Source: Candidatus Taylorbacteria bacterium RIFCSPHIGHO2_12_FULL_45_16 (GTDB taxonomy: Bacteria > Patescibacteriota > Minisyncoccia > Phycocordibacterales > PALSA-1337). Taken from it: a stretch of 64,000 nt of DNA. The position numbers were made by a program, and so were the translations under genes. This document shows, one piece after another, positions 1 through 64,000 of the stretch. The notes below the pieces were generated by a model that was not told where the DNA came from, did not search any database, and saw nothing but the letters and a program-made list of their open reading frames with translations. The DNA is taken from the NCBI GenBank assembly GCA_001821055.1, contig MHRT01000005.1, positions 156,378-220,377 of the forward strand, read 5' to 3'. Position 1 is the first letter of the stretch. The number at the start of each line of letters is the position of its first letter.

Positions 1-1
1 A

Positions 2-1516
2 GTAACAGAAGCAGTCATCACTGTTCCGGCCTACTTCAACGATTCACAAAGACAAGCTACGAAAGATGCGGGTAAGATTGCTGGACTCGATGTAAAGCGC
101 ATTATAAATGAGCCAACGGCGGCGGCGCTTGCCTACGGCTTCAGCAAAAAGAAAAATGAAAAGATAGCTGTCTTCGACTTTGGAGGCGGTACTTTCGACA
201 TATCCGTCCTGGAGGTCGGAGATGATATCATCGAAGTCAAATCTACTGACGGCGACTCGCATCTCGGCGGACGCGACATCGATGCCAAGATCGTCAATTG
301 GTTGGCCGACACATTCAACAAAGAAAATGGTATCGACCTGAAGAAAGATCCATTGGCGCTGCAACGTCTCGATGAAGCCGCTGAAAAGGCCAAGATCGAA
401 CTATCTGCGGCTATGCAAACGGAGATCAACATCCCGTTCATTACGTCTGGAAGCGACGGGCCAAAACACTTACTTGTCGTCATGACACGCGCAAAGTTGG
501 AAGAAATGACCAAGGAATTCGTCGACCGCGCCATGGAGATCACCAAGCGCGCCGTCGAAGCTTCGCCGTTCAAAGTGGCTGAAATTAACGAAGTAGTTCT
601 GGTTGGCGGACAGACTCGCATGCCGGCACTTCAGGAAGCGGTCAAGAAGTTCTTCGGAAAAGATCCTCACATGGGTGTCAATCCCGACGAGGTGGTTGCG
701 GTTGGCGCCGCCATTCAAGGCGGAATATTGGGCGGTGATGTCAAAGATGTGCTCTTGCTTGACGTCATACCATTGTCGCTCGGAATTGAGACTATGGGTG
801 GTATCGCCACGAAACTCATAGAAAAAAATACCACGGTCCCTACCCAGCGTTCGCAGATCTTCTCAACCGCTGCAGATAATCAAGGTTCAGTTGAGATCCA
901 TATCACTCAAGGTGAGCGTGCCATGTCGGCTGATAACAAGTCGCTAGGCCGATTTATCCTAGATGGTATTCCACCAGCACCTCGCGGTACGCCGCAGATC
1001 GAAGTCAGCTTTGATGTTGACGCCAACGGTATATTGAACGTGACTGCCAAGAATAAAGCCACTGGCAAAGCCAATTCAATCAAGATTACAGCTTCTTCTG
1101 GCCTCTCCAAAGAAGAAGTTGAGAAAATGAAACAGGACGCGGCCAAGCACGAAGCAGAAGACAAAGCCAAGCATGAAGGAGTTGAAGCCAAAAATATAGC
1201 GGAGCAGTTGGTCTACACTGCGGAGAAAGCTATGAAAGATGCCGGTGAAAAAGTTCCTGCTGAATTGCGTGAGTCGATTGAGGATAAAATTGCGGATTTG
1301 AAGACGGCAAAAGATAATGCAAATCCAGATAAAGAAGCTATTAAAAAGGCGACTGGCGCATTGTCAGATGAGATACAGAAAATAGGGCAGTATATGAAAA
1401 ATGATCAGGCCGGTGCTGCTGGCGCGAATCCAAATAGTAACACAACGGGTGGAAATTCTGACGGAAAGGGTCCAGAAGGGGATGTTAAAGACGCGGAGTT
1501 TAAGGAGAAGAAGTAG
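2..1516 (+). CDS. dnaK: Molecular chaperone DnaK (Hsp70), 5' partial; continues upstream of the window
   Basis: Frame from nt 2 reads [46 protein letters not shown], then the substrate-binding and lid region; stop at 1514-1516. Canonical Hsp70 motifs. Confidence 0.9.
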
Positions 1517-1518
1517 GT

Positions 1519-1536
1519 GAGGTCGGACCTCCAGAT
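1519..1536. repeat. Copy of the GGTGAGGTC-S-GACCTCCAGAT palindromic motif directly after the dnaK stop; second locus at 31501-31534
   Basis: gaggtcggacctccagat here. The same 21 nt including the preceding ggt occurs at the rpoB-rpoC junction. The GAGGTC-N-GACCTC core is a palindrome. Confidence 0.6.
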
Positions 1537-2077
1537 AGAGCCATTTCTGGACAAAAAAAGATCTCTCCAGCTTCCCGGAGCGTGATGCTCGGGGGAGTGA
1601 AGAGGGGTCTTTGGGATATCGTTGTCATTTTTTCTCAGTGATTGCTTCACAAAGAGCAATTAGAGTGGCGCCTATGCCAATTACAGAGACAATGATTACG
1701 ACAGCGATTGAGAATCCGTCTAATGTGTGGTTAGCAATCGTGAAGGCGTAACCAATAAGTGAACCGAGACAAAGTGAGGCGATAATAATGGGACTGATCC
1801 ATCTATTGTCCATAATCGATTGATTGTTTGTTCTTTGTGAAAGATTACGTAAAACATCCCAAGATGCCTTGCGTAGCGGGATGAGACCTCGCTAAAACTG
1901 TTCAAAATCAAGATAACATAAAGAGGTGTGAAAGTTAAATTTGACAAATAACTATTTTCTGCTATCTTTATTGCACAAGTCGCCTCCGGACGTCGGCGGA
2001 TTTATTAAAAAATAAGTCCGCAAGCTGAAATGAATACGCTTACACTTATGCTTGTAGTATTAATTACAGGTATAGGA

Positions 2078-2106
2078 TTGCATTTGAATTTAATGATAAG
2101 TATATT
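2078..2106 (+). promoter_or_regulatory. Candidate sigma70-type promoter upstream of the dnaJ-like gene
   Basis: TTGCAT (2078-2083), 17-nt spacer, TATATT (2101-2106), about 45 nt upstream of the ATG at 2152. Confidence 0.35.
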
Positions 2107-2151
2107 TATTCTGATTCGATTGGCTCTCACGGCAACGTATATTAAACCAAA

Positions 2152-3093
2152 ATGAAAGACTATTATAAAACTCTCGGCCTAGAAAAAAACGCCTCCAAAG
2201 ACGACATCAAAAAGGCGTTTCGTAAAATGGCACATGAACATCACCCAGACAAGAATAAGGGCAATACCAGCTCTGAACAGAAATTCAAGGAAGCAAGCGA
2301 GGCATATTCGGTGCTTTCAGATGATAATAAACGAGCTCAATACGATCGATTTGGTTCAGCGGGACCTGGTGGAACTGGTTTCAATTCTGGCCAAGGCGGC
2401 TTTGGTGCTCAAGGATTCGGCGGCTTTGATTTTTCTCAATTCCAACAGGGAGGAGGATTTCACTTCAATCAAGGTGGGGTTGAGTTTGATCTTGGGGATA
2501 TTTTTGGAGAATTTTTTGGAGGAGGTAGCGGAGGGCGGGGACGTCGGCCACGCAAAGGCGCGAACATTACAGTGGATATGGAAGTATCGTTCAAGGATTC
2601 GATTTTCGGCGTGGAAAAGGAAATATCCGTAAATAACTCGAAGTTTTCCATAAAAATTCCTCCAGGAATAGAGAGCGGCCAAGGATTGCGTGTTGCGGGA
2701 AAGGGTGAGGATGGCCCCTCAACAAACTCGGGGCAAGGTACAAAAGGTGATTTGATTGTTCGTATTTGGGTAAAGGAACATCCCGTGTTTCGTAAAGAGG
2801 CATTCAATCTGATAATGGATTTGCCGATCAGATTGACGCTGGCTTTGACCGGTGGTTCTGTTGATATCGAAGCATTGGAAGGGAAGTTGGAAGTCAAAAT
2901 TCCAGCTGGCACTTCTCATGGTGAAATCTTGCGTGTCAAAGGCAAAGGCGTGCCGTATGAGACAACTGGCGGAATATTTGACACTGGCGGAAGGCGTGGG
3001 GACTTACTCATTGTGACACATGTGGAGATGCCAAAAAGACTAAGTAAGAGGGCCAAGGATTTGATTGATGAGTTGAAGGGGGAGGGAGTGTAG
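2152..3093 (+). CDS. dnaJ: DnaJ-family co-chaperone, class II/CbpA-like: J domain, G/F-rich region and C-terminal domains, but no Cys-rich zinc-finger
   Basis: N-terminal YYKTLGLEKNASKDDIKKAFRKMAHEHHPDKN with the HPD motif; long Gly/Phe tract; zero cysteines in 313 aa; C-terminal DnaJ substrate-binding-like region. Confidence 0.8.
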   Translation: MKDYYKTLGLEKNASKDDIKKAFRKMAHEHHPDKNKGNTSSEQKFKEASEAYSVLSDDNKRAQYDRFGSAGPGGTGFNSGQGGFGAQGFGGFDFSQFQQGGGFHFNQGGVEFDLGDIFGEFFGGGSGGRGRRPRKGANITVDMEVSFKDSIFGVEKEISVNNSKFSIKIPPGIESGQGLRVAGKGEDGPSTNSGQGTKGDLIVRIWVKEHPVFRKEAFNLIMDLPIRLTLALTGGSVDIEALEGKLEVKIPAGTSHGEILRVKGKGVPYETTGGIFDTGGRRGDLLIVTHVEMPKRLSKRAKDLIDELKGEGV

Positions 3094-3145
3094 TTTTAAC
3101 GATGTCCAATCTCGCTAATTAACTCCAATTTGCTATAATATTCAC

Positions 3146-4186
3146 ATGAAAAAAATTCTCCTATCAGGCGTCAAACCAACCGGTATCGCACATATCGGTA
3201 ATTATTTTGGGGCCATGAAGCAATTTGTTGATTTGCAGGATTTCCAAGATGGAACCTCAGATGGTTATCAATGTTACTTTATGATAGCCGATTATCATGG
3301 ACTTAATCTGATCCAAAATGGAGAAGAGATGAGGAGGTTAACTCTTGATCTTGCTCTTGATTACTTGGCAATTGGAATAGATCCCTCCAGATCAATTCTC
3401 TTCAAACAAAGTGACGTGTCGGCCCACACAGAGTTGACGTGGATTTTTGACACACTAGTCACGATTCCTTATTTGGCACGCGCTCACGCATTCAAGGCGG
3501 CAGTAGAAAAACTAACAGACGCCACAGTGGCACAGAGGCATCTCTCATCAAAATTGGAACAACTAACTGATATTAATGTCGGCACTTTCAATTATCCAGT
3601 TTTAATGGCTGCGGATATTCTTCTTTACGATACCGATGTTGTTCCTGTCGGCCAAGATCAGAAACAGCATGTAGAGTATGCCAGAGATATCGCGCTTAAG
3701 TTTAACCATACTTTCTGCCGAGATTCCATCTCGACGTTCAAACTGCCTGAGCCGTTGATAATAAAAGATGTCGCCGTTGTCCCAGGTATTGATGGACGCA
3801 AGATGTCCAAAAGTTACGGTAATACCATTCCGTTGTTTGCCACGCGCGGAGAAATCGAGGATGCCGTCATGTCCATTGTTACTGATTCCAATGTTACCGG
3901 AGCTGGTGGCATACCACCAAATATTTATAACATCCATAAACTATTCAAAAACGAGGCTGATTTAACACCTCTATATGATGCCCATAAAGGTCAATACAAG
4001 GCCCTTAAAGAGGCTCTAATTGAGGATATAGACGCTTTTTTGAAGCCAATGAGAGAAAGACGTGCCCAATTGAAGATAAATACCGATAAAGTGCTCGAAA
4101 TACTCAAAAACGGGGCTGAAAGAGCCGGAAAACAGGCTGATGCCAAGCTACTAGAAGTAAAAAAAATAATAGGGGTAACACCATAA
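3146..4186 (+). CDS. trpS: Tryptophanyl-tRNA synthetase
   Basis: Class I HIGH-like PTGIAHIGNYFG near the N-terminus; KMSKS motif (GRKMSKSYGN); 346 aa typical of TrpS. Confidence 0.85.
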   Translation: MKKILLSGVKPTGIAHIGNYFGAMKQFVDLQDFQDGTSDGYQCYFMIADYHGLNLIQNGEEMRRLTLDLALDYLAIGIDPSRSILFKQSDVSAHTELTWIFDTLVTIPYLARAHAFKAAVEKLTDATVAQRHLSSKLEQLTDINVGTFNYPVLMAADILLYDTDVVPVGQDQKQHVEYARDIALKFNHTFCRDSISTFKLPEPLIIKDVAVVPGIDGRKMSKSYGNTIPLFATRGEIEDAVMSIVTDSNVTGAGGIPPNIYNIHKLFKNEADLTPLYDAHKGQYKALKEALIEDIDAFLKPMRERRAQLKINTDKVLEILKNGAERAGKQADAKLLEVKKIIGVTP

Positions 4187-4235
4187 AATAAAGCGTTTTC
4201 GGCCTAAAATATCCCTCTAAAACACTGGTTTTCGC

Positions 4236-4280
4236 GTCTTCAGCAAATCTTTATCACTTCTTCAGCGAAACTTTATCGCT
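4236..4280. repeat. Tandem ~20-nt motif (cttcagcaaatctttatcac / ttcttcagcgaaactttatcgc), copy 1; inverted copy at 23967-24006
   Basis: The 41-nt block is near-identical to the reverse complement of 23967-24006. Both copies are intergenic. Confidence 0.6.
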
Positions 4281-4310
4281 GTCTGATATGGTGACGTTAT
4301 TACAAATACT

Positions 4311-4598
4311 TTGTCTTGTCAGATAGAGTTGAATAAAAATAACATCACAATGTCATTAGACCAAAAAGATATAGAACTTATCGAGCACCTGATGTTCAAA
4401 AACGCGGATGATATCGCCGTATCTATAGCTCGCAGTTTTGAGCGATTGGAGGAGCGTATTGACGCTAGTGAGTCTCGTCTTTATTCTCGCATGGCGGAGA
4501 TTGAAGATAAGGTAGAGGTGAGTCGGCAGGATATTTCGGATGTTATCGGAGAGATGAAGGAGGAAGTGAGAGAAGTGGTGAGAATGAGGGAAATGTAA
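4311..4598 (+). CDS. Hypothetical small coiled-coil protein
   Basis: 95-aa ORF, charged and helical (…LEERIDASESRLYSRMAEIEDKVEVSRQD…); no recognisable family. Start may be the internal MSLDQKD. Confidence 0.3.
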   Translation: MSCQIELNKNNITMSLDQKDIELIEHLMFKNADDIAVSIARSFERLEERIDASESRLYSRMAEIEDKVEVSRQDISDVIGEMKEEVREVVRMREM

Positions 4599-4620
4599 TT
4601 GCCAAGGTTCCACCTCGACA

Positions 4621-6024
4621 CTATTTCAGGATAACTCTAATCCCATCCTTGGTGTCAGTCACGACAAATCCACGTTCCTCGATCTCTTGTCGCAGGGCGT
4701 CGGATTTGACCCAATCTTTTTCAGCGCGAGCCTGTTCACGTGCTTCGACAAGTGCGGCAATGTCTGCCGGAACATCCTTGACTGTTTCTTCGGCAATGCC
4801 TTTGGCCGCGATCAGATTTAGACCTAGAACCTCATCAATGTTGATAATCGTGGCTTTTTTGTCGGCATCGGACAATTGTTTATCTCTCAAGATATCCCAG
4901 ACCAAAGCAATACCCTTTGGCGTGTCCAGATCATTGTTGATATAAGTTTGAAAATTTTCTTTATACGAAGTGGAGATGAATCCATCATCCGGAAGATTAC
5001 CGATCAAGCTGATCAAGCGTATTAAGGCATTTTGAGCGCCTTGGACAGCTTCCAAAGTGAAATTTGCAGGCGAACGGTAATGCGCGGTTAAAAGCCAGTA
5101 ACGGTAGGCAAGAGGTGATATAAATTGTTCCTTGAGTTCGGCCAGAGTCGCGAAGTTTCCGGCAGATTTTGACATTTTGGAATTATTCAATGTCACAAAT
5201 TCATTATGCATCCAATAATGTGCTAGTGGTCCATCATAGGCGGACTCAGATTGAGCGATCTCATTGTTGTGATGGATTGGGATATGATCCACGCCACCCG
5301 TATGAATATCAAACGGCTGACCGAGATATTTTCGTGACATCACGGAACATTCAATATGCCAGCCGGGGAGGCCTTTGCCCCACGGACTCTCCCAGCCTAA
5401 TTTCGCATCAAATTTCCAAACAGCAAAATCTCTTTGGGATCTTTTATCCGAATTCCAACCGACCCGCGATTGAATATCTGTTTGGTCGTCGATTTTTAAA
5501 GCAGTTTCCTTTAGTTTCCCCAACTTACCATAAGGCGTAAACTTGGCCGTGTCAAAATAAATGCCGTCCTCTGTCGGGTATGTGTATCCTTTTTGCTCCA
5601 GTATTTTGATGAAATCTATGTCATCCTCTATATGATCGCTGGCTCTAGGAAATTCCTGGGGCAATTTGATATTCAGGGATTTCAAATCGTCAACAAATTT
5701 TTCAAAATAAAAAGTCGCCACATCACGCATAGCTTCCAAGGTGAAAGGTTTACCTTCGCGTTTCAAGGCTTTTATCATCTTGTCCTCGCCGTCATCACCA
5801 TCTGTGACCAGATGACCAATGTCAGTAATATTGATGACTTGATGAACTTTGTAGGAATTGTATTCAAAAGTCCGACGCAAGATATCGGCGAAGACATAAG
5901 AACGCAGGTTACCAATATGGGCATAATCATATACCGTCGGTCCGCAATGATACATCGTAACCCATTCTTTTTTAATGAATGTTTCCTTATGGAGTGTAAG
6001 CGTATTATATAAATGTATATCCAT
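4621..6024 (-). CDS. cysS: Cysteinyl-tRNA synthetase
   Basis: MYHCGPTVYDYAHIGNLRSY (HIGH region); KMSKSAGN; WHIECS zinc-site motif. 467 aa. Confidence 0.9.
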   Translation of the reverse strand: MDIHLYNTLTLHKETFIKKEWVTMYHCGPTVYDYAHIGNLRSYVFADILRRTFEYNSYKVHQVINITDIGHLVTDGDDGEDKMIKALKREGKPFTLEAMRDVATFYFEKFVDDLKSLNIKLPQEFPRASDHIEDDIDFIKILEQKGYTYPTEDGIYFDTAKFTPYGKLGKLKETALKIDDQTDIQSRVGWNSDKRSQRDFAVWKFDAKLGWESPWGKGLPGWHIECSVMSRKYLGQPFDIHTGGVDHIPIHHNNEIAQSESAYDGPLAHYWMHNEFVTLNNSKMSKSAGNFATLAELKEQFISPLAYRYWLLTAHYRSPANFTLEAVQGAQNALIRLISLIGNLPDDGFISTSYKENFQTYINNDLDTPKGIALVWDILRDKQLSDADKKATIINIDEVLGLNLIAAKGIAEETVKDVPADIAALVEAREQARAEKDWVKSDALRQEIEERGFVVTDTKDGIRVILK

Positions 6025-6074
6025 AGCTGGTAACTGGTTGCTGGTAACTAGTTACTAGTAACCAGTTACCAGCT
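6025..6074. repeat. 50-nt near-perfect palindrome: 15-nt perfect arms agctggtaactggtt/aaccagttaccagct around a nested GTAACTAGTTAC palindrome. It lies between the corA-like stop and the cysS start codon.
   Basis: Read directly from the sequence. It abuts the cysS ATG at 6024, and no T-run follows on the transcribed minus strand. Confidence 0.7.
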
Positions 6075-6078
6075 ACTG

Positions 6079-7071
6079 TCAAACCCACCTTTTTTTCTTA
6101 AAAAATAACCAAATACCGCTGGTGATAGCGACCATCGCCACCAAAATACCGTACCAACCGAGGCCATGTCTGATGATCGGCACATTGATGGCTGGGATGG
6201 TGAACAGGGCGGCGATAAAAGTCATAGGTTGGAAGATAAAGGCGACCAAAGTTAACATTTTGATTATGTCATTCTGTTTTGTATTCAACAGGGAATCATT
6301 GGTCTCACGGAGATCAGTGAGCAATTCGCGGGCATTGGTGATAAGTTCACGGATCCGATTGAACTCGTCCCTGATATCTCTGGCATACACGAGAAAATCT
6401 TTACCGAATATCATAACCTCGTCGTAACGGATCATGTCTTCCCAAATATCTTGATGCACGCGGGCGGTTTGCTTGAAGTCAATAAGTTCACGACTGAGAT
6501 TGGAGAGAACTTCAACCATATCACGCTCGTCTCCGTTAAATATCCTGGTTTCAGCCGAAATAAGGGAGTCTTTGATGTTTTCCAAATCCTCAACCATGCC
6601 AGCGTATATACGCTTGACCATGTAATAAAATAAATGGCCAGCATGGTCCATCTTGTCGTCTTTTTTGAGGATGGAGTTGGCCTCAAAAATCTTCTTGAAG
6701 TATTCCAGCTGTTCGATGGTATCGACCCTAGAAGTGATGAGAAAGTTTTTGCCAATCACGAAGTCGACTTCACGATCGACGATCTCATATTCGCCTGACT
6801 TCGTCTGCACACGAACAGGCAAGGTGAGGACGACAAGCATATAATCTTTGTAAAAGTCCATTTTGGCCAACGATGACGAATTTTTTAGTTCTTCGCCGAC
6901 CAACGGATGAAGATCATATCGTTTGACCAAACCGGTAATCTCGTCGTCGGTCGGATTGGAAATGTCAAGCCAGACGATTCCATGAGATGCGTGATGTGTA
7001 ATCATGTCACTATTATAGCGACTAAATAAAAAAAAGAAAATGCCTTGTATATGAATTGAATCACCAAGCAT
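6079..7071 (-). CDS. CorA-family divalent cation transporter homologue with a non-canonical pore motif (TIP in place of GMN)
   Basis: The N-terminus (IVWLDISNPTDDEITGLVKRYDLHPLVGEEL … DYMLVVL) is typical of CorA. The C-terminal MLTLVAFIFQPMTFIAALF-TIP-AINVPII aligns with CorA …FIAGIY-GMN-FEYMPEL. Two C-terminal TM helices. Confidence 0.65.
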   Translation of the reverse strand: MLGDSIHIQGIFFFLFSRYNSDMITHHASHGIVWLDISNPTDDEITGLVKRYDLHPLVGEELKNSSSLAKMDFYKDYMLVVLTLPVRVQTKSGEYEIVDREVDFVIGKNFLITSRVDTIEQLEYFKKIFEANSILKKDDKMDHAGHLFYYMVKRIYAGMVEDLENIKDSLISAETRIFNGDERDMVEVLSNLSRELIDFKQTARVHQDIWEDMIRYDEVMIFGKDFLVYARDIRDEFNRIRELITNARELLTDLRETNDSLLNTKQNDIIKMLTLVAFIFQPMTFIAALFTIPAINVPIIRHGLGWYGILVAMVAITSGIWLFFKKKRWV

Positions 7072-7164
7072 TGGTTATTTAGTGATTATATGTAATAATG
7101 TCTTTGTTGCATCTTATAAGTGCGTGTTGGTTTTTTGTAACCATGTAACCAAATTTCATAATAC

Positions 7165-8370
7165 ATGAATCTCAATGATCGAAAACTTCTTATATTTCTA
7201 GTCGGGCTTCCAGTGGTGATAATCGTCTTCTTTGTCGGAGTATATGTTGGAGAAGACAAGTCCTATGTCCCAAATGCCGACGTGGGCGATGTCAGCGCGA
7301 TTACATCCGAGCAATTTCAGCCATATTGGAAAGTCTGGCATATTCTGGATGAAAAATTCGTCGAGTCCAGCAGTACGACGCCGCAACAGAAGATTTATGG
7401 CTCGATTCAGGGTTTGGCTTCTTCATATGGTGATCCGTATACTGTTTTTTTCCCACCGGTAGAATCAAAAATGTTTGAAGAAGATATCTCAGGCAATTTT
7501 GAGGGTGTAGGCATGGAGATTGGTATCAAAGACAAACAACTCCAAGTCGTCAGTCCACTCAAGGGAAGTCCAGCCGAGCGTGCCGGAGTCAAAGCGGGCG
7601 ATTTTATCTTAAAAATTGATGACAAAAACACCATGGATATGTCGGTTGACGCAGCAGTCAAACTTATTCGCGGCAAAAGCGGAACGACAGTCAAAATACT
7701 GTTCTTGACAAAGGGTGTTTCTAGGCCCGTTGAGCGCTCCATTGTTCGTGATGTGATCAATATTCCGACCATTGAAACAAGTACAAAGCCTGGTGGCATA
7801 TTTGTTATTCGTCTTTATAGTTTTACGGCACAATCGCACAATCTGTTTCGTAACGCCCTTCGTGAATTTGTCCTGTCAGACAATCACAAACTGATTCTGG
7901 ATCTTCGTGGCAATCCTGGTGGATATCTCGACGCGGCTTGGGATATGGCCTCATGGTTCTTACCGACCGGTTCAGTCATCGTCACGGAAGATTTTGGCAA
8001 AAACGGCGGCGAACCGCGTGTATATAGAAGTAAAGGATATAATATATTTAACAACAATCTCAAAATGATTATTTTGGTGGATGGAGGATCGGCGTCCGCT
8101 TCAGAGATTCTAGCTGGGGCGCTCAAAGAAAATAACATCGCCAAGCTTGTTGGAACTAAAACTTTTGGTAAGGGTTCCGTCCAACAGTTGATTTCAATTA
8201 CCTCCGACACCTCACTCAAAGTTACGATAGCTCGCTGGCTTACACCAGGTGGACACAACCTTTCACATGATGGATTGGAACCAGATTACAAAATCGAAGT
8301 GACAGAAAAGGATATCGAGGACAAAAAGGACGTGGCTATGGACAAGGCGGTGGAATTATTGAATAAATAA
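7165..8370 (+). CDS. ctpA: Carboxyl-terminal processing protease (S41 family) with a PDZ domain
   Basis: N-terminal TM; PDZ-like GVKAGDFILKIDDKNTMDMS; S41 motifs LDLRGNPGGYLD and DGGSASASEILAGAL. Confidence 0.8.
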   Translation: MNLNDRKLLIFLVGLPVVIIVFFVGVYVGEDKSYVPNADVGDVSAITSEQFQPYWKVWHILDEKFVESSSTTPQQKIYGSIQGLASSYGDPYTVFFPPVESKMFEEDISGNFEGVGMEIGIKDKQLQVVSPLKGSPAERAGVKAGDFILKIDDKNTMDMSVDAAVKLIRGKSGTTVKILFLTKGVSRPVERSIVRDVINIPTIETSTKPGGIFVIRLYSFTAQSHNLFRNALREFVLSDNHKLILDLRGNPGGYLDAAWDMASWFLPTGSVIVTEDFGKNGGEPRVYRSKGYNIFNNNLKMIILVDGGSASASEILAGALKENNIAKLVGTKTFGKGSVQQLISITSDTSLKVTIARWLTPGGHNLSHDGLEPDYKIEVTEKDIEDKKDVAMDKAVELLNK

Positions 8371-8450
8371 GAAGAGATTAGTGATTAATAATCAGAAATT
8401 GGAGATTGAAAAAAATAAAAATTTCGTTAATAAATTAATCAAAAGTCACC

Positions 8451-8924
8451 ATGAAAGTAATCCTCCTCAAAGATGTAGCCAAGCTTGGCCGAAAGTATGA
8501 CATCAAAACAGTCAGTGATGGCCATGCCATAAATTTGCTCATTCCTCAAGGCCTAGCCGTCACCGCCACACCCGAAGCAATCAAACGCAATGAAGTCTTG
8601 AGAGCGACCACTGAAGTGGAAAGGAAGGTACAGGAAGAACTTTTGTTTAAAAATATTGAAGGACTTGATGGCGTAACTATTACGATTGTAGGCAAGGCCA
8701 ACGACAAAGGTCATCTCTTTGCCGGTCTGCACAAGGAAGTTATCGCAGATGAGATCCAAAAGCAGACTAGATTGCAAATTGATCCATCATTCATCCAACT
8801 TGAGCATCCACTGAAAACAGTTGGTGAACATCTGGTCGAAGTGAGGGGACCCTCCTCCGTCGAAGGCTCCGGAGGGGCGAAAGGGAAGTTAGTGAAGTTG
8901 AAGGTGGTGGTTGAGAAAATGTAG
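8451..8924 (+). CDS. rplI: 50S ribosomal protein L9
   Basis: MKVILLKDVAKLGRKYDIKTVSDGHAINLLIPQGLAV, classic L9 N-domain. Length 157 aa with an acidic/Gly tail. Confidence 0.85.
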   Translation: MKVILLKDVAKLGRKYDIKTVSDGHAINLLIPQGLAVTATPEAIKRNEVLRATTEVERKVQEELLFKNIEGLDGVTITIVGKANDKGHLFAGLHKEVIADEIQKQTRLQIDPSFIQLEHPLKTVGEHLVEVRGPSSVEGSGGAKGKLVKLKVVVEKM

Positions 8925-9051
8925 GTAGATTCTAATAATATTACAAAATTTCCGTGGGGCGTGACTACATTCTTCAAAGATTCTGAAGGGAACCAGCTTG
9001 CAGTTGTGAGGGATGACAGATGAGTAATTTTATCCGATTATTTTTTTGTCC

Positions 9052-9324
9052 CTATTTCACATGCACGATTTTCTTTCTCAAAATATCATTGTTATAGCCG
9101 GTCTTACGCTTTGAGCCAAATTCAACAACACCTTCCTTGAGGGCAAAAAGGGTATAGTCTTTGCCTACGCCGACATTTCTGCCTGGAAGGCAGGTGGTAC
9201 CGCGCTGACGGAGAATGATTTGACCAGAAATTATGTTTTGGCCGTGATTGACTTTGACACCCAAATATTTTGGGTTTGAGTCGCGACCATTTTTTGTCGT
9301 GCCGGCGGCTTTCTTATGAGCCAT
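9052..9324 (-). CDS. rpmA: 50S ribosomal protein L27
   Basis: [43 protein letters not shown], near-universal L27 sequence. Confidence 0.9.
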
Positions 9325-9477
9325 GGAATTTATTTAAGTCACAAGTTAGAAAGTGACGTAAAAACAGCTTAACATAAGGGTATATTTAGTGCAAGGCAAA
9401 TATTAGCAAAGTCTACCCTAGCTATTTAGTGTCAAAAATACGGCTCTGTTTAGCCATATCGTAATGAAAATTAAGCT

Positions 9478-9506
9478 TGACTTTAGAGATCAGGGGTGCT
9501 ATACTG
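9478..9506 (+). promoter_or_regulatory. Candidate sigma70-type promoter upstream of 9564..10034
   Basis: TTGACT, 17-nt spacer, TATACT (ttgactttagagatcaggggtgctatact). Confidence 0.4.
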
Positions 9507-9563
9507 CTCTTACAAGAACGAAAGTAGTAGCCTCATGGTTATTAGCTTCGTTTTTTTAATTGT

Positions 9564-10034
9564 ATGCTTGAATTAACAACTGGTGTGGTGTTCCTCATGT
9601 CATCTATTTATGGTTCCGGACAAAGTGATAATCACATTCAGTCGATTAATGCCACGACTGAAGCAGGACAGATTGCGACAACGACGGAAATTCGCTCATT
9701 TTCAACTTCAACGGATGTGAAAACATATCTTCATGAACAATACTTTGATACCCCGATCTTGATTGAGATCGCGCGCTGTGAGTCGGAATTTCGTCAGTTC
9801 GATAAGGATGGCAAACCGATTCGCGGTCGGGCTAACGCAGCCGATGTCGGCGTCATGCAGATCAATGAATTCTATCACGCTGATACGGCTCGCAACATGG
9901 GTATTAATATCCGCACTCTGGAAGGTAATGTCGCCTTCGGCAGATATCTTTACGAGAAGTATGGTTCAAGTCCATGGTCGGCCTCAAAGCCGTGTTGGTC
10001 TAAAGCTAAAATTGGAGACTTGGCACGGAGATAG
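9564..10034 (+). CDS. Secreted small lytic-transglycosylase-like (SLT-domain) protein
   Basis: Signal-peptide-like N-terminus. ARCESEFRQF … VGVMQINEFYH resembles the family-1 SLT catalytic ES…GLMQ motif. 156 aa. Confidence 0.45.
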   Translation: MLELTTGVVFLMSSIYGSGQSDNHIQSINATTEAGQIATTTEIRSFSTSTDVKTYLHEQYFDTPILIEIARCESEFRQFDKDGKPIRGRANAADVGVMQINEFYHADTARNMGINIRTLEGNVAFGRYLYEKYGSSPWSASKPCWSKAKIGDLARR

Positions 10035-10245
10035 ATGACGGAGACACAACACAAAAGGCCTCAGAAATGAGGTCTTTTGTGTTGATTCATCTGCGGTAGT
10101 GAATATTCAAATTGCCGACTGGATCGCTGGAGCATTGGCGAGATATCTTGAAAAGGGGAGGCTTGGAGAAAAATGTTTCAAGATTCTGAAGGAAAATATT
10201 ATCGGGGAAGGGAAGGAACTATTTAATGGAGAGGCGATTGCATAA

Positions 10246-10276
10246 ACAAAAAATCCGCCGAAGCGGGTTTTTTGTT
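10246..10276. terminator. Rho-independent terminator-like hairpin flanked by an A-run and a T-run (bidirectional)
   Basis: aaaaaatccgccgaagcgggttttttgtt: GC stem ccgc/gcgg, extendable, then a T-tract. Confidence 0.5.
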
Positions 10277-10493
10277 AGAAGTAGCGTCTCACAAGGTGGT
10301 GCTCTCCAACTCAAGCCCCAGATACTCTGAGGGAACATCGGAGCGCCTCGTAAGTTATTATCGCATACTTCTGAGATAAGAATAACAAATGGGGCACACC
10401 GTGTGTCAACTAGACATGTGAATTACTTTTAATTTGTAATAAGATGCCTTGTGCAGGAGGCGAAGATTTGACAGAATAATTGCATTTAATATA

Positions 10494-10859
10494 ATGCTAA
10501 CTATGAATATCAGCAGAGAAAATGATGAATTAGTGATTCGCCTGCCGATGGAGCAGGACGCTATTGATGCTATAGATGAAGTAGTTGGACGTGTGCCGAA
10601 TCTTATAGGAGTCATCGAGGGTGATGAACAGGGTATTCATCAGTCAATTGATATGACCTATAAAGGCAAAGATCCACAAATTGACGGCCTTCTGGTGAGA
10701 ACCTATTACTCTGACGAGGAGTTTAAAAAGAAATGCAATGAGTGGGGAATAGATGTCTTTGAATGCCCAATTTGTGCTTATTGCCGTAAAGCAATTTGGG
10801 GAACATTTACGTTCAAGAATGGAAAAGATTGTTGCTTTGATTGTGCGGAGAAAAAATAA
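10494..10859 (+). CDS. Hypothetical protein with a C-terminal CxxC…CxxC zinc-ribbon
   Basis: ORF 10449..10859; the likely start is MLTMNISREN. C-terminus FECPICAYCRK…CCFDCAEKK. No family recognised. Confidence 0.3.
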   Translation: MLTMNISRENDELVIRLPMEQDAIDAIDEVVGRVPNLIGVIEGDEQGIHQSIDMTYKGKDPQIDGLLVRTYYSDEEFKKKCNEWGIDVFECPICAYCRKAIWGTFTFKNGKDCCFDCAEKK

Positions 10860-11013
10860 TCTCTTCTATAGGAAGGAGGTTCACCTGAGATCTGTAAATG
10901 GAATAACACAACAATGCGCTCAGCTTCAATGGGGCAGGCGAGTGGCCAAAGTTGTATCTTATCGAAAGATACCATGTCGCACAATATATCTTAATATACT
11001 CTTATACCACCAT

Positions 11014-11358
11014 TCAATTTGGGATGGGTTGAGGATTCGGTATGGTTGGTGCAGAAGACCTAAGGCTATCAGGTTCGCCATCTCGGATCTTCGTCAGATT
11101 GTTAATTGCGGGGTTCCAAATCAGATCAAGAAAAATATCTTTCCAGAGGTACATAACTGGTTTCTTTAGATAGTTATTCCAAACATTGATCATAATTTCT
11201 TGGACATAGCTGAAGTTCTCTTGGCCGGCCGGAGAATTGACTATAGCGCGTATATTGAGTCCGAAATAGCTCAAAATAAGCAAAATCACAATTATAAAGA
11301 TAACCATACGAAGCAATCCTCCCCTGCCAGGATTTCTCTTTTTGATGGGGGAATACAT
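11014..11358 (-). CDS. Hypothetical small membrane protein
   Basis: 114-aa ORF with one strong TM helix (MVIFIIVILLILSYFGL). No family recognised. Confidence 0.3.
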   Translation of the reverse strand: MYSPIKKRNPGRGGLLRMVIFIIVILLILSYFGLNIRAIVNSPAGQENFSYVQEIMINVWNNYLKKPVMYLWKDIFLDLIWNPAINNLTKIRDGEPDSLRSSAPTIPNPQPIPN

Positions 11359-11436
11359 GCTAGTATTTTAGCGCATTTATGTGCACTCTAACAACATTAG
11401 TTATGCACAGACGCTATATTTTATTAATCAAAATTA

Positions 11437-12729
11437 TTATAAATACGATAATGGGTTCAAATATGCTTTTGGATCGGCCAGTGGATATAGGACGCCGGAA
11501 CAATATGAACTTGAAGATAAGTTTGTGATACGGACTCCTTCGGTTGCGTAGACCCCCAAATGAAGATGCGGACCAGTAGTAGCTCCAGTGTTGCCGCTAT
11601 AACCGATGATATCTCCCGTGATGACTGCCTGATTTTTGACGACTCCTATAAGCGACAAGTGGGCATACAGCGTAGAAAGACCATTATTGTGTTTTATCAT
11701 GATCCATTTTCCGTAAGCCCTACAACGGCCGCCTCCGGATTGGTCCATATCTCCGGATGCCACTATCACTCCACTAAGCGACGCCTTGACGGGTGTGCCG
11801 ATGGGAGCGGCAAAATCTATGCCCGGATGACTACCTGTCTTATAAATTTGAGGGTTTTTTGTAGCAAAAGCAGTATTACCAAAATATTGCGTTATACGTA
11901 CGGTATTCAACGGATAAACTAGGACTCCTGAACCGGAAGCCGGAATAAGAGTAGGATCAATGGCGATTTTCAGCTCTGCTTCCAAGCTGTCCACTTCCCT
12001 TTCAAACGCCTCTTTTTGCTGCTGACGAGTGGCTAGAAGTTTCGTGTAGTTTGTCTGATTATTTTTTGTTTCTTTCAATAAAAAATTATTTTCTTTGGCT
12101 GTTTCCATCACAATTTTCTTTTGGTCATTCAACTGCCTACCGAGCGTTGAAAGTTCGACTCTGGCTTTTTCAGTAGCTTTTTTGTTAGCCTCCAGATTGA
12201 CTTTGGATTGTTGAAGTTGCTCAATATGATCCGATAAGTTTTTTTGAATTGTGGATATTTCTTCAAGAGAATTCCAAGCGTCTGATAGTGAGTCTTTGGC
12301 GAGCAACAATTCAGGAAGTGATTTGGTGCCAAGCTCATTCATTGTCGCAAATGAACGCTCTATGATGCGCTTATTGTCCTCAATATTGTCTTCCTTGTCG
12401 GAGATCTGCGAACCTAGCTGTTGAATGACAAGATTTTTTTCAATAATTTTATTTTCAGTGACCTTGATATCCGTTTCAAGCTTCTTTTGGGTGAGTTGGA
12501 GCGATTTGATGCTTGCCGATAATGAATTTGCTTGATTGCCAAGTTCGGCTATCTGCTTTGAGTATTCGGCAATCTCCTTCTCCAGATTTTTTATGTCCAA
12601 AATACGCTGGTCAATTTTTGATTGAAGGCTGTTTATGATTGAATTTGTTTGGGCGTATGTATATGTTGAAAAAATGATTGAATAGAGAAAAATACTGATC
12701 ACGAAAGCAGAAGGAAATCTTTTTTCCAT
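11437..12729 (-). CDS. Coiled-coil M23 (LytM) family peptidase, EnvC/NlpD-like
   Basis: Signal/TM N-terminus and a long coiled-coil. The C-terminal M23 domain has HPGIDFAAPIGTPVKASLSGVIVASG and HLHLGVY. Confidence 0.8.
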   Translation of the reverse strand: MEKRFPSAFVISIFLYSIIFSTYTYAQTNSIINSLQSKIDQRILDIKNLEKEIAEYSKQIAELGNQANSLSASIKSLQLTQKKLETDIKVTENKIIEKNLVIQQLGSQISDKEDNIEDNKRIIERSFATMNELGTKSLPELLLAKDSLSDAWNSLEEISTIQKNLSDHIEQLQQSKVNLEANKKATEKARVELSTLGRQLNDQKKIVMETAKENNFLLKETKNNQTNYTKLLATRQQQKEAFEREVDSLEAELKIAIDPTLIPASGSGVLVYPLNTVRITQYFGNTAFATKNPQIYKTGSHPGIDFAAPIGTPVKASLSGVIVASGDMDQSGGGRCRAYGKWIMIKHNNGLSTLYAHLSLIGVVKNQAVITGDIIGYSGNTGATTGPHLHLGVYATEGVRITNLSSSSYCSGVLYPLADPKAYLNPLSYL

Positions 12730-12736
12730 ATTACTT

Positions 12737-14146
12737 TTAATTTCTTAATCTACTCAACGCCTCATAAAGACGCTTCAAAGACTCCTCCTTACCAAGCAAA
12801 GCTGCGGAGATAAAAGGATCGGGAGATTGTTCCTGACCAGTAAGCGCCATCCGGAGAGGCCAGAGAACATCACCTTTGCCGTTGGCCTCAACATACGGCC
12901 AAATCGTTTGTTTTATTACATTTGCCATAAAAGAATCGACAGAAATTAGTTTGAACAGATTTCCGGTCTCTATAAGATGAGTTTGGGCGTTTCGTGGATC
13001 GGGATTTTTCTTCCAAAGTAGTGACTGTTTTTCATATTCCGGCAACCGACGGACAAATGCCAATTCGCCAGATGTCCCTAACATGGCTGTGATTTCGCTA
13101 AATTTGGTGATTTTGTCACGTAACACCGGAATCAGTTTATTGAAGGTGTCACTATTTGGCACAACCCATTCCGGTAAAAACGGTCTTGCGTGTTCGGCGA
13201 AGTCAGTGTCAGACAATTTGAGGACATATTGCCGATTGAACCATTTGAGTTTTTCTTCATCGAAAATGGCACCACTTTTTTGAACGCGTTCTAGGGAAAA
13301 TTCGTCCATAATCTCTTCAATAGTTAGAATTTCCTTGTCATCGGACGGATGCCAACCGAGTAACGCGAGATAATTGACCATAGCCTCAGGCAGATATCCT
13401 TTGTTACGATACTCACTGACAGAAATGGCGCCGTGGCGCTTGGAGAGCTTGGAGTGGTCGGATGAGAGCAAGAGTGGAATATGGACATATTGAGGAATTT
13501 TAGCTCCTATAGCTTCAAAGATGAGAATTTGACGGGATGTGTTGGAAATATGGTCTTCTCCGCGGATGATGTGGGTTATACCCATTTCGTGGTCGTCTAT
13601 AACGACTACGAGATGAAATACGGGCTCATTTTCACTCTTGGCGATGATGAAATCACCAAGCTCTGTAGTGTCAAATTCAACCATGCCGCGGATAGTATCG
13701 TTAAAACTGATTTTTTTGTTGGGGTTTTTGAAACGGATAACGCTAGCTCGCAATTGATTGGTCTCAATTTTTTTACCTTCTACTGCAAACCGTTTCTTCA
13801 CTTCTTCATTTTTAGACGTCTCGTCGGAAACATAGGCGTAGCCGTCGACAATTAATCTTTGAATATATTTTTTGTAAACTTCAATCCGATCAGATTGACG
13901 AAAAAACTCGTCATATTCCAAACCGAGCCACTTCAGGCTATCAATGATATTTTCTTCATATTCCCTTTTTGAACGCTCCTTGTCGGTGTCTTCAATCCTC
14001 AAGATGAATTTGCCTTTGTTTTGTCGCGCGAATATCCATGAAAAAAGGGCCGTCCGGTATGATCCCGCATGAAAATAGCCTGTTGGTGATGGAGCAAAGC
14101 GTGTTATAACAGTCATAAGCGTATTATAGCAGAAAATTGGAGCCAA
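12737..14146 (-). CDS. gltX: Glutamyl-tRNA synthetase (true start probably MTVITRF at about 14116)
   Basis: RFAPSPTGYFHAGSYRTALFSW (HIGH-type) and KLSKRHG (KMSKS-type). 469-aa ORF. Confidence 0.85.
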   Translation of the reverse strand: MAPIFCYNTLMTVITRFAPSPTGYFHAGSYRTALFSWIFARQNKGKFILRIEDTDKERSKREYEENIIDSLKWLGLEYDEFFRQSDRIEVYKKYIQRLIVDGYAYVSDETSKNEEVKKRFAVEGKKIETNQLRASVIRFKNPNKKISFNDTIRGMVEFDTTELGDFIIAKSENEPVFHLVVVIDDHEMGITHIIRGEDHISNTSRQILIFEAIGAKIPQYVHIPLLLSSDHSKLSKRHGAISVSEYRNKGYLPEAMVNYLALLGWHPSDDKEILTIEEIMDEFSLERVQKSGAIFDEEKLKWFNRQYVLKLSDTDFAEHARPFLPEWVVPNSDTFNKLIPVLRDKITKFSEITAMLGTSGELAFVRRLPEYEKQSLLWKKNPDPRNAQTHLIETGNLFKLISVDSFMANVIKQTIWPYVEANGKGDVLWPLRMALTGQEQSPDPFISAALLGKEESLKRLYEALSRLRN

Positions 14147-14200
14147 AAATAAGACATCGGAAATACGCGATATATCTCATAAATTTTAACTTGTGAGGAG

Positions 14201-15172
14201 TTAGCCTACTGGACTGATAACCTGTCCAGTTTCCAAAAAATTGATGACGTTGTCAGCGGCAATTCTCGCCATCTCATTGCGAGTCTCTTCGCTGGCGGAA
14301 GCGATATGTGGAGTCAAAATAACGTTGGATAATTCGGCAAGACCTGGAGCTAATTTCGGTTCAAATTCAAAAACATCAAGACCGGCACCTTTGATAACGC
14401 CGTCTTGGAGAGCTTTGACCAAGGCTTTTTCATCAACAACCGGTCCTCGTGAGGTATTTATGAGATAACTGGTGGACTTCATCATATTCAGTCGTGACTC
14501 ATTCATTAGGTGACGGGTTGAATCCAAAAGCGGCACATGAAGACTGACGATATCAGATTGTTTCAAAACATCCTCTATTGTCTCCAAATATCTGGCACCA
14601 TATTCCCTTTCAATTTTTTTATTCCGAATGATATCATGGTAGATGACTTCCATATCAAACCCCCGCGCGGCAATTTTGGCCATCTGTTCACCGATCCTTC
14701 CCGCCCCGATCAACCCAATCTTCATACCTTTGATGTCATGACCGATAAAATTCATAGGTGTCCAACCTGTGTATTTCCCCGCTCGCACAAAATCGTCAGC
14801 CTCAACAATCCGCGTGGCTAGACCAAGCACGAGCGCCATAGCATGCTCAGCAATACAAAAGGCGTAGTTGCCTACGGTATTGGTTACCGCAATGCCGCGT
14901 CTTTTGGCTTCAGTGATGTCAATGTTGTCATATCCGACGGCATAATTCGCGTATAATTTGACGGTCGGTGCGGCGTCAAAGACTTCGGCGTCTATTTTGT
15001 CGGTCAACAAACAAATGACGGCGTCATACTGTTTTTTCCGGAGTGCCTCGATGATTTCGGCTTGTGTCGGAATCTGGTCTTTATCATAGATATCTATTGA
15101 GTAGCCTTTAGCTTGGAGCATATCAGAAGCCAATCTTGGAATAATACGGGTGATGTAGATTTTTTTTGACAT
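14201..15172 (-). CDS. D-isomer-specific 2-hydroxyacid dehydrogenase (glyoxylate/hydroxypyruvate reductase-like)
   Basis: GLIGAGRIGEQMAKIAARGFDMEVIYHD Rossmann motif and catalytic-domain hallmarks. The track ORF extends to 15250; the start is likelier at MSKKIYITR (15172). Confidence 0.75.
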   Translation of the reverse strand: MSKKIYITRIIPRLASDMLQAKGYSIDIYDKDQIPTQAEIIEALRKKQYDAVICLLTDKIDAEVFDAAPTVKLYANYAVGYDNIDITEAKRRGIAVTNTVGNYAFCIAEHAMALVLGLATRIVEADDFVRAGKYTGWTPMNFIGHDIKGMKIGLIGAGRIGEQMAKIAARGFDMEVIYHDIIRNKKIEREYGARYLETIEDVLKQSDIVSLHVPLLDSTRHLMNESRLNMMKSTSYLINTSRGPVVDEKALVKALQDGVIKGAGLDVFEFEPKLAPGLAELSNVILTPHIASASEETRNEMARIAADNVINFLETGQVISPVG

Positions 15173-15260
15173 AAGATGATTATAACAAAGAAAGAAACAA
15201 ATAAGCAAAAAACGAAGATACGATAATCTTCGCCTTTTCGCTTCAATCAAACTTCACTCT

Positions 15261-15767
15261 TTATCCTTTCAATCCCGCGCCAACCGCCGCTGTAGCTCTG
15301 AACAATTTCATAATGGTATTGCCTTTTGAATCTTTCAATGGAAGATCCTTTGTGTCATCAAATACCTTGTCGCCGTCGTCAGAATGAAGCATGGCGTAAT
15401 AAATGCCGCCTTCAGTTGTCGGCTTGGTCAGAGTGATCTTGCCTGTATTGATGCCCTTGTTAAAATACATCGAACCGATAATCTCGCCCGGTATGCCGGC
15501 ATTGTCCTTGTGGATGACTACCCAACCGCCGTTGGCGAGTTGTACCGAAGAGAGAAAGACAACATTGCCTGGAAATTGATCGCCCAAAACAACGCGATTT
15601 GCTTCAATTGAAGCAGTGGTATCGGTAGTGTCAATATCCGTGCCCAAATCGTCCTGGTCTGAAGCTTTGTCATTACCAAAAACCATAATACCAATGATAA
15701 TAAGAACAATAATGACGATAACAGTCACTACCCACTGCCATGTCTTGATACCTGATGATGGTTCCAT
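15261..15767 (-). CDS. Hypothetical exported/membrane-anchored protein
   Basis: N-terminal TM (VVTVIVIIVLIIIGIMVF) then an Asp/Thr-rich linker and a beta-rich domain. No family recognised. Confidence 0.35.
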   Translation of the reverse strand: MEPSSGIKTWQWVVTVIVIIVLIIIGIMVFGNDKASDQDDLGTDIDTTDTTASIEANRVVLGDQFPGNVVFLSSVQLANGGWVVIHKDNAGIPGEIIGSMYFNKGINTGKITLTKPTTEGGIYYAMLHSDDGDKVFDDTKDLPLKDSKGNTIMKLFRATAAVGAGLKG

Positions 15768-15891
15768 AATATTGTTAATTGTTTTTATAAGTTAATAAAT
15801 TCGACGAATTTAGACTGGTATTATAGCACATATCTGGGTCAAGTACGCAAGAGCCCTTGTAGTCAAGCTAGAGTAGATCTCACTAGTAAGC

Positions 15892-17025
15892 TTATTTTTC
15901 ATGCCGAAGGGCGATATCCAAAATCGCGTCAGCTATCAGTCTGGCACTATCCAATCTGGCAAAATCTTTAGCTTTTTGTTTCATAGTCTCCTTGATTATT
16001 GGTGAATTATATATGCGATCAATTTCTTCTATCACAATATGCGCGCTCAAGTTATTGTCTTCAACAACAGACGCCGCGCCTGTACGGGCATAAGCGAACG
16101 CGTTTGCCGTCTGATCATGACTGATAGAAGTTGGCAACGGGATAATAATTGACGGTATTCCCCAAGCAGCTATCTCAAATATAATGGAACCAGCGCGTGA
16201 GATGACCACATCGGCAACACCCGCGGACATGCGCAGCGCCAATTCATTCAAATAATCAAACGGATGGTATCTAAATGAATAGGGATGATCTTTGAATATT
16301 ACGCTTGTCGTGGATTTTATCTCCTCAATATTATCACGACCAGTTTGATGGATAATTTGATAACGATTGAGAAGTTCCGGCAACCCTTCAATGATGATAT
16401 CGTTTATATGTTGAGCGCCTTGAGATCCGCCTAGTATGAGGATTACTGGCGTATTCTGCTCAAGATGCAAAAACTCATGCGCGCCGTTGGAAAGTGGTTG
16501 AACTACTCCGTTGCGAACGGGACAACCCGTGAGGGCGATCAAGCCTTCTTTTTTTGGAAAATGCGCCGCCGCGTTCGGATATGAAATAGCGATCTTCTTG
16601 GCAAACTTACCGGCCCAAGCATTGACTCGACCGGGTGCGCTATCCGATTCGTGGATGATGACTGGTATATGTAATAATTTAGCCGCAAATAATGCCGGGA
16701 AACTGACATAACCGCCCTTACCAAATACAACATCGGGATATATACGATACATGCTCACAATCGCCGAAACACAACCAAAAAGTGTTTTGAAGATATCCGT
16801 GATATTTAAAATAGAAAAATAACGGCGAATTTTACCGGCGGACACGGGGACAAACTCAAGTTCATTATCAAACAGAGCCCGAGCATTGTATCTGCTTGAG
16901 GCCATATAATAGAGTTTGGGTGCGATGATTTTGCGTTCTTTGACGCGCTCATGCAAGGCCTCGACAACCGCGATGATTGGATAAAAATGGCCGCCTGTAC
17001 CTCCACCGGTAAATAGGATTTTCAT
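15892..17025 (-). CDS. murG: UDP-N-acetylglucosamine--N-acetylmuramyl-(pentapeptide) pyrophosphoryl-undecaprenol N-acetylglucosamine transferase
   Basis: MKILFTGGGTGGHFYPIIAVVEAL, the canonical MurG N-terminus; GT28 C-terminal domain. Confidence 0.85.
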   Translation of the reverse strand: MKILFTGGGTGGHFYPIIAVVEALHERVKERKIIAPKLYYMASSRYNARALFDNELEFVPVSAGKIRRYFSILNITDIFKTLFGCVSAIVSMYRIYPDVVFGKGGYVSFPALFAAKLLHIPVIIHESDSAPGRVNAWAGKFAKKIAISYPNAAAHFPKKEGLIALTGCPVRNGVVQPLSNGAHEFLHLEQNTPVILILGGSQGAQHINDIIIEGLPELLNRYQIIHQTGRDNIEEIKSTTSVIFKDHPYSFRYHPFDYLNELALRMSAGVADVVISRAGSIIFEIAAWGIPSIIIPLPTSISHDQTANAFAYARTGAASVVEDNNLSAHIVIEEIDRIYNSPIIKETMKQKAKDFARLDSARLIADAILDIALRHEK

Positions 17026-17097
17026 GAAAACATTGTAATATGAATCCGTGAATTATGCGAATGCGTGACACATAAGTTGGTGGGTTGATAAGTTGAA

Positions 17098-18210
17098 TTA
17101 CCCCCTTTCATATTTGGAAACATTGGCCACGATACCACTTGCGGCCAGGACAATGATTAAAGCCGTGCCACCGTGGGAGACGAATAACAAAGGTAGACCG
17201 GACAGTGGAATGATACCTAGCATGGCGGCCATATTCATAAATGACTCGGTAATAATGAGTACGACAATGCCAATCGCCAACAAAGCGCCGAACACATCCG
17301 GCGCTCGCACGCCAACGCGAAACGCACTTATAGCGAGAGAAAGATAAAGCGCCAATAACACCAGACTTCCGACAAAACCAAATTCTTCTGCCGCCACTGC
17401 AAAAATCGAGTCCCCTATTGGTTCAGGTAGATAACCGAATTTCTGAACGCTTTGACCAAAACCGCGACCGGAAAATTGACCGGAACCTATAGCGATCAAT
17501 GATTGGTTGACTTGATAGCCGGCACCCTGGATGTCGGCGTTGCTATTTAAGAAAGTTTGAACTCGTTGTAAAGCATATGGTCTAAACCAAATGACTCCAC
17601 TGATCACTGCCACCATTATAATGCCGGCGATTATAATATGACGCGTCGGCAATCCTGAAATAATCAACATAATAATCCCGGTAAAACCGATAATGACCAA
17701 AGTATCCGTGTCTGATTGTGTCAACAAAAACGCGCTTAGAATCGCCATCAAAACAAGATACGGTATCAAACCGAATCGAAGTTTATCTATTCTGTCTTTG
17801 GCAAAATGGATCCAGGCAGCCAGATATATAATAAAAGCTATTTTCAAAAACTCTGAAGGTTGAAAGGAAAAAAGGCCTAGATTGATCCAGCGCGAAGCAC
17901 CGCCATGATATAAGGCCAAACCAGGTATAAAAAGAAGCAGGTTAATGATGATTGCGCCAATCAACACAAAAAAAGCCATCTTGCGGATATATTGATATTT
18001 TATTTTGGAAAATACAAAAAAAGCCATGATACCTATCACCAAGCTGACGCTTTGTTTCAAAGCGACACTGCTAAAACTCACTCCTTCTTGGGCAAGCAGA
18101 CCAAGTGACGCGGACAGGAAGATAACAAACCCGACAACTGTCAGAATGGAAACAGAAAAAAGAAAGAAACGGTCAATTGGTCTGCTGTTGTGTGAATGCA
18201 TGATAATCAA
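17098..18210 (-). CDS. ftsW: SEDS-family peptidoglycan glycosyltransferase, FtsW-like (adjacent to murG)
   Basis: Ten-TM profile, typical FtsW/RodA length (370 aa). Position immediately downstream of murG. Confidence 0.75.
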   Translation of the reverse strand: MIIMHSHNSRPIDRFFLFSVSILTVVGFVIFLSASLGLLAQEGVSFSSVALKQSVSLVIGIMAFFVFSKIKYQYIRKMAFFVLIGAIIINLLLFIPGLALYHGGASRWINLGLFSFQPSEFLKIAFIIYLAAWIHFAKDRIDKLRFGLIPYLVLMAILSAFLLTQSDTDTLVIIGFTGIIMLIISGLPTRHIIIAGIIMVAVISGVIWFRPYALQRVQTFLNSNADIQGAGYQVNQSLIAIGSGQFSGRGFGQSVQKFGYLPEPIGDSIFAVAAEEFGFVGSLVLLALYLSLAISAFRVGVRAPDVFGALLAIGIVVLIITESFMNMAAMLGIIPLSGLPLLFVSHGGTALIIVLAASGIVANVSKYERG

Positions 18211-18213
18211 ATT

Positions 18214-18774
18214 TCAATGATCAAGTTGTGCGCGCTTGAAACCATCAATATCTTCCCTGACCTGAGCGTATTCCGGCAACTCTTCAATTTTTGAAATACC
18301 CAAATGAGACAGCAAATCAAGTGTCGTCTTGTAGAGAAAACTGCGGGCGTCCTTTGGATTCTCGACGCGCTCCACAAGTCCGCGAATCAAAAGATTCCGA
18401 ACAATGAATTGTGAATTGACGCCACGAATATAATCAATATCGGCACGAGTAATTGGACCTTGATAAAGAATAATTGAAAGTGTCTCAAGCCCAGCTTTTC
18501 CAAGATCCTTGGTCAATTCTTCCTTGGTCAACTGCTCAATAAGCGGCGAAAGTTCTTTGGCGGTCCCCAACATGGCTTCCTCGTCCGTTCGGACCAAAGT
18601 AAGTCCCCTGCCTCTTAAAGTATTTTCCAATTCATCTAGGCCGTTTTTGACTGTTTCGACATCTATATTCAAAAGTGCCGCAAGTTTCTTGAAAGAGACT
18701 GGTTCGGCTTTCCAAAAAAGAATGGCCTCTAGTTGTTGAGGAAAATGCATGAGTACATTATACGAGGTATTCAA
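18214..18774 (-). CDS. scpB: Segregation and condensation protein B
   Basis: Tandem winged-helix ScpB pattern (…LEAILFWKAEPVSFKKLAALL… / …ITRADIDYIRGVNSQFIVRNLLIRGLV…). Confidence 0.8.
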   Translation of the reverse strand: MNTSYNVLMHFPQQLEAILFWKAEPVSFKKLAALLNIDVETVKNGLDELENTLRGRGLTLVRTDEEAMLGTAKELSPLIEQLTKEELTKDLGKAGLETLSIILYQGPITRADIDYIRGVNSQFIVRNLLIRGLVERVENPKDARSFLYKTTLDLLSHLGISKIEELPEYAQVREDIDGFKRAQLDH

Positions 18775-18822
18775 TAAATAAAAAAGCTTTCTCTAAAAAT
18801 ATTCACAAGCTTTGAGGTAATC

Positions 18823-19545
18823 CTAATATCTTGGCACTCCGACTTCCTTGGTCTCCATGACAATATCATCAAATTCTTTCTCTTGGTTGACCTGTACAAT
18901 ACCCTCCTTGACCAATTCCAGCATGGCCAAAAAACTAACGATAATCCCGACTTTTTCGCCTTTGTGTTCGGCCGTGAACTGTTTGAAACTCATCCGCAGG
19001 CTCGTCGTTATCCTAGTCGTCAGGTTGGCGATCATCTCCTCAAGACTGATGACTTTTTGTACAATATGTTTAGGTAAATTCTCTTTTTTGGGCAGACGGT
19101 TGACCAAATCTTTCAAGAAATACAGAGCCATTTCAAGAGTGAATGTCGAATCTGGAGTAAAGATTGGATTTACATGACGGAAACGGGATTGGGGAAAAAT
19201 TATATCTCGGCCAAATAATTCACTTATTCGTCTGCTTGCCTCTTTTATCCGTTTGAAAATCTTCAGGCGAATCTCCAGATCTAAGATATCACCTTTTTCT
19301 TCTTCGGTCAGCGATAATTCCGGCAATAAAGATCTCGACTTGATTAAAAGTAATATTGAGGCAATCAGGATAAAGTGCGCTGATTCCGCCATCGGTAGGT
19401 TCTCAAACCGACGAACATGACTGATGAAATCATCAGTGACTTTGGCCAGCGAAATATCATTGATGAAAAGTCTTTTCTTCTCAATCAAATCCAAAAGCAA
19501 ATCAAGTGGACCTTCGAAACTCTGAGTTTTGACAGTGAATGACAT
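18823..19545 (-). CDS. scpA: Segregation and condensation protein A
   Basis: MSFTVKTQSFEGPLDLLLDLIEKKRLFINDISLAKVTDDF, the canonical ScpA N-terminus. Confidence 0.8.
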   Translation of the reverse strand: MSFTVKTQSFEGPLDLLLDLIEKKRLFINDISLAKVTDDFISHVRRFENLPMAESAHFILIASILLLIKSRSLLPELSLTEEEKGDILDLEIRLKIFKRIKEASRRISELFGRDIIFPQSRFRHVNPIFTPDSTFTLEMALYFLKDLVNRLPKKENLPKHIVQKVISLEEMIANLTTRITTSLRMSFKQFTAEHKGEKVGIIVSFLAMLELVKEGIVQVNQEKEFDDIVMETKEVGVPRY

Positions 19546-19653
19546 GGTTTAGGCTATTGCGCATTCAAATCGAGCTATGCGGTTACAATTATACTATCAT
19601 ACTATCAGTTAATCGATTCAACTAAATATTTATGAATACCAAATGAGCAGTGA

Positions 19654-20052
19654 CTATATGGCTACGACACAGCCAAGATCTCTCAATTTGACCGTCTCAT
19701 TTAAGAAATAATCCTTAGCGGCAAGTAGCCGCAGAGTTTCTTGACAAGCTGTCTCGTTTAATCTTTTTTGTACGCGCATTTCTTTTCTTTCAATACCGTC
19801 GAAATACGAGGCTACCGCGGATAAAGTGGCGACCTGAAAAAATAACGCACCCATAGCCAGCAACATAACGGCTGTGGTCGCGATAAATCCTTTCTCCGCA
19901 TTCTGAATTTCGTCCATCAGTTTCAAATCACGCGCGTGTATTGCGTATATATAGTTGATCATATTGGCGACAAGCATGGAAAGAAGCACGGTAAAAATAA
20001 TGACTTCAACAAACGTCACGCCCTTACTTACATTGGAATATTTTTTTAACAT
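19654..20052 (-). CDS. Type IV pilin-like / pseudopilin protein (prepilin-type N-terminal cleavage/methylation-like)
   Basis: SKG-VTFVEVIIFTVLLSMLVA resembles a class III signal peptide (G, hydrophobic, E at +5). 132 aa. Confidence 0.5.
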   Translation of the reverse strand: MLKKYSNVSKGVTFVEVIIFTVLLSMLVANMINYIYAIHARDLKLMDEIQNAEKGFIATTAVMLLAMGALFFQVATLSAVASYFDGIERKEMRVQKRLNETACQETLRLLAAKDYFLNETVKLRDLGCVVAI

Positions 20053-20072
20053 ATTTTCGGCGTGATTAGATA

Positions 20073-21656
20073 TTAAAACAATACCTGATACAAAACTGGT
20101 GCCGTGGCCGCAAGAATGTATAGCGAGTCATTATCACAGGTCAACGATTGGGGCATGGCGGGTAGAGCGATTTTTTTCAGCGTGCTGGTCGAGATATGCA
20201 AATCAGATATCTGGAATTCGGCATCTGGTTGTCGGCTTATGACATACAAGAAAGAACGATCCTGTATAATCCCGTAGATCCCGCCCGTGACATCTAGAAA
20301 ACGCTTATTTTCCGACTCAATAAATGGTAGGATGCCATCACTCCAGCTAAATAACTCATGATCCTGTTTTATATTAAAACCGCCGGAAGTTCGTCCAAAA
20401 CTTAATCGATCTTCAAAATAATCAAGCGACTTCCCTTCTTGCCTCTCCCAGCCTGACGGATTGAATGAATCAATAAGAAATGGTACAGCATGATTACTTA
20501 TATCAATCGCGCGCAATTGTTTTTCATCCGAAGCCGCGAGATATGCGACATCATCTCGAACATATATAGCGCCCACCTTGCTGCCTATTTCCAACCCACC
20601 CAAGCCGATTGGCCGAGTTGGATTGGACATGTCAACAACGGAAAACTCCTGACCTTCCCATTTCTCCGTGCCCAGATATATCAGACCACGATCATAGAAA
20701 ATAGCGCTTCCCAGTGGCGGCGTTGCCGTGGCGTATGGCAGAGGCAATTTGTAACTGGATTCAATGATAAGGTTGGCAAGATCCGGCATTTTAATGACTT
20801 GAAGTTGTGCCACTCTACTTGTCGCCGCGGCAAATATCCTGTCGCCAACCAGAGCAATGGATGAAATTCCCGGTCCAGTATTGATACCCGACAATAAGTA
20901 GGCACTCGACGAATCACGAATGTCCACCACAAAAATATCCGGATCTGATTGCCTCGAGGAATCAGTTGAAATGTAGGCCCTGCCATTCCTGACTTCAATA
21001 TCGGTCAGAGGGATCAAGGGATCAATCGGTAAAATAATAGGAGTAATCGTCGGATTGAGTGATTGCGGGTTCAATCCATTCGAAAATACGGCGTCCTCCA
21101 ATTGGGGACGTTGTCGTCCGTCAAAACCATATGAACCAATCGTATCTTTGCTTGAAAAATCCACGTTGCACAAAGCGGTACCGGAAGCGTCATTTATGTT
21201 CAAAAATGGATACGCGACCACGCGAGTAAATGTCATTGATTGCGTACGCGATGCCGACCTTGGATAAACGCCAGACTCGGTGCTTGACGAAATATGGTCG
21301 GCAATTTCGGAACGAATCGTGATATCAGTTTGAATCCTGACATTGCCATACCAACGTGCATGACCAGTAAGCGTCGTCGTGGAGTATACCGAATAATTTG
21401 AATCATTGGAGTCAAGGACTATCGTCCGTGATTCATATGGCACCATTCCATCAAACTTATTTGAATGATTTTCAAAGATGTTTATCAGTCTACCGCGTTC
21501 TTTGGCGAATTCAAATAATTCGCGGGAATTCGCAGATGACTGCGCGAGGACGATCACGAAAATTGTCGCTAGTGACATGGCCACAAGAATGTCCATCAAA
21601 ATCAGACCACGATGTTGTTTGAATCTAATTTTCCGCATATGTATTATGTGACTCAC
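20073..21656 (-). CDS. Large pilin-like/minor-pilin or pilus-tip-associated protein
   Basis: N-terminus HRGLILMDILVAMSLATIFVIVLA is prepilin-like with D at +5. The 527-aa Ser/Thr-rich beta-rich body has no recognised family. Start may be the internal MRKIRF. Confidence 0.4.
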   Translation of the reverse strand: MSHIIHMRKIRFKQHRGLILMDILVAMSLATIFVIVLAQSSANSRELFEFAKERGRLINIFENHSNKFDGMVPYESRTIVLDSNDSNYSVYSTTTLTGHARWYGNVRIQTDITIRSEIADHISSSTESGVYPRSASRTQSMTFTRVVAYPFLNINDASGTALCNVDFSSKDTIGSYGFDGRQRPQLEDAVFSNGLNPQSLNPTITPIILPIDPLIPLTDIEVRNGRAYISTDSSRQSDPDIFVVDIRDSSSAYLLSGINTGPGISSIALVGDRIFAAATSRVAQLQVIKMPDLANLIIESSYKLPLPYATATPPLGSAIFYDRGLIYLGTEKWEGQEFSVVDMSNPTRPIGLGGLEIGSKVGAIYVRDDVAYLAASDEKQLRAIDISNHAVPFLIDSFNPSGWERQEGKSLDYFEDRLSFGRTSGGFNIKQDHELFSWSDGILPFIESENKRFLDVTGGIYGIIQDRSFLYVISRQPDAEFQISDLHISTSTLKKIALPAMPQSLTCDNDSLYILAATAPVLYQVLF

Positions 21657-21676
21657 GACTCTCGATAAATCATCAG

Positions 21677-22729
21677 CTACTGTTGCAACACCTTTGATAT
21701 GTCATATATCGGCATCATAATGGATAAAGCTATACTTCCAACCGTGCATCCCATACCAATCATCATGATCGGCTCTATAAGCGATGTCAGACGCTTTAAA
21801 CTGTGGTCCATGTCACGGTCAATGATAGACGCCGCGCGAATCAAGGAAGCGCCAAGGGTACCCGAGGCTTCACCGGCCGATAAAAGTGATGGCACATAAG
21901 CCGGAATCCGTTTTGAGACATGCGCCAAAACTAATCCGCACGAAACCCCTTTGTGTATATCTGGGGAATTGTGCTGTAGAACTTTTTGAAAAGGAATTAA
22001 TGAAAGGGTGCTGACAGTATCGGTGTACGAACGCGGGACAGACATGCCTGATTCTACCAATGAGCCGAGCGATTGAAGAAACAGCGAAAGTGAATATGAA
22101 TACAACAAGTAGCCTATAATAGGCACGCGAATGAACAGAGATTGGGAAATGTACCTGAACCGTTTGATTTTGCCGTATAGAATGACAAACAAGACCGTCA
22201 CTCCGCACAACACAACAAACACATAAAGGCCATAGGTAACCAAGTGTTCTGAAACAGCCATAACTATTCGAGTCAACAATGGTAATTCAATGTTAAGACT
22301 TCTGAGCATTGGTGTGATCTGCGGCATAACTCCGCGAACGAGTCCAATAGTCAGCAGAGACGCGAAGACTGCGATAATGCTTGGGTAAATAAGCGCCGAA
22401 GCGCATTTACGCGAAGCATCGCCTTGTTTTTCCAGCATGGCGCGGGAAATGGTTAAGGCGCGAAGCAATTGTCCGGAGGACTCGCCGTGTTCAATAAGCC
22501 CAGAGAGTGTCTTTGACACACCTATATGTTTGGCGAAGGATTTTGACAAAAGTCCACCCGACATTACATCCTCACGAATGCGGAAAAGACATAGGCGTTG
22601 GTGTTTGGTGCTTGCTTGTCCGATAATGTGGAGTGCCTTATCCAATGACAGACCGGCAGAAATATATAGCTCAAGACGCTCAAACAATATTATCCGATCT
22701 TTATTGTTCAATGGTGAGAATAATTTCAT
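21677..22729 (-). CDS. pilC: Type II secretion / type IV pilus platform protein (GspF/PilC family)
   Basis: Two GspF-like repeats with TM segments, 350 aa, next to a GspE/PilB ATPase. Confidence 0.75.
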   Translation of the reverse strand: MKLFSPLNNKDRIILFERLELYISAGLSLDKALHIIGQASTKHQRLCLFRIREDVMSGGLLSKSFAKHIGVSKTLSGLIEHGESSGQLLRALTISRAMLEKQGDASRKCASALIYPSIIAVFASLLTIGLVRGVMPQITPMLRSLNIELPLLTRIVMAVSEHLVTYGLYVFVVLCGVTVLFVILYGKIKRFRYISQSLFIRVPIIGYLLYSYSLSLFLQSLGSLVESGMSVPRSYTDTVSTLSLIPFQKVLQHNSPDIHKGVSCGLVLAHVSKRIPAYVPSLLSAGEASGTLGASLIRAASIIDRDMDHSLKRLTSLIEPIMMIGMGCTVGSIALSIMMPIYDISKVLQQ

Positions 22730-22770
22730 ATAAAATTATAAAGTTAGATCTATAAAAAACTAAGCCACGA

Positions 22771-23877
22771 TTATTCGTACAGGATTCGGGTTATTTCTTC
22801 CTCTGTCGTAATGCCCCATTGGACTTTCTCATAACCATCATCGTCCATGGGACGAAAACCTTGGGATCGAGCGTACGCGAGATATGAGGAAATATTTTCC
22901 TTTTTTGTGATGAGGCTCCTCATCCCGGCGTCTATTTCACAAACTTCTGCCATGACATAACGACCGTTATAACCGGTATTCCTGCAAGCCTGGCATCCAA
23001 CGGAAAAACAATCATGGCATACGGCACGAATCAATCTCTGGGCAATCACGCATTTCAGAGTCGAGGCCAGAAGATAATGATCAATACCCATATCAATGAG
23101 ACGAGGTATGGCTTCGAGCGCGGAATTGGTATGAAGCGTCGATAAGACTAGATGTCCGGTGAGCGCGGTATGAACAGCCACGCGCGCGGTCTCCGCATCA
23201 CGGATCTCTCCGACCATGATCACATCCGGATCTTGACGCAGGGCAGAACGTAAACCCGAAGCGAATGTCACCCCGTAATTGTGACGGATATGGATTTGCC
23301 GAACGGTTGGGATCTCATACTCGACAGGATCTTCAAGGGTAATGATGGATAAGGGTTCACGGGCCTTGAGCGACAAGCAGGTATGAAGCGTCGTGGTTTT
23401 GCCTGAACCTGTGGGTCCTGTCACCAAGATAAGTCCAGAAGTCCTTCGTAATGCGTTATTTATTGAATAGACATGTTCGGGTGTAAAACCAAGCTTAGCG
23501 AATGAAACATCAGCTGATACGCGCGTGGGTAATATGCGCATGACGGCATTTTCTCCATGATATGTCGGCATAAATGAGACGCGAACTTGATATGATGAAT
23601 CATCAATACTCGCCGTCCATCTTCCGTCCTGCGGTATGGCATGAATGTCCGTGCGTACACCAGATAAAATCTTCAGTCGCGCAATAATCTCTTCATGCAA
23701 TCGTTTGGGCACCGTGCCGACATGACCGACTTGACCGTCTATGCGAAGCCGAGCACATGAATCATTTTCCTGAGGATCAAAGTGTATGTCAGACGCACGC
23801 ATGTAAATGGCATAGGAAAGAATAGAGTCAATGGTTTCAACGGCCGTGGTGAATTGTCTCGGAAACGAATATAACAT
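22771..23877 (-). CDS. pilB: Type IV pilus/T2SS assembly ATPase (GspE/PilB family), short form lacking the N1 domain
   Basis: Walker A LILVTGPTGSGKTTTL, Asp box, His box, and a tetra-Cys motif (CHDC…CQAC). 368 aa. Confidence 0.8.
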   Translation of the reverse strand: MLYSFPRQFTTAVETIDSILSYAIYMRASDIHFDPQENDSCARLRIDGQVGHVGTVPKRLHEEIIARLKILSGVRTDIHAIPQDGRWTASIDDSSYQVRVSFMPTYHGENAVMRILPTRVSADVSFAKLGFTPEHVYSINNALRRTSGLILVTGPTGSGKTTTLHTCLSLKAREPLSIITLEDPVEYEIPTVRQIHIRHNYGVTFASGLRSALRQDPDVIMVGEIRDAETARVAVHTALTGHLVLSTLHTNSALEAIPRLIDMGIDHYLLASTLKCVIAQRLIRAVCHDCFSVGCQACRNTGYNGRYVMAEVCEIDAGMRSLITKKENISSYLAYARSQGFRPMDDDGYEKVQWGITTEEEITRILYE

Positions 23878-23966
23878 ATTGGTTTCTGGCTAATATTGAT
23901 AAATTGACTAAAAATAAGTTAAAAAATTCTAAAAAACCCACGAACCAACAAACCATAGCAAATAAT

Positions 23967-24006
23967 GATAAAGTTTCGCTGAAGAAGTGATAAAGATTTG
24001 CTGAAG
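23967..24006. repeat. Inverted copy of the tandem ~20-nt motif seen at 4236-4280
   Basis: gataaagtttcgctgaagaagtgataaagatttgctgaag is the reverse complement of 4238-4279 with 1-2 mismatches. Confidence 0.6.
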
Positions 24007-24157
24007 ATTTTAATAAAAGTGGTCGTTGCTCGACAAACTCGTCTCAATTTACACGTTTTTGACAAAAATGACCAAATAATGTAGACTACCTACTCATTCA
24101 TCATATAAATCTTAATCCCCCTCTTCTTTCCATCCCCTCTCTTTATCTTTTACCCCT

Positions 24158-25948
24158 ATGGACATCCGAAACATCGCTATTATCGCCCATGTGGATCACG
24201 GCAAAACTACTCTGACCGATGCTATCATGGCAGAGTGCGGTCATGGAGACGAAGGCACCATGGATTCAAACGCACTCGAACAAGAACGCGGAATTACCAT
24301 ATACGCCAAGAACACTTCTGTTATTTACAAAGGCACCAAGATAAATATCGTTGACACTCCGGGCCATGCTGATTTCGGTTCAGAGGTAGAGCGTGTTCTT
24401 CGCTCGATCGACACCGTCCTTCTAGTCGTTGACGCCCAAGAAGGCCCCATGCCCCAGACTCGTTTTGTATTGAAAAAATCTTTGGAGCTTGGTATCCGAC
24501 CAATTCTCGTCTTGAATAAGATTGACAAGCCCGCCGCCAATCCAGCTCGCGCTCATGATGAAGTTCTTGAACTTTTTATGGAGCTTGGTGCCAATGATAA
24601 ACAATTGGACTTCCTTACTGTCTATGCAGTTGGCCGTCAAGGCATCGCAAAAAAGAACCTTACTGATGAGGCCAAAGACTTGACACCGCTTCTTGATATG
24701 ATCTTGGAACATGTCCCCCCGGCAAATGCCAAAAAGAACGCCAATGATATCTTGACCGCACAAGTCTTCAATCTTGGCTATGACAATTTCCTTGGTCGTC
24801 TGGCAGTATGCCGAATCTATAGTGGTACCATCAATGAAAATCAAAATGTTTGGGTCAAGGATATTAATGGCAAAACATTCACCGGAAAAATCACCAAACT
24901 CTTCACCTTTGATGGCAAAAAGCGTATAGAGGTCAGACAGGCCGAATCTGGTGACATTATCACTATTGCTGGAATTCCTGATATATATATTGGTGAGACA
25001 ATTACAGATAATGAAAATTCCGAGGCTCTCCCTGCGATCAATGTCGATGAGCCGACTATTTCCCTGCAATTTTTGGTCAACAATTCCCCATTTGCTGGTC
25101 GCGAGGGTACTTTTGTTACAGGTCGTCAGATCCGTGAACGCCTCGAACGTGAACTCGAGACGAATGTCGGTCTTAAAGTTGATTTTAGTGCCAATGAATA
25201 TTTCACTGTTTTCGGTCGTGGCGAGCTCCACATTGCCATTCTTATAGAAAATATGCGCCGAGAAGGTTATGAACTCCAGGTTTCTCAACCAAAAGTTATT
25301 TTTAAGGAAATTGACGGGGAGCAGACTGAACCATTTGAGGAGTTAATCATCGACTGTCCGACTGTCTATTCCGGCGCCATCATTGAAACTCTCGGCAAAC
25401 GCAAGGGCGTCATGACCAATATGACTACTCACGGCAATCAGGTTCGTCTGGTTTTCGAGATTCCGACTCGAGGTCTTTTGGGTTATAAAAATGCATTTAT
25501 TATCGATACCAAGGGTGAAGGTATCATGTCTTCTCGCGTCATTGGTTTCAAACCATATGCTGGGGAGATCGAAAAGCGCGAGACTGGTTCTATGACTTCA
25601 ATGATTTCTGGTAAGTCCCTCGGTTTTTCACTCTGGAATCTCCAGGATCGTGGTCGGCTCTTCATCGGTCCAGCTGTGGAAGTCTATGAGGGTATGGTTG
25701 TTGGTGACACTTCCAAGGGAGATGATATGGATGTCAATCCTTGCAAAGGCAAGGCTATGAGTAATATGCGCTCTTCAGGCAAGGACGAGGCTCTGATGCT
25801 TGTTCCACCATTTGAACTTTCGATCGAACGTGGACTAGAGCTTATGCGTGAAGATGAATACCTAGAGGTTACCCCAAAGAATGTACGACTACGTAAAAAG
25901 TTTTTGACGGAACTTGATAGAGCTAGGTCGAGAAGGAAGGATTTGTAA
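24158..25948 (+). CDS. typA: Translational GTPase TypA/BipA
   Basis: MDIRNIAIIAHVDHGKTTLTDAIM; G1-G5 motifs; 596 aa; EF-G-like domain order without domain IV. Confidence 0.9.
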   Translation: MDIRNIAIIAHVDHGKTTLTDAIMAECGHGDEGTMDSNALEQERGITIYAKNTSVIYKGTKINIVDTPGHADFGSEVERVLRSIDTVLLVVDAQEGPMPQTRFVLKKSLELGIRPILVLNKIDKPAANPARAHDEVLELFMELGANDKQLDFLTVYAVGRQGIAKKNLTDEAKDLTPLLDMILEHVPPANAKKNANDILTAQVFNLGYDNFLGRLAVCRIYSGTINENQNVWVKDINGKTFTGKITKLFTFDGKKRIEVRQAESGDIITIAGIPDIYIGETITDNENSEALPAINVDEPTISLQFLVNNSPFAGREGTFVTGRQIRERLERELETNVGLKVDFSANEYFTVFGRGELHIAILIENMRREGYELQVSQPKVIFKEIDGEQTEPFEELIIDCPTVYSGAIIETLGKRKGVMTNMTTHGNQVRLVFEIPTRGLLGYKNAFIIDTKGEGIMSSRVIGFKPYAGEIEKRETGSMTSMISGKSLGFSLWNLQDRGRLFIGPAVEVYEGMVVGDTSKGDDMDVNPCKGKAMSNMRSSGKDEALMLVPPFELSIERGLELMREDEYLEVTPKNVRLRKKFLTELDRARSRRKDL

Positions 25949-26013
25949 AATGCAACATGCAGGCGGATCCACAGATTCACCTACGTATAAAACTTAATTT
26001 TAGATAAAAAAAG

Positions 26014-26043
26014 AGGGCACAACGGTTGCGAGTCGTTGTGCCC
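26014..26043 (-). terminator. Intrinsic terminator oriented for the minus strand (hairpin followed by a T-run on the minus strand)
   Basis: gggcacaacg-gttgcgagt-cgttgtgccc with 10-bp GC-rich stem. Plus strand has aaaaaaaga upstream, so the minus-strand RNA ends in UCUUUUUUU. Confidence 0.55.
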
Positions 26044-26696
26044 GAGATGGAGCGCAGAGATCATCGATCCCATCTGAATCTCACATCCCGCCGGATGTGC
26101 CCTGTTGCGTCCCAACAGGAAAGCTTGGACAAACATGACCTCGAGGGTCAGTCCCATAATCTTCATTCGGCAACATCGCTTTCAAATGTTTGTTTGCCTT
26201 CAGAAGACTACAGCAAGATACATTCCATTTTAACAATTCATCACAATACGCCTTATGCATCAAATTCAGCGTATTGTAGGAAGAATACAATCTTACTTAA
26301 GTGAAACGTATGCGTAGCATCTTCTTTCCATAATGCTCGTAACTCGCTTTCACTTATCTGGCTCTTTATGATAACAGGGCTATAGCCAGAACTGCCCTTT
26401 TCCACCAAGGGGACAATGTCCCCAAACCACAGAATCCCTAGGGGAAAGCCAAAGGCTGACCCCCCGGTGACCCAATGACAATGTACTGAAAGCGTCACAT
26501 GACGCATCAAGGTTGTATCAAATACCTTACCCTGACACGCTAAGTATAGCACACCTGCAGAATTTGTCAAGCGTTTTTATACTTTGTTTGTTGAAATCCC
26601 AAATTATGGCTCAAAATAAGGGGGTTTCAATGGTGCATTTTTATTTTCTTTATCTATTGTGCGCAGGTGAATCAGCAAATTCACATGCGTATCTTC

Positions 26697-27671
26697 CTAC
26701 CTCCAATGTGTCTTTATGTACTCCTCTGTCTCACTCATCGAGAATGGTTGAGTCGAATTGCCGACTCGAACATAGAAATCTTCTTTTTTATCACCATTTT
26801 GAAGATAGGCTGGCTTGTGACTTTCCTTTACCGAAACAACACAGATATCTTTACCGTCGATCTCCTCAAAACTAATCTTCACATATTTCGTAAATGGCAG
26901 ACCTATCAAAGTCTTGATCAACATCGTAACATGATTTTCGAAACCATCACGATTCTTCTTGGTCAGCGTCTTGTAATCATTTTGTAAACCGACGATTTTC
27001 GCGTCATCGCTCACTCCGATGAGCAAAGTTCCACCTTCTGAATTCAAAAACGCCACGATAGTTTTGAGTATCATTTTTTCCAATTCCCTGCTGATTTCGC
27101 CTTTGCGCGCGTCATAGCGGAGTGTTTCTTTGAATTCAACATACAAACCTTCGCCTTTTTCCAGTAGCACGCGCGGATCTCTGGAGAGAATGCGTCCAGA
27201 CGCTTCTTGAACCATGCTTTTGATGACATAGACGTGCTCATCCACATTAGAGACATTCTTGATTTTGGTTATGCGCCCATTAACGTGTTCAAGGATGATT
27301 GTAGCGTGATTCATCATCCTGCTAATCGGAGATTGGTACGTTTCCACTGAAGTCACATCACTAAGACTCATTGATTTGCGACGACGAAAAATTAGGCCTG
27401 ATTTTCTGACTATTTCTTTGTCATTGACTTCATATTGGGTAAAATACCAATCAAAAAACAACAATGAAAGATACACAAGTTGAAAAACAGAAAAAACAAA
27501 TACCTCAAATATATCAAAACGAATATAATCTGAGAGTACCCAATTTTGATACAGTGTGCCGTAATTGCCAACAAATGAAAGACCAAAAAACAAGATGGCC
27601 GCTATGATTTCCATCGACAAAACATTGCGTATAAAGACAAGCGGTCCTTCTTTGATGGTTATGTTACGCAT
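26697..27671 (-). CDS. Membrane-anchored bPH-domain (YdbT-like) protein fused to an AlbA_2/Schlafen-like putative DNA-binding domain
   Basis: N-terminal half has two long TM segments and a PH-like region. C-terminal half has LYVEFKETL … ELEKMILKTIVAFLNSEGGTLLIGVSDDAKIVGL, the AlbA_2 (PF04326-type) signature. Confidence 0.5.
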   Translation of the reverse strand: MRNITIKEGPLVFIRNVLSMEIIAAILFFGLSFVGNYGTLYQNWVLSDYIRFDIFEVFVFSVFQLVYLSLLFFDWYFTQYEVNDKEIVRKSGLIFRRRKSMSLSDVTSVETYQSPISRMMNHATIILEHVNGRITKIKNVSNVDEHVYVIKSMVQEASGRILSRDPRVLLEKGEGLYVEFKETLRYDARKGEISRELEKMILKTIVAFLNSEGGTLLIGVSDDAKIVGLQNDYKTLTKKNRDGFENHVTMLIKTLIGLPFTKYVKISFEEIDGKDICVVSVKESHKPAYLQNGDKKEDFYVRVGNSTQPFSMSETEEYIKTHWR

Positions 27672-27747
27672 ATGGATAGTATTCGATCACATAGTATCAT
27701 ATCGCGGTCATACCTTGAACTTGTCAGATTTGTTTTTGCGTGAGAAT

Positions 27748-30700
27748 CTACCTCGCGTGTGTTGGCGATTCATCGGCCCCAAACTCCTTGGGCGCGACCG
27801 CATCAATCATCTCTTTTTTGAGCGAACCTGGGAAGCCACTACCCGCTGGAACCAGTCGTCCGATAATAACATTTTCCATAAGACCGGTAAGGTTATCCTC
27901 CGCCCCGCGAACAGCGTTACCAATAAGGACACGAGTGGTGTGTTGGAATGATGCGGCTGACAGGAAACTCTTGCGTGAGAGCGAAGTCTCGGTAATACCC
28001 ATAACGATTCGTTCTCCTTTGGCGCTCAGACCACCCTCAATTTTCGCGATAGAATTTTCTTCAGAGAGATAAGCATCATCAACAACCATGCCCTCAGTCA
28101 GATTCGTATCGCCAGCATCTTTGATGCGACGACGGGAAAACATCTGCTTCACGATCACCTCAATGTGCTTGCGTGAGACAGTCTCACCCTGAAGTTCATA
28201 AATCTTACCGACTTCGGTAATAACATAATCTTTGGCGCGCTCTTCGCCGCCAAACTCAAACACATCATCAATGTCCGCGGAGCCGTCAGTAAGGAGATCC
28301 CCTTTTTTAATCTTGTCACCGGCGCGTACCAGAACAGTACGACGATATGGGAAAGTGTATTCAATCTGTTGCGTGAGTTTCTTTTTGCCACGATCTTCCA
28401 TTTCGGGCAAAACGACAATAACTTTTTCTTTACCGAGATCTTTGACTTCAACGACGACACCATCCACGGTCGCGACGACAGCTGGATTTTTTGGTCGGCG
28501 CTTCTCGAAGATTTCTTCAACGCGGGGCAGACCTAGAGTAATATCTCCACCCCGTGAAGCGGCGCCGCCAGCGTGAAATGTGCGCATCGTAAGCTGAGTG
28601 CCGGGTTCTCCAATGGCCTGAGCGGCGACCGTACCAACGGCTTCGCCAAGATCTATGATTTTATTTTTACCCAAATCGAGACCATAACATTGCGCGCAGA
28701 CACCACGGATCGTCTTGCAGGACAACGGCGAACGCACGGCGACATTGACCGCGTTGGATTCTTCCACCACGACGGCGTCCGCTTTTGAAAGAAGGTGTCC
28801 TTTCTCAAAGATAACTTTACCATTGGAGTCTTTGACATCTTCGGCCAAAATTCTGCCACGGATGTTTTTGGACAAAGGGGTGGCCACGCCTGAAGTCGTC
28901 TGGCGACGGATGACGATGAAGTCTTTGGTCCCACAATCATCTTCTGAAACAACCACATCCTGGGCAACCACGAAAAGTTTGCGGGTGAGATAGCCTGCTT
29001 TGGCGGTATTGAGTGCGGTGTCGGTAAGACCTTTGCGTGATCCGTGGGTCGTGATGAAGTATTCGATCGGAGTCAAGCCTTCCTTGGCGCATGAAAGAAT
29101 CGGAAACTCAATAGTATCTCCGGAGACTGACGCGATTAGACCTTTCATACCAGCCATTATAGTGATCTGGGAAAGCGAGCCGCGAGCACCAGAATTGACC
29201 ATGTCATACACTGAGCCATTTTTGTCTAGTGAAGCTGGGATAGTCTTTTCGACCTCGCCTTTTGCGTGTTGCCATATTTCGATATGCTTCCTGACGCGCT
29301 CTTCTTCCGTCAAAAGACCTTCATTGAATTGATGTGTCACGGCATCCGCTTTGTCTTTGCCATACTTTATGATGTCATATTTTGCCGGAGGAATGACGAT
29401 ATCATCAATGCCCCAGGTCGTACCGGAGAATGTGGCATAATGGAAACCAAATGATTTGATGCGATCCAATATAGGAGCGACATTTTCGGCGCCGTGAATG
29501 GTAATCATGTCGTCAATGATTGCCGCGATGCGCTTGCGACCAGCCTCTTCATTGAGAAACGGGTAATCCGTCGGAAGAATATCGTTGAGAAGAATGCGAC
29601 CGACGGTTGTCTCAAACAAACCTTCTTTGAATTTGGCGTACTTGGCGCCCTTTGGCACAATAACCTTTACCGGCTCACGAAGACCAATACTATTAAAATT
29701 ATATGCGAGTACCGCAGCATCCGGAGATTCAAAATACTTCTGTGAATTTTTTTCCACTTCTTCAGGTTTTTTGTCACTAACTATTTTGGTTACCCAAAAA
29801 CACCCAAGCACAATGTCAAGAAGCTTGGCGACGACCGTGGGATCGTTGTTACCTGGTTTTAAGATATTTTTGTCGGAAGCCATAATCATTTTGGCCTCCA
29901 TTTGCGCTTCATCCGACAATGGAACGTGGACGGCCATTTGATCACCATCAAAGTCGGCGTTGAAAGCCGTGCAGACAAGCGGGTGAACATGAATAGCGTT
30001 ACCTTCTATCAGGATTGGACGGAAAGCTTGGATACCAAGACGATGCAATGTCGGTGCACGATTCAAAAGAACATATTTGTGTTCGATGACTTCTTCGAGA
30101 ATTTCCCAAACTTCCTTGGCACCATCATCGATGAGACGGTTGGCACCACGAATATTATAAGCCAGTTCCTTTTTCAAAAGACCCGAAATAACGAATGGTC
30201 GGAACAATTCCAAAGCCATGTGCTTTGGCAGACCACATTGGTCAAGTTTCAATTCTGGACCGACGACGATAACCGAACGACCGGAATAGTCTACGCGTTT
30301 GCCGAGCAGATTTTGACGAAATAGGCCACGCTTTGACTTCAAACTATCGGAAAGAGATTTCAAGGCGCGTTTCTGGGCGGCGGCGGCGGCGGCGCCGGCT
30401 GAAGAGCTGTGACGAATGGAATTGTCAATGAGAGCGTCAACGGCCTCTTGGAGAATACGCTTTTCATTGCGGAGAATTACCTCCGGCGCGTTAATCTCTT
30501 TTAATTTCAAAAGACGATTGTTGCGATTGATGACGCGACGATACAGATCGTTGACATCGGATGTGGCATAACGACCGCCATCAAGAGCGACCATCGGACG
30601 AATGCCCGGCGGAATGACTGGAATGCGAATAAGAAACATCCACTCCGGACGGAGTTTGGCTTTAATCATCTGCTTGACGAGTGAGACGCGCTTGGAAAGC

Positions 30701-31455
30701 TTTTCATGATCAGCCGAACTTGCATTTTCCAAATATTCTTCGAGTTCGGTTTTGAGTTTGGCTAGATCAATTTTTTTCAAAAGTTCATAAACGACTTCCG
30801 CGCCGATACCGGCCTCAAAAAGTGAACCATATTTCATAGCATACTTGTGATATGTCATTTCATCCATGACCATGCCAAGCTGAAGACTTTCGATTTCTTT
30901 GCGAGCGTTGACTACAAGTTCTTTGAGGGCTTCCTTGGTTTTGTCGTCTTGCGCCCCTTTGACTTTGTTTTTGTATTCACCGTCAAGTTCTTTCAAAAAA
31001 GCGTTTTTTTCATTTTCATTTACCTTGGTAACGATATAGCCGGCAAAATAAACAACTTTTTCAAGATCGGCGGTTGTCATCCCCAAAATAAGTCCGATTC
31101 GCGACGGAACTGATCGAAGGAACCAAATATGAGAAACCGGACTAGCAAGTTCAATATGACCCATTCGTTCACGGCGAACAATCGAACGAGTGATTTCGAC
31201 TCCACACTTTTCACAGACTATTCCCTTGTAGCGGATGCCGCGATATTTGCCGCAATAACACTCATAGTCACGGTCCGGACCGAAGATTCGTTCATCGAAA
31301 AGACCACTCTTTTCTGAGCGCTGGGTGCGATAATTGATCGTCTCTGGCTTGGTGATTTCGCCATATGACCACTCAAGGATTTTGTCTGGTGAGGCCAAGG
31401 AGAGCTTCACGATGTCGAAGATTTGAGGATCTGATTTTTTTATTGGGGTGGTCAT
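27748..31455 (-). CDS. rpoC: DNA-directed RNA polymerase subunit beta'
   Basis: [12 protein letters not shown] catalytic motif, zinc-binding cysteines, trigger loop and so on. The track ORF to 31536 adds 27 aa that merely translate the upstream palindrome; the likely start is MTTPIKK at 31455. Confidence 0.9.
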
Positions 31456-31500
31456 GGTGATAATGTTATGGATTAATAGTGAAAATACGGGTTTTCGGGT

Positions 31501-31534
31501 GAGGTCCGACCTCCAGATCTGGAGGTCGGACCTC
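31501..31534. promoter_or_regulatory. Perfect 34-nt palindrome in the rpoB-rpoC intergenic spacer: 15-bp arms around GATC
   Basis: gaggtccgacctcca-gatc-tggaggtcggacctc. Shares the GGTGAGGTC-S-GACCTCCAGAT motif with 1519-1536. Confidence 0.6.
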
Positions 31535-31538
31535 AAGA

Positions 31539-34500
31539 TTACTCCTCCTCGACCTTCGGCTTACTGGTAAGTTCGACGTTAAGTGCTAACCCTCTCAGTG
31601 TCTTCAGTAACACATTAAACGACGCTGGCAAGTTCGGACTACGTGGACGTTCACCTTTGACAATAGCATCGAAGGTCTGTGAGCGGCCCACGATGTCATC
31701 TGATTTGACTGTAAGAATTTCACGCAAAGTGTGGGCGGCGCCGTGGCCGAGCAATGCCCAAACTTCCATTTCTCCAAAACGCTGACCACCACCCTGAGCC
31801 TTACCTCCGAGTGGCTGTTGAGTGATAAGTGAGTAAGGACCGATAGAGCGCATGTGGATTTTATCTTCAACCATGTGATGAAGTTTCAGAACATACATGT
31901 ATCCGACCGCTATTGGCTGACTGAAATGATCACCGGTTCGACCATCGCGAAGTCTCATTTTACCTGAAGCATCATATCCAGCTTTGACAAGCTCTTCTTT
32001 TATTTCAGTCTCGGTGGCGCCAACAAATGGCGGGACAATAGCTTGATAACCTAGAGCGTTGGCAGCCAGACCCAGATGCAATTCCAGAATTTGACCGAGG
32101 TTCATGCGCGAAGGTACGCCGAGCGGAGTCAAGATAACGTCTATCGGGGTTCCATCCTCCATATACGGCATGTCTTCTTCGGGGAGAATTCTGGATATGA
32201 CACCCTTGTTGCCGTGGCGACCAGCCATCTTATCTCCAACTGATATGTTCCGGACTTGAGCGACTTCAATATAAATCTTTTTAATGATGCCAGATTCAAG
32301 TTTGTCGCCTTTTTCTCGTGAAAATATTTTTACCGAAATGACACGTCCCCGTTTGCCGTTTTCCATACGTTTTGAAGTATCTTTGACGTCTCGAGCTTTT
32401 TCTCCGAAAATAGAGCGCAACAGGCGTTCTTCTGGCGTAAGCTGCGTTTCGCCTTTCGGAGAAATTTTGCCGACTAGAATATCTCCGGGACGGACTTCCG
32501 CGCCGATGCGCACGATACCTTCTTCGGTGAGATTTTTGAGCTTGGCTTCACCGACATTCGGGATGTCGCAAGTTGTGACTTCCGGACCGAGTTTGGTGTC
32601 GCGAACATTGACCACGAACTCCTCGATGTGGACCGAGCTCCATTTGCTGTTCTTGACAACCCGTTCCGAAAGAATGATTGCGTCCTCATAGTTGTTACCA
32701 GACCATGACATAAAAGCCACGAGCGCGTTGTGACCTAGAGCGATCTGGCCATTATCTGAAGTGGAAGTATCGGCGAGTATCGCGCCTTTCTTTACTTTGT
32801 CACCGACCGAAACTATTGGACGCTGATGAAATGCTGTAAAACCGTTCGTTCGTGAAAATAATACCAAATTGTACTCATATTTTTTTCCTTTCTTTGACAT
32901 AAACACAATTTTCTTGGCGTCAACGCTGACAATATCACCATCTTCAGGAGCCAGCACGAGGCGTCCAGTATCAAGAATCGCCTTTGCTTCTATGCCCGTA
33001 GCTACAAATGGAGCTTCCGGGACCAAGCACGGAGTCGCTTGCTTCAACATGTTCGATCCCATCAGCGCGCGATTGGCATCATCATGATTCACGAATGGGA
33101 TAAGCGAAGTAGCGATTGAAAAGGCTTGATTTGTAGCCACATCAATATAGTCAACTTCCTTACGGTTTGCCAAAGACGGTTTGCCGTTGATGCGGACTTC
33201 AATTTCATTGAGGATGATGTTGCCCTGACCGTCGAACGGGGTCGCCATGTGAGCAATCCGAAAGTTTTCTTCTTCAAGAGCGTTCATGTAAACTATCTCC
33301 TTGGTGATTTTGCCTTCCTTGACTTTGGCATATGGAGTCTCGATCATCCCAAAATCGTTGATCCGGGCATACATAGCCAGACGGAGGACCAGACCGATGT
33401 TCGGACCTTCTGGAGTATGGATCGGACACAAACGGCCGTAGTGTGAAGGATGAACATCACGGACCTCAAAACCAGCCCGTTCGCGCGAGAGACCGCCTGG
33501 ACCGAGAGCCGTCAACTGACGAAGGTTCTCGATTTCTCCCAAAGCGTTTGTCTGTTCCATAAATTGCGAAAGTTGGTTGGTCGTGAAAAATTCCTTGATT
33601 CTAGCTTGAAGTGGACGTGGATAGATAAATGAGACCGGTAAAATGATGTCTGGCTCGACCGTCGACATTTTGTCTTGAATATTGCGTTTCATTTGAGTTA
33701 GGCCGAGACGAATGCGTTGTTCAAGCAATTCGCCGACATAGCGAACGCGTCGTGAACCGAGGTGATCGATGTCGTCAGGCTTACTGTCCGGGGTATTGGT
33801 CAGAGAAATGATATGTCCGACGGTCGTGGCGATGTCGTCGAGATTTAGCGTCCGGCGTTCAAGCTCTTTTTCATCCATCAATTTGCCGAAACGCTTATTG
33901 AAACGAAAACGACCGACCCGATTGATATCATAACGGTCATCCTTGAGCAGGGTCTGGACAAAACTGCGAGCATTCTCGGCCGTGGCCAGATCGCCGTCAC
34001 GAAGACGCTTGTGAATCTCCATGTAAGCTTCGTCCTTGGTCTTGGCGTGATCCTTGGCCAAAGTCATCTCAATGATTTTGACAGCATCAGGATTTCCCTT
34101 GAATAACTCCTTGATCGCCTCATCAGTCTCCGCTCCAAGGACACGTAGAAGCGAGGAGATTGGAAACTTGCGCTTGCGATCTATCCGGCAGAAAATAGTT
34201 CCATCAGTATCAGTCTCGATTTCCATCCAGACGCCGCGAGCCGGAATGATTTTGGCGCCAAAATAGCTCTTACCTTTAACCTCAGTGCCGGTAAAAAAGA
34301 TTCCAAATGAGCGAGCCAATTGGGGTACAATCACCCTTTCGACGCCGTTGATAATGAAAGTGCCATGGTCAGTCATAAGGGGAATGTCTGCCAGAAACAT
34401 CTCCTGTTCTTTAACCACATTCAAAGACTTGTTCCTCAGAGTCACCTTGACTTTGATCTGACCTTCGTAGTTCAATTTGTTGTTCTTGGCATAGTGCTCA

Positions 34501-34718
34501 TCGAACTTCGGACGCTGAAGTTCCGGCGAACCGATCGACAAATCAAATTTTTTACCAGCATAGTCGGTAATCGGAGAAAATTCATCCAGTAAATTCTTTA
34601 TTCCCTTCTCGACAAGTTGTGTGAAAGACAGAAGCTGTGATTCAACCAAGTGTGGCGTCTCGGTCAGTGGCGCCTGGTAGCGAGAGAAAAATTTCTTCGG
34701 ACGAATTGTTGTGGTCAT
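31539..34718 (-). CDS. rpoB: DNA-directed RNA polymerase subunit beta
   Basis: Rif-region, fork and clamp motifs; 1072-aa ORF. The likely start is MTTTIRPKKFF at 34718; the track ORF begins at 34757. Confidence 0.9.
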   Translation of the reverse strand: MTTTIRPKKFFSRYQAPLTETPHLVESQLLSFTQLVEKGIKNLLDEFSPITDYAGKKFDLSIGSPELQRPKFDEHYAKNNKLNYEGQIKVKVTLRNKSLNVVKEQEMFLADIPLMTDHGTFIINGVERVIVPQLARSFGIFFTGTEVKGKSYFGAKIIPARGVWMEIETDTDGTIFCRIDRKRKFPISSLLRVLGAETDEAIKELFKGNPDAVKIIEMTLAKDHAKTKDEAYMEIHKRLRDGDLATAENARSFVQTLLKDDRYDINRVGRFRFNKRFGKLMDEKELERRTLNLDDIATTVGHIISLTNTPDSKPDDIDHLGSRRVRYVGELLEQRIRLGLTQMKRNIQDKMSTVEPDIILPVSFIYPRPLQARIKEFFTTNQLSQFMEQTNALGEIENLRQLTALGPGGLSRERAGFEVRDVHPSHYGRLCPIHTPEGPNIGLVLRLAMYARINDFGMIETPYAKVKEGKITKEIVYMNALEEENFRIAHMATPFDGQGNIILNEIEVRINGKPSLANRKEVDYIDVATNQAFSIATSLIPFVNHDDANRALMGSNMLKQATPCLVPEAPFVATGIEAKAILDTGRLVLAPEDGDIVSVDAKKIVFMSKKGKKYEYNLVLFSRTNGFTAFHQRPIVSVGDKVKKGAILADTSTSDNGQIALGHNALVAFMSWSGNNYEDAIILSERVVKNSKWSSVHIEEFVVNVRDTKLGPEVTTCDIPNVGEAKLKNLTEEGIVRIGAEVRPGDILVGKISPKGETQLTPEERLLRSIFGEKARDVKDTSKRMENGKRGRVISVKIFSREKGDKLESGIIKKIYIEVAQVRNISVGDKMAGRHGNKGVISRILPEEDMPYMEDGTPIDVILTPLGVPSRMNLGQILELHLGLAANALGYQAIVPPFVGATETEIKEELVKAGYDASGKMRLRDGRTGDHFSQPIAVGYMYVLKLHHMVEDKIHMRSIGPYSLITQQPLGGKAQGGGQRFGEMEVWALLGHGAAHTLREILTVKSDDIVGRSQTFDAIVKGERPRSPNLPASFNVLLKTLRGLALNVELTSKPKVEEE

Positions 34719-34979
34719 GTTATTTGTAATATAATTAAAATAGAGCCAACTAAACACGCAAAAAGTCCGTTTTTAAAAAACGGCTATTGAGTTCACATGC
34801 TTATAGTGATGTGATAGACACTAGGGTAGGACTAATGATGGACCTATCTAATCCTCCGCTAACGGTCCTTCTTCGCCAAGGCTACGAAGGACACAGCAGA
34901 ACACAATCTGCGAAGTTGTGTCTAGCCTAGCAGAGTACCTCCGGACTGTCAATGGTCATTTGGGGAAAACTTTGATTTC

Positions 34980-35819
34980 TTATTTCCTGTGCTTTTTTGC
35001 CATCTTCCACTCCTCCATTTTTGCATGATGACCGCCCAAAAGAACCTTCGGGACCCGATATTTCTTCTTTCTGTATTCGATAATTGCTGGACGGGTGTAA
35101 ACATCTGGACTAGCGATACGTCCTTCTTCTATTGAGGTATTGTCGCCTAAAACTCCAGGAATCCGACGAGTGATGGTATCTATCATAATCATAGCTGGCA
35201 ATTCCCCACCAGTTAGGACGTATGGACCAACAGAAATATCAATCATTGGAAAAGCTTTTTTGACTCTAGCATCGATACCTTCATAACGACCACAAATAAA
35301 GACGATATCCGTGTATTTTTTGAAACTTTCAGCCATAACATTAGTGAATTGCTTCCCTGAAGGGCTGAAAAAGATGATTTTAATTTTTGACACCGTTTTT
35401 TTGGATTTCTTATTTAGATTTTCGGATTTGTTTCGGCCATTTGACTCTACGGACCTCAGGTTCGAAAAAATTTCTGATTTCGTATTTCGAATTTTCCCTG
35501 CCCTTCGAAGCTCCGAACGACTTGTCCTCTGTAGTTTTAGCAAAGTAGAAAGAGAGGAGCGAAGTAGGGCCGCCTCAATCGCTTTTATAACCGGCATTGC
35601 TTCTATAACCATCCCCGGTCCACCACCATACGGCCGATCATCGACTCTGCGTTCGGCGTAAGTTTGTTTGGCGCCTTTTTTGGCTGAAATAGTAAAGTCA
35701 CGTGGATTGTAATATTTTATTGCAATCAGACCCTTCTTCTCCGCCCGTTTCAAAATCGAGGCATTCAAATATGACTCGGTGCTTTCCGGAAACAGGGTTA
35801 TGAGGTGATAAGTAAGCAT
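34980..35819 (-). CDS. trmD: tRNA (guanine37-N1)-methyltransferase TrmD with a ~65-aa basic low-complexity insertion
   Basis: N-terminus HLITLFPESTESYLNASILKRAEKKGL; …RRVDDRPYGGGPGMVIEAMPV… SPOUT/TrmD core. An internal Ser/Lys/Arg-rich insert is unusual. Confidence 0.75.
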   Translation of the reverse strand: MLTYHLITLFPESTESYLNASILKRAEKKGLIAIKYYNPRDFTISAKKGAKQTYAERRVDDRPYGGGPGMVIEAMPVIKAIEAALLRSSLSTLLKLQRTSRSELRRAGKIRNTKSEIFSNLRSVESNGRNKSENLNKKSKKTVSKIKIIFFSPSGKQFTNVMAESFKKYTDIVFICGRYEGIDARVKKAFPMIDISVGPYVLTGGELPAMIMIDTITRRIPGVLGDNTSIEEGRIASPDVYTRPAIIEYRKKKYRVPKVLLGGHHAKMEEWKMAKKHRK

Positions 35820-35890
35820 ATATAAACAAAAAATCGCAGTAACTATACATTACCACGATTTTTTGAATTTGGCTAATTTAATATTACTTA

Positions 35891-36250
35891 TTATTCCAAT
35901 TTTAGATCCGCCATTGCCTCATCTACAGTCTTTGAATTTGGGGTCGAAAGTGGAACTGTCGGCATTGCTTGAGCCATCCTCTCTGGTGACTTTAGGCCAC
36001 CAACTGGTTCATTGATTTTGAGATTGACGCGACTATTATTCTTCATTCCGACAACACGGAGTAATGTTCGAACGGCCTTGGCAGTATTGCCCTGACGACC
36101 GATGATTTTACCCATGTCAGCCGCACCGACTTCGAGAGTGAGGAGTACCCCCATCTCATCGACTGTTCGAGTAGTCTTGACTTGATCCGGATAATCTACA
36201 AGCGCTTTAATAACATAATCGAGGAACTCTTGATCTTTCTGCATGGTCAT
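35891..36250 (-). CDS. KH-domain RNA-binding protein (KhpA/UPF0109-like)
   Basis: …VDEMGVLLTLEVGAADMGKIIGRQGNTAKAVRTLLRVVG… KH fold with GXXG, located between rpsP and trmD. Confidence 0.6.
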   Translation of the reverse strand: MTMQKDQEFLDYVIKALVDYPDQVKTTRTVDEMGVLLTLEVGAADMGKIIGRQGNTAKAVRTLLRVVGMKNNSRVNLKINEPVGGLKSPERMAQAMPTVPLSTPNSKTVDEAMADLKLE

Positions 36251-36383
36251 TAAATTAATTCTTACTTAATCGTACAGTTCGCTGTACTATCTTTATTGTA
36301 ACAGAAATGCCGAATTATGAGCAACTCTCTAGCGATTTGGCAATGGAGTATATTCCACACCGCACAACATCGACAAAATATAA

Positions 36384-36764
36384 TTAAGCAATAACAGGGG
36401 CAGGTTCAGTAGCTTTCGGAGCCTCTGCTGGTGCCGGAGTTGCTTCTGAAGTTTTTGCGGCTTCAACCGAGACCTCTTTCTTTATCGGTGTCTTCTTTGG
36501 CAAAGCATTCAATTTCTTGCCTTCAATAACTTTCTGGCCAACAAGATAATTGTGAAGCGTAAGCGAGAGTTTGGCTCCTTTTGACATCCACTCCTTCACC
36601 GCTTCGACATCAATCTGCTCAACTTTGTTCTTGATCCGGGTATCATACCAGCCCAAATTCTTGAGGTATTTTCCACTCTTCGGACCATTTTTCGAATCAG
36701 TCAAAACTACTCGAAAAGTCGGCTCATGAACTCGGCCAGTACGTTGTAAGCGAATCATTAACAT
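36384..36764 (-). CDS. rpsP: 30S ribosomal protein S16 with an Ala/Pro-rich C-terminal tail
   Basis: MLMIRLQRTGRVHEPTFRVVLTDSKNGPKSGKYLKNLGWYD. The track ORF starts at 36803; internal Met preferred. Confidence 0.8.
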   Translation of the reverse strand: MLMIRLQRTGRVHEPTFRVVLTDSKNGPKSGKYLKNLGWYDTRIKNKVEQIDVEAVKEWMSKGAKLSLTLHNYLVGQKVIEGKKLNALPKKTPIKKEVSVEAAKTSEATPAPAEAPKATEPAPVIA

Positions 36765-36814
36765 GTGAAAAACTATAATAGCAGATGAACGGGTAAGGCG
36801 CAAGAAAGGAAAAA

Positions 36815-38131
36815 TTAATCGCTCAATATCTTCTCAATGGCCATCAATGCAAAGGTGATGTCTTTTTCTTTAGTCCAACGGCCAAATGAAAATCTAATCG
36901 AAGTTCCACTATCGGCGCCAATCGCTTTCAAGACATAAGATTCTTCTTCGTCGCGCAGACATGAGCTTTTAATTGAGCAGGCGATGCCTCTGGCATCTAA
37001 TTGAAACAAGAAAAACTCATTATCAACGCCCGGAATTGAGATATTCAAAATATGTGGCGAATGTTTCGAAATATCATTGTTTTCGCCATTTACCATGATA
37101 TCAGATCGAATTTTCTTCAGACCGGCAATCATTATATTTCTCAATTGTCCAGATTTTGTCGACATTCTTTTCTTCTTTTTTTCTAGTTGGCCTCTTTCTC
37201 TTCGCGCCATTTCCACTGCCTTGGCAAAACCAGCAATGGCTGGAAGGTTCTCTGTTCCCGATCTCATTCCTCCTTCTTGGCCACCACCATAGATGATAGG
37301 TTGGATCGGCGTACCCCGCTTCACAAACAAACATCCGATACCACGAGGCCCGTAAATTTTCGAACCATCCAAAGTCATGAGATCAATCCCAAGCTTTTCG
37401 ATATACAATTCTTCATAAAGAAATGCCTGAGCCGCATCAGTGTGGAAAAGTGGGTATATTGAAACCGATTCAGATTTATCATCTCTATCATTTTTAGGTG
37501 AAATATCTGCAATCGTATTATTACTATTATTTCCTGAAGTAATCTTACCAGCTCGAGCTTGTCTAATAGCTTTAGCAATCTCCTTTATCGGCTGGATCGA
37601 GCCGATCTCATTATTAACTGTCATTATTGAAACCAAGACCGTATTTATTTTGATAGTTTTTTTCAATTCATCTACAGAAATAATTCCAGTAGAATCAACT
37701 TTCAATCGAGTAATCTCACAACCATTTTTCTCCAAAAAGTTCGCTGTTTCAATAATCGAGGAATGTTCAATGTTTGAAATAATGATATGCGGCTTCGAAA
37801 TTCCAGCCATTTTCGCCGCCCGGACGACACCTTCTAGAGCCAATGCATTGGCTTCGGTTCCGCCACTGGTAAAGACAATTTCATCTGAATGGGAATGAAT
37901 GGTATCAGCGATTTTCTTACGCATTTCAAATAAAGCCTTCTTGGCCAAGACTCCTTCCATATATAGAGAAGAAGGATTGGCATACGCCTGCTTAGAGTAC
38001 TTACCCATTTCGCGAATGACTTTTTGGTCTATCGGAGTAAGTGAAGCATAATCAAGATAAATTCGTCTTTTCGATTTGATCATGGATAAAATGTAGCACA
38101 TTTTTGCCAAAAAAGTGTATAATCTCTCCAT
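36815..38131 (-). CDS. Cysteine desulfurase (class V aminotransferase, IscS/NifS-like) with a low-complexity insertion
   Basis: …DYASLTPID… FTSGGTEANALAL … HTDAAQAF … SKIYGPRGIGCLF (PLP-Lys region). An Asn/Ser-rich insertion lies before the PLP site. The start may be the internal MIKSKRR. Confidence 0.75.
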   Translation of the reverse strand: MERLYTFLAKMCYILSMIKSKRRIYLDYASLTPIDQKVIREMGKYSKQAYANPSSLYMEGVLAKKALFEMRKKIADTIHSHSDEIVFTSGGTEANALALEGVVRAAKMAGISKPHIIISNIEHSSIIETANFLEKNGCEITRLKVDSTGIISVDELKKTIKINTVLVSIMTVNNEIGSIQPIKEIAKAIRQARAGKITSGNNSNNTIADISPKNDRDDKSESVSIYPLFHTDAAQAFLYEELYIEKLGIDLMTLDGSKIYGPRGIGCLFVKRGTPIQPIIYGGGQEGGMRSGTENLPAIAGFAKAVEMARRERGQLEKKKKRMSTKSGQLRNIMIAGLKKIRSDIMVNGENNDISKHSPHILNISIPGVDNEFFLFQLDARGIACSIKSSCLRDEEESYVLKAIGADSGTSIRFSFGRWTKEKDITFALMAIEKILSD

Positions 38132-38618
38132 GGCTTATCTCACTTCACTTTTTGACAATCCGCTACTTCTCGGATTCATCATCCTTGCGATCGCCACATT
38201 GATCTTACTCGGTCTGGTTATTTGGATGTATATGAAATTGCGCCGTTTCCTTGTTTCTGTTGATGCTCACAATATTAGTGATTCCCTATCACATGTCTCG
38301 AACAATCTCAGTGAACTCCAAACATTCCGATCTGAAATGGAAAAATATCTGCTCGGCGTCGAAAAGCGTCTCAGGAAAAGTGTTCAATCAGTTCATACAG
38401 TCAGATTCAATCCATTCAAAGGCACTGGTGGTGGTGGCAATCAAAGCTTCGCCACGACCCTCATCAATGAAGAAGGTGATGGTGTCATCATCTCCAGTCT
38501 CTATTCTCGCGATCATGTCAGCATCTTTTCCAAACCAGTAAAAAATCACAACTCTGAATACGAACTGTCCGAAGAAGAACGTGAGTCGTTGAATAAAGCA
38601 AAAGGGGGGTTGAGGTAA
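38115..38618 (+). CDS. Hypothetical membrane protein, possibly DUF4446-like
   Basis: N-terminal TM, then RFNPFKGTGGGGNQSFATTLINEEGDGVIISSLYSRDHVSIFSKPV. The family assignment is from memory only. Confidence 0.35.
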   Translation: MYNLSMAYLTSLFDNPLLLGFIILAIATLILLGLVIWMYMKLRRFLVSVDAHNISDSLSHVSNNLSELQTFRSEMEKYLLGVEKRLRKSVQSVHTVRFNPFKGTGGGGNQSFATTLINEEGDGVIISSLYSRDHVSIFSKPVKNHNSEYELSEEERESLNKAKGGLR

Positions 38619-38628
38619 TACGCAGACA

Positions 38629-40890
38629 TTATTCAGGCCACCCCTCAACCATCAACAAACCCTTGCCATCCTTATTTAAATTTTTTGAGTCAGCAAACCC
38701 AGCATCAGACCAAATCTCCTCAGTCACATACGGCATAAATGGGTGGAGCAATTTGAGAATAGTCTTCAGAGAGTGGAGCAAAAACTGGATACGAGAAACC
38801 GTAGCTACAGAATCATTACCAGAAATGATTGGTTTACTTTCTTCTAGGATCTTATCCGCCAATTCATGCCAAACATAATGATAGAGTTTTTCACCAACTA
38901 GATAAAACTTGTATTCGTCCATTTCTCCTGTAACCTCAGCAGTCAATTCTTCCAAACGCTTCATATGTGCAAGATCAGCCGGAGTCCAAGCCTTGAAAGT
39001 TGGATCATAATTTATCGCTTCGACTTCCAGAATTTCCGGCTTTTCTCCTGCAACCATCTTGACCCTCTCACCTTCTGCCATTCCAATAATGAATCGAGCA
39101 ATATTCCAAATCTTATTTGAGAAATTCTTGTAGCCTTTCACCTTATCTTCGGACGATTTCGAATCATTTCCTGGACCAGTCCCAATAATCAGTGACAATC
39201 GTGTAGCATCAGCACCATATTTCTTTATCATATCCAGCGGATCGATGATGTTATCGAGTGACTTGGACATTTTGCGACCCTTGGTATCACGGACCAATCC
39301 GTGTAGATAAACTGTCTTGAATGGTATATCACCCAAAAGACAGCCAGTCATCAAAACCATCCTAGCAACCCAGAAAAAGAGAATGTCATAACCGGTTTCT
39401 AGAACATTGGTTGGATGAAATGTTTCCAAATCTTTTGTCTTCCCCGGCCAACCGAGTGTAGAAAATGTCCAAAGTCCTGATGAGAACCAAGTATCGAGAG
39501 TGTCTTCATCCTGAGTCCAACCTTCCCCTTTTGGCGCCTCTATTCCAACAAAAATATCTTTCTCCTTGTACCAAACCGGTATCCGATGCCCATACCAAAT
39601 CTGTCGCGAAATACACCAATCACGCAAATTGTCGATCCAATGGAAATACACTCTTTCGAATCTTTCCGGAATTATTTTTATCGCCCCGGACTCGACTGCT
39701 TTTTTCATTATTTCTTTTAGAGTGACTTCATCACCAGATTTTATGCCAGGAATAACTGAATGTGGAATCCTGAATGGTTTGTTAACACCGATGAACCATT
39801 GCAATTTTGGCAGTGGCTCTATAACACCACCAGTCCTTTCTGCTGTGGCAATATTTTGGACAATGTCTTCAGTCTTTTCCAAAAGAGAATTATCCTCCAA
39901 CCATTTAACGATAGTCTCACGTGCTGGACCGACTTTCATCCCAGCAACCAAACCAGTATTTGGTGTCATCTTGGCAAATTCATCGATAACTTGGATCGTT
40001 GGTAGACCATGTCGTGAAGCAATATCGGCGTCAATTCCACTATGAGCAGGCGTCACACCAACCGCTCCAGTCCCGAATTCCGGATCTACAGCCGTATCTG
40101 CAATTACTTTGATATTCAGTTTGGCTCCAGAAAAGTCGACTTCAAATGATTGACCAACGTATTTTTTATATCGAACATCATCCGGATGAACTGCTACAGC
40201 GACATCGCCGACTTTCGTTTCAGGTCGAGTAGTGGCAATAGAAATTGGAAAGTCTTTTGAATATCTGAAAGTATAAAATTTCGCTTTGCGTTCTTCATAA
40301 ACAATCTCATCATCCGATATCGTAGTCTGGCCTTTTGGATCCCAGTTCACTATCCTGTGACCGCGATAGATCAAGCCCAGATCATACATTGTCTTGAAAG
40401 CCGTCCGAACTGCAAGATTTCGTTCCTCATCCAGAGTGAACGCTTCACGCGACCAATCGATCGATGCGCCCATTTTGCGAACTTGACTGACGATCGTATC
40501 ATGACTAGCTTTAGCAAAAGCATCTACTCGTTTCAACAGTTCTTCGCGCCCGAGATCATGACGACGTTTACCTTCTTTCTTTTCAATATCTTTTTCAACC
40601 TTGGATTGAGTGGCAATAGCGGCATGATCAGTGCCGGGCAACCACAGGGTTTTGAAGCCTTGCATTCTTTTGTAACGAATCATGATATCTTCGATCGCCA
40701 GCATCGCCGCATGACCCATATGGAGAGTACCGGTCACATTTGGCGGCGGTAACACTATCGAAAATGGCTCGCCCGCCTGATTTCTAGCTGGCAGTTTGTC
40801 AGGATTAAAAAATCCGCTTTCTTTCCAAAGTCTGTAAATTCGATCCTCAGTCGAGGTAGAATCATATGGTTTGAGAAATTTCTTGTGCAT
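38629..40890 (-). CDS. valS: Valyl-tRNA synthetase, short form without the long C-terminal coiled-coil
   Basis: PPPNVTGTLHMGHA (HIGH region); GRKMSKSLDN (KMSKS); editing domain present. 753 aa. Confidence 0.85.
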   Translation of the reverse strand: MHKKFLKPYDSTSTEDRIYRLWKESGFFNPDKLPARNQAGEPFSIVLPPPNVTGTLHMGHAAMLAIEDIMIRYKRMQGFKTLWLPGTDHAAIATQSKVEKDIEKKEGKRRHDLGREELLKRVDAFAKASHDTIVSQVRKMGASIDWSREAFTLDEERNLAVRTAFKTMYDLGLIYRGHRIVNWDPKGQTTISDDEIVYEERKAKFYTFRYSKDFPISIATTRPETKVGDVAVAVHPDDVRYKKYVGQSFEVDFSGAKLNIKVIADTAVDPEFGTGAVGVTPAHSGIDADIASRHGLPTIQVIDEFAKMTPNTGLVAGMKVGPARETIVKWLEDNSLLEKTEDIVQNIATAERTGGVIEPLPKLQWFIGVNKPFRIPHSVIPGIKSGDEVTLKEIMKKAVESGAIKIIPERFERVYFHWIDNLRDWCISRQIWYGHRIPVWYKEKDIFVGIEAPKGEGWTQDEDTLDTWFSSGLWTFSTLGWPGKTKDLETFHPTNVLETGYDILFFWVARMVLMTGCLLGDIPFKTVYLHGLVRDTKGRKMSKSLDNIIDPLDMIKKYGADATRLSLIIGTGPGNDSKSSEDKVKGYKNFSNKIWNIARFIIGMAEGERVKMVAGEKPEILEVEAINYDPTFKAWTPADLAHMKRLEELTAEVTGEMDEYKFYLVGEKLYHYVWHELADKILEESKPIISGNDSVATVSRIQFLLHSLKTILKLLHPFMPYVTEEIWSDAGFADSKNLNKDGKGLLMVEGWPE

Positions 40891-41014
40891 ATAAATCTAA
40901 ATAAAAATCAAGATTGTAAACATAACTGTAGCAAGAATACTGATAATAAAAAAGAGGCTTGAGCATAGATTGAAATGAGTGGACGAATCCATCATCAATG
41001 AACTCAAGCCTAGA

Positions 41015-41380
41015 TCACGATCGCACCAATCGACCAAAAAGCTCATGAAGGAGCCAGCCTAAAATTGCGCACACCGTAAGAAAACAGGCAATCACAACTG
41101 GTTCCTGAATCACATAAGGTAAGCCAGAAAGAATATCCCTGACTTCCCATTTCAGGAAGAACCACTGCTCCTCAGATGACTGCATATTCATCCTCGCTAT
41201 TCGTGCTGATTCACGATTGGCACTGATTTTTGCGAGAATCAAAGGATCAGTGGCGGTAGTAATCACCTCCTGTGGCGAAACATTCGTCGCCGCAGGCGAA
41301 ACAGAAAGTAGTGCGTAGGTGTTTGACACCCACACAAAGATGGCGATAATTGCCACCAAAAAAATGTAGCGAGTCTTCAT
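41015..41380 (-). CDS. Hypothetical membrane protein
   Basis: Signal/TM N-terminus and a C-terminal TM. No family recognised. Confidence 0.3.
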   Translation of the reverse strand: MKTRYIFLVAIIAIFVWVSNTYALLSVSPAATNVSPQEVITTATDPLILAKISANRESARIARMNMQSSEEQWFFLKWEVRDILSGLPYVIQEPVVIACFLTVCAILGWLLHELFGRLVRS

Positions 41381-41522
41381 CTCTTTCCTTTCAAAGATTC
41401 ATGTATGGGTAATCCACACACATTCCGCATAAATAATACCTGTATTTAAATCATTTTGTCAAGCCTGTTGCTATCCACATTCCTGTGCCGAGGATAGGCC
41501 TTCGAAAGATTATTCCTCCAAC

Positions 41523-41548
41523 AAAAAACACCCTTTCGGGTGTTTTTT
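41523..41548 (-). terminator. Rho-independent terminator downstream of cspA
   Basis: aaaaaacaccctttcgggtgtttttt: GC stem acaccc/gggtgt with a T-run on the minus strand. Confidence 0.6.
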
Positions 41549-41568
41549 GCATGTCAACAGAGGCGTTA

Positions 41569-41772
41569 TTATACGCGTGTCACATTCTTTGCACTTGGGC
41601 CTTTCTGTCCATCAACAACTTCGAAAGTGACTTTGTCACCAACCTGAAGTTCATTGTATGAAACACCGACCACGTCATTTGAGTGGAAGAAAAGATCCTT
41701 TGTCTCGCCTTCGCGAGCAATGAATCCAAATCCTTTCTCAGTGAGGGTCTTGATTGTTCCTTGTCCTTGCAT
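41569..41772 (-). CDS. cspA: Cold-shock protein (CspA family)
   Basis: GTIKTLTEKGFGFIAREGETKDLFFHSNDV…: RNP1/RNP2 motifs. 67 aa. Confidence 0.85.
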   Translation of the reverse strand: MQGQGTIKTLTEKGFGFIAREGETKDLFFHSNDVVGVSYNELQVGDKVTFEVVDGQKGPSAKNVTRV

Positions 41773-41893
41773 GATTTTTTGATTTTAATTAATATTGCGA
41801 AAAAACTCGACTCGCTCTCTCGTAGAAACAAGTGTAGCATAGATTCTATTATTCACCTAATCCTTTAGATTAAACATATCATCCTCATCCAGA

Positions 41894-42302
41894 CTACAAT
41901 CGCGGCTCAACCAGTTCACTTTTCAATTTTATATGATAATCAAAAGACCAACGATCTGCTCCATACAGAAACACAGCAACTAGTGCTAACATGAGTCCAA
42001 AATCTCGTATGGCAACGGCGCTGTAGCCAAGATTAAGAATGATACTCAAAAGATGTAGAGCAAGAAGCAGTGCTGAAACGCGTGTAAAAAATCCGGCCAT
42101 GAGCGTAAGTCCAAATACTACCTCAAATGCGGCGTTGAGATGCACAAAGTTTGCGGCACTAAATCCTGTCGTTTCAATGAGTGATACTGGGATAAGACCG
42201 GTCCACATCTCGGTACTCATCAATTGTTGCGAAGCGAACCACAAAAATACCAGAGATATTGCAAGACGAAGAACAACTGGAGCGTATTCTTTCATTGTCA
42301 TC
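41894..42302 (-). CDS. DoxX-family membrane protein
   Basis: Four-TM profile with DoxX-like spacing. The likely start is MTMKEY at 42302; the track ORF runs to 42436, overlapping the next gene. Confidence 0.55.
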
Positions 42303-42335
42303 TTTAATAAGGGGAATAATATTATGCGTCTATAA

Positions 42336-42764
42336 TTATTGGGCCAAAACTCCGATTTTGAAATTGACAAGTTGGTCCGCCGGTTTTGATTGTTTATCGT
42401 GTTGATTCGTAAATGCGACGGTTCCGTCTTTGCCACAGATACTCAAAATAGCTTGTGCTCCTCCGGGATGTTTTTGGATCCAATCTGTTAGTTCATAAAC
42501 ATTCCCATTGATGGTAGTCCAACAGCTTTGAACATTACCATGCGCAGCAATTTGGGACATATTATAACTGTTTATAGGTTGTTGGGTTGCCGAGGTTGTG
42601 CTTGTCGGCACAACAATAGGTATATTTACAATTGAGTTATTTTTGTTTGGGCCGGATTCAGCTGATGGTGTTGAATTGGGAGAAGGGGTAACGAGAGTTA
42701 TGATTACGATAATTATTACGGCAACAATGACAAATATAATTGTTGTAAGATATTTTTTTGACAT
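42336..42764 (-). CDS. Membrane-anchored cytochrome b5-like heme-binding domain protein
   Basis: N-terminal TM and Ser/Thr/Pro linker. C-terminal YNMSQIAAHGNVQSCWTTINGNVYELTDWIQKHPGGAQAILSICGKDGTVAFTNQH matches the cyt b5 HPGG fold. Confidence 0.5.
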   Translation of the reverse strand: MSKKYLTTIIFVIVAVIIIVIITLVTPSPNSTPSAESGPNKNNSIVNIPIVVPTSTTSATQQPINSYNMSQIAAHGNVQSCWTTINGNVYELTDWIQKHPGGAQAILSICGKDGTVAFTNQHDKQSKPADQLVNFKIGVLAQ

Positions 42765-42857
42765 GTAATTATTGGGCTAATGGTTAAATGCACGGATAAT
42801 TATATTATGTGATAAAAAAATGTCAAAATTTTGTAACATTACATGAGTCAAATTACT

Positions 42858-43028
42858 GGTAGCCCTACGGGGAATCGCCCGCGCCTCTCGCCTCGCCAGC
42901 TCGGCTCGGGCTGGGCACCGGCTCGCGGCCTCGCGTGCTCGCTCGACATCGCTCCGCCGTTCGATCCCCCAGTCGCAGGCACTCAAAGTGCCTGCTCGGT
43001 TTCTACTAATATTACCTACTTAAGTAAC
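42858..43028. repeat. Direct repeat DR-A (171 bp), beginning with the tRNA-Glu 3'-terminal 19-mer gtagccctacggggaatcg
   Basis: Matches 49179-49350 with about 2 substitutions and 1 indel. Contains the hairpin gcaggcactcaaagtgcctgc. Confidence 0.85.
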
Positions 43029-43036
43029 GTCACCGA

Positions 43037-43083
43037 GTAGGCAAATTGTAACATTCGCGCGAACTTTTTACGAGCAAAATTGA
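43037..43083. repeat. Inverted repeat IR-L (47 bp), partner at 49089-49135
   Basis: gtaggcaaattgtaacattcgcgcgaactttttacgagcaaaattga is the reverse complement of 49089-49135 with 1 mismatch. Confidence 0.85.
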
Positions 43084-43088
43084 AGTAC

Positions 43089-44126
43089 CGCCGCCCACAA
43101 TTTCACTGGGGGCGTGCGAGGGCGGCGGGACTACTGCCTCGGCGCTGAAAACTCGGGGGACTGGGGGCGAGTTTTCAGCGCCGTCCGCTTTTTTGGGGGC
43201 GGGGATGGTTTTAAATTTAAAATTAAAGCGCATACCATTGCTGATATGCGCTTTCCTTAGTCCACGTGACCGTGACCGAGTCTAGCAAAGCACGCTGAAC
43301 AGAACTCTAGCGCACTCGAATTAAAGAACAATGAAATTTTGGAGGGGGTTTTACCTCCCTCCCAGTACTCCACAGCAGACAAGAATGCGTTAGCGAGCTT
43401 GCACTCTACGCCACCGGAAAATGGTAACAATAAAAATTCTTAGACGAGCCCCTGTTTTATCAAGGGCTCGTCCCGTAGACTGCCGCAGTGCACTTGAGTC
43501 TAGCCAAGCAAACTACAGGACGCTTCGGCATGAACTGGTATGCAATACGACCAAATCTAACTGGAAATTTTTGCACGAGTGATTTTTAGGCCACTCGTGC
43601 TCCTTAGAGTGGCGTAGCCGAGTATACTGAAGGAAACCAGACTGCAGCGGACCTCAGAACGCGGGGCCAAACCGGAAAGAGTAACCGACCATACCCGAAG
43701 ATATGGTCGGTTCCGTAGACTGCCGCAGCAAACATTTGGCGCACTGCACGCAACGGCAGCGAAGCCCAGGCTGCGTCACTATCAAAATCATCTAAAAATA
43801 GATTAACATAGATATTATAAAAAGTAAAGCGTATACCATTTCTGATATACGCTTTCATTAGTGAACTGCACGACAGCACAGCCTACGATAGTAAGGCACA
43901 GCATAGTCGAGCGAACCACAAAATGACTACGAAATTATAGCTATAGCCAACTGGACCGAACCAAGATTACTAAACCCGAGAAATTTTTAGTAGGAGTGAT
44001 TTTTAGGCCACCCCTACTCCGTACTGAACCCTACTGCAGGAAGCGCTACGATGGAGAACTGCTCCAAGCGTCACAACTGCGTAGTGTCAGAAATTGTAGC
44101 CGACCCCACCCGAAGATGGGATCGGC
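43089..44126. repeat. ORF-free block of at least 10 stem-loops at ~83-165-nt spacing, in families sharing the loop and inner stem while the outer stem varies with compensatory changes
   Basis: H3 43225-43254 aaagcgcata-ccattgctg-atatgcgcttt pairs with H8 43826-43855 aaagcgtata-ccatttctg-atatacgcttt (c/g changed to t/a on both arms). H6 cacgagtg-atttttaggc-cactcgtg pairs with H9 gtaggagtg-atttttaggc-cacccctac. H7 ccgaccat-acccgaagat-atggtcgg pairs with H10 gccgacccc-acccgaagat-gggatcggc. Most hairpins are followed by CC-R-TA-N (ccgtagactgccgcag twice). Confidence 0.7.
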
Positions 44127-44200
44127 CCGTACTTTGCAGGAGGATACTGGAGCGAACGCGAGCTCAGCTAACTGAAGCATGCACCAGTGTACCCTGTAAA

Positions 44201-46018
44201 CTACTTTCCCTTTAACAGCTCCTCTGCTTGGGAAATGCACTCGTCAAATGTACGATCGTTGACGTATGCCTTTTCAAGCCATTTGGGAAGTGAAGCGTGG
44301 ACGAATCGCCGGAACTGTTGAGACATGAATATTGTCACTCCAAGGTCTTTGGTTGAACGAATGTTCCGACCGCGAACCTGAAGTGCCTGTATCATAACCC
44401 GCCAATTCCACAATGCCCAGCGACTACCACCGAATCGTTCCTCCTCAAACTGAGTGCCCGGATCGCTTGGATTCGGATACCCTGGACGCAGGAAGAAGAT
44501 GACTGGAGCAATCTGTTTGGGCAGATCGACCCCTTCGGCATAGTTTGAAGCTGTGCCGCAGAGGACATCGCCTTCACCATCACGGAAACGAACTGCCGCC
44601 TCCTTGGCGGTCACACCGTTCCCATAACTGATAGCTTTGAGGCCTTCCTCTTCCGCCATCATCATGAACTTATCGCGCTCGAGATTCGAGATGGTGACGA
44701 AGAGACTACGAATCCCTTTGTCTGCCAATCGCTTCGAGGCGCGAGCGACCATGCGAATACTTTTCGGAAGATCACGATTACTGCGTTCGTTCACTGCCAA
44801 GTTGGCTGTGTTCGTCGGCATGAAGAGCCGAGCATTGTCAGATGGAAAGTTGGATTCCAGACTGAATACCGGATTCCGTATCCCCGTCTCGTGCCCGAAT
44901 ACCTCCGGATCACCGATCGTAGCCGAGAGCGCCACCGTCGTCTTGCCCATGATCTTTTGGATAATTGGCGCGACGTAGTAACACTTGACCACCAGTCGAT
45001 ACTGCACATGCTCCTTTTCACCCTTTTCCTCCTTGTAATAGGCGTAGGTGTAGTTGAGCGCGTGGCGATTCTGATCAGGAAGTGAATACTCGAATGAGCG
45101 CAGGTAGCGGCGAAGGTCTTTCACCACAACCTCAAGCTTCTTCAGAGTCTCTCGCTTCTCCACGACATCAATGACTTTTTCCTGCACGGCCTTTTCAAGC
45201 TTGCGCAGGAGTCCTGATTGGTCGATGACCTCGAGTTTCTCCATGAGCGCACCAACCTCGCGTGCATTGAGCACGGTTTTCTGATGCGCCGGTTTCGACT
45301 TGATGATGTAGATCAACTTCTTGTAGAAGTCGTGAAGCAATTCTGCCTCCTCGGCGCCAATCTCTCGCAGAAGCTCCACCGACTTGCGCAAATGCCAATC
45401 GGTTATTTCATACGAGAGCGCGTTCCTGACCACTTCGGCCATGCGGTGTGCTTCGTCAATGACGAGCACTTCCGGCTGTTCCCATTCCCGGCTGAAAAGC
45501 TGGGTGAAGAGATAGAAAGCCATAGTGGAAAGAACAATGCCACCCTGTTTAGCCTCGAACTTCTGCTTCAAGTACGGACAAGGGATCGCTCCCTCGACAA
45601 AAGTCTTGCCTGTTGCTTGGTCCACTCTATGCGGGCAGTCTTTGAGCAGTGAGCATGGGATTTCATCCGCCATCGGCTGTTTGTCTGCCGGCAGTGTGTC
45701 CTTGAAGTAGTGACATTGATGCTCATTGCGCCCGAGAGCGACCTTGAGATCAGGAAACTCTTGGCGGATCTGCTCCATCAGAGTCTTGTTCGTTGTGATG
45801 AGGAAGAGCGGTTGTTTCCGCTTCAAATCCGCGGCCTTGAGTACGGTATACTCTACGGCAGTCTTGCCGCTTCCTGTGGGAGATTCGATCGTGACCGAGC
45901 CATTCTCGGAGATGATACGAAACATTTCCCGCTGACTTGCCCACGGTGCTCTGCGGAGAGCGTTTGTGGGGAATGTCTCTTCTAGCAGAGACAATTTTAG
46001 ATGTTCCAGATGTTGCAT
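44201..46018 (-). CDS. DinG/XPD(Rad3)-family Fe-S cluster DNA helicase
   Basis: Walker A ESPTGSGKTAVEY; four Cys between motifs I and II (HQCHYF, IPCSLLKDCPHR, IPCPYL); DEAH box VLVIDEAHRM; C-terminal helicase motifs (VLCGTASNYAEGVDLP…VIFFLRPGYP). The track ORF extends to 46087; the likely start is MQHLEHL at 46018. GC-rich codon usage. Confidence 0.7.
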   Translation of the reverse strand: MQHLEHLKLSLLEETFPTNALRRAPWASQREMFRIISENGSVTIESPTGSGKTAVEYTVLKAADLKRKQPLFLITTNKTLMEQIRQEFPDLKVALGRNEHQCHYFKDTLPADKQPMADEIPCSLLKDCPHRVDQATGKTFVEGAIPCPYLKQKFEAKQGGIVLSTMAFYLFTQLFSREWEQPEVLVIDEAHRMAEVVRNALSYEITDWHLRKSVELLREIGAEEAELLHDFYKKLIYIIKSKPAHQKTVLNAREVGALMEKLEVIDQSGLLRKLEKAVQEKVIDVVEKRETLKKLEVVVKDLRRYLRSFEYSLPDQNRHALNYTYAYYKEEKGEKEHVQYRLVVKCYYVAPIIQKIMGKTTVALSATIGDPEVFGHETGIRNPVFSLESNFPSDNARLFMPTNTANLAVNERSNRDLPKSIRMVARASKRLADKGIRSLFVTISNLERDKFMMMAEEEGLKAISYGNGVTAKEAAVRFRDGEGDVLCGTASNYAEGVDLPKQIAPVIFFLRPGYPNPSDPGTQFEEERFGGSRWALWNWRVMIQALQVRGRNIRSTKDLGVTIFMSQQFRRFVHASLPKWLEKAYVNDRTFDECISQAEELLKGK

Positions 46019-46032
46019 GTTTCCTTTCTTCT

Positions 46033-46377
46033 CTACTTTTTGTTGTCGATCCAAGCAACGAGCTTGAACCTGCCGATTCCTTCCCACTTGTCCGACCGAC
46101 CAAGCACGTTAGGTGCTCCTGTAGGAATAGTCGTGTTTTCCATGAGCTCGTATAGACGCCCGTGGAATATTGTTCTGAGTCCCGCTTTCACGGTCTCATT
46201 CGGCCTTCCCATAATCGGCAGATAGCGGAATGTTTTGTCCTGCGGATCATATTCGTTCTTTCGTTCAGGTATTAGATGAGCATATTTGTTCACACTCGTA
46301 TGATGTCCGCGTCTTGGTCTGTGATCCGACTTACGACGGAATCGTGGACCATAATGTGGATAGACTTTTTTACCCAT
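46033..46377 (-). CDS. Hypothetical basic protein (island cargo)
   Basis: 114-aa ORF with the SD-like AGGAGAA 9 nt upstream; Arg/His-rich N-terminus. No family recognised. Confidence 0.35.
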   Translation of the reverse strand: MGKKVYPHYGPRFRRKSDHRPRRGHHTSVNKYAHLIPERKNEYDPQDKTFRYLPIMGRPNETVKAGLRTIFHGRLYELMENTTIPTGAPNVLGRSDKWEGIGRFKLVAWIDNKK

Positions 46378-46666
46378 GAGAATATCCGTTCTCCTAAATT
46401 GTATTTGTTGTCAAAAAATCAAGCTTACTCGGCCTGATTCTGGCTTAGCTGTTAAGGGCTTTTCCATTTTTGATGCTAACATACAATAAGTAATCCGTCA
46501 ACTTGCGTAAAGGACCGTGTTCTGTTACGCTGTAATTACAAATGGCTTCGGCCTCGCCCCGCTCACGCGGGGAGGAAGAAATGAGCGATTATTCTATCAA
46601 ACGAATGATCGCTTGTTTTATTTTCTGAAACTGTTCCGAGTCAATGGTGGTGATTTTTTCCTGTAA

Positions 46667-46978
46667 TCACTTGGAGTCTACCAATCGAATTTGAGATAGA
46701 ATGATTTTTCGCGCTACCTTATCACCTAGATTAATATCCGCATAGTATTTTCCTTTTTTATTTTTTGTAGTAAGTGGCACAGATAAAAATACTTCTTTAT
46801 TGAAACCCTTGATGATTAGTACTGGGCGCGCAAAATCAAATCCTTTGCCATCCTGCTCAAATCCAACATTTTCTCCGAGAGAACACCACCAGATTTCTCG
46901 CTCATGATAAAATCGCCGCTCCTTTTCATTATGGATATTTTGCTTGAGTGTATGCCATTTTTGAAAATCTTTTTTCAT
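46667..46978 (-). CDS. MazF/PemK/Kid-like toxin-fold protein (mRNA interferase family); no adjacent antitoxin ORF found
   Basis: …REIWWCSLGENVGFEQDGKGFDFARPVLIIKG…FLSVPLTTKNKKGKYYADINLGDKVARKIILSQIRLVD matches MazF-like logic (RGDI…G.EQ.G.RP.LVL…P.T…….V…QIR.ID). 103 aa. Confidence 0.5.
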   Translation of the reverse strand: MKKDFQKWHTLKQNIHNEKERRFYHEREIWWCSLGENVGFEQDGKGFDFARPVLIIKGFNKEVFLSVPLTTKNKKGKYYADINLGDKVARKIILSQIRLVDSK

Positions 46979-47002
46979 CGTAGGATTTTAACATAAAAAA
47001 AT

Positions 47003-48030
47003 GGCAGGCACTCATTGAGAATGCCCGCCCCATAGAATAGGACTAGTCTGGATTAGTGCAGCCAACTCCGCGCAACTTCACGGCACTGTAGACTGAAATT
47101 TCAGACAAGGAACAAGATGGATAAATCTCGGCGGGGAATTTTCATTCCCCGCCCCGTAGACTGGTGAAGCGTGGTTTAGTACAGGCCAACAAGGAGAACA
47201 GAACTACACCTTACCGGATCAAATCACATGTTGAAACCATGACTCCTTCTGTAAAAAGTAAACGGTAGGAGAAAGTTGATGCTCTCTCCTACCCCTTGCG
47301 CAACCGCACCGCTCCCTAGAGTAGCCCACGGGAGGGCAGCTAACTCCAACAAACGATGGTGGAAATGTAAATTCTGCCGTGGAGTTTTACCTCCACGGCC
47401 CATACTCGAGTGCACAGCAGAGAGGAAAGACGCGCTAAGGCGAACTCCGGGCTGGTTTACACTAGAGAAAAGTTTGGCGGGAGTTTTACCTCCCAGCCCC
47501 ATACTTAGGCACGCGACCACTTCAGGCCACAGTGGGCTAGGCCAGGTCACACCACCCTAAATTTGTTTTAGTCTGAATTTAATATAACATACAAAGCTAA
47601 ATTATGCAAATTTAAAGCGCATACCATTGCTGATATGCGCTTTCCATAGAAGACCGATGTGAAGCTTGGCGCACCTCACTGAAGACAGCGGCACGCGACC
47701 AAGGGACACTACAACGGACTCGAAAAGAACAATTATGAAATTATGTCGCGGAGATATTTCACTCCGCGACCAATACTAAACGGCAGTGTAGTCTAGCCCA
47801 CTGCGGCTAACCGAGCTACACCGAGGTGTGCGCGAGACTGCCACAAAGAACAAACTGGAAAGTGAAAGAATGGCGGGGAATTTTCATTCCCCGCCCCGTA
47901 ACACAGATAACTAGAGTTGCAGAAAAGTCCACCACAGTCCGGGGAACAAAACCGCACCTTACGCGACCCTACGTTACGCAAAAAATCTGAAAATTATAGG
48001 CGGAGGTCAATCTTGCGATCAACCTCCGCC
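47003..48030. repeat. ORF-free block of degenerate ~100-138-bp tandem units (three intervals of exactly 127), each carrying one stem-loop
   Basis: Hairpin starts at 47003, 47130, 47264, 47376, 47476, 47614, 47745, 47872, 47999. ggcggggaat-tttc-attccccgcc is identical at 47130 and 47872. gccgtggag-ttttac-ctccacggc and ggcgggag-ttttac-ctcccagcc share loop and inner stem. aaagcgcata…tatgcgcttt at 47614 is a third copy of the array-1 H3 family. Units starting at 47130 and 47872 also share caccttacYg about 80 nt in. Confidence 0.7.
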
Positions 48031-48146
48031 CCACAGAGAAGCCCGGGACAGTTTAGTTCAGTATGCCCTAGTGAGCGACACGCGAGCTAAGACCAGATCA
48101 CCGAACTGCAAACCCTATTGACTCTGAAGGACGCGCGGACGGAAGG

Positions 48147-48839
48147 TCAGCTGGTCACGACTTCCGCGAGCCGATTGGCACCATTGCCCGACACCGGTGC
48201 TGACGCTTCGGTTTCCTCGGACTCTTCGGGTCTCGTGCCTTGCTTGTCCGATTCTTCCATCGTCACTTCCCATTTCTTGACCGCGAAACGGCCGAAGGGA
48301 CCGCCCTTGTTCGGACGGAAGTCACCGATGCCCGCTTTGGAGCCGGCGGTGTCCACAAGCTGGCGAATCAGAGTGTCTTTCGCTTGCTTGCCATCAACTT
48401 GGAAGGTCACATCGAGCGACCAATCCTTGAACTTCGGGCGGACGATGCAGACGGCGATGTCCATGCAGGTACCGCGACGCATGTCGGGTTCCCACGCAAT
48501 TTCGCCCTTGGCGTTGTTGTCCGCGAACGGCAGAAACTCTTCCTCAATGGAGAGGAACGAGTAGAGCAAGGTGCCCTCAGCAGTCGAAACCGCCTTCTTA
48601 CCGTCGAATTTGTGGAACCGACCAGCGGCTTTGATGGCCGCGAGCAGATTCAGTGTGGGAATGCCCATCGGCCCGGTGCTGTCGTTCTGGCGGTAGATCT
48701 TCGTAACAGCTTCCTGTTTTGGCGACAGATCTTTGGCCTTGGGCGCATGGACTTTGGTACGGAGACCTTCCAAGGTCGCCGGAGTCATGCGATTGATAAG
48801 GAGTGGGCTAATGCCCACGAGTAGTGCGCGTATTTTCAT
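48147..48839 (-). CDS. Hypothetical protein (island cargo), acidic C-terminal tail
   Basis: About 230-aa ORF; the likely start is MKIRALLVGISPLL at 48839, and the track ORF begins at 48884. GC-rich. No family recognised. Confidence 0.4.
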   Translation of the reverse strand: MKIRALLVGISPLLINRMTPATLEGLRTKVHAPKAKDLSPKQEAVTKIYRQNDSTGPMGIPTLNLLAAIKAAGRFHKFDGKKAVSTAEGTLLYSFLSIEEEFLPFADNNAKGEIAWEPDMRRGTCMDIAVCIVRPKFKDWSLDVTFQVDGKQAKDTLIRQLVDTAGSKAGIGDFRPNKGGPFGRFAVKKWEVTMEESDKQGTRPEESEETEASAPVSGNGANRLAEVVTS

Positions 48840-49088
48840 AACCTTACTTTCCGACTTTAGAGCAGAATCAATGATCCTGCTCAAGACGTTATTACCTTTG
48901 TTTTATGCTGTCAAAGAAAAGGCTTTGTTAAGCCCTATAAATAGGTCCACCCTAATTACAAAAAAAGGTTAGCACATTGATTTATTTGTGTCAATAGCAT
49001 GCTTGACAACTTTACTATTCTATTTGTATATATAAATACATATAAAGTACACTATTCACGGTCTAATGCGTGTCGGTACAGCGGGACA

Positions 49089-49135
49089 TCAATTTTGCTC
49101 GTAAAAAGTTCGCGTGAATGTTACAATTTGCCTAC
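49089..49135. repeat. Inverted repeat IR-R (partner of 43037-43083)
   Basis: tcaattttgctcgtaaaaagttcgcgtgaatgttacaatttgcctac. Confidence 0.85.
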
Positions 49136-49178
49136 CAACAAAAATGGCCTTCGCATTCGCTTAGGCTCATTTTTGTAT

Positions 49179-49350
49179 TGGTAGCCCTACGGGGAATCGC
49201 CCGCGCCTCTCGCCTCGCCAGCTCGGCTCGGGCTGGGCACCGGCTCGCGGCCTCGCGTGCTCGCTCGGCATCGCTCCGCCGTTCGATTCCCCAGTCGCAG
49301 GCACTCAAAGTGCCTGCTCGGTTTCTACTAATATTACCTACTTAAGTAAC
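49179..49350. repeat. Direct repeat DR-B (172 bp), immediately adjacent to tRNA-Glu
   Basis: See DR-A. Separated from the tRNA 3' end by only 10 nt (aacatctctc, 49351-49360). Confidence 0.85.
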
Positions 49351-49360
49351 ATCTCTCTCG

Positions 49361-49432
49361 TAGCCCTACGGGGAATCGAACCCCGATTACTGCCTTGAGA
49401 AGGCAATGTCCTAACCGTTAGACGATAGGGCC
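49361..49432 (-). tRNA. tRNA-Glu (anticodon CUC)
   Basis: Minus-strand read GGCCCTA-TC-GTCT-AACGGTTA-GGAC-A-TTGCC-TTCTCAA-GGCAG-TAAT-CGGGG-TTCGATT-CCCCG-TAGGGCT-A: cloverleaf with G1.U72, 7-nt T-loop TTCGATT, anticodon loop TTCTCAA. CCA not encoded. Confidence 0.8.
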
Positions 49433-49501
49433 CTGCTTCGCTAAAGCTACGCAGGGCAAGCCCCTCTCTAGCTTTACGCGCTTTGCATCATAACCTCTTT
49501 T

Positions 49502-50944
49502 CTACGCTTTCTCAAGCCATTCTTTCTCCTGACGGACCACCAACTGGTCGGCCTGATCAGGATATTTCATTAACATCTTTACAATGCGCTCCATCCGAAT
49601 CGACTGTGAACCCTTGATTAGAACTAGATCACCAGTTTTGATGATTGTTTTGAGAAATTCCCCAGCTTCAATAGAATTATCAAATGCGTGGACATTTCCA
49701 ACCACAAAACCATTCTTCACAGCCTCATCAGCCGTAGTGCGAGAGCGTTGTCCAACTGTTACAAGCACACTTGCCACACCGACAACTTCCCTACCGATCC
49801 GCCGGTGTTCTTCAGCCGAATAATGACCGAGTTCCATCATGTCACCCAGCGCAATGATTTTCGAACCATTAGTTTCCAATTCCTTCAAAGTATTCAAAGC
49901 TGAAATGACCGCATCTGGTGATGAATTGTAGCTATCATCGATCAACGTCGTATCGTAGGAGCCAGCAATTATATTCATTCTACTTTTCGGCGCTTCATAA
50001 TTATTGAGACCGTTAATGATTGCCGAGATCGGAACATCCTTTACTTTACCTACTGCGGCTGCTGCCAATAATGGATACATGTATGATCTACCAAGGAGGC
50101 CATTTATTGAAACTTGGGTACTCATTCCATTCAAATTCAATTTGAAAGTAAAGCCAGAAGGAATCTTTGTAGCCACAGCCAAACTGGTTGAATTCGAAGC
50201 TGAAACTGGAATAGAACTAGTCTGATTTGACTCTTCACTAGTCGAAATTGGCATAGAAATCGACTTTGAAATTGAAATTTGGGCTGTGGCCGAAACCGGC
50301 ACTTCTGCCAATTCATAAACAATTCTCTGTTCACTCCCCTTCACATCGGCCTTATTAATTGTTCCGAATGAAATGACTTTTACATCTTTATCCTTGACCA
50401 GTTCTCCAAGCAACAAAACTTTTTCATTATCAGCAAAAAGCACTAACGTCCCACCCTTTTTCACAGCCGTAGCAAGTGAAGCCTTCTCTTCAAAGACTTC
50501 TTTCGGTGATTTGAAAAACTCGACATGGACAGGGGTTGAACTGACTTGAGTGACTACGGCAATCTCCGGATGAAGCCATCTGGCTATTTTTCTAATATCA
50601 CCTGGATGATCAGCACCAATTTCCAAAACCAAACAGTCAGGATATTCATTCTTCCGGAAAATCAATCCGAGACCACATGAAATATTCCGAAGCCAACCCC
50701 ACAGACTATGCCAAGCATTTGGTACGCCGATAATAGTCAGGGGCAAACCGATTTCACTATTCAAACTCTTTTCACTTTTGCGAACATAATTACTCTGATT
50801 CTTGAGCACGCTATAAATAGCATCCTTGGTTGAAGTTTTCCCTACACTGCCAGTAACAGCTACTATAAAAGGCCTATACTTGGCCAGAATGAGTCGAGAT
50901 TCGAGAATCAGGATTGCTGCCAGGATTTTCTTGAAGAGAATCAT
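49502..50944 (-). CDS. murF: UDP-N-acetylmuramoyl-tripeptide--D-alanyl-D-alanine ligase with a Ser/Thr-rich low-complexity insertion
   Basis: VAVTGSVGKTSTKDAI P-loop and DDSYNSSPDAV (MurF-type). About 60-aa insert SATAQISISKSISMPISTSEESNQTSS…. Confidence 0.75.
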   Translation of the reverse strand: MILFKKILAAILILESRLILAKYRPFIVAVTGSVGKTSTKDAIYSVLKNQSNYVRKSEKSLNSEIGLPLTIIGVPNAWHSLWGWLRNISCGLGLIFRKNEYPDCLVLEIGADHPGDIRKIARWLHPEIAVVTQVSSTPVHVEFFKSPKEVFEEKASLATAVKKGGTLVLFADNEKVLLLGELVKDKDVKVISFGTINKADVKGSEQRIVYELAEVPVSATAQISISKSISMPISTSEESNQTSSIPVSASNSTSLAVATKIPSGFTFKLNLNGMSTQVSINGLLGRSYMYPLLAAAAVGKVKDVPISAIINGLNNYEAPKSRMNIIAGSYDTTLIDDSYNSSPDAVISALNTLKELETNGSKIIALGDMMELGHYSAEEHRRIGREVVGVASVLVTVGQRSRTTADEAVKNGFVVGNVHAFDNSIEAGEFLKTIIKTGDLVLIKGSQSIRMERIVKMLMKYPDQADQLVVRQEKEWLEKA

Positions 50945-51594
50945 TGTTTTAGTGATTTTATATCCCCAATCTTTTCACTTATTTTTTTAACAGATAAATT
51001 ATTAACCAACGATTCCATTTGAAAAATCGCTATTTTATTTAACTTCTGAAGCCGTATATTTTGTGAAATTTTCTGTGGAATAATGTGTTTCCTGATTGCA
51101 TCAGTATGAATTTTATAATTCACCTTGGCAAGTAGACGTTTCAAATCCCAACCAGTAGCTATTTTCTCGTTTTCTTCAATTTTTAGGCGTTGAAACTCTT
51201 TGATCAGATATAGTTCAAACTCGGGACTAATCCAGGAAGCAAATTCAAAAGCAATGTCCATATGGCCATAAGTTCCACCATATCGACCAGATTTTGAAAT
51301 AAGCCCGATTGCGGAGGTTTCATTTATCCATCTTTTTGGTGTTAAAGAAAAACTATTTAATCCCGCCTTATTTTTAAACCCATCGAATTCGATGGAATTA
51401 AAGGTTGGATTATGAATTCGTTCCCACAGACCAAGAAACTCTATTGTACTCCTTGTACGGATCCAGTTTTGCAAAATATAGTCAGTTTTTTCATTGTCTT
51501 TATAGCGAGCAATATCAGACAAAGAAATAAAGTCGCCTGCCAAATGAGACGTAAAGCCAATCGAGATATCCTGTACGACTATTTTTTTTATCAT
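50941..51594 (-). CDS. KilA-N domain-containing protein (phage/mobile-element-associated DNA-binding fold) embedded in the dcw cluster
   Basis: …RYGGTYGHMDIAFEFASWISPEFELYLIKEF… matches the KilA-N core (GTWVHPDLAIEFARWLSPEF). 217 aa with a C-terminal coiled-coil. Confidence 0.55.
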   Translation of the reverse strand: MIKKIVVQDISIGFTSHLAGDFISLSDIARYKDNEKTDYILQNWIRTRSTIEFLGLWERIHNPTFNSIEFDGFKNKAGLNSFSLTPKRWINETSAIGLISKSGRYGGTYGHMDIAFEFASWISPEFELYLIKEFQRLKIEENEKIATGWDLKRLLAKVNYKIHTDAIRKHIIPQKISQNIRLQKLNKIAIFQMESLVNNLSVKKISEKIGDIKSLKQ

Positions 51595-51642
51595 ATTGAA
51601 TAGAACCCATTATAAGCGGATTTTGAGAAAAAGGAAAATGAA

Positions 51643-52080
51643 TTAATTTTTCCAACCGATAATGATCGAGCCGCAATTATCTTCAGGAAATCTATTATCT
51701 GGATGGATTTTTAGTAACTCTGTTTCAACTTCTCTCTCAAAATCAACAAGTTTATCTTTGAAAAGTCCTGGGGCGGCAAATGACATACTATATAGGAGGC
51801 CAACAATTTCATCTATATTAAGAGTGCGTGTAGGTAGATTAAATTCAATTTTTTCTGTTCTCCTAAAACTTGATCTATTCAAAAAATCAATGAAATCGTT
51901 TTTCGTACCTGTAGATTTATATTCCCCATTCAGAGTCATCCTACGTGGTCCAAGATATTTTTTGATTATTTCGAGAACCTTTTGTTGCCAGAATTGAGGT
52001 GCATGGGTCCATATCGTACGAATGCCAATTATGACAACTGCGCCATTTTCAGATAAAAGACTATGTACTGAATCCAACAT
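51643..52080 (-). pseudogene. C-terminal fragment of a class I SAM-dependent methyltransferase-like protein (N-terminal SAM-binding half absent)
   Basis: Begins MLDSVHSLLSENGAVVII, which resembles MTase motif IV onward. An in-frame stop sits immediately upstream of the ATG, and no GxGxG region is found. Confidence 0.35.
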
Positions 52081-52115
52081 ACTTAATGAATCAAACCAAT
52101 GTACTTCTTTCTTCT

Positions 52116-53831
52116 CTACCGATCCGGTGGCACATTGTAATAATCAATCAGAAACTTCGTCAGTTCACCAAATGGCTCCGCCAAAGTTTCGGAAGCGTAT
52201 TGCGCGCCCTTGGGATACTTTTGGTATAAGAAAACAATAAATTTCGGTTCATAGGCCGGAAAATACCCGAAAAAAGAGTGGAGGTAGCGGTCTTGATAAT
52301 ACCCTTTGGTCGTGGAATCGGCTATTTGGGCCGTACCGGTTTTCGCGGCGACGGTATAGTGCTCTACTCTAAGCGCGCCTTTGCGTAAAGCTTCATCAAC
52401 CACTTTGACCAACATTCGCGTCACGGTTTCCACGGTTTCCGGCTTCAAAACTTGGACTCCAACGTCAGGCGTGATAATTTTTTTTGTGCCGTCCACGTAA
52501 TCAATTTCCTGAACCAAACGCGGTTTGACTATTTTTCCGTTGTTCGCTAACACCGCCAAGGCCCGCGTCATGGCCATCGGCGACAAGGCGATGCCTTGCC
52601 CATACGCCATAGTAGCGATTTCGATATCACGCCCAGTTTTCAAATTTGCGACAAGTCCAACAGTCTCATTCGGTTGATCGACGCCAGTCTTGCTGCCAAA
52701 CCCCAAAGCAGTAAAATATCTTACGAACGCCTGTTTCCCGACTTCCAATGCCACCGTAGCCGAGCCGACATTGAGTGACTGGCTTAGAATTTCCTGAATC
52801 GAGGTTGTCGGACCACGCGCCTTGCCGTCAAAATTTGAAATATTCTTGCCGCTCAGAGTCATCTTGCCCGTATCATCATATGTCCATGTCGGAGTCAGGG
52901 CGCCGGAATCAAATCCAATGGCCACCGTCAACGGTTTCATTATGGAACCCATTTCGTAAGCGTATTCGACAAGTGGATTGGAAAGGATTCCAATATTTTT
53001 TATTTTGGATATGTCGTTCGGATCAAAATCGGGCAATGAAGCCATGGCGAATATATTTCCCGTCTTCGGGTCCATGATGATGCCTCCAATTTCATCAGGC
53101 TTCCATTGGTCGTTCGTTTCGTCAAGGACCTTTTCCAAGTATCCCTGCACCGTCGGTTCTATAGTCGTCACAATATCTCCGCGAACGAAATCCGCACTCA
53201 AAATAGAATTACGCGTATTAGTGAAAAGTTGTGCAAAAATATTAGCCGAAGACGAAACATACGGACGACTTAGAATATTTTCGTACGTGCGTTCCAAACC
53301 GTATCGCCCCTCGATTGTTCCGTCGCTTTCACCGACAATACCCAAAACATGGGCCGCCAAATTAGCGCCTGGGTATAGACGAATCGTCTCTTTTACGACC
53401 CCAATCCCATTCAACGACAACGAACTGACCTGCTGGGCTACCGAAGCATCGATCTTTTTCGCCAATTCTTCATACGGGTCGTTCAGTAGCGCGGATTTTC
53501 TGAGAAATTGTTCCCGATCAATCTTGATATATTGTGAAAGAGCCTGATATGTACCTTGGGCGTCTTTGATTAGTTTTGGATTGACATAAACAAGATAGTT
53601 TGACGATAATGTCGCGGCGGAAGAATGTGTGCCGTCTTTGGCGGTAAACATTATGGACCCTCTATCAAAAAAATTCAATGGTAGTTTGACCTGCTTCTCA
53701 ACTTTCGCGACATATTCAGATCCGCGCGTAATCTGGAGATTATATAATGTCACGCCAAGGCCAAAAGCGGCCACGATAATTCCTCCCAATATAATACGCG
53801 CACGAAATCTTTGTTTAGAGTTCATGACCAA
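52116..53831 (-). CDS. ftsI: Penicillin-binding protein 2/3-type transpeptidase (FtsI-like)
   Basis: N-terminal TM, dimerisation domain, and transpeptidase SxxK (GSIMKP), SxN and KTGTA motifs. Confidence 0.8.
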   Translation of the reverse strand: MVMNSKQRFRARIILGGIIVAAFGLGVTLYNLQITRGSEYVAKVEKQVKLPLNFFDRGSIMFTAKDGTHSSAATLSSNYLVYVNPKLIKDAQGTYQALSQYIKIDREQFLRKSALLNDPYEELAKKIDASVAQQVSSLSLNGIGVVKETIRLYPGANLAAHVLGIVGESDGTIEGRYGLERTYENILSRPYVSSSANIFAQLFTNTRNSILSADFVRGDIVTTIEPTVQGYLEKVLDETNDQWKPDEIGGIIMDPKTGNIFAMASLPDFDPNDISKIKNIGILSNPLVEYAYEMGSIMKPLTVAIGFDSGALTPTWTYDDTGKMTLSGKNISNFDGKARGPTTSIQEILSQSLNVGSATVALEVGKQAFVRYFTALGFGSKTGVDQPNETVGLVANLKTGRDIEIATMAYGQGIALSPMAMTRALAVLANNGKIVKPRLVQEIDYVDGTKKIITPDVGVQVLKPETVETVTRMLVKVVDEALRKGALRVEHYTVAAKTGTAQIADSTTKGYYQDRYLHSFFGYFPAYEPKFIVFLYQKYPKGAQYASETLAEPFGELTKFLIDYYNVPPDR

Positions 53832-54150
53832 CTAAAACAACCCGTCCCAATGCGGCTGTACGGGATATGAAAGCGCTTACTCTACCTTGATCAAAACCGC
53901 GGGCAACAAGAGTATCGGGCGTGACAGCACTCGAAAGAATGATATATTCCGCGTCAAGTTTATTGATTGCGGTATCTATGGCCGCAACTTGTGTCGTGAC
54001 GCGTTGTATTGATATTGTATAAGAAATGACGCGATAAAGATTGATCGAGTAGACGACGGCCAGAGCCGCGCCGGTCGCTAAAAGAGCCAGAGTAATTTGG
54101 CGTCTATATCCATGGATAGTCGTGTATGTGTGTGTAATTGCCTTGATCAT
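53815..54150 (-). CDS. Small bitopic membrane protein, FtsL-like by position (between rsmH and ftsI)
   Basis: Single TM (ITLALLATGAALAVVYSINLY) followed by a short periplasmic segment. Synteny is the only support for an FtsL call. Confidence 0.4.
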   Translation of the reverse strand: MIKAITHTYTTIHGYRRQITLALLATGAALAVVYSINLYRVISYTISIQRVTTQVAAIDTAINKLDAEYIILSSAVTPDTLVARGFDQGRVSAFISRTAALGRVVLVGHEL

Positions 54151-54213
54151 AATAAATGGTTAATTATGAATTTGCCGTACTCATAATTCACAACTCTTAA
54201 TTTGATTTATATC

Positions 54214-55122
54214 TCATATTTTTTCTATCACTCTCAATTTCGCGCTTCTTGATCTTGGATTTTCCGTTTTCTCCTGATCTCCGGCCATGATTGGCTTTTT
54301 TGTGATGATCCGCGCGCCTTCAATTGCTTTTTTTTTATAGAAATCTTTGACAATACGGTCCTCAAGGCTATGAAACGCGATGATTGCCATCCTGCCCCTT
54401 GGATTAAGCCTCGCGTATCCTTTTGTCAACCCTTCTCTAAGCGCGTTGAGTTCGTCGTTGACCGCGATACGTAAGGCTTGGAATGTTTTCGTCGCCGGAT
54501 GAATCTTGGTACCTCTCTTATAAAATCCCGGAGTGGCTGATTTGACGATTTCCGCTAGTTCACCGGATGTTTCAATTTTCTTTTTGACCCTATACGCTAT
54601 GAGTGTTCTGGCGATCCGGCGCGCAAAGCGTTCTTCGCCATATCCGAATATCACATTGGCGATATCTTCTTCCGCCCAATTGTTGATAATGTCTCGGGCG
54701 ACGAATGGATATCTGGACGGATCTCCCATAGTCATGAGCAACGGTTCATCTTTCTGAAAAGTAAATCCCTTACCGGAATTTTCCAATTCATCGGAAGAGA
54801 CTCCAAGATCTAGAAGCATCATGTCAACGCCGGCAATCTGGTGTCTGTCCAAGACTTTATCAAGGTCGCGATAATCTTCATTTTCAAGAATAATTCGCTC
54901 CGCTTTCCCTTTTAAAGCTTCATTGGCCAGAAATATCGCTTGCGGATCGCGATCCAGGCCGATGATTGTCAATTTCCCTTCGAAAGATTTGGCAATCATC
55001 AAAGCGTGTCCGGCACCTCCGAGCGTGCCATCTAGATATGTCTGAGGTCCGACCTTGGACTTGATTGGAAGCATAGCTACAATCACTTCATGTAAAAGAA
55101 CAGGCGTGTGGACGGTGTTCAT
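54214..55122 (-). CDS. rsmH: 16S rRNA (cytosine1402-N4)-methyltransferase RsmH (MraW)
   Basis: HTPVLLHEVI…DGTLGGAGHA…, the canonical RsmH N-terminus. Confidence 0.85.
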   Translation of the reverse strand: MNTVHTPVLLHEVIVAMLPIKSKVGPQTYLDGTLGGAGHALMIAKSFEGKLTIIGLDRDPQAIFLANEALKGKAERIILENEDYRDLDKVLDRHQIAGVDMMLLDLGVSSDELENSGKGFTFQKDEPLLMTMGDPSRYPFVARDIINNWAEEDIANVIFGYGEERFARRIARTLIAYRVKKKIETSGELAEIVKSATPGFYKRGTKIHPATKTFQALRIAVNDELNALREGLTKGYARLNPRGRMAIIAFHSLEDRIVKDFYKKKAIEGARIITKKPIMAGDQEKTENPRSRSAKLRVIEKI

Positions 55123-55130
55123 GTCAGCTA

Positions 55131-55571
55131 TTATGCATGACCCTCTCTGCCCAATTTCTCAGCAAGCGAATCAGCTCTGAGCTCGACTTCATGAACATAC
55201 GCGTTCCACGCTTCTTCGTTCCATAACTCTACGCGATCTTTGACGCCAACAAAGGCGACAGAAGATTGGAGCTTGGCGCGTTGACGCAAATGCTCCGGGA
55301 TGAGCATGCGACCAACTGCGTCAACCTCGACCTCAACCGCTCTACCCAAGAGATAGCGGTTGAAGCCACGATTGTCCGATGAGAGCATCGAAGCGTGAGA
55401 CACCGACAAACGACCGGAAATTTTTTCCCACTCTCCAACCGTAAAGATGAAGAGGCAGGAATCTAGTCCTGGCGTAATTACCACCGTCTTTCCCATTTCC
55501 TTGCGAAATTTGGATGGAAGAGACAGACGGTTTTTGTCGTCGATAGTGTGTCTGTATTCCCCGATTAACAT
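55131..55571 (-). CDS. mraZ: Transcriptional regulator MraZ
   Basis: MLIGEYRHTIDDKNRLSLPSKFR and a second DxxxR repeat. Confidence 0.85.
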   Translation of the reverse strand: MLIGEYRHTIDDKNRLSLPSKFRKEMGKTVVITPGLDSCLFIFTVGEWEKISGRLSVSHASMLSSDNRGFNRYLLGRAVEVEVDAVGRMLIPEHLRQRAKLQSSVAFVGVKDRVELWNEEAWNAYVHEVELRADSLAEKLGREGHA

Positions 55572-55722
55572 ACATCATGCGGGTATGAAGTGATGTTAAA
55601 TAATGTCGACCATTTATTTACCACTTCTTCCCACTTAATGGATATTATATACCACTTTAATCAAAAAGGCATGCAAATGAAGGTGGGGATAACCTGTGAA
55701 TGAGTTTTGAGATGTATTTACG

Positions 55723-57165
55723 CTACTCAACATACTCTGCCCCTTTTTCATACAACACTAATTTTGTTTGTCTCAAATTGTTCAGAATAGACATCATAAA
55801 TTTCCACGAAGCCATTATCTCATCGGTTGAGGCAAAGAGTGCTTGGTCGCCGATGAAAGCATCGTGAATGAGTCTCTCGTAATCATTGGAAATGATATCA
55901 AAAGACGCGACATCGGCGTATTTGAATTTCAGTGTCTTTGATTCGGTTATATAATCATAACCCGGAACTTTGACGAAAAATCTAATACGAATCCCTTCTT
56001 CCGGTTGAATCCGAAAAGTCAAAATGTTTTGTTTGTTTTCCGCGTCACCCACTCCTGTCTCTTGTCTGTCGTTTCTTTCTCCTTTTTTGAAATACACATC
56101 TATCTCCACCTTTGATTCCGACATCGCTTTTCCGCTTTCCAGGTAAAACGGCACATCTTTCCAACGCGAAGAATTGATGAGTGCCTGGATACGAAAATAT
56201 GTCTCCGTTTGGGATTGCGCCGAAATGCCACTCTCCTGCATGTAGCCCATGTATTGGCCTCTCACCACGCGCCCACGGATCGAACGGCCGGTCATCAGCT
56301 TCAATTTCTCTAATATCTTTGCGCGTTCACAGCGGATATCTTTGGCTTTGAATGAATCCGGCGCTTCCATGGCAACTATAGCCAACATCATTAACATGTG
56401 ATTTTGTCCGACATCCTTGAGCGCACCGATCGGATTGTAGAATGCCCCGCGACCGTCCATCCCAGACTTCTCAAAGAGTTTAATGTGCACTTTATCTATA
56501 AAATGCCTATTCCAAAGAGGCTCAAACATGGAATTCGAGAAACGAAACGCCATAATATTCTGCAGAACTTCTTTGGCCAAATAATGATCAATGCGAAATA
56601 TCTGTTCTTCTTTGAAGAGCGTCCCTAGAAGCTTGTCAAGGCATCTGGCCGTGTCACTGTCGCTGCCAAAAGGTTTTTCTATCAAAACGCGCGTCCAGCC
56701 GCTGCCATCACCGCAAGATTGGGCCAATCCGGAACGCGCGATATTGCTCAGAATTTTTTCATACAGAGTCGGTGGAACGGATAAATGATATAGTTTGTTG
56801 GAGCACTGACCCCAGCGATCATCTATATTCTTCATCTTTGAAGCAAGACGAATATACGCACCGGCATCATCAAACATACCCTGTTCATAGGACATGTGGT
56901 CAAGAAAATGTTTGATGTCTTCTTCCTTGAATTGACCGAGCCTGACATTCATCCGGCTACGGATGAACTCGCGAAATTCTTCTCTGTTAAACATGCGGCG
57001 AGAAAAGCCGAGAATGGCGAAACGGGACGGCAAAAGCTTCTTCGTATATAAATTCAGCAGTGCCGGGATAAGTTTGCGTGACGCCAAATCACCGGTAATG
57101 CCAAAAATAACAAATATCGTTGGATTCAAAGCGAATAGTGCAACAGGTCGATCTGGTTGTGTCAT
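55723..57165 (-). CDS. zwf: Glucose-6-phosphate 1-dehydrogenase
   Basis: GITGDLASRKLIPAL (NADP site) and RIDHYLAKE (the G6PD signature with G replaced by A). 480 aa. Confidence 0.85.
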   Translation of the reverse strand: MTQPDRPVALFALNPTIFVIFGITGDLASRKLIPALLNLYTKKLLPSRFAILGFSRRMFNREEFREFIRSRMNVRLGQFKEEDIKHFLDHMSYEQGMFDDAGAYIRLASKMKNIDDRWGQCSNKLYHLSVPPTLYEKILSNIARSGLAQSCGDGSGWTRVLIEKPFGSDSDTARCLDKLLGTLFKEEQIFRIDHYLAKEVLQNIMAFRFSNSMFEPLWNRHFIDKVHIKLFEKSGMDGRGAFYNPIGALKDVGQNHMLMMLAIVAMEAPDSFKAKDIRCERAKILEKLKLMTGRSIRGRVVRGQYMGYMQESGISAQSQTETYFRIQALINSSRWKDVPFYLESGKAMSESKVEIDVYFKKGERNDRQETGVGDAENKQNILTFRIQPEEGIRIRFFVKVPGYDYITESKTLKFKYADVASFDIISNDYERLIHDAFIGDQALFASTDEIMASWKFMMSILNNLRQTKLVLYEKGAEYVE

Positions 57166-57205
57166 GTAGCAAGTTTACAGTGAAAGGCATGTTCCCGCAA
57201 TTTCA

Positions 57206-57421
57206 CTAAAAGTCTTCTCCCCATTCAACCCATTTTGGATATAAGTTGCCTGCCACAAACACGCAAGGCAAGATGACGATGCCGGCAAGCACCCAGAATA
57301 TGAAATGCAGTGCCATCGGAATGAAGCCAAAAAAAACCGATGCCATTTCTTTACAAATTTCCCAGATTACCGAAAATAATCCGCTAAATGTTTCTCCCAT
57401 AGAGAAAATATGGTAGCGCAC
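57206..57421 (-). CDS. Hypothetical small membrane protein
   Basis: 71-aa ORF with two TM helices. Confidence 0.3.
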   Translation of the reverse strand: MRYHIFSMGETFSGLFSVIWEICKEMASVFFGFIPMALHFIFWVLAGIVILPCVFVAGNLYPKWVEWGEDF

Positions 57422-57429
57422 AAATCACG

Positions 57430-59089
57430 TCTGCGCAAGTTTGTGCATTCTAGTTGACCATCTACGAACCCATTTTAGCAAGTAATCTGTCCTTGGAAAG
57501 GGTTGATAACCCTATCCCCACACCTATCCCCACGGCGGGGACACCCTGCGGTGTCGTGCCGTCCTGTGTTCACAATGGTTTTGTCGTGGTTTGGCTGCCT
57601 CGCAGCATCCCCGACTTCGGTCGGTTTTATGGCTCGCACGGCGCTGTTGTCGTGGTCGCTCCAGCCTACCCGGTCGGAAGCCGTCCCACGGCGCTAGCCA
57701 AGTCCGTGACTTCGTTCGGTTTTATTGCTGACGCACCCAAGACTGATGTTCCCACGGTCTGCTGTATCGTTAAAGGGCGCGATGCTATTTAGGCGAGTGG
57801 GACGAATCTAGGAAATCAGAAAGCAGGATGCTGTAGGAGAGCGATGGTCCACTTCTTGACGTTTCCAGCAAAGTTCGGACTTCACCTCTGTGGGCGGTTA
57901 ACCGCGGTGGAACTCATGTGGTTTGGCAATGAGCGCATGCTTTGATCCACAAAACGCGCGCACTGAACCTAACGTCGAGAATAGGCTACCAATAAATGGA
58001 GAGCCGAAGCGGCAAAGCCACGGCTCTCGTTAAGGCGCCCCCATTTAGCAGAAGAAAGGCAACCTTGCGCTTATCATAGCATATAGTGTGCCAGTTGCAA
58101 CTATTGCCTTTGCGGAAGGTGCCCCGCATGAATCAGGCTCGTCCTACCAAGTCGTCAACCGGGTTGCCGCCAGTCTTGCTGACAAGTCCCTGCAACATCA
58201 ACCCCATAACATCGGAGTATCCAATGACAGCCAATTATGACGAATGCAACCATTCATCGTCCTGATTCTGTGTAGCTCCGCACCGGCGCAAACTCCGGAG
58301 ATAGATAAGGAGCTTTCCGATCTGGCGACGAAGCTGGCGACCATCATCAAGGAGAACGGCAAGAAGAAGGTGACGGTTTTGGATTTTACCGACCTGCAAG
58401 GGGGCGCGAGCGAACTCGGCAAATACATTGCCGAGGAATTGACCGTCAACCTGGTGATGGTCAAAAAGGATTTTTCCGTGTTGGACCGCGCGAACCTGCG
58501 GCGCATTCTCGCCGAACACAAGCTCACGGCGACGGGCTTGGACCGAAACCGCTCGGCTTCATCTATGAAGCCCATCGGCATTACGCCGGAACAGGCGCAA
58601 CACCTTCATGGTCTGATTGACGCAGAAATGCACCAAGACGCGTCCACGCTCCAAAGCACGACCGCAAAGCTGAACGACAGCCTTGCGCTCGTTCAGGACA
58701 AACTTAACAAGCTCACGCGCGGGTATCTCGACGAACTGATTGACGAGGAGAGTTACCAAGCCGCCACGAAAGACTTGGTGCTCGAAAAGACCACCTTGAA
58801 GAAGGAAAAAGAACGTGTTCAGAGAACCCGCGCCAGTGCGTGGATCGAACCAGCCAAAAGGGTCATAAACACCTTAGAAATGGCCGGAAAAGCGCAGTCC
58901 GACAGAACTGCGCCGGGGGTTTCCGAAATCGTTCACAAAGTTGGAACGAACCGCCTGATTGCGCGCAAAACCGTTACGTTTGCTTTTGCCGAACCTTACG
59001 ATTTCATCCCGTCGTTATTGGGGAATTTGCACCCTGCCTTGTCCGATAACCCTTCACTTCAAAATGACTCCAACTGGTGGAGTACTACA
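57430..59089. other. Compositionally anomalous high-GC segment (by eye about 55% GC versus about 38-40% for flanks) directly abutting a tRNA cluster
   Basis: Strings such as ccgacttcggtcggttttatggctcgcacggcgctgttgtcgtggtcgctccagcc contain internal approximate repeats (tgtcgtggt … cttcgGtcggttttat, twice). Codons in the 58244 ORF are GC3-rich. Confidence 0.5.
58244..59086 (+). pseudogene. High-GC ORF, probably a remnant or chimera: N-terminal secreted/lipoprotein-like domain plus a C-terminal coiled-coil resembling the tail of a large serine recombinase. Its 3' end runs into tRNA-Val on the opposite strand.
   Basis: KKKVTVLDFTDLQGGASELGKYIAEELTVNLVMVKKDFSVLDRANLRRILAEHKLTATGL resembles a CsgG/FlgO/LpoB-type pattern. 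…LNKLTRGYLDELIDEESYQAATKDLVLEKTTLKKEKERV resembles the L(x)RLYdaYLdG(x)IseEeY coiled-coil of serine recombinases. Confidence 0.3.
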
Positions 59090-59166
59090 TGGTGCACTCT
59101 GCAGGACTCGAACCTGCGACCTCACCCGTGTGAAGGGTACGCTCTAGCCAACTGAGCTAAGAGTGC
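59090..59166 (-). tRNA. tRNA-Val (anticodon CAC), CCA encoded
   Basis: GCACTCT-TA-GCTC-AGTTGGCTA-GAGC-G-TACCC-TTCACAC-GGGTG-AGGTC-GCAGG-TTCGAGT-CCTGC-AGAGTGC-A-CCA; perfect acceptor stem. Confidence 0.8.
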
Positions 59167-59185
59167 GGAAAAATCACATCTCTAG

Positions 59186-59256
59186 TCGGGGTGCCGGGAA
59201 TCGAACCCGGACCTCACACTCCCGAAGCGTGTATACTACCACTATACTACACCCCG
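59186..59256 (-). tRNA. tRNA-Pro (anticodon CGG)
   Basis: CGGGGTG-TA-GTAT-AGTGGTA-GTAT-A-CACGC-TTCGGGA-GTGTG-AGGT-CCGGG-TTCGATT-CCCGG-CACCCCG-A. Confidence 0.75.
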
Positions 59257-59261
59257 ATTTG

Positions 59262-59332
59262 TGGACCTACGGGGAATCGAACCCCGGCTTCGCCCATGCC
59301 ATGGGCGCGTAATACCGCTTTACGATAGGCCC
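59262..59332 (-). tRNA. tRNA-Ala (anticodon GGC) with the G3.U70 identity pair
   Basis: GGGCCTA-TC-GTAA-AGCGGTA-TTAC-G-CGCCC-ATGGCAT-GGGCG-AAGC-CGGGG-TTCGATT-CCCCG-TAGGTCC-A. Confidence 0.75.
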
Positions 59333-59420
59333 AATATATATGCGATTGCGCCATTCACATCTAAAATCTAACATAAATAACACAATTATCAAAAATGCAA
59401 TTGTGATTCTCTCAAAAACA

Positions 59421-59444
59421 AAAACCGCTTATTAAGCGGTTTTT
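59421..59444. terminator. Bidirectional terminator-like hairpin
   Basis: aaaaccgcttattaagcggtttt flanked by A/T runs. Confidence 0.5.
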
Positions 59445-59934
59445 GTTTTATTTTGTACATTCACATGTCTCGCACTTTTTGCCCGAATGAGCTACGTGCC
59501 CGCAAGAGGAACATACCGGTGGTACATCTGCCATAATTTTATAATTGATTAAGGCTGATAAAACGACCTTTGCGAAGTGACATTATAGCACAGAAATTTC
59601 TTTTGGCGTATCTAAACGTGAGTTCGTCGACTATGCCGCTGACAAAGCTGAAGTACGTTGTTAATTAGGTAAACGATATGAAGTCGTTTTTACAATACCT
59701 CTTTTATGATCTTTTATCCTATTATTCAAATCGCCAGATGATCCAACATAGAATGAACCATCCTTTTTGCATTTCAATATGTACACAAAATATGACATAA
59801 ATTTATTGTATTGAATGTCCTGCTACGCTAAGGCTTCGCAGAACACTGCTTCGCTCTAGGTAATAGAAGTTATAGTTGACCTAACACAGTGCTTTGCACT
59901 GCGTAGCTCCTTGTGATCAACAAGGAGCGAAGCA

Positions 59935-59955
59935 GTGGACCCGAGAGGATTCGAA
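59935..59955 (-). repeat. Orphan duplicate of the 3' end of tRNA-Ala(UGC) (T-loop plus acceptor 3' strand), 152 bp from the intact tRNA
   Basis: gtggacccgagaggattcgaa is identical to 60107-60127. A further ttcgaatcctct copy lies at about 60016-60027. Confidence 0.7.
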
Positions 59956-60075
59956 GCTTACAGCTTCGGTACAGGTTTCGCATTTTCTCGAAGCAAAGCT
60001 TCTCGAAAATATGCTCAACCTTTTCGAATCCTCTACGCAAGGTGCAAAAGCACCTTGCTCGAGTCCTCTCAAACC

Positions 60076-60098
60076 AAAAACCGCTCAATGCGGTTTTT
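60076..60098 (-). terminator. Terminator hairpin immediately downstream of tRNA-Ala(UGC)
   Basis: aaaaaccgctcaatgcggttttt. Confidence 0.55.
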
Positions 60099-60106
60099 GT
60101 GTTTTC

Positions 60107-60181
60107 GGTGGACCCGAGAGGATTCGAACCTCCGACCTTTGCTTTGCAAAAGCACTGCTCTACCAACTGAGCTACGGGCCC
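60107..60181 (-). tRNA. tRNA-Ala (anticodon UGC), G3.U70 present, CC of the CCA encoded
   Basis: GGGCCCG-TA-GCTC-AGTTGGTA-GAGC-A-GTGCT-TTTGCAA-AGCAA-AGGTC-GGAGG-TTCGAAT-CCTCT-CGGGTCC-A-CC. Confidence 0.8.
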
Positions 60182-60269
60182 ATATCTGACGTTTTAAGGT
60201 AACTCGCATAGCTTACACGATTTTACCTGATTCTTCAATAACTGCCGCACCTCGACTGACACGACCAAT

Positions 60270-60461
60270 TCAGCTCAAATCCTTTGACATCTTGTCCACG
60301 AAAGTCTGTTTGACAGCGCACCATGGGCAATACCATTCCTTGCGTATAGGGGCATCACCTATTCCCCACCATCTGCGACAGGAGCCGCATTGAAAATGAA
60401 CGAACCGCTCCAGAGATATCGAGCCGACGATTTTTTTATTCTTTTTGCTGAATTTTTTCAT
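60270..60461 (-). CDS. Hypothetical small zinc-ribbon protein
   Basis: 63 aa, Lys-rich N-terminus, CGSC…CPWC. Overlaps the ddl stop by 4 nt. Confidence 0.3.
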   Translation of the reverse strand: MKKFSKKNKKIVGSISLERFVHFQCGSCRRWWGIGDAPIRKEWYCPWCAVKQTFVDKMSKDLS

Positions 60462-61471
60462 AACGACTCCTTGTCAGTGCTTCTCGGTCTTTTATTCATC
60501 AATGATAATTCAACCAGATGCCCGACCAATTCATGAACATCACTGCCGATCGCTCGCAGAGCCTTCGGAACTAGCGATTCAGCTGTGAGCCCTGGCAAAG
60601 TGTTGACCTCAAGGACATAGATGCCACGACGTGGATGGATGATAAAATCGGAACGTGAATAATGACGCAGACCAAGTGCCCGATGGATTTTACCAGCTAA
60701 TTCTTCCAAAGATTTTTTAATCTTTTCGGAAAATGTCGCTGGAACAATCTCTTGGGACTTGCCCTGATATTTTGCTTCATAATCGAAGAATGCGGTCATT
60801 GGTCGTATCTCGATCGGCGGCAATGCATAGAGAGCTTGCCCGCGAAATCCTTCAATCACGCCACAAGTGGCTTCGACTCCTGGAATGAATTCCTCAATAA
60901 GGATTATTTCTCCATGCTCGGCAGCAATGTTGAGGGCTGGGATCAAATCGGCGAAAGTTTTAACTATCGAAACTCCGACTGACGATCCGCTGGCATTCGG
61001 TTTGACGACGGCTGGCAGAATAAAAGTGTTGAACAACTCACGAGCGACTGCTTCGACATTCACGCGGACGGAATCAGATGAGACCTCTTTCCAGTAAGGA
61101 CTCTTGATGTCGTGGTCGGCGAACACTTTTTTTGAAAGAATTTTATTCATACCGACGGCCGAACCGAGGGATCCAGAACCGGTGAATGGAATACCGTGCG
61201 ATTCAAGAAACGCCTGAACTTTGCCATCTTCACCATATGTTCCATGCAAAGCGTTAAAAACAACGTCAGCCTTGGTCGAAATGTCATTTGGCGAAATGGG
61301 AATGCCATCTATGTGCCAATTTCCCTGCCTATCTATGAAAACATCTCGTGACTGATAGTCCTGCTCAAAATGTTCTCGCAGAGACGATAAAACGGATGCG
61401 CCTGAATCAAGCGAGACTTCATATTCTCTACTAGGTCCGCCGCGGATAACGCCAACGCGTAATTTATACAT
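60458..61471 (-). CDS. ddl: D-alanine--D-alanine ligase
   Basis: …RVGVIRGGPSREYEVSLDSGASV… and the ATP-grasp core (…EEFIPGVEATCGVI…). The track ORF extends to 61591; the likely start is MYKLRVGV at 61471. Confidence 0.8.
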   Translation of the reverse strand: MYKLRVGVIRGGPSREYEVSLDSGASVLSSLREHFEQDYQSRDVFIDRQGNWHIDGIPISPNDISTKADVVFNALHGTYGEDGKVQAFLESHGIPFTGSGSLGSAVGMNKILSKKVFADHDIKSPYWKEVSSDSVRVNVEAVARELFNTFILPAVVKPNASGSSVGVSIVKTFADLIPALNIAAEHGEIILIEEFIPGVEATCGVIEGFRGQALYALPPIEIRPMTAFFDYEAKYQGKSQEIVPATFSEKIKKSLEELAGKIHRALGLRHYSRSDFIIHPRRGIYVLEVNTLPGLTAESLVPKALRAIGSDVHELVGHLVELSLMNKRPRSTDKESL

Positions 61472-61508
61472 AAGTATATTATAGACTAAAAAAACAATAA
61501 GTGGGAAG

Positions 61509-62768
61509 TTAAGAAGGCCGCAAAAGATATCTTGGGATGCTGTTTCTCCGCAAACGGTGAAACGCGAGCGCGAAGCGGTGAGCTTCGGCATTCAAAGCCA
61601 CGATCTCTTTTTTGAATTTTTCAATTATCTCAGGATTACCGACGAATTTCGTAGCCTTATGTCTTTCATCTTTAGTAACTGCAACTACCGGAATTGAAAT
61701 TCGACGAGCTTTGAGGACTGATTCTGCGTGTATTTTATGAGTTTTATTGCCATCGACAACGATCAGATCTGGATAAGTCCATTCGGTATGATTGAGCCGG
61801 CGCGAGAAAATCTCCACTAATCCCGCAATGTCATCGTTAGCTTGACGGGAAATGTTAAATCTCCTGTATTGCGATGACGCAAATTGACCGTTCAAAGAAA
61901 CGGTGAAGGCGCCGACCACATTGGTTCCTGATAAATGAGCAATATCGTAGGCTTCGATGCGAAACTCTCTTCTACCGGAGCTCAAAGAATTTTCAGCCGG
62001 ATAATTCGCGCGTTTAATCAAGGCGATATCATTTATATGATCAAGGGCGTAAAGCAATTTCTTGGAATTCTGGGCCTCCTCAAACCTCTTAGCGCGTGCA
62101 TGGGTATTCATGCCTTTTTCGATCCGCCGATACAGTTCCCTCTTTTTTCCTTCAAAAAATAAAGTCAAATAGCTTATTGTTCTTTTGTATCTGCGCAATG
62201 CGTTGCTGTCATTTTCCTTCGGCGAACGACTGATGGCGCGATAGAAAGCATCATGGCGTGGATCAAATGATTTCTTGTCCCTGAAGGGGAAAAGTTTGCG
62301 CAAAGTCTTCAAGACTTCTTTGATTAGCCCGCCGTGAGGATACGGACCAAAATATTTTTTGACCTCGTATCCGAGAGTCCCGTCGGCAAGTGCCTGCTCA
62401 AAGTCACGCGCACGTGTCAGGAAAACCCGAGGCCACAATTCATCGGTAATGACGACATATTGATTGCTCTTGTCATCGCGTTCATCAACATTATAAAATG
62501 GCTGATATCTTTTTATTAAAATACTTTCTAGGATTATGGCTTCAAGCACAGAATCAGTTTCTTCAAAAGTGAACTTCTTTGACTTTGTGACCATATCCAC
62601 TATTCTCGGCCCACGAGTTTCGATCAGATTCAAGTCAAAATAGCTCTTGATACGATTCTTTAGTGAAGTTGCCCGACCGATGTAAATGGGTCTTTTTTGG
62701 ATATCCCTGAACACATAGACACCGGGAGTATCCGGCAGTCTGAGTTTTTTTAATGATTGACTAATCAT
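61509..62768 (-). CDS. uvrC: UvrC-like excinuclease subunit, short form (GIY-YIG plus central domains; the C-terminal HhH region appears absent)
   Basis: LPDTPGVYVFRD…IYIGRATSLKNRIKSYF GIY-YIG motif. About 419 aa from the likely start MISQSLKKL, versus about 600 typical. Confidence 0.7.
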   Translation of the reverse strand: MISQSLKKLRLPDTPGVYVFRDIQKRPIYIGRATSLKNRIKSYFDLNLIETRGPRIVDMVTKSKKFTFEETDSVLEAIILESILIKRYQPFYNVDERDDKSNQYVVITDELWPRVFLTRARDFEQALADGTLGYEVKKYFGPYPHGGLIKEVLKTLRKLFPFRDKKSFDPRHDAFYRAISRSPKENDSNALRRYKRTISYLTLFFEGKKRELYRRIEKGMNTHARAKRFEEAQNSKKLLYALDHINDIALIKRANYPAENSLSSGRREFRIEAYDIAHLSGTNVVGAFTVSLNGQFASSQYRRFNISRQANDDIAGLVEIFSRRLNHTEWTYPDLIVVDGNKTHKIHAESVLKARRISIPVVAVTKDERHKATKFVGNPEIIEKFKKEIVALNAEAHRFALAFHRLRRNSIPRYLLRPS

Positions 62769-62789
62769 CCTAGAGAGTGTATTGTAAAA

Positions 62790-63329
62790 ATGAATCGAAA
62801 GCAACCAATCGAAAAGAAAGATGAAAATATGAATGATGACAGACTTACGTCCGTCTATGAAAACGGCGGTCTTGATGAAGAAGTTGACGACCATATCTCC
62901 ATTCTCGAGAGCTTGAATCTTCTCGGTTGGATAGTCGGAGTGATACTTGCCATCTGTATTCCAATCACATGCACAGGTTATGTATGGCTGTGTACATACC
63001 ACCTAAAATGGACGTTGATCGCCGGCGCCGCACTTGCGACAATAGGTCTGTTGAGCATCATAGCATGGGCGTCGAGGTCGGCAGACTCGATCAAAACTAC
63101 CAACTTGGTACTTTGCTGCTGGTTGGCACTCGTGATCAATATCACTTCATGGCCGTTTCTGGCAGGCTGTATTGCGTTGGCGACGACGCCGTGGGCATTC
63201 AAGACGACCATGTTCATCTTTGTCGGTACCGTTCTTTTGATTGTCTTTTATGTGTATCAAAAAAGTATCAAGAACCGCGTTGCCGATATCTTCAACACTG
63301 TTTTGGTCGCGTTAAGCGGTGGAGACTAG
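62790..63329 (+). CDS. Hypothetical polytopic membrane protein
   Basis: 4-5 predicted TM helices with Cys/Trp-rich loops. No family recognised. Divergent from uvrC. Confidence 0.3.
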   Translation: MNRKQPIEKKDENMNDDRLTSVYENGGLDEEVDDHISILESLNLLGWIVGVILAICIPITCTGYVWLCTYHLKWTLIAGAALATIGLLSIIAWASRSADSIKTTNLVLCCWLALVINITSWPFLAGCIALATTPWAFKTTMFIFVGTVLLIVFYVYQKSIKNRVADIFNTVLVALSGGD

Positions 63330-63358
63330 TCATTGTCTTGCGACGCCACTCTGCAGTT

Positions 63359-64000
63359 CTACCCTGCGGATTTTTTTAACGCCTTTTTTAAATACTTCCC
63401 AGTGTAACTCTTGTCGTGCCGCGCCACATCTTCCGGTGTTCCTTTTGCCACTATTTTGCCGCCACATTCACCGCCATCAGGACCGATATCAATGACATAA
63501 TCGGCATTTTTGACCAGATCCAGATTGTGTTCAATGACCACCACCGTATTGCCCTTCTCAACCAATTTTTGCAAAATATCAATCAGTTTTTTGACATCTT
63601 CATAATGCAAGCCTACCGTCGGTTCATCCAATAGATAGATTGTTTTTTGCAAATGCGCGCGATACAATTCGGATGAAATCTTCACTCTTTGGGCCTCGCC
63701 ACCGGAGAGCGTCGTCGCCGACTGACCCAATTTTACATAACCCAAGCCAACATCTGTCATGCTTCGCAAGCGATCCTCAATAGCTGGAACGTCCTTAAAA
63801 AACTCAACAGCCTCTTCAATCGTCAACTCCAACACCTCATGAATATTTTTCTTGCGATACTTGATCTCCAATGTTTCTTTGGTAAATCGTTTGCCGTTGC
63901 AAACATCACATGTCACATAGACCGTTGGCAAAAAGTGCATTTCCACGGCAATTTCGCCGTTGCCCTCACAAGCCTCACAACGACCACCTTGACGGTTGAA
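63359..64000 (-). CDS. uvrA: Excinuclease ABC subunit A, C-terminal part (gene continues beyond the window end)
   Basis: …CDVCNGKRF… zinc finger, [15 protein letters not shown] signature, and [25 protein letters not shown]. The frame is open through 64000. Confidence 0.85.

Follow-up and report, generated by a model that had tools for sequence, protein, structure and literature searches.

The junction beside the tRNA-Glu(CTC) gene is a genuine border of a 6.3-kb gene island in the genome of a bacterium of the candidate phyla radiation (CPR). In the 64-kb stretch of DNA that we analysed (the window), the island lies between two copies of a 172-nt direct repeat. The island together with one repeat, a unit of 6,322 bp, is a true presence/absence polymorphism: two independent contigs (L010 and L014) lack the island. 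Our preferred explanation, which we hold with somewhat better than even confidence, is the single-crossover (Campbell-type) insertion of a non-autonomous island into a structured element linked to the tRNA gene.

Layout of the tRNA-Glu border

All of the border parts named in the original prediction were present in the sequence, far above chance expectation. Their order of tRNA, spacer, repeat, hairpin and inverted repeat is the minus-strand reading, that is the sense of the tRNA (Table 1). The tRNA-Glu gene does not encode CCA, and its last 19 nt, CGATTCCCCGTAGGGCTAC, form the first of three copies of the tRNA 3′ end (49360-78, 49181-99 and 42859-77). Copies 2 and 3 stand at the ends of the direct repeats DR-B and DR-A, respectively, and each is followed by CCA. 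A 172-bp repeat ending in the tRNA 3′ 19-mer was thus correctly predicted at tRNA-Glu, as was a spacer between the two, although the spacer measured 9 nt and not 10. The two repeats differ at two internal positions, 42946 and 42966, and both differences retain pairing as G.U on the tRNA-sense strand only. The GC content of the island body is 50-59%, versus ~42% in the host.

Table 1. Coordinates of the island, its borders and related features in the window
Feature	Position	Strand	Basis
tRNA-Glu(CTC) gene	49360..49432	-	ARAGORN; Rfam RF00005, 62.1 bits
Spacer from tRNA-Glu to repeat block, 9 nt, GAGAGAGAT in tRNA sense	49351..49359	-	register comparison
DR-B, tRNA-proximal direct repeat, 172-nt tRNA-downstream element (TDE)	49179..49350	-	repeat comparison; fold z = -4.5
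7-8-7 dyad ATATTAC-CTACTTAA-GTAACAT, tRNA-proximal edge of repeat	49331..49352	.	sequence; GTAACAT positions; empty-site alleles
Hairpin hp2, GCAGGCAC-UUUGA-GUGCCUGC	49297..49317	-	DNA fold z = -4.6
Antisense tRNA-Glu T-arm copy, GGGGAAUCGAAC in tRNA sense	49281..49292	-	12-nt exact reverse-complement match to tRNA 3′ region; fold
Linker hairpin, terminator-like, then T-run; tRNA-end copy GCUACCAA + ACAAAAAUG pair with CAUUUUUGU + UUGGUAGGC (IR-R tip)	49129..49188	-	-19.1 kcal/mol, z = -6.45
IR-R, right inverted-repeat arm, contains AATGTTACAA	49081..49135	.	repeat comparison
Island body, 6,150 bp	43029..49178	-	composition; empty-site contigs L010, L014
Cas7/Csm3-like RAMP protein, phrog_4652 family	48147..48884	-	PHROGs E = 6e-18; alignment
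Non-coding block, ~9 small units	46979..48146	-	repeat and motif inspection
MazF/PemK-like toxin	46667..46978	-	Pfam PF02452, E = 4e-7
DinG/XPD-type helicase, nearest type IV-A CRISPR-associated DinG	44201..46087	-	PADLOC, Pfam
Second non-coding block, ~9 units of same kind	43092..44200	-	repeat and motif inspection
IR-L, left inverted-repeat arm, contains TTGTAACATT	43037..43091	.	repeat comparison
DR-A, distal direct repeat	42857..43028	-	repeat comparison with DR-B
TTGTAACATT in host flank, 17 nt outside DR-A	42831..42840	+	motif scan
Second TDE in window, after tRNA-Ala(TGC) (60107-60181), no island	59932..60106	-	covariance model, 149.9 bits

The whole 191-nt repeat region has a fold z of about -4.5 as RNA and -4.2 as DNA. 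In this fold the element's 3′-terminal sense copy, CGAUUCCCC, is paired with the antisense T-arm copy, and hairpin hp2 lies 4 nt upstream of the antisense copy. This is the predicted 8-bp hairpin gcaggcac…gtgcctgc, and the pattern gcaggcac-N5-gtgcctgc has no second occurrence in the window. Its supposed anticodon-like loop did not stand: hp2 is a structurally conserved hairpin of an element family, whose equivalents in other TDEs carry compensatory changes and have loops of 4-5 nt. The dyad at the tRNA-proximal edge is not a stable hairpin (z = 0.1), and its arm in DR-A reads GTAACGT (43022-43028+1). Neither ARAGORN, which calls only the true tRNAs, nor Rfam called a tRNA in the repeat, in agreement with the earlier failure to fold it as a cloverleaf. 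Open reading frames of 75 and 65 aa across the repeats begin beyond the repeat and are not the same in the two copies, and were set aside as spurious frames in GC-rich non-coding sequence. A group I intron was likewise rejected; tRNA introns of Patescibacteria sit at position 35/36 of the anticodon loop (bioRxiv 10.1101/2025.07.03.662931) and not in the T-arm, and Rfam returned no intron match.

Between repeat and inverted repeat, the 43-nt linker had been described as a hairpin. We confirmed this and found that the pairing extends further than described: ACAAAAATG pairs with CATTTTTGT, and TTGGTAGGC, at the inverted-repeat tip, is the partner of the tRNA-end copy GCTACCAA. None of 200 shuffled sequences was equally stable. 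The inverted repeats, predicted at 47 bp, are real (one mismatch over 47 nt) and reach 55 nt at full extent (3 mismatches, 95% identity). The predicted ttgtaacatt-type motif was found in them and just outside DR-A; TTGTAACATT occurs three times against an expectation of 0.19, with one copy in each arm and one in the host flank. The shorter motif GTAACAT stands at all four borders, which make up 4 of its 8 occurrences in 64 kb. The Cyt-b5 gene has a perfect sigma-70 promoter on the minus strand (42826 to 42799), and the host-flank copy of TTGTAACATT lies immediately upstream of its -35 box.

Inverted repeats of this length and identity, with a shared motif in the host flank, could be the ends of a transposon that inserted beside or into an existing tandem pair of elements, the direct repeats being irrelevant to its movement. 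Some transposases favour targets that resemble their own ends. We consider such an origin very unlikely. Apart from the inverted repeats themselves, the marks of such a transposon were missing: Pfam, NCBIfam and PADLOC identified no transposase in the island, no short target duplication flanks the inverted repeats (CACCGA on one side, CAACAA on the other), and no other copy was found. A metagenome scan with a 20-mer of the inverted repeat gave a single match (L097), a 22-nt chance match within a coding region. Moreover, if the inverted repeats bounded the mobile unit, then empty alleles should lack the segment between them; what they lack is exactly the island plus one repeat copy.

Empty alleles and the position of the exchange

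In the empty site, the tRNA-Glu gene is followed by a single repeat copy and the Cyt-b5 gene. Contig L010 (52.6 kb) and the occupied form occur in one sample. The contig spans the 3′ half of tRNA-Glu, the spacer, one element and Cyt-b5, and is 100% identical to the window across 5.9 kb. Contig L014, from a second sample, contains the same join, with N at both of the positions that differ between the repeat copies, and could be a collapsed assembly. These N's, and the several contigs that end at repeats, are what would be expected if the repeat and the empty site had arisen from mis-joining or collapse in metagenome assembly. An artefact of this kind is nonetheless extremely improbable. The occupied layout is identical in the NCBI, JGI and ENA assemblies, the sites of difference between the copies are fixed and their flanks are distinct, and in L010 the join between defined DR-A alleles and the tRNA side spans less than a single k-mer (k = 141).

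The alleles of L010 locate the exchange. This contig combines the internal variants of DR-A with the tRNA-side arm GTAACAT, and the exchange therefore took place between 42966 and 43028, in the tRNA-proximal 62 nt of the repeat, at the end opposite the 19-mer. The dyad lies within this interval. Since there are only two internal SNPs, a crossover in these 62 nt would be expected in about one third of cases under plain homologous recombination, and the dyad is therefore no more than a candidate for a site-specific site.

The original prediction had read the symmetric elements at the borders as arm and core sites of a recombinase. Several parts of this reading held: inserted DNA borders a tRNA gene, the 3′ end of that tRNA is repeated at the borders, GTAACAT marks all four of them, and an empty allele exists in the same population. 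As in the tRNA islands and prophages of tyrosine integrases (Islander, PMC4383910), the tRNA gene at one border is intact, its 3′ fragment recurs in direct orientation at the far end, and the inserted block differs from the host in composition. The locus could accordingly be explained by tandem accretion at tyrosine-integrase att sites, with two successive integrations at tRNA-Glu, of a small element (core 1-core 2) and of the island (core 2-core 3), the 153-nt GC-rich stretch being the P arm of one element family and the integrase lost or supplied in trans. The three direct copies of the 19-mer would mark the borders, and elements that integrate into tRNA genes typically leave a block of identity that reaches from the T-loop to the 3′ end. 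Partial tRNAs flank such elements, and newer arrivals displace older ones outward (PMC4383910; bioRxiv 10.1101/2020.12.28.424599). Tandem arrays at a single att site have been described for SGI1 (PMC2297512), and stacked tycheposons carry partial tRNAs (bioRxiv 10.1101/2020.12.28.424599). Repeated partial tRNAs from successive events at one tRNA, and att-like repeats around cargo that lacks recombination genes, are features that the island shares with non-autonomous and tandem att elements. CCA after copies 2 and 3 but not after the gene copy would be expected for displaced original tRNA ends. As proof of displacement this is weak, because CCA is encoded in 5 of 27 CPR tRNA genes anyway and the corresponding position in other elements reads CCT, CTG, CAA or TAC.

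We nevertheless regard two successive integrations as unlikely. If the 19-mer had served as the core, then excision should have left the internal alleles of DR-B, whereas L010 carries those of DR-A, and the crossover maps outside the tRNA-derived part. Unlike in islands of tyrosine integrases, the repeat is 172 nt long with only 19-20 nt derived from the tRNA, so identity is not confined to the tRNA; there are three copies of the tRNA end, and inverted repeats of 55 nt lie close to the direct repeats on the island side. The proximal unit would be an element of 179 bp, and it is a conserved structured element of 150-230 nt found at many tRNAs, not a decayed larger one. Nor is the 172-nt repeat an arm specific to the island. 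One copy is retained in the empty site, and elements of like build follow other tRNA genes where no island is present; tRNA-Ala(TGC) of this window is one example.

Neither the island nor its neighbours encode a recombinase: none was recognised in the island proteins scanned (four larger ORFs and one 108-aa ORF; Pfam, NCBIfam and PADLOC), in the neighbouring genes (precomputed Pfam) or, by a regular expression for the tyrosine-recombinase box II motif, among the ORFs of the window. A 303-aa ORF adjoining the tRNA cluster was considered as a candidate and proved not to be a recombinase. Elements that are mobilised in cis are non-autonomous and are moved by a related autonomous element. Scans of the genome, of viral sequences and of metagenomes revealed no helper or autonomous relative of the island. 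The viral scans (inverted repeat, two arm pieces, type-1 motif) returned nothing or a chance match, and neither they nor the metagenome scan with the inverted-repeat 20-mer contained a circular junction or a free form of the island.

Single-crossover insertion, which we prefer, would proceed as follows. One 172-nt structured element would normally lie directly after tRNA-Glu(CTC). A circular form of the island would also contain a copy of the element and would read IR-L, 8 nt (TCGGTGAC), element, linker hairpin and IR-R. One reciprocal crossover between this copy and the resident element, in the tRNA-proximal 62 nt that contain the dyad ATATTAC-N8-GTAACAT, would duplicate the element around the island, and the reverse crossover would delete the island and leave one copy. 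The exchange could be carried out by a site-specific recombinase acting in trans or by general homologous recombination. We infer the circular intermediate, the enzyme and the direction of the event (gain or loss).

tRNA-downstream elements in CPR bacteria

Had the 172-nt sequence been a widespread intergenic repeat unrelated to tRNA loci, the original prediction would have been refuted; within the window it occurs only at this locus, and its structural relatives are all linked to tRNAs. Among 27 distinct CPR tRNAs, 7 have a copy of their own 3′ end within 450 nt downstream, versus 0 of 16 tRNAs in non-CPR and viral loci. The elements concerned are 150-230 nt long and adopt a branched fold, and all seven contain a 9-12-nt exact antisense copy of the T-arm together with a 13-21-nt sense copy of their own tRNA. 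The element after tRNA-Ala(TGC) is the founding member of a type-1 covariance model (R1), which was built from three members (the Ala, Ser and Leu elements) and found a fourth at E = 3e-12. Across these four members both sides change in 17 of 33 pairs, with 92.9% of cells paired, a level of covariation reached by none of 500 shuffles.

The 172-nt Glu element gave no match to the type-1 model at E <= 1, and an alignment of three Glu/Tyr-type elements (Glu, Glu, Tyr) was poor and yielded no convincing common structure. What the Glu element shares is the order of its parts: dyad or hairpin, hp2, antisense T-arm copy, domain and sense 3′ copy. Its membership in the family thus rests on layout and not on scored homology, and we infer that it is homologous to the type-1 members beyond this similarity of plan. 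Its GC content is ~70%, versus 38-47% in the other elements, which fits an origin with the island rather than the host and counts against insertion into a resident element.

The same folds could belong to RNA genes. The 172-nt element and its relatives would then encode a structured RNA that is co-transcribed or processed with the tRNA, with stems 1 and 3 imitating the acceptor/T helix, and the repeats would act as plain homology for RecA-type recombination. Compensatory changes in five helices, conserved junction nucleotides (GCGUAG, GAAAAGG and CUGUAAG) and high stability (z = -4.5; -84 kcal/mol for 175 nt at 45% GC) are consistent with this possibility, as are the better folding of the tRNA-sense strand in 6 of 6 elements and the neutrality of both DR-A/DR-B differences as G.U pairs on that strand only. 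Even so, we judge it somewhat unlikely. There is no promoter between tRNA and element, and most elements start with a terminator-like hairpin. With its T-loop bases paired, the structure is no conventional tRNA mimic, and identity to the neighbouring tRNA is not needed for RNA function. No Rfam family matched; scans of the Glu and Ala elements at E <= 1 and E <= 10 returned nothing except tRNAs. Finally, elements at the same isoacceptor come and go between genomes: those of tRNA-Ser and tRNA-Lys are present in L030 and absent in L035 or L024, which suggests that they are insertions.

In our preferred explanation, the Glu element belongs to a class of 150-230-nt insertions behind CPR tRNA genes, and these would serve as landing pads for cargo. 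A bolder proposal, to which we give little credence for now, is that TDEs represent a new type of portable attachment module in CPR bacteria. A folded strand would be the substrate for recombination, as in integron attC sites (PMC4792948) or in the attP(+) hairpin of CTX-phi, on which XerCD acts (PMC3442271), and the sense and antisense copies would rebuild the T-arm/acceptor end of the targeted tRNA gene. As in those sites, inverted and direct copies of the target lie ~100 nt apart, the fold can rebuild a double-stranded target copy, structure is conserved over sequence, and one strand is preferred. Conservation of structure and strand preference were seen in the type-1 covariation and in the strands of all six elements; for the Glu element the fold is the evidence. 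Unlike in those systems, the putative target is the T-arm/acceptor end of a tRNA and not dif or attI, and the elements could equally be RNAs. The borders also lack a core of the GTTRRRY type: the border GAT|GTTACTT does not fit the attC R′ sequence GTTRRRY, and no 28-bp dif-like site was evident there.

Cargo of the island and its relatives

The two non-coding blocks bring the island to about 17 small hairpin-ended units, each built from a variable stretch, TAYGG, a hairpin with a variable stem and then AAATTTC. The Cas7-like protein probably starts at the methionine of MKIRALL near 48794. Its AF2 model (pLDDT 83.6) had type VII Cas7 and Csm3 as its best Foldseek matches in the PDB (E = 2e-6). 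The helicase matched PADLOC typeIV_DinG over its full length (E = 4.9e-43) and Pfam Helicase_C_2, DEAD and DEAD_2. The island thus resembles type IV-A CRISPR-Cas in having a DinG-family helicase beside a Cas7-like RAMP protein and many hairpin non-coding units. It differs in that there is no array of identical repeats, the helicase scores far under the NCBIfam Csf4 cut-off, and the Cas7-like protein belongs to a phage family (phrog_4652). No CRISPR array was found in the island, and PADLOC and NCBIfam recognised no further Cas protein, including Cas5, Cas6 and Cas8. As part of the bolder proposal above, the cargo may be a minimal RNA-guided system of separately terminated hairpin RNAs.

About 20 CPR/DPANN loci share, in conserved form, the Cas7-like protein, the DinG-like helicase and the hairpin units. 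The cargo is mobile: close relatives of the island, at 81-84% protein identity, lie in other genomic contexts. At a Saccharibacteria locus (L037), tRNA-Glu(CTC) is followed by a 166-nt element of like layout and then by a homologous Cas7-like/helicase island. The far end of that island lacks a third copy of the 19-mer, and the only repeated sequence is a terminator-like palindrome of 40 nt (8146 and 13923). In L030, 1.4 kb separates a Cas7-like/helicase module from the end of the tRNA-Ser element. This recurrence of elements with cargo, and the mobility of the cargo, speak for single-crossover insertion. A GC-rich block upstream of the island in L018 was compared with the 172-nt element by local alignment and rejected as a homologue, 24 of 500 shuffles being as good. 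None of about 24 related CPR Cas7-like/helicase modules has long flanking repeats, which counts against the explanation by single-crossover insertion.

The mobile DNA of CPR bacteria (Patescibacteria) is poorly described, and here a small defence-like island was caught both occupied and empty in one natural population, without a recombinase of its own. The layout of the element at its border recurs at about a quarter of the CPR tRNA genes sampled and is no one-off arm site. The cargo shared by the CPR/DPANN loci merits separate study. If TDEs are attachment modules, they would let cargo-less and cargo-loaded units enter and leave tRNA loci without encoding a recombinase, and as recombination substrates they would account for the exchange of cargo at tRNA loci in these tiny genomes. 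If they are instead RNAs, they would constitute an undescribed class of tRNA-linked RNA.

Presence and absence of the island at tRNA-Glu

The block between two copies of a direct repeat at tRNA-Glu is an island that is polymorphic in presence. Exact protein-sequence look-ups (GCA_001821115.1, GCA_001822595.1, JGI and ENA contigs) showed that the host is a bacterium of the candidate phyla radiation (CPR) from the Rifle aquifer, and that most host contigs carry the island in identical layout. It was absent from two. In L014 (JGI 3300002105), the Mur-ligase gene is followed by tRNA-Glu, a single repeat copy and the Cyt-b5 gene; L010 (ENA ERZ27254737, 52.6 kb) begins within tRNA-Glu and continues through a single repeat copy into the Cyt-b5 gene, and an occupied contig was also present in its sample. 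Along 5,943 bp on its Cyt-b5 side, and through the tRNA and spacer on the other, L010 matches the window at 100% identity. The empty sites lack precisely 6,322 bp, made up of the island and one of the repeat copies. Since L014 has N at both positions that distinguish the copies, a collapsed assembly would be possible for L014 taken alone; L010 has defined bases there. The island body between the repeats comprises 6,150 bp with 50-59% GC, versus ~42% in the flanks.

The tRNA-sense order at the junction runs along the minus strand of the window. The original observation of a 172-nt repeat in tandem at tRNA-Glu was borne out, with a spacer of 9 nt between tRNA and repeat. Because the repeat block itself ends in the last 19 nt of tRNA-Glu (CGATTCCCCGTAGGGCTAC), this 19-mer occurs three times, in one orientation throughout. 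The inverted repeats first described at the borders lie immediately inward of the repeat copies. The perfect 8-bp hairpin was likewise recovered (z = -4.6), in the two repeat copies only, and the linker hairpin that joins the proximal repeat to its inverted repeat proved larger than first described (-19.1 kcal/mol, z = -6.45), pairing the tRNA-end copy GCTACCAA and ACAAAAATG with CATTTTTGT and TTGGTAGGC. The motif TTGTAACATT occurs 3 times versus 0.19 expected. The promoter of the Cyt-b5-like gene, a perfect sigma-70 consensus (TTGACA-16-TATAAT), starts 5 nt from the host-flank copy of this motif. Two genes upstream of tRNA-Glu lies a KilA-N domain gene that shares 4 nt with the Mur-ligase gene; it may be left over from a further mobile element within the cell-wall gene cluster.

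Features of the island, its borders and the second element in the window
Feature	Position	Strand	Remarks
tRNA-Glu(CTC)	49360-49432	minus	ARAGORN; Rfam tRNA 62 bits
Direct repeat, proximal copy (DR-B)	49179-49350	minus	172 nt
Direct repeat, distal copy (DR-A)	42857-43028	minus	172 nt; 2 internal mismatches to DR-B, at 42946 and 42966
Inverted repeats	43037-43091 and 49081-49135		55 nt, 3 mismatches
8-bp hairpin	49297-49317
Antisense T-arm copy, Glu element	49281-49292		GGGGAATCGAAC
Cas7/Csm3-like RAMP and DinG-like helicase genes	44201-48884	minus
Small non-coding units	43092-44200 and 46979-48146	minus	~17 units
Cyt-b5-like gene promoter	42799-42826	minus
KilA-N domain protein	50941-51594	minus
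Ala element	59932-60106	minus	175 nt; downstream of tRNA-Ala(TGC), 60107-60181; no island

Position of the exchange

L010 has the bases of DR-A at both internal differences, but in the spacer-adjoining arm, GTAACAT, its base is that of the proximal side. Because it combines these alleles, the crossover is located between 42966 and 43028, whether the event was a gain or a loss. This interval represents the tRNA-nearest 62 nt of the repeat, and the 19-mer lies at the opposite end. If the island had arisen by the classical route, that is by crossover in the 19-mer followed by tandem accretion, the three tRNA-end copies would be accounted for, but neither the 172-nt identity nor the L010 alleles would be.

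The crossover interval contains a 7-8-7 dyad, ATATTAC-CTACTTAA-GTAAC(A/G)T, and identity between DR-A and DR-B stops in its outer arm. Of 8 GTAACAT copies in the window, 4 sit at border features: one in the host flank (42833), one in each inverted repeat and one in the dyad. This arrangement fits a site-specific recombinase whose core would be the dyad and whose accessory sites would lie in the inverted repeats. As there are just two markers, however, about 1 in 3 random homologous crossovers would also be expected in the 62-nt interval, and the alleles do not single out an enzyme. The proposal of recombinase core and arm sites at the borders is supported in part, by the recurrence of GTAACAT at border features; the exchange lies outside the 19-mer. 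No recombinase or transposase domain was detected in the four island proteins (Pfam, NCBIfam, PADLOC), or in a 108-aa ORF of the non-coding block and seven ORFs elsewhere in the window (Pfam). No such domain is on record for the genes within 10 kb, and no window ORF of at least 120 aa matched a tyrosine-recombinase box II regular expression. Since no recombinase was found, the island is non-autonomous.

Elements downstream of CPR tRNA genes

A copy of the tRNA's own 3' end is no peculiarity of the tRNA-Glu locus, as the last 13-21 nt are repeated within 140-230 nt downstream at 7 of 27 distinct tRNA genes in the fetched CPR loci (Glu and Ala(TGC) in the window; Ser and Lys in L030; Leu and Tyr in L021; Glu(CTC) in L037, from Saccharibacteria). 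The same search found none among 16 tRNAs in non-CPR and viral loci. All seven elements also carry an exact antisense copy, 9-12 nt long, of their own tRNA's T-arm at element positions 42-76. They share a layout: a hairpin or dyad right after the tRNA, in some members the complement of the acceptor 3' strand, a short hairpin, hp2 (represented in the Glu element by the 8-bp hairpin), then the antisense T-arm, a variable domain and the sense copy.

The Ala element (fold -83.6 kcal/mol) terminates in 21 nt copied from the 3' end of tRNA-Ala. Beyond the tRNA-derived parts, it has sequence in common with the Ser and Leu elements (GCGTAGRGGATTCGAAAAGGTT; AACCTGTACYGAARCTGTAAG), and a covariance model of these three detects the Lys element (E = 3e-12). 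Across the four, both sides changed in 17 of 33 pairs and 92.9% of cells are paired, a covariation that no shuffle or slid register approached. The model did not detect the Glu element, which aligns poorly with the L037-Glu and L021-Tyr elements and has a GC content far above that of the others (62% overall, ~70% in the centre); it is grouped with them by layout only. Partial copies of the tRNA's own 5' part (17-57 nt) were seen upstream of some CPR tRNA genes, Lys-TTT twice and Gln-TTG (L024 4691-4861; L030 1440-1530, minus; L025 2819-2940, minus). In both Lys cases a conserved anticodon-arm-like stretch follows, and in L025 the intact tRNA is bracketed by the inverted repeat CCCCGTCACTAAG / CTTAGTGACGGGG.

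In 6 of 6 elements folded, the tRNA-sense strand was more stable than its complement, and both differences between DR-A and DR-B still pair there, as G.U, while giving A.C mismatches in the complement. Strand bias, G.U neutrality and conserved junction nucleotides fit an RNA or a folded DNA strand alike. Several points speak against a simple RNA gene: there is no space for a promoter, a terminator-like hairpin opens most elements, RNA function does not require identity to the adjacent tRNA, and an isoacceptor that has an element in one genome is without it in the next. The T-loop bases are moreover paired, so the element is not a tRNA mimic. As to folded DNA, the CTX-phi attP(+) hairpin restores a dif-like duplex for XerCD (PMC3442271). 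The elements resemble it, and integron attC sites (PMC4792948), in having an inverted and a direct target copy ~100 nt apart, but neither a matching core nor an enzyme was found here.

Cargo and proposed tRNA landing pads

Four proteins are encoded in the island: a helicase of 628 aa (605 aa per gene callers), a MazF/PemK-like toxin and two others of 245 and 114 aa. The 245-aa product is a member of phage family phrog_4652, and its confident model (pLDDT 83.6) has type VII Cas7 and Csm3 subunits as top structural matches (E = 2e-6, probability 1.0, TM 0.4-0.5). Along its entire length the helicase matches the PADLOC type-IV DinG model (E = 4.9e-43), and it scores far under the NCBIfam Csf4 cut-off. 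The two genes lie 1-3 kb apart in ~22 CPR/DPANN loci (the window; also L018-L043, L053, L069 and L079) and in no non-CPR genome locus, where the helicase is absent; only 2 of 80 viral loci gave even a weak helicase match. Neither a CRISPR array nor further Cas proteins were detected with the pair, which may represent a minimal RNA-guided or defence module not described before. Members of phrog_4652 are frequent in large viral contigs from many environments (L099-L178, IMG/VR, 5-138 kb), 26-37% identical to the window protein and almost never with a DinG-like helicase; the CPR branch seems to have split off from this phage protein family as a separate, chromosome-borne line.

The small island units, spaced roughly 100-130 nt apart, consist of a variable 60-110-nt stretch, TAYGG, a hairpin and AAATTTC, in that order. 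Their stems vary with compensatory changes, many score as intrinsic terminators, and some hairpins recur exactly (GGCGGGGAAT.. at 47130 and 47872; AAAGCGCATA.. at 43225 and 47614). At least 5 similar units surround the Cas7-like and helicase genes of L037 (8560-12470), and each has a TTGACA/TATAAT promoter and a terminator of its own as well as a conserved hairpin, GACAAGG-N8-CCTTGTC.

The nearest island relatives (L017 and L018, 81-84% protein identity) occupy other locations with no tRNA, so the cargo moves. In L037, tRNA-Glu(CTC) and a 166-nt element of the same layout are followed by the homologous gene pair, and in L030 1.4 kb separates the pair from the end of the tRNA-Ser element. Long flanking repeats were seen around the window's island but around none of the related modules compared.

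A tRNA-linked island with att-like repeats is of an already known kind. What is unusual here is that the recombinase is missing, that the repeat is long and structured and carries the tRNA end in both sense and antisense, and that such elements recur at many CPR tRNA genes; no description of this was found in Rfam or in the open-access literature searched. We cautiously favour recombination of the island at the tRNA-Glu element. A circular form, bearing its own element copy flanked by the inverted repeats, would have undergone a single recombination with the element already present downstream of tRNA-Glu, or the reverse would have removed the island; either would have used a recombinase supplied in trans or general recombination. 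The repeats, the polymorphism, the exchange position, the missing recombinase and the element's recurrence are observed, and the circle, the enzyme and homology between the Glu element and the others are inferred. The elements would then serve as landing pads at tRNA genes.

Follow-up and report, generated by a model that had tools for sequence, protein, structure and literature searches.

What has placed a short GC-rich patch against a tRNA cluster in the genome of a Candidatus Taylorbacteria bacterium, and does anything in it still function? In the window, by which is meant the whole 64,000-nucleotide stretch that was analysed, the patch occupies 57443-59091, and its 1.65 kb contain 53.6% GC against a background of 43.4%. 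Same-size windows elsewhere have a mean of 43.4% and a standard deviation of 2.3%, which places the patch about 4.4 standard deviations higher and makes it the GC peak of the whole 64 kb. The first-pass annotation had described a sharp change in base composition at about 57430 and a return to AT-rich sequence past the tRNAs, and both are confirmed by 300-nt windows: the step from 0.42-0.46 to 0.56-0.57 GC falls between the window that begins at 57250 and the one that begins at 57400, and values are back down to 0.37-0.44 beyond 59350. The coordinates proposed then were also close, the start (57430) lying within 13 nt of the mapped junction at 57443 and the end (59089) 2-3 nt from that at 59091/59092. 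Codon usage departs from that of the host as well. The open reading frame (ORF) of the patch had been said to use GC-rich codons unlike any housekeeping gene, and its GC3 is indeed high (0.76 for the first part, 0.62 for the second) compared with 0.44-0.53 in G6PD, MraZ, Ddl and a small membrane ORF; in GC and GC3 alike the patch differs from its host, as a genomic island does. Another GC patch in the window (43-49 kb) was considered as a product of the same element family, but the two share no proteins and represent different islands.

The patch is, in all likelihood, what internal deletion has left of an integrative element that was probably mobilizable or conjugative. The earlier suggestion of a decayed, horizontally acquired element with a truncated recombinase is thereby upheld: the patch combines homology to the tail of a large serine recombinase (LSR) with a fragment of FlgO-like cargo, both of its ends are att junctions, and related Parcubacteria lack it. 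Its features, with those of its immediate flanks, are as follows.

57401..57442, no strand: host flank (B arm), the original spacer from the tRNA-Val 3′ end to the small membrane ORF; AT-rich and host-like
57441..57471, plus strand: attL, core GTGCA (57443-57447) and element P′ arm TTGTGCATTCTAGTTGACCATCTACGAAC; from alignment to relatives
57472..57785, plus strand: conserved non-coding end region of the element, core motif 57513-57655; from similarity to relatives
57786..58243, no strand: orphan GC-rich spacer of 458 nt, with no long ORF and no homologue
58244..58540, plus strand: 5′ fragment of a FlgO/CsgG-like gene, 99 codons, element cargo; from amino acid and nucleotide identity
58541..58564, plus strand: deletion junction, codons 100-107 (DRNRSASS); from protein alignment and BLAST coordinates
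58565..59089, plus strand: 3′ third of an LSR gene, equivalent to residues 330-505, coiled-coil and C-terminal region; P arm of attR
59090..59096, plus strand: attR crossover core TGGTGCA, the reverse complement of the tRNA C72-A73-CCA end
59090..59155, plus strand: continuation of the ORF through antisense tRNA-Val sequence, codons 283-303; from coordinates, not genuine coding sequence
59090..59166, minus strand: tRNA-Val(cac), the integration target, intact; from ARAGORN and Rfam (tRNA, 66.3 bits)

The first-pass annotation had also raised the alternative of a chimeric contig join, in which a Verrucomicrobiota-like fragment would have been misjoined into a Taylorbacteria contig at the tRNA cluster. 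tRNAs are common chimera points, the GC change beside them is abrupt, and one contig (L007) differs by 63 nt within the cluster. The patch is nevertheless not a contig chimera, because an identical 2.3-kb stretch including both host flanks (100% identity) was assembled from at least eight samples, in contigs of 3.8-177 kb that derive from MEGAHIT-type, scaffold-based and Logan assemblies. The left junction, moreover, lies outside repeats and is a specific recombination junction, at which the host flank meets the P′ arm precisely, mirroring the attP of an unintegrated relative (L050). An assembly artefact is thus given next to no credence. All 23 contigs of this near-clonal population (99.94-100% identity) carry the patch.

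The ORF is present at 58244-59155 on the plus strand (303 aa) and is not called by PGAP. It is a fusion pseudogene, the accidental joining of two gene fragments whose separate homologies are directly visible. Codons 1-99 derive from the 5′ end of a gene for a FlgO/CsgG-like secreted protein; over 92-96 aa they are 80-85% (about 83%) identical to proteins P0054-P0066 and others, covering residues 11-105 of ~333-aa PF17680/PF03783 proteins, and the nucleotide identity to loci L011, L012, L013, L050 and L053 is 77-82%. This high identity to the N-terminal part of the family establishes descent from such a gene, and a full CsgG domain is not reached in Pfam (16.6 bits against a cut-off of 20.8, residues 39-111 only). 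The N-terminus had been called lipoprotein-like; it is the secretory signal of a FlgO/CsgG-family protein, in which a canonical lipobox is missing.

Codons 108-291 are the last third of an LSR gene. The 184 C-terminal residues match residues 330-513 of LSRs of 510-530 aa, which bears out the serine-recombinase-like coiled-coil tail noticed earlier. Identity is highest to P0002/L051 (74% of amino acids over 184 aa, E ~1e-96, and 81% of nucleotides), followed by P0004/L050 (66% of amino acids), and lies at 50-66% for many 510-530-aa proteins with PF00239 and PF07508 (plus PF13408). The similarity is significant and colinear with the LSR coiled-coil and tail region, as descent from an LSR gene entails; since it begins only at LSR residue 330, the ORF does not belong among functional LSRs. 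In P0002 the Resolvase (8-153), Recombinase (174-261) and zinc-ribbon (276-325) domains all precede the retained residues, and a Pfam scan of the 303-aa ORF finds no Resolvase PF00239 with its catalytic serine, no Recombinase PF07508 and no zinc beta-ribbon PF13408. Between the two parts, codons 100-107 resemble neither parent gene, and the fusion junction reads LTATGLDRNRSASSMKPIGITPEQ.

That the C-terminus overlaps a tRNA-Val on the opposite strand had been seen correctly: the last 22 codons fall within it. The conclusion drawn from this, that the end of the ORF is not real coding sequence, stands in so far as these codons are antisense tRNA; it marks no peculiarity of this ORF, as full-length recombinases of the family end likewise. 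Read-through into antisense tRNA, with the ending WC..D(S/L)NL, is found in at least 27 of the 53 family members, and P′-arm codons form the C-terminal end of 8 of the 53. The last LSR codons are encoded by the P′ arm (..WCILVDHLRTHFSK) before integration and by antisense tRNA (..WCTLQDSNL) after it.

The frame is open through both fragments and their junction, and tRNA-adjacent C-terminal LSR fragments recur (L009, L010, L033 and many short matches), as might be expected if the fusion were an expressed, exapted protein. This could be a secreted coiled-coil protein or an interfering recombinase fragment, in which case the C-terminal part would act at tRNA sites against newly arriving elements of its own family. 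Such a role is very improbable. The ORF has neither the zinc-ribbon cysteines nor the recombinase domain that DNA binding requires, the final codons are antisense tRNA, an in-frame junction has a prior of 1 in 3, and 5.8 billion clustered proteins contain no full-length homologue of the 303-aa protein but itself. Other LSR remnants break at residues 64-388 with no single position, a scatter consistent with random decay that halts at the essential tRNA. For the same reason a deletion hot-spot at residue ~330 was rejected, many of the apparent breakpoints being contig-end or start-codon artefacts.

How the element came to lie here is recorded in the patch ends, both of which are recombination junctions. 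In the unintegrated L050, right-end (LSR tail) and left-end sequences are contiguous and meet at 1673-1696, and the left and right ends in the window can be derived from these adjacent segments. On the left, attL aligns to the P′ arm of L050 (1673-1929), and also to L045 and L018, while sequences to the left of the TGGTG box are unrelated from locus to locus; translated in the frame of attP-state recombinase tails, the attL P′ arm reads CILVDHLRTHFSK and then a stop. On the right, the LSR fragment ends at 59089 and adjoins the 3′ end of tRNA-Val at 59090, the location of a tRNA-linked island. The P arms of L011 and L027 are identical and diverge only past TGGTG.

The sequence GTGCA is common to attL and attR, and a comparison with L033 narrows the crossover down to G-T-G, at the discriminator/CCA boundary of tRNA-Val. 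The exact dinucleotide is predicted to fall within these three bases, which correspond to C74/A73/C72. Instead of TGGTG, attL has TTGTG, which is probably the native flank of a CCA-less tRNA, though later mutation is possible. The P′ arm is itself tRNA-like, and the left end was considered as a duplicated 3′ half of tRNA-Val. This was rejected, as the TGGTG and TCGAAC boxes are 17-18 nt apart rather than 13 nt, and the same arm occurs in the unintegrated L050 and in elements at other tRNAs. The predicted empty site is GCGCAAGTTTGTGCACTCTGCAGG (also given as GCGCAAGTTTGTGCACTCTGCAGGACTCGAACC), and the predicted circular junction, in which P is joined to P′, is ..CAACTGGTGGAGTACTACATGGTGCATTCTAGTTGACC...

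The host sequences on either side are conserved in relatives. To the left lies the small membrane ORF (57206-57400, minus strand, ATG at 57400), homologous to L019 8041-8208 and L023 6610-6763. To the right, 45 of the first 47 nt of tRNA-Val(cac) are identical to the tRNA-Val(cac) of L019; it is directly followed by tRNA-Pro(cgg) and tRNA-Ala(ggc), and it alone among the five tRNAs of the window encodes CCA. The patch is absent from the syntenic Parcubacteria relatives: fewer than 130 nt separate the small ORF from the tRNA cluster in L019, and in L023 and L024 the small ORF adjoins tRNA-Ala(ggc).

Inward of attL, the end motif is 88% identical to L012 7266-7123 and 69-74% identical to L011, L009, L014-L018 and L050, and 23 non-redundant copies of it were aligned. 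In the attP state it lies 3′ of the LSR gene, and its hairpin CCGAC-UUCG-GUCGG, with TTTT after it, was picked out as terminator-like in a scan. The 3′ half of the end region is degenerate, with a partial internal duplication at 57694-57736. Imperfect internal repeats had been reported at 57500-57760, and they were recovered within the motif as a 27-nt direct repeat (57608-57634 and 57703-57729, 85% identity) and as TATCCCCAC, present twice at about 57513-57534. A further hairpin at 57416-57436 on the minus strand, a candidate for a displaced terminator of the tRNA operon, is unflagged by the terminator scan.

GC-rich structured RNAs are frequent in AT-rich genomes, and the stretch 57443-58243 offers what such a gene would need: it has no ORF, it contains UUCG-capped hairpins, and it is kept across 23 loci. 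A structured RNA gene, or a fragment of rRNA, is even so a very unlikely occupant. At E ≤ 1, Rfam returns only tRNAs in 57430-59089 and in L009, L011 and L012, with no family for the motif; covariation is close to zero (RNAalifold term 0.07 kcal/mol, double changes in 4 of 33 pairs), and neither fold z-score is significant (-0.87, and 0.24 for 57786-58243). The motif always adjoins the P′ arm and is therefore part of the element end. For the orphan spacer, neither blastn nor tblastx gave a match in any fetched locus; the idea that it derives by decay from the gene in front of the FlgO-like gene in relatives (p250, p293, p246) was dropped, there being no similarity.

The kind of element that was lost can be seen in intact relatives, which carry a primase, a coupling-protein-like ATPase, the FlgO-like gene and an LSR beside tRNA-Met, tRNA-Val or tRNA-Leu. 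The tRNA geometry of the window recurs in L009, L033/L049 (tRNA-Leu), L051 (tRNA-Leu tag), L011 (tRNA-Met) and L027 (tRNA-Val gac). A TrwB/TraG/DUF87 ATPase and a DnaG-type primase are encoded in L011, L012 and L027, and no relaxase or VirB4 was seen in the examined stretches. The window copy contains no transfer or replication genes of an integrative and conjugative (ICE) or mobilizable (IME) element. Its FlgO-like fragment and motif are co-oriented, opposite to the arrangement in L050 and L012, which calls for one rearrangement or more, or else for a composite ancestor like L011.

Among species-representative genomes, the end-motif pattern matches Verrucomicrobiota only (5/5 matches); it matched no viral contigs, and there are no annotated relatives in phage or plasmid collections or IMG/VR. 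Because this element type is otherwise found in Verrucomicrobiota-like DNA of 50-59% GC and the host has ~43%, the patch appears to be a recent cross-phylum acquisition whose composition has not ameliorated. The host is placed in Taylorbacteria by the names that NCBI and UniRef give to its G6PD and MraZ. No taxonomy is attached to the metagenome contigs that are the closest relatives of the element (L012, L045, L050, L051), and the donor phylum therefore rests on distant motif copies (~70% identity, in five Verrucomicrobiota MAGs) and on GC content, which point to Verrucomicrobiota as the probable source. The same comparisons reveal an LSR family in which attP overlaps the stop region of the recombinase gene itself and the 3′ terminus of a tRNA gene serves as attB. 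Classically, tRNA targets belong to tyrosine integrases. No description of serine integrases of this tRNA-end type was found in the literature searched, which does not in itself prove that none exists.

The probable order of events is that a circular, LSR-bearing element recombined its attP, overlapping the last LSR codons, with an attB at the 3′ end of the host tRNA-Val(cac) gene, the crossover falling at the discriminator/CCA boundary. Integration would have yielded attL (host flank, P′ arm and end motif) at 57441 and attR (LSR tail and intact tRNA) at 59090. Later deletions would have stripped away most of the element, one of them joining FlgO/CsgG-like codon 99 to LSR codon ~330, by chance in frame, and so creating the 303-codon ORF. 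Both attL with its P′ arm and attR with its P arm are recognisable and in direct orientation, and the patch might on that account be a non-autonomous mini-element that is still mobile, excisable by a cognate LSR and a directionality factor supplied in trans. This is very improbable, however: there is no LSR gene in the window, nor any other protein of the element, attL has TTG where TGG is expected, and the patch is fixed, with no empty-site allele seen among the 23 contigs. The deleted remnant is presumably inert and without function, because all catalytic and DNA-binding domains of the recombinase are gone.

Several known systems resemble this arrangement in part. In streptococcal ICEs that target rumA through a single serine integrase, the attachment site lies in the 3′ end of the integrase gene, so that integration exchanges the 3′ ends of the integrase and target genes; only very short repeats flank the inserted element (Ambroset et al. 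2016, PMC4701971). The LSR described here undergoes a similar switch in its last codons, from P′-arm- to antisense-tRNA-encoded. Unlike in the rumA ICEs, the target is a tRNA 3′ terminus (Val, Met, Leu) and no protein-coding gene, the sequence families are unrelated as far as tested, and the window copy is a mere remnant. SSV1 also has its attP inside the integrase gene and a tRNA gene as its target, but that integrase is a tyrosine recombinase and integration cuts its gene into two large halves. In the present family integration swaps no more than the final few codons, and the truncation at residue 330 came about by secondary deletion; an SSV1-like splitting of the gene was rejected on these grounds and on the spread of breakpoints over residues 64-388.

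Integrative elements that enter tRNA genes by means of tyrosine integrases include the actinomycete AICEs pSAM2 and SLP1 (PMC2440964) and the islands catalogued in Islander/TIGER. The element shares with them the insertion at a tRNA 3′ end, the adjoining integrase gene, the intact tRNA and a small replication/transfer module (primase, FtsK/TraG-like ATPase); in both cases decay leaves an integrase fragment beside the tRNA. It differs from them in that the recombinase is a large serine recombinase and in the lack of a long tRNA 3′ direct repeat, only ~5-7 bp being shared. In architecture (Resolvase, Recombinase, Zn-ribbon, C-terminal coiled-coil) the full-length relatives match phiC31, Bxb1, A118/LI integrase and SPbeta SprA, with weak sequence similarity to SPbeta YokA/SprA structures (9dxd, 9dxh) over their N-terminal half. 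In contrast to phage-type large serine integrases, they have no phage genes alongside and use a tRNA end as attB, and the window fragment is devoid of any catalytic or DNA-binding domain.

The patch is an ordinary scar, though one with neatly resolved junctions. Genomic islands and horizontal transfer in Patescibacteria are already on record (PMC12455944), and the patch therefore contributes one more case and no new principle: a foreign integrative element that inserted into a streamlined CPR genome and was then trimmed to 1.65 kb, with cleanly resolved junctions. As dead DNA it is of minor importance in itself, and its proper label in an annotation is pseudogene or island remnant. Verrucomicrobiota would be a DNA-exchange partner of this lineage if the donor is correctly assigned. 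A more far-reaching history, in which the scar records a Limisphaerales-like verrucomicrobial element that entered Taylorbacteria, expressed its LSR and integrated through its own attP and attB at tRNA-Val, is doubtful. Were it true, this CPR lineage would have exchanged DNA directly with a partner among the Verrucomicrobiota, which would offer a sequence-based hint to the host of these episymbionts. Its corollary would be an undescribed integrase class that reads the discriminator/CCA end of tRNAs and re-targets among them (Val, Met, Leu). Serine integrases require no host factors, and a tRNA-end-specific LSR family could therefore serve as an integration tool.

The high-GC patch at 57443-59091 is a real feature, a decayed, horizontally acquired integrative element in which deletion has joined a truncated recombinase to a fragment of a cargo gene. 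As the first-pass annotation had noticed, composition changes abruptly at its left edge: in 300-nt windows GC steps at about 57400 from 0.42-0.46 to 0.56-0.57, and it returns to 0.37-0.44 past 59350, after the tRNAs. The patch as delimited (1649 bp, 53.6% GC) is the GC maximum of the entire 64 kb, against a background of 43.4% (sd 2.3%; windows of patch size, both GC patches excluded). Its features are the following.

57441-57485, left patch end, TTGTGCATTCTAGTTGACCATCTACGAACCCATTTTAGCAAGTAA, translated in the recombinase-tail frame as CILVDHLRTHFSK and a stop
57472-57785, element end region, non-coding
58244-59155, plus strand, 303-aa ORF, final 22 codons antisense to tRNA-Val
59090-59166, minus strand, tRNA-Val(cac) (ARAGORN, Rfam)
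59185-59256, minus strand, tRNA-Pro(cgg) (ARAGORN, Rfam)
59261-59332, minus strand, tRNA-Ala(ggc) (ARAGORN, Rfam)

A chimeric contig join had been offered as the alternative, which is contradicted by the identical recurrence of the patch and its flanks in contigs from at least 8 samples. Contigs encoding the exact 303-aa product number 23, the longest being 309 kb; they stem from ENA, Logan, and JGI-type assemblies, and in each the ORF lies between G6PD and Ddl. Window 57100-59400 is 100% identical in 8 fetched loci, with 99.94-100% identity over up to 15.7 kb. The contigs are repeated, independent assemblies of one near-clonal population, which the NCBI and UniRef names of its G6PD and MraZ identify as Candidatus Taylorbacteria, a lineage of Parcubacteria/CPR. 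One contig of this population (L007, ERZ27254743) lacks 63 nt equivalent to window 59209-59271, fusing tRNA-Pro(cgg) to tRNA-Ala(ggc) where the two overlap by 13 nt; it reflects either a true deletion or the collapse of similar tRNA sequences during assembly.

The ORF product has no full-length homologue but itself among 5.8 billion clustered proteins. By BLAST, residues 1-99 align to residues 11-105 of ~333-aa FlgO/CsgG-like proteins (PF17680/PF03783; 80-85% identity), and residues 108-291, extended to 303 in some hits, align to 330-513 (526) of large serine recombinases (LSRs) of 510-530 aa (50-74% identity); the 8 intervening codons, DRNRSASS, are similar to neither parent. The domains of the closest LSR (P0002), namely Resolvase (8-153), Recombinase (174-261), and zinc ribbon (276-325), all precede residue 330, so the retained part is the coiled-coil tail only, lacking catalytic and DNA-binding modules; a Pfam scan of the ORF gave no domain above threshold. 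The serine-recombinase-like tail suspected earlier is thereby identified, and two further remarks on the ORF held: its codons are GC-rich (GC3 0.76 and 0.62 in the two parts vs 0.44-0.53 in host genes), and its C-terminus overlaps the opposite-strand tRNA-Val, as its last 22 codons are antisense tRNA-Val.

Full-length LSR relatives likewise read into antisense tRNA, in the identical frame. Across the comparison loci, the LSR 3' end lies over several tRNAs.

tRNA-Leu(gag), in L009 and L033/L049
tRNA-Met, in L011
tRNA-Val(gac), in L027
tRNA-Leu(tag), in L051

At least 27 of 53 family proteins share a ..WC...D(L/S)NL.. tail, while a second class of eight ends in ..WC(I/S)L(V/L)(D/N)H(L/I)RTHFSKK..; the translation of the left patch end, CILVDHLRTHFSK with its stop, is a tail of this second class. 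In an unintegrated relative of the element (L050), a full-length LSR (P0004) has no adjoining tRNA, and its 3' end is followed by TGGTGC, the P' arm, a conserved non-coding motif, and a convergent FlgO-like gene. Window 58568-59108 aligns with L050 1156-1696 and window 57436-57695 with L050 1673-1929; because these alignments adjoin in L050, the patch ends come together at a single point of the unintegrated element. The ends carry the signature of attP x attB = attL + attR.

The two copies of the P arm in L011 and L027 are identical and diverge only past TGGTG. GTGCA is common to attL and attR of the window, and AGTGGTG to the L033 junctions; from two loci, we infer a crossover within G-T-G, the complement of tRNA C74/A73/C72. 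Only tRNA-Val, among the window's five tRNAs, has an encoded CCA (4/5 lack it), and the tRNA-Val of the syntenic relative L019 has none; this CCA comes from the P arm of the element, consistent with the G-T-G crossover. Although similar to a tRNA 3' end, the P' arm has its TGGTG and TCGAAC boxes 17-18 nt apart, not 13. In LSR attP half-sites, the zinc-ribbon-domain motif lies a few bp further out than in attB half-sites. In L011 (6300-6450 and 8120-8260) and L027 (6330-6480 and 8200-8300), both intact-looking, the p57-LSR-tRNA module is also preceded, at a distance of ~80 nt, by a complete but inverted P-P' (attP-like) junction that carries just the final ~100 nt of the LSR gene. Since this junction is inverted, p57 and the LSR are bracketed by inverted att-like sites, which may constitute an invertible or composite architecture.

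The closest mechanistic precedent documented is that of streptococcal ICEs with a single serine integrase, which target rumA, carry repeats in the integrase gene 3' end, and exchange the integrase and target 3' ends upon integration (PMC4701971). Targeting of tRNA 3' ends is classically the work of tyrosine integrases, such as those of AICEs (PMC2440964). The literature searched yielded no description of serine integrases targeting tRNA ends, nor of any in Patescibacteria, which is absence of evidence only.

Syntenic Parcubacteria loci keep the UvrA-UvrC-Ddl ... G6PD-MraZ backbone (G6PD ~72% nt identity), and the patch is missing from L019, L023, and L024. In L019, <130 nt separate the small membrane ORF from tRNA-Pro(cgg)/tRNA-Ala(ggc), and in L023 and L024 tRNA-Ala(ggc) adjoins the small ORF. 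With an LSR tail only, att junctions at both ends, and this absence from relatives, the proposal of a decayed, horizontally acquired element with a truncated recombinase stands. The tRNA-Val(cac) of L019 is inverted and elsewhere in the cluster; as tRNA content varies among relatives, its ancestral position in the window lineage is deduced from the junctions rather than observed. Between Ddl and G6PD, the tRNA cluster has been rearranged among related Parcubacteria (window 59090-60181, L019 6816-7914, L023 5697-6456): L019 additionally holds tRNA-Pro(ggg) and a DUF378 gene, and L023 has two tRNA-Ala genes only.

Across its core (57513-57655), the end region shares 88% identity with L012. The 3' half of the region is degenerate in the window copy and contains a partial duplication of a UUCG hairpin; the imperfect repeats reported for 57500-57760 are indeed present, as a 27-nt repeat at 57608/57703 (85% identity) and two occurrences of TATCCCCAC. 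The hairpin, CCGAC-UUCG-GUCGG plus TTTT, is invariant and terminator-like; in the attP state the LSR stop is ~150 nt upstream of it, so it is most simply read as a terminator/3' region. An RNA function is unsupported, with no Rfam match, a motif covariation term of 0.07 kcal/mol, and a fold z-score of -0.87. Positions 57786-58243 gave no homologue and no ORF. A promoter-like site inside the P' arm/motif start (TTTCCA-16-TG-TAAAAT, 57472-57499, minus strand) faces the small membrane ORF and G6PD, and the ATG of that ORF (57400) lies ~70 nt downstream of it; the region has 4 such matches vs 2.8 expected, not above chance. The insertion may have put element sequence in place of the operon's native upstream region.

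In L011, L012, L027, and L050, a FlgO-like gene lies a few kb from the LSR and end motif, as do a TrwB/TraG/DUF87-type ATPase and a DnaG-type primase; given these neighbours, the FlgO-like gene is foreign to the host. The intact element is a small integrative element, probably a mobilizable one. Copies of the ~200-nt end motif, collected by pattern search, numbered 23 in metagenome contigs, 5 in one-genome-per-species GTDB contigs (all Verrucomicrobiota MAGs; Limisphaerales, subdivision 3), and 0 in IMG/VR viral contigs. Motif-bearing loci have 50-59% GC, resembling the patch. Phage and plasmid collections held nothing similar to the element, and viral contigs encoded no close LSR relative. 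L050 (JGI 3300045396) and L023/L025/L026 (3300045330, 3300045333, 3300045394), the latter being the closest patch-free Parcubacteria relatives, belong to the same JGI metagenome series, so carriers of the element share at least one environment with this CPR lineage. Analogous wrecks exist at other loci.

L009, inverted motif, LSR 302-end, and tRNA-Leu
L010, truncated ATPase, truncated p250, and LSR ~314-end
L033/L049, truncated primase, LSR 339-end, and tRNA-Leu

LSR breakpoints across remnants are widely scattered (residues 64-388), which fits random deletion unable to enter the tRNA.

The first high-GC patch (42854-49353) is a separate island of ~6.3 kb, with no protein in common with the LSR element. 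Direct repeats of 178 nt (42854-43031/49176-49353, 98% identity) enclose it, with 55-nt inverted repeats just inside (43037-43091/49081-49135, 95%), and it adjoins tRNA-Glu(ctc) at 49360-49432. It encodes the following proteins.

44201-46087, minus strand, DinG/XPD-like helicase
46667-46978, minus strand, MazF/PemK toxin

A KilA-N domain gene (window ~50945-51600; L001 2698-3351) between PBP and MurE of the division/cell-wall cluster, replaced by a methyltransferase gene in L019 and L023, is likely another insertion.

As a feature of the host genome, the patch is ordinary and non-functional, and horizontal transfer and genomic islands are already established in Patescibacteria (PMC12455944). 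What is modestly new is the precise reconstruction of the junctions, the presence in a CPR genome of an element of likely Verrucomicrobiota-type origin, and the family of serine recombinases specific to tRNA ends that the comparison loci bring to light.
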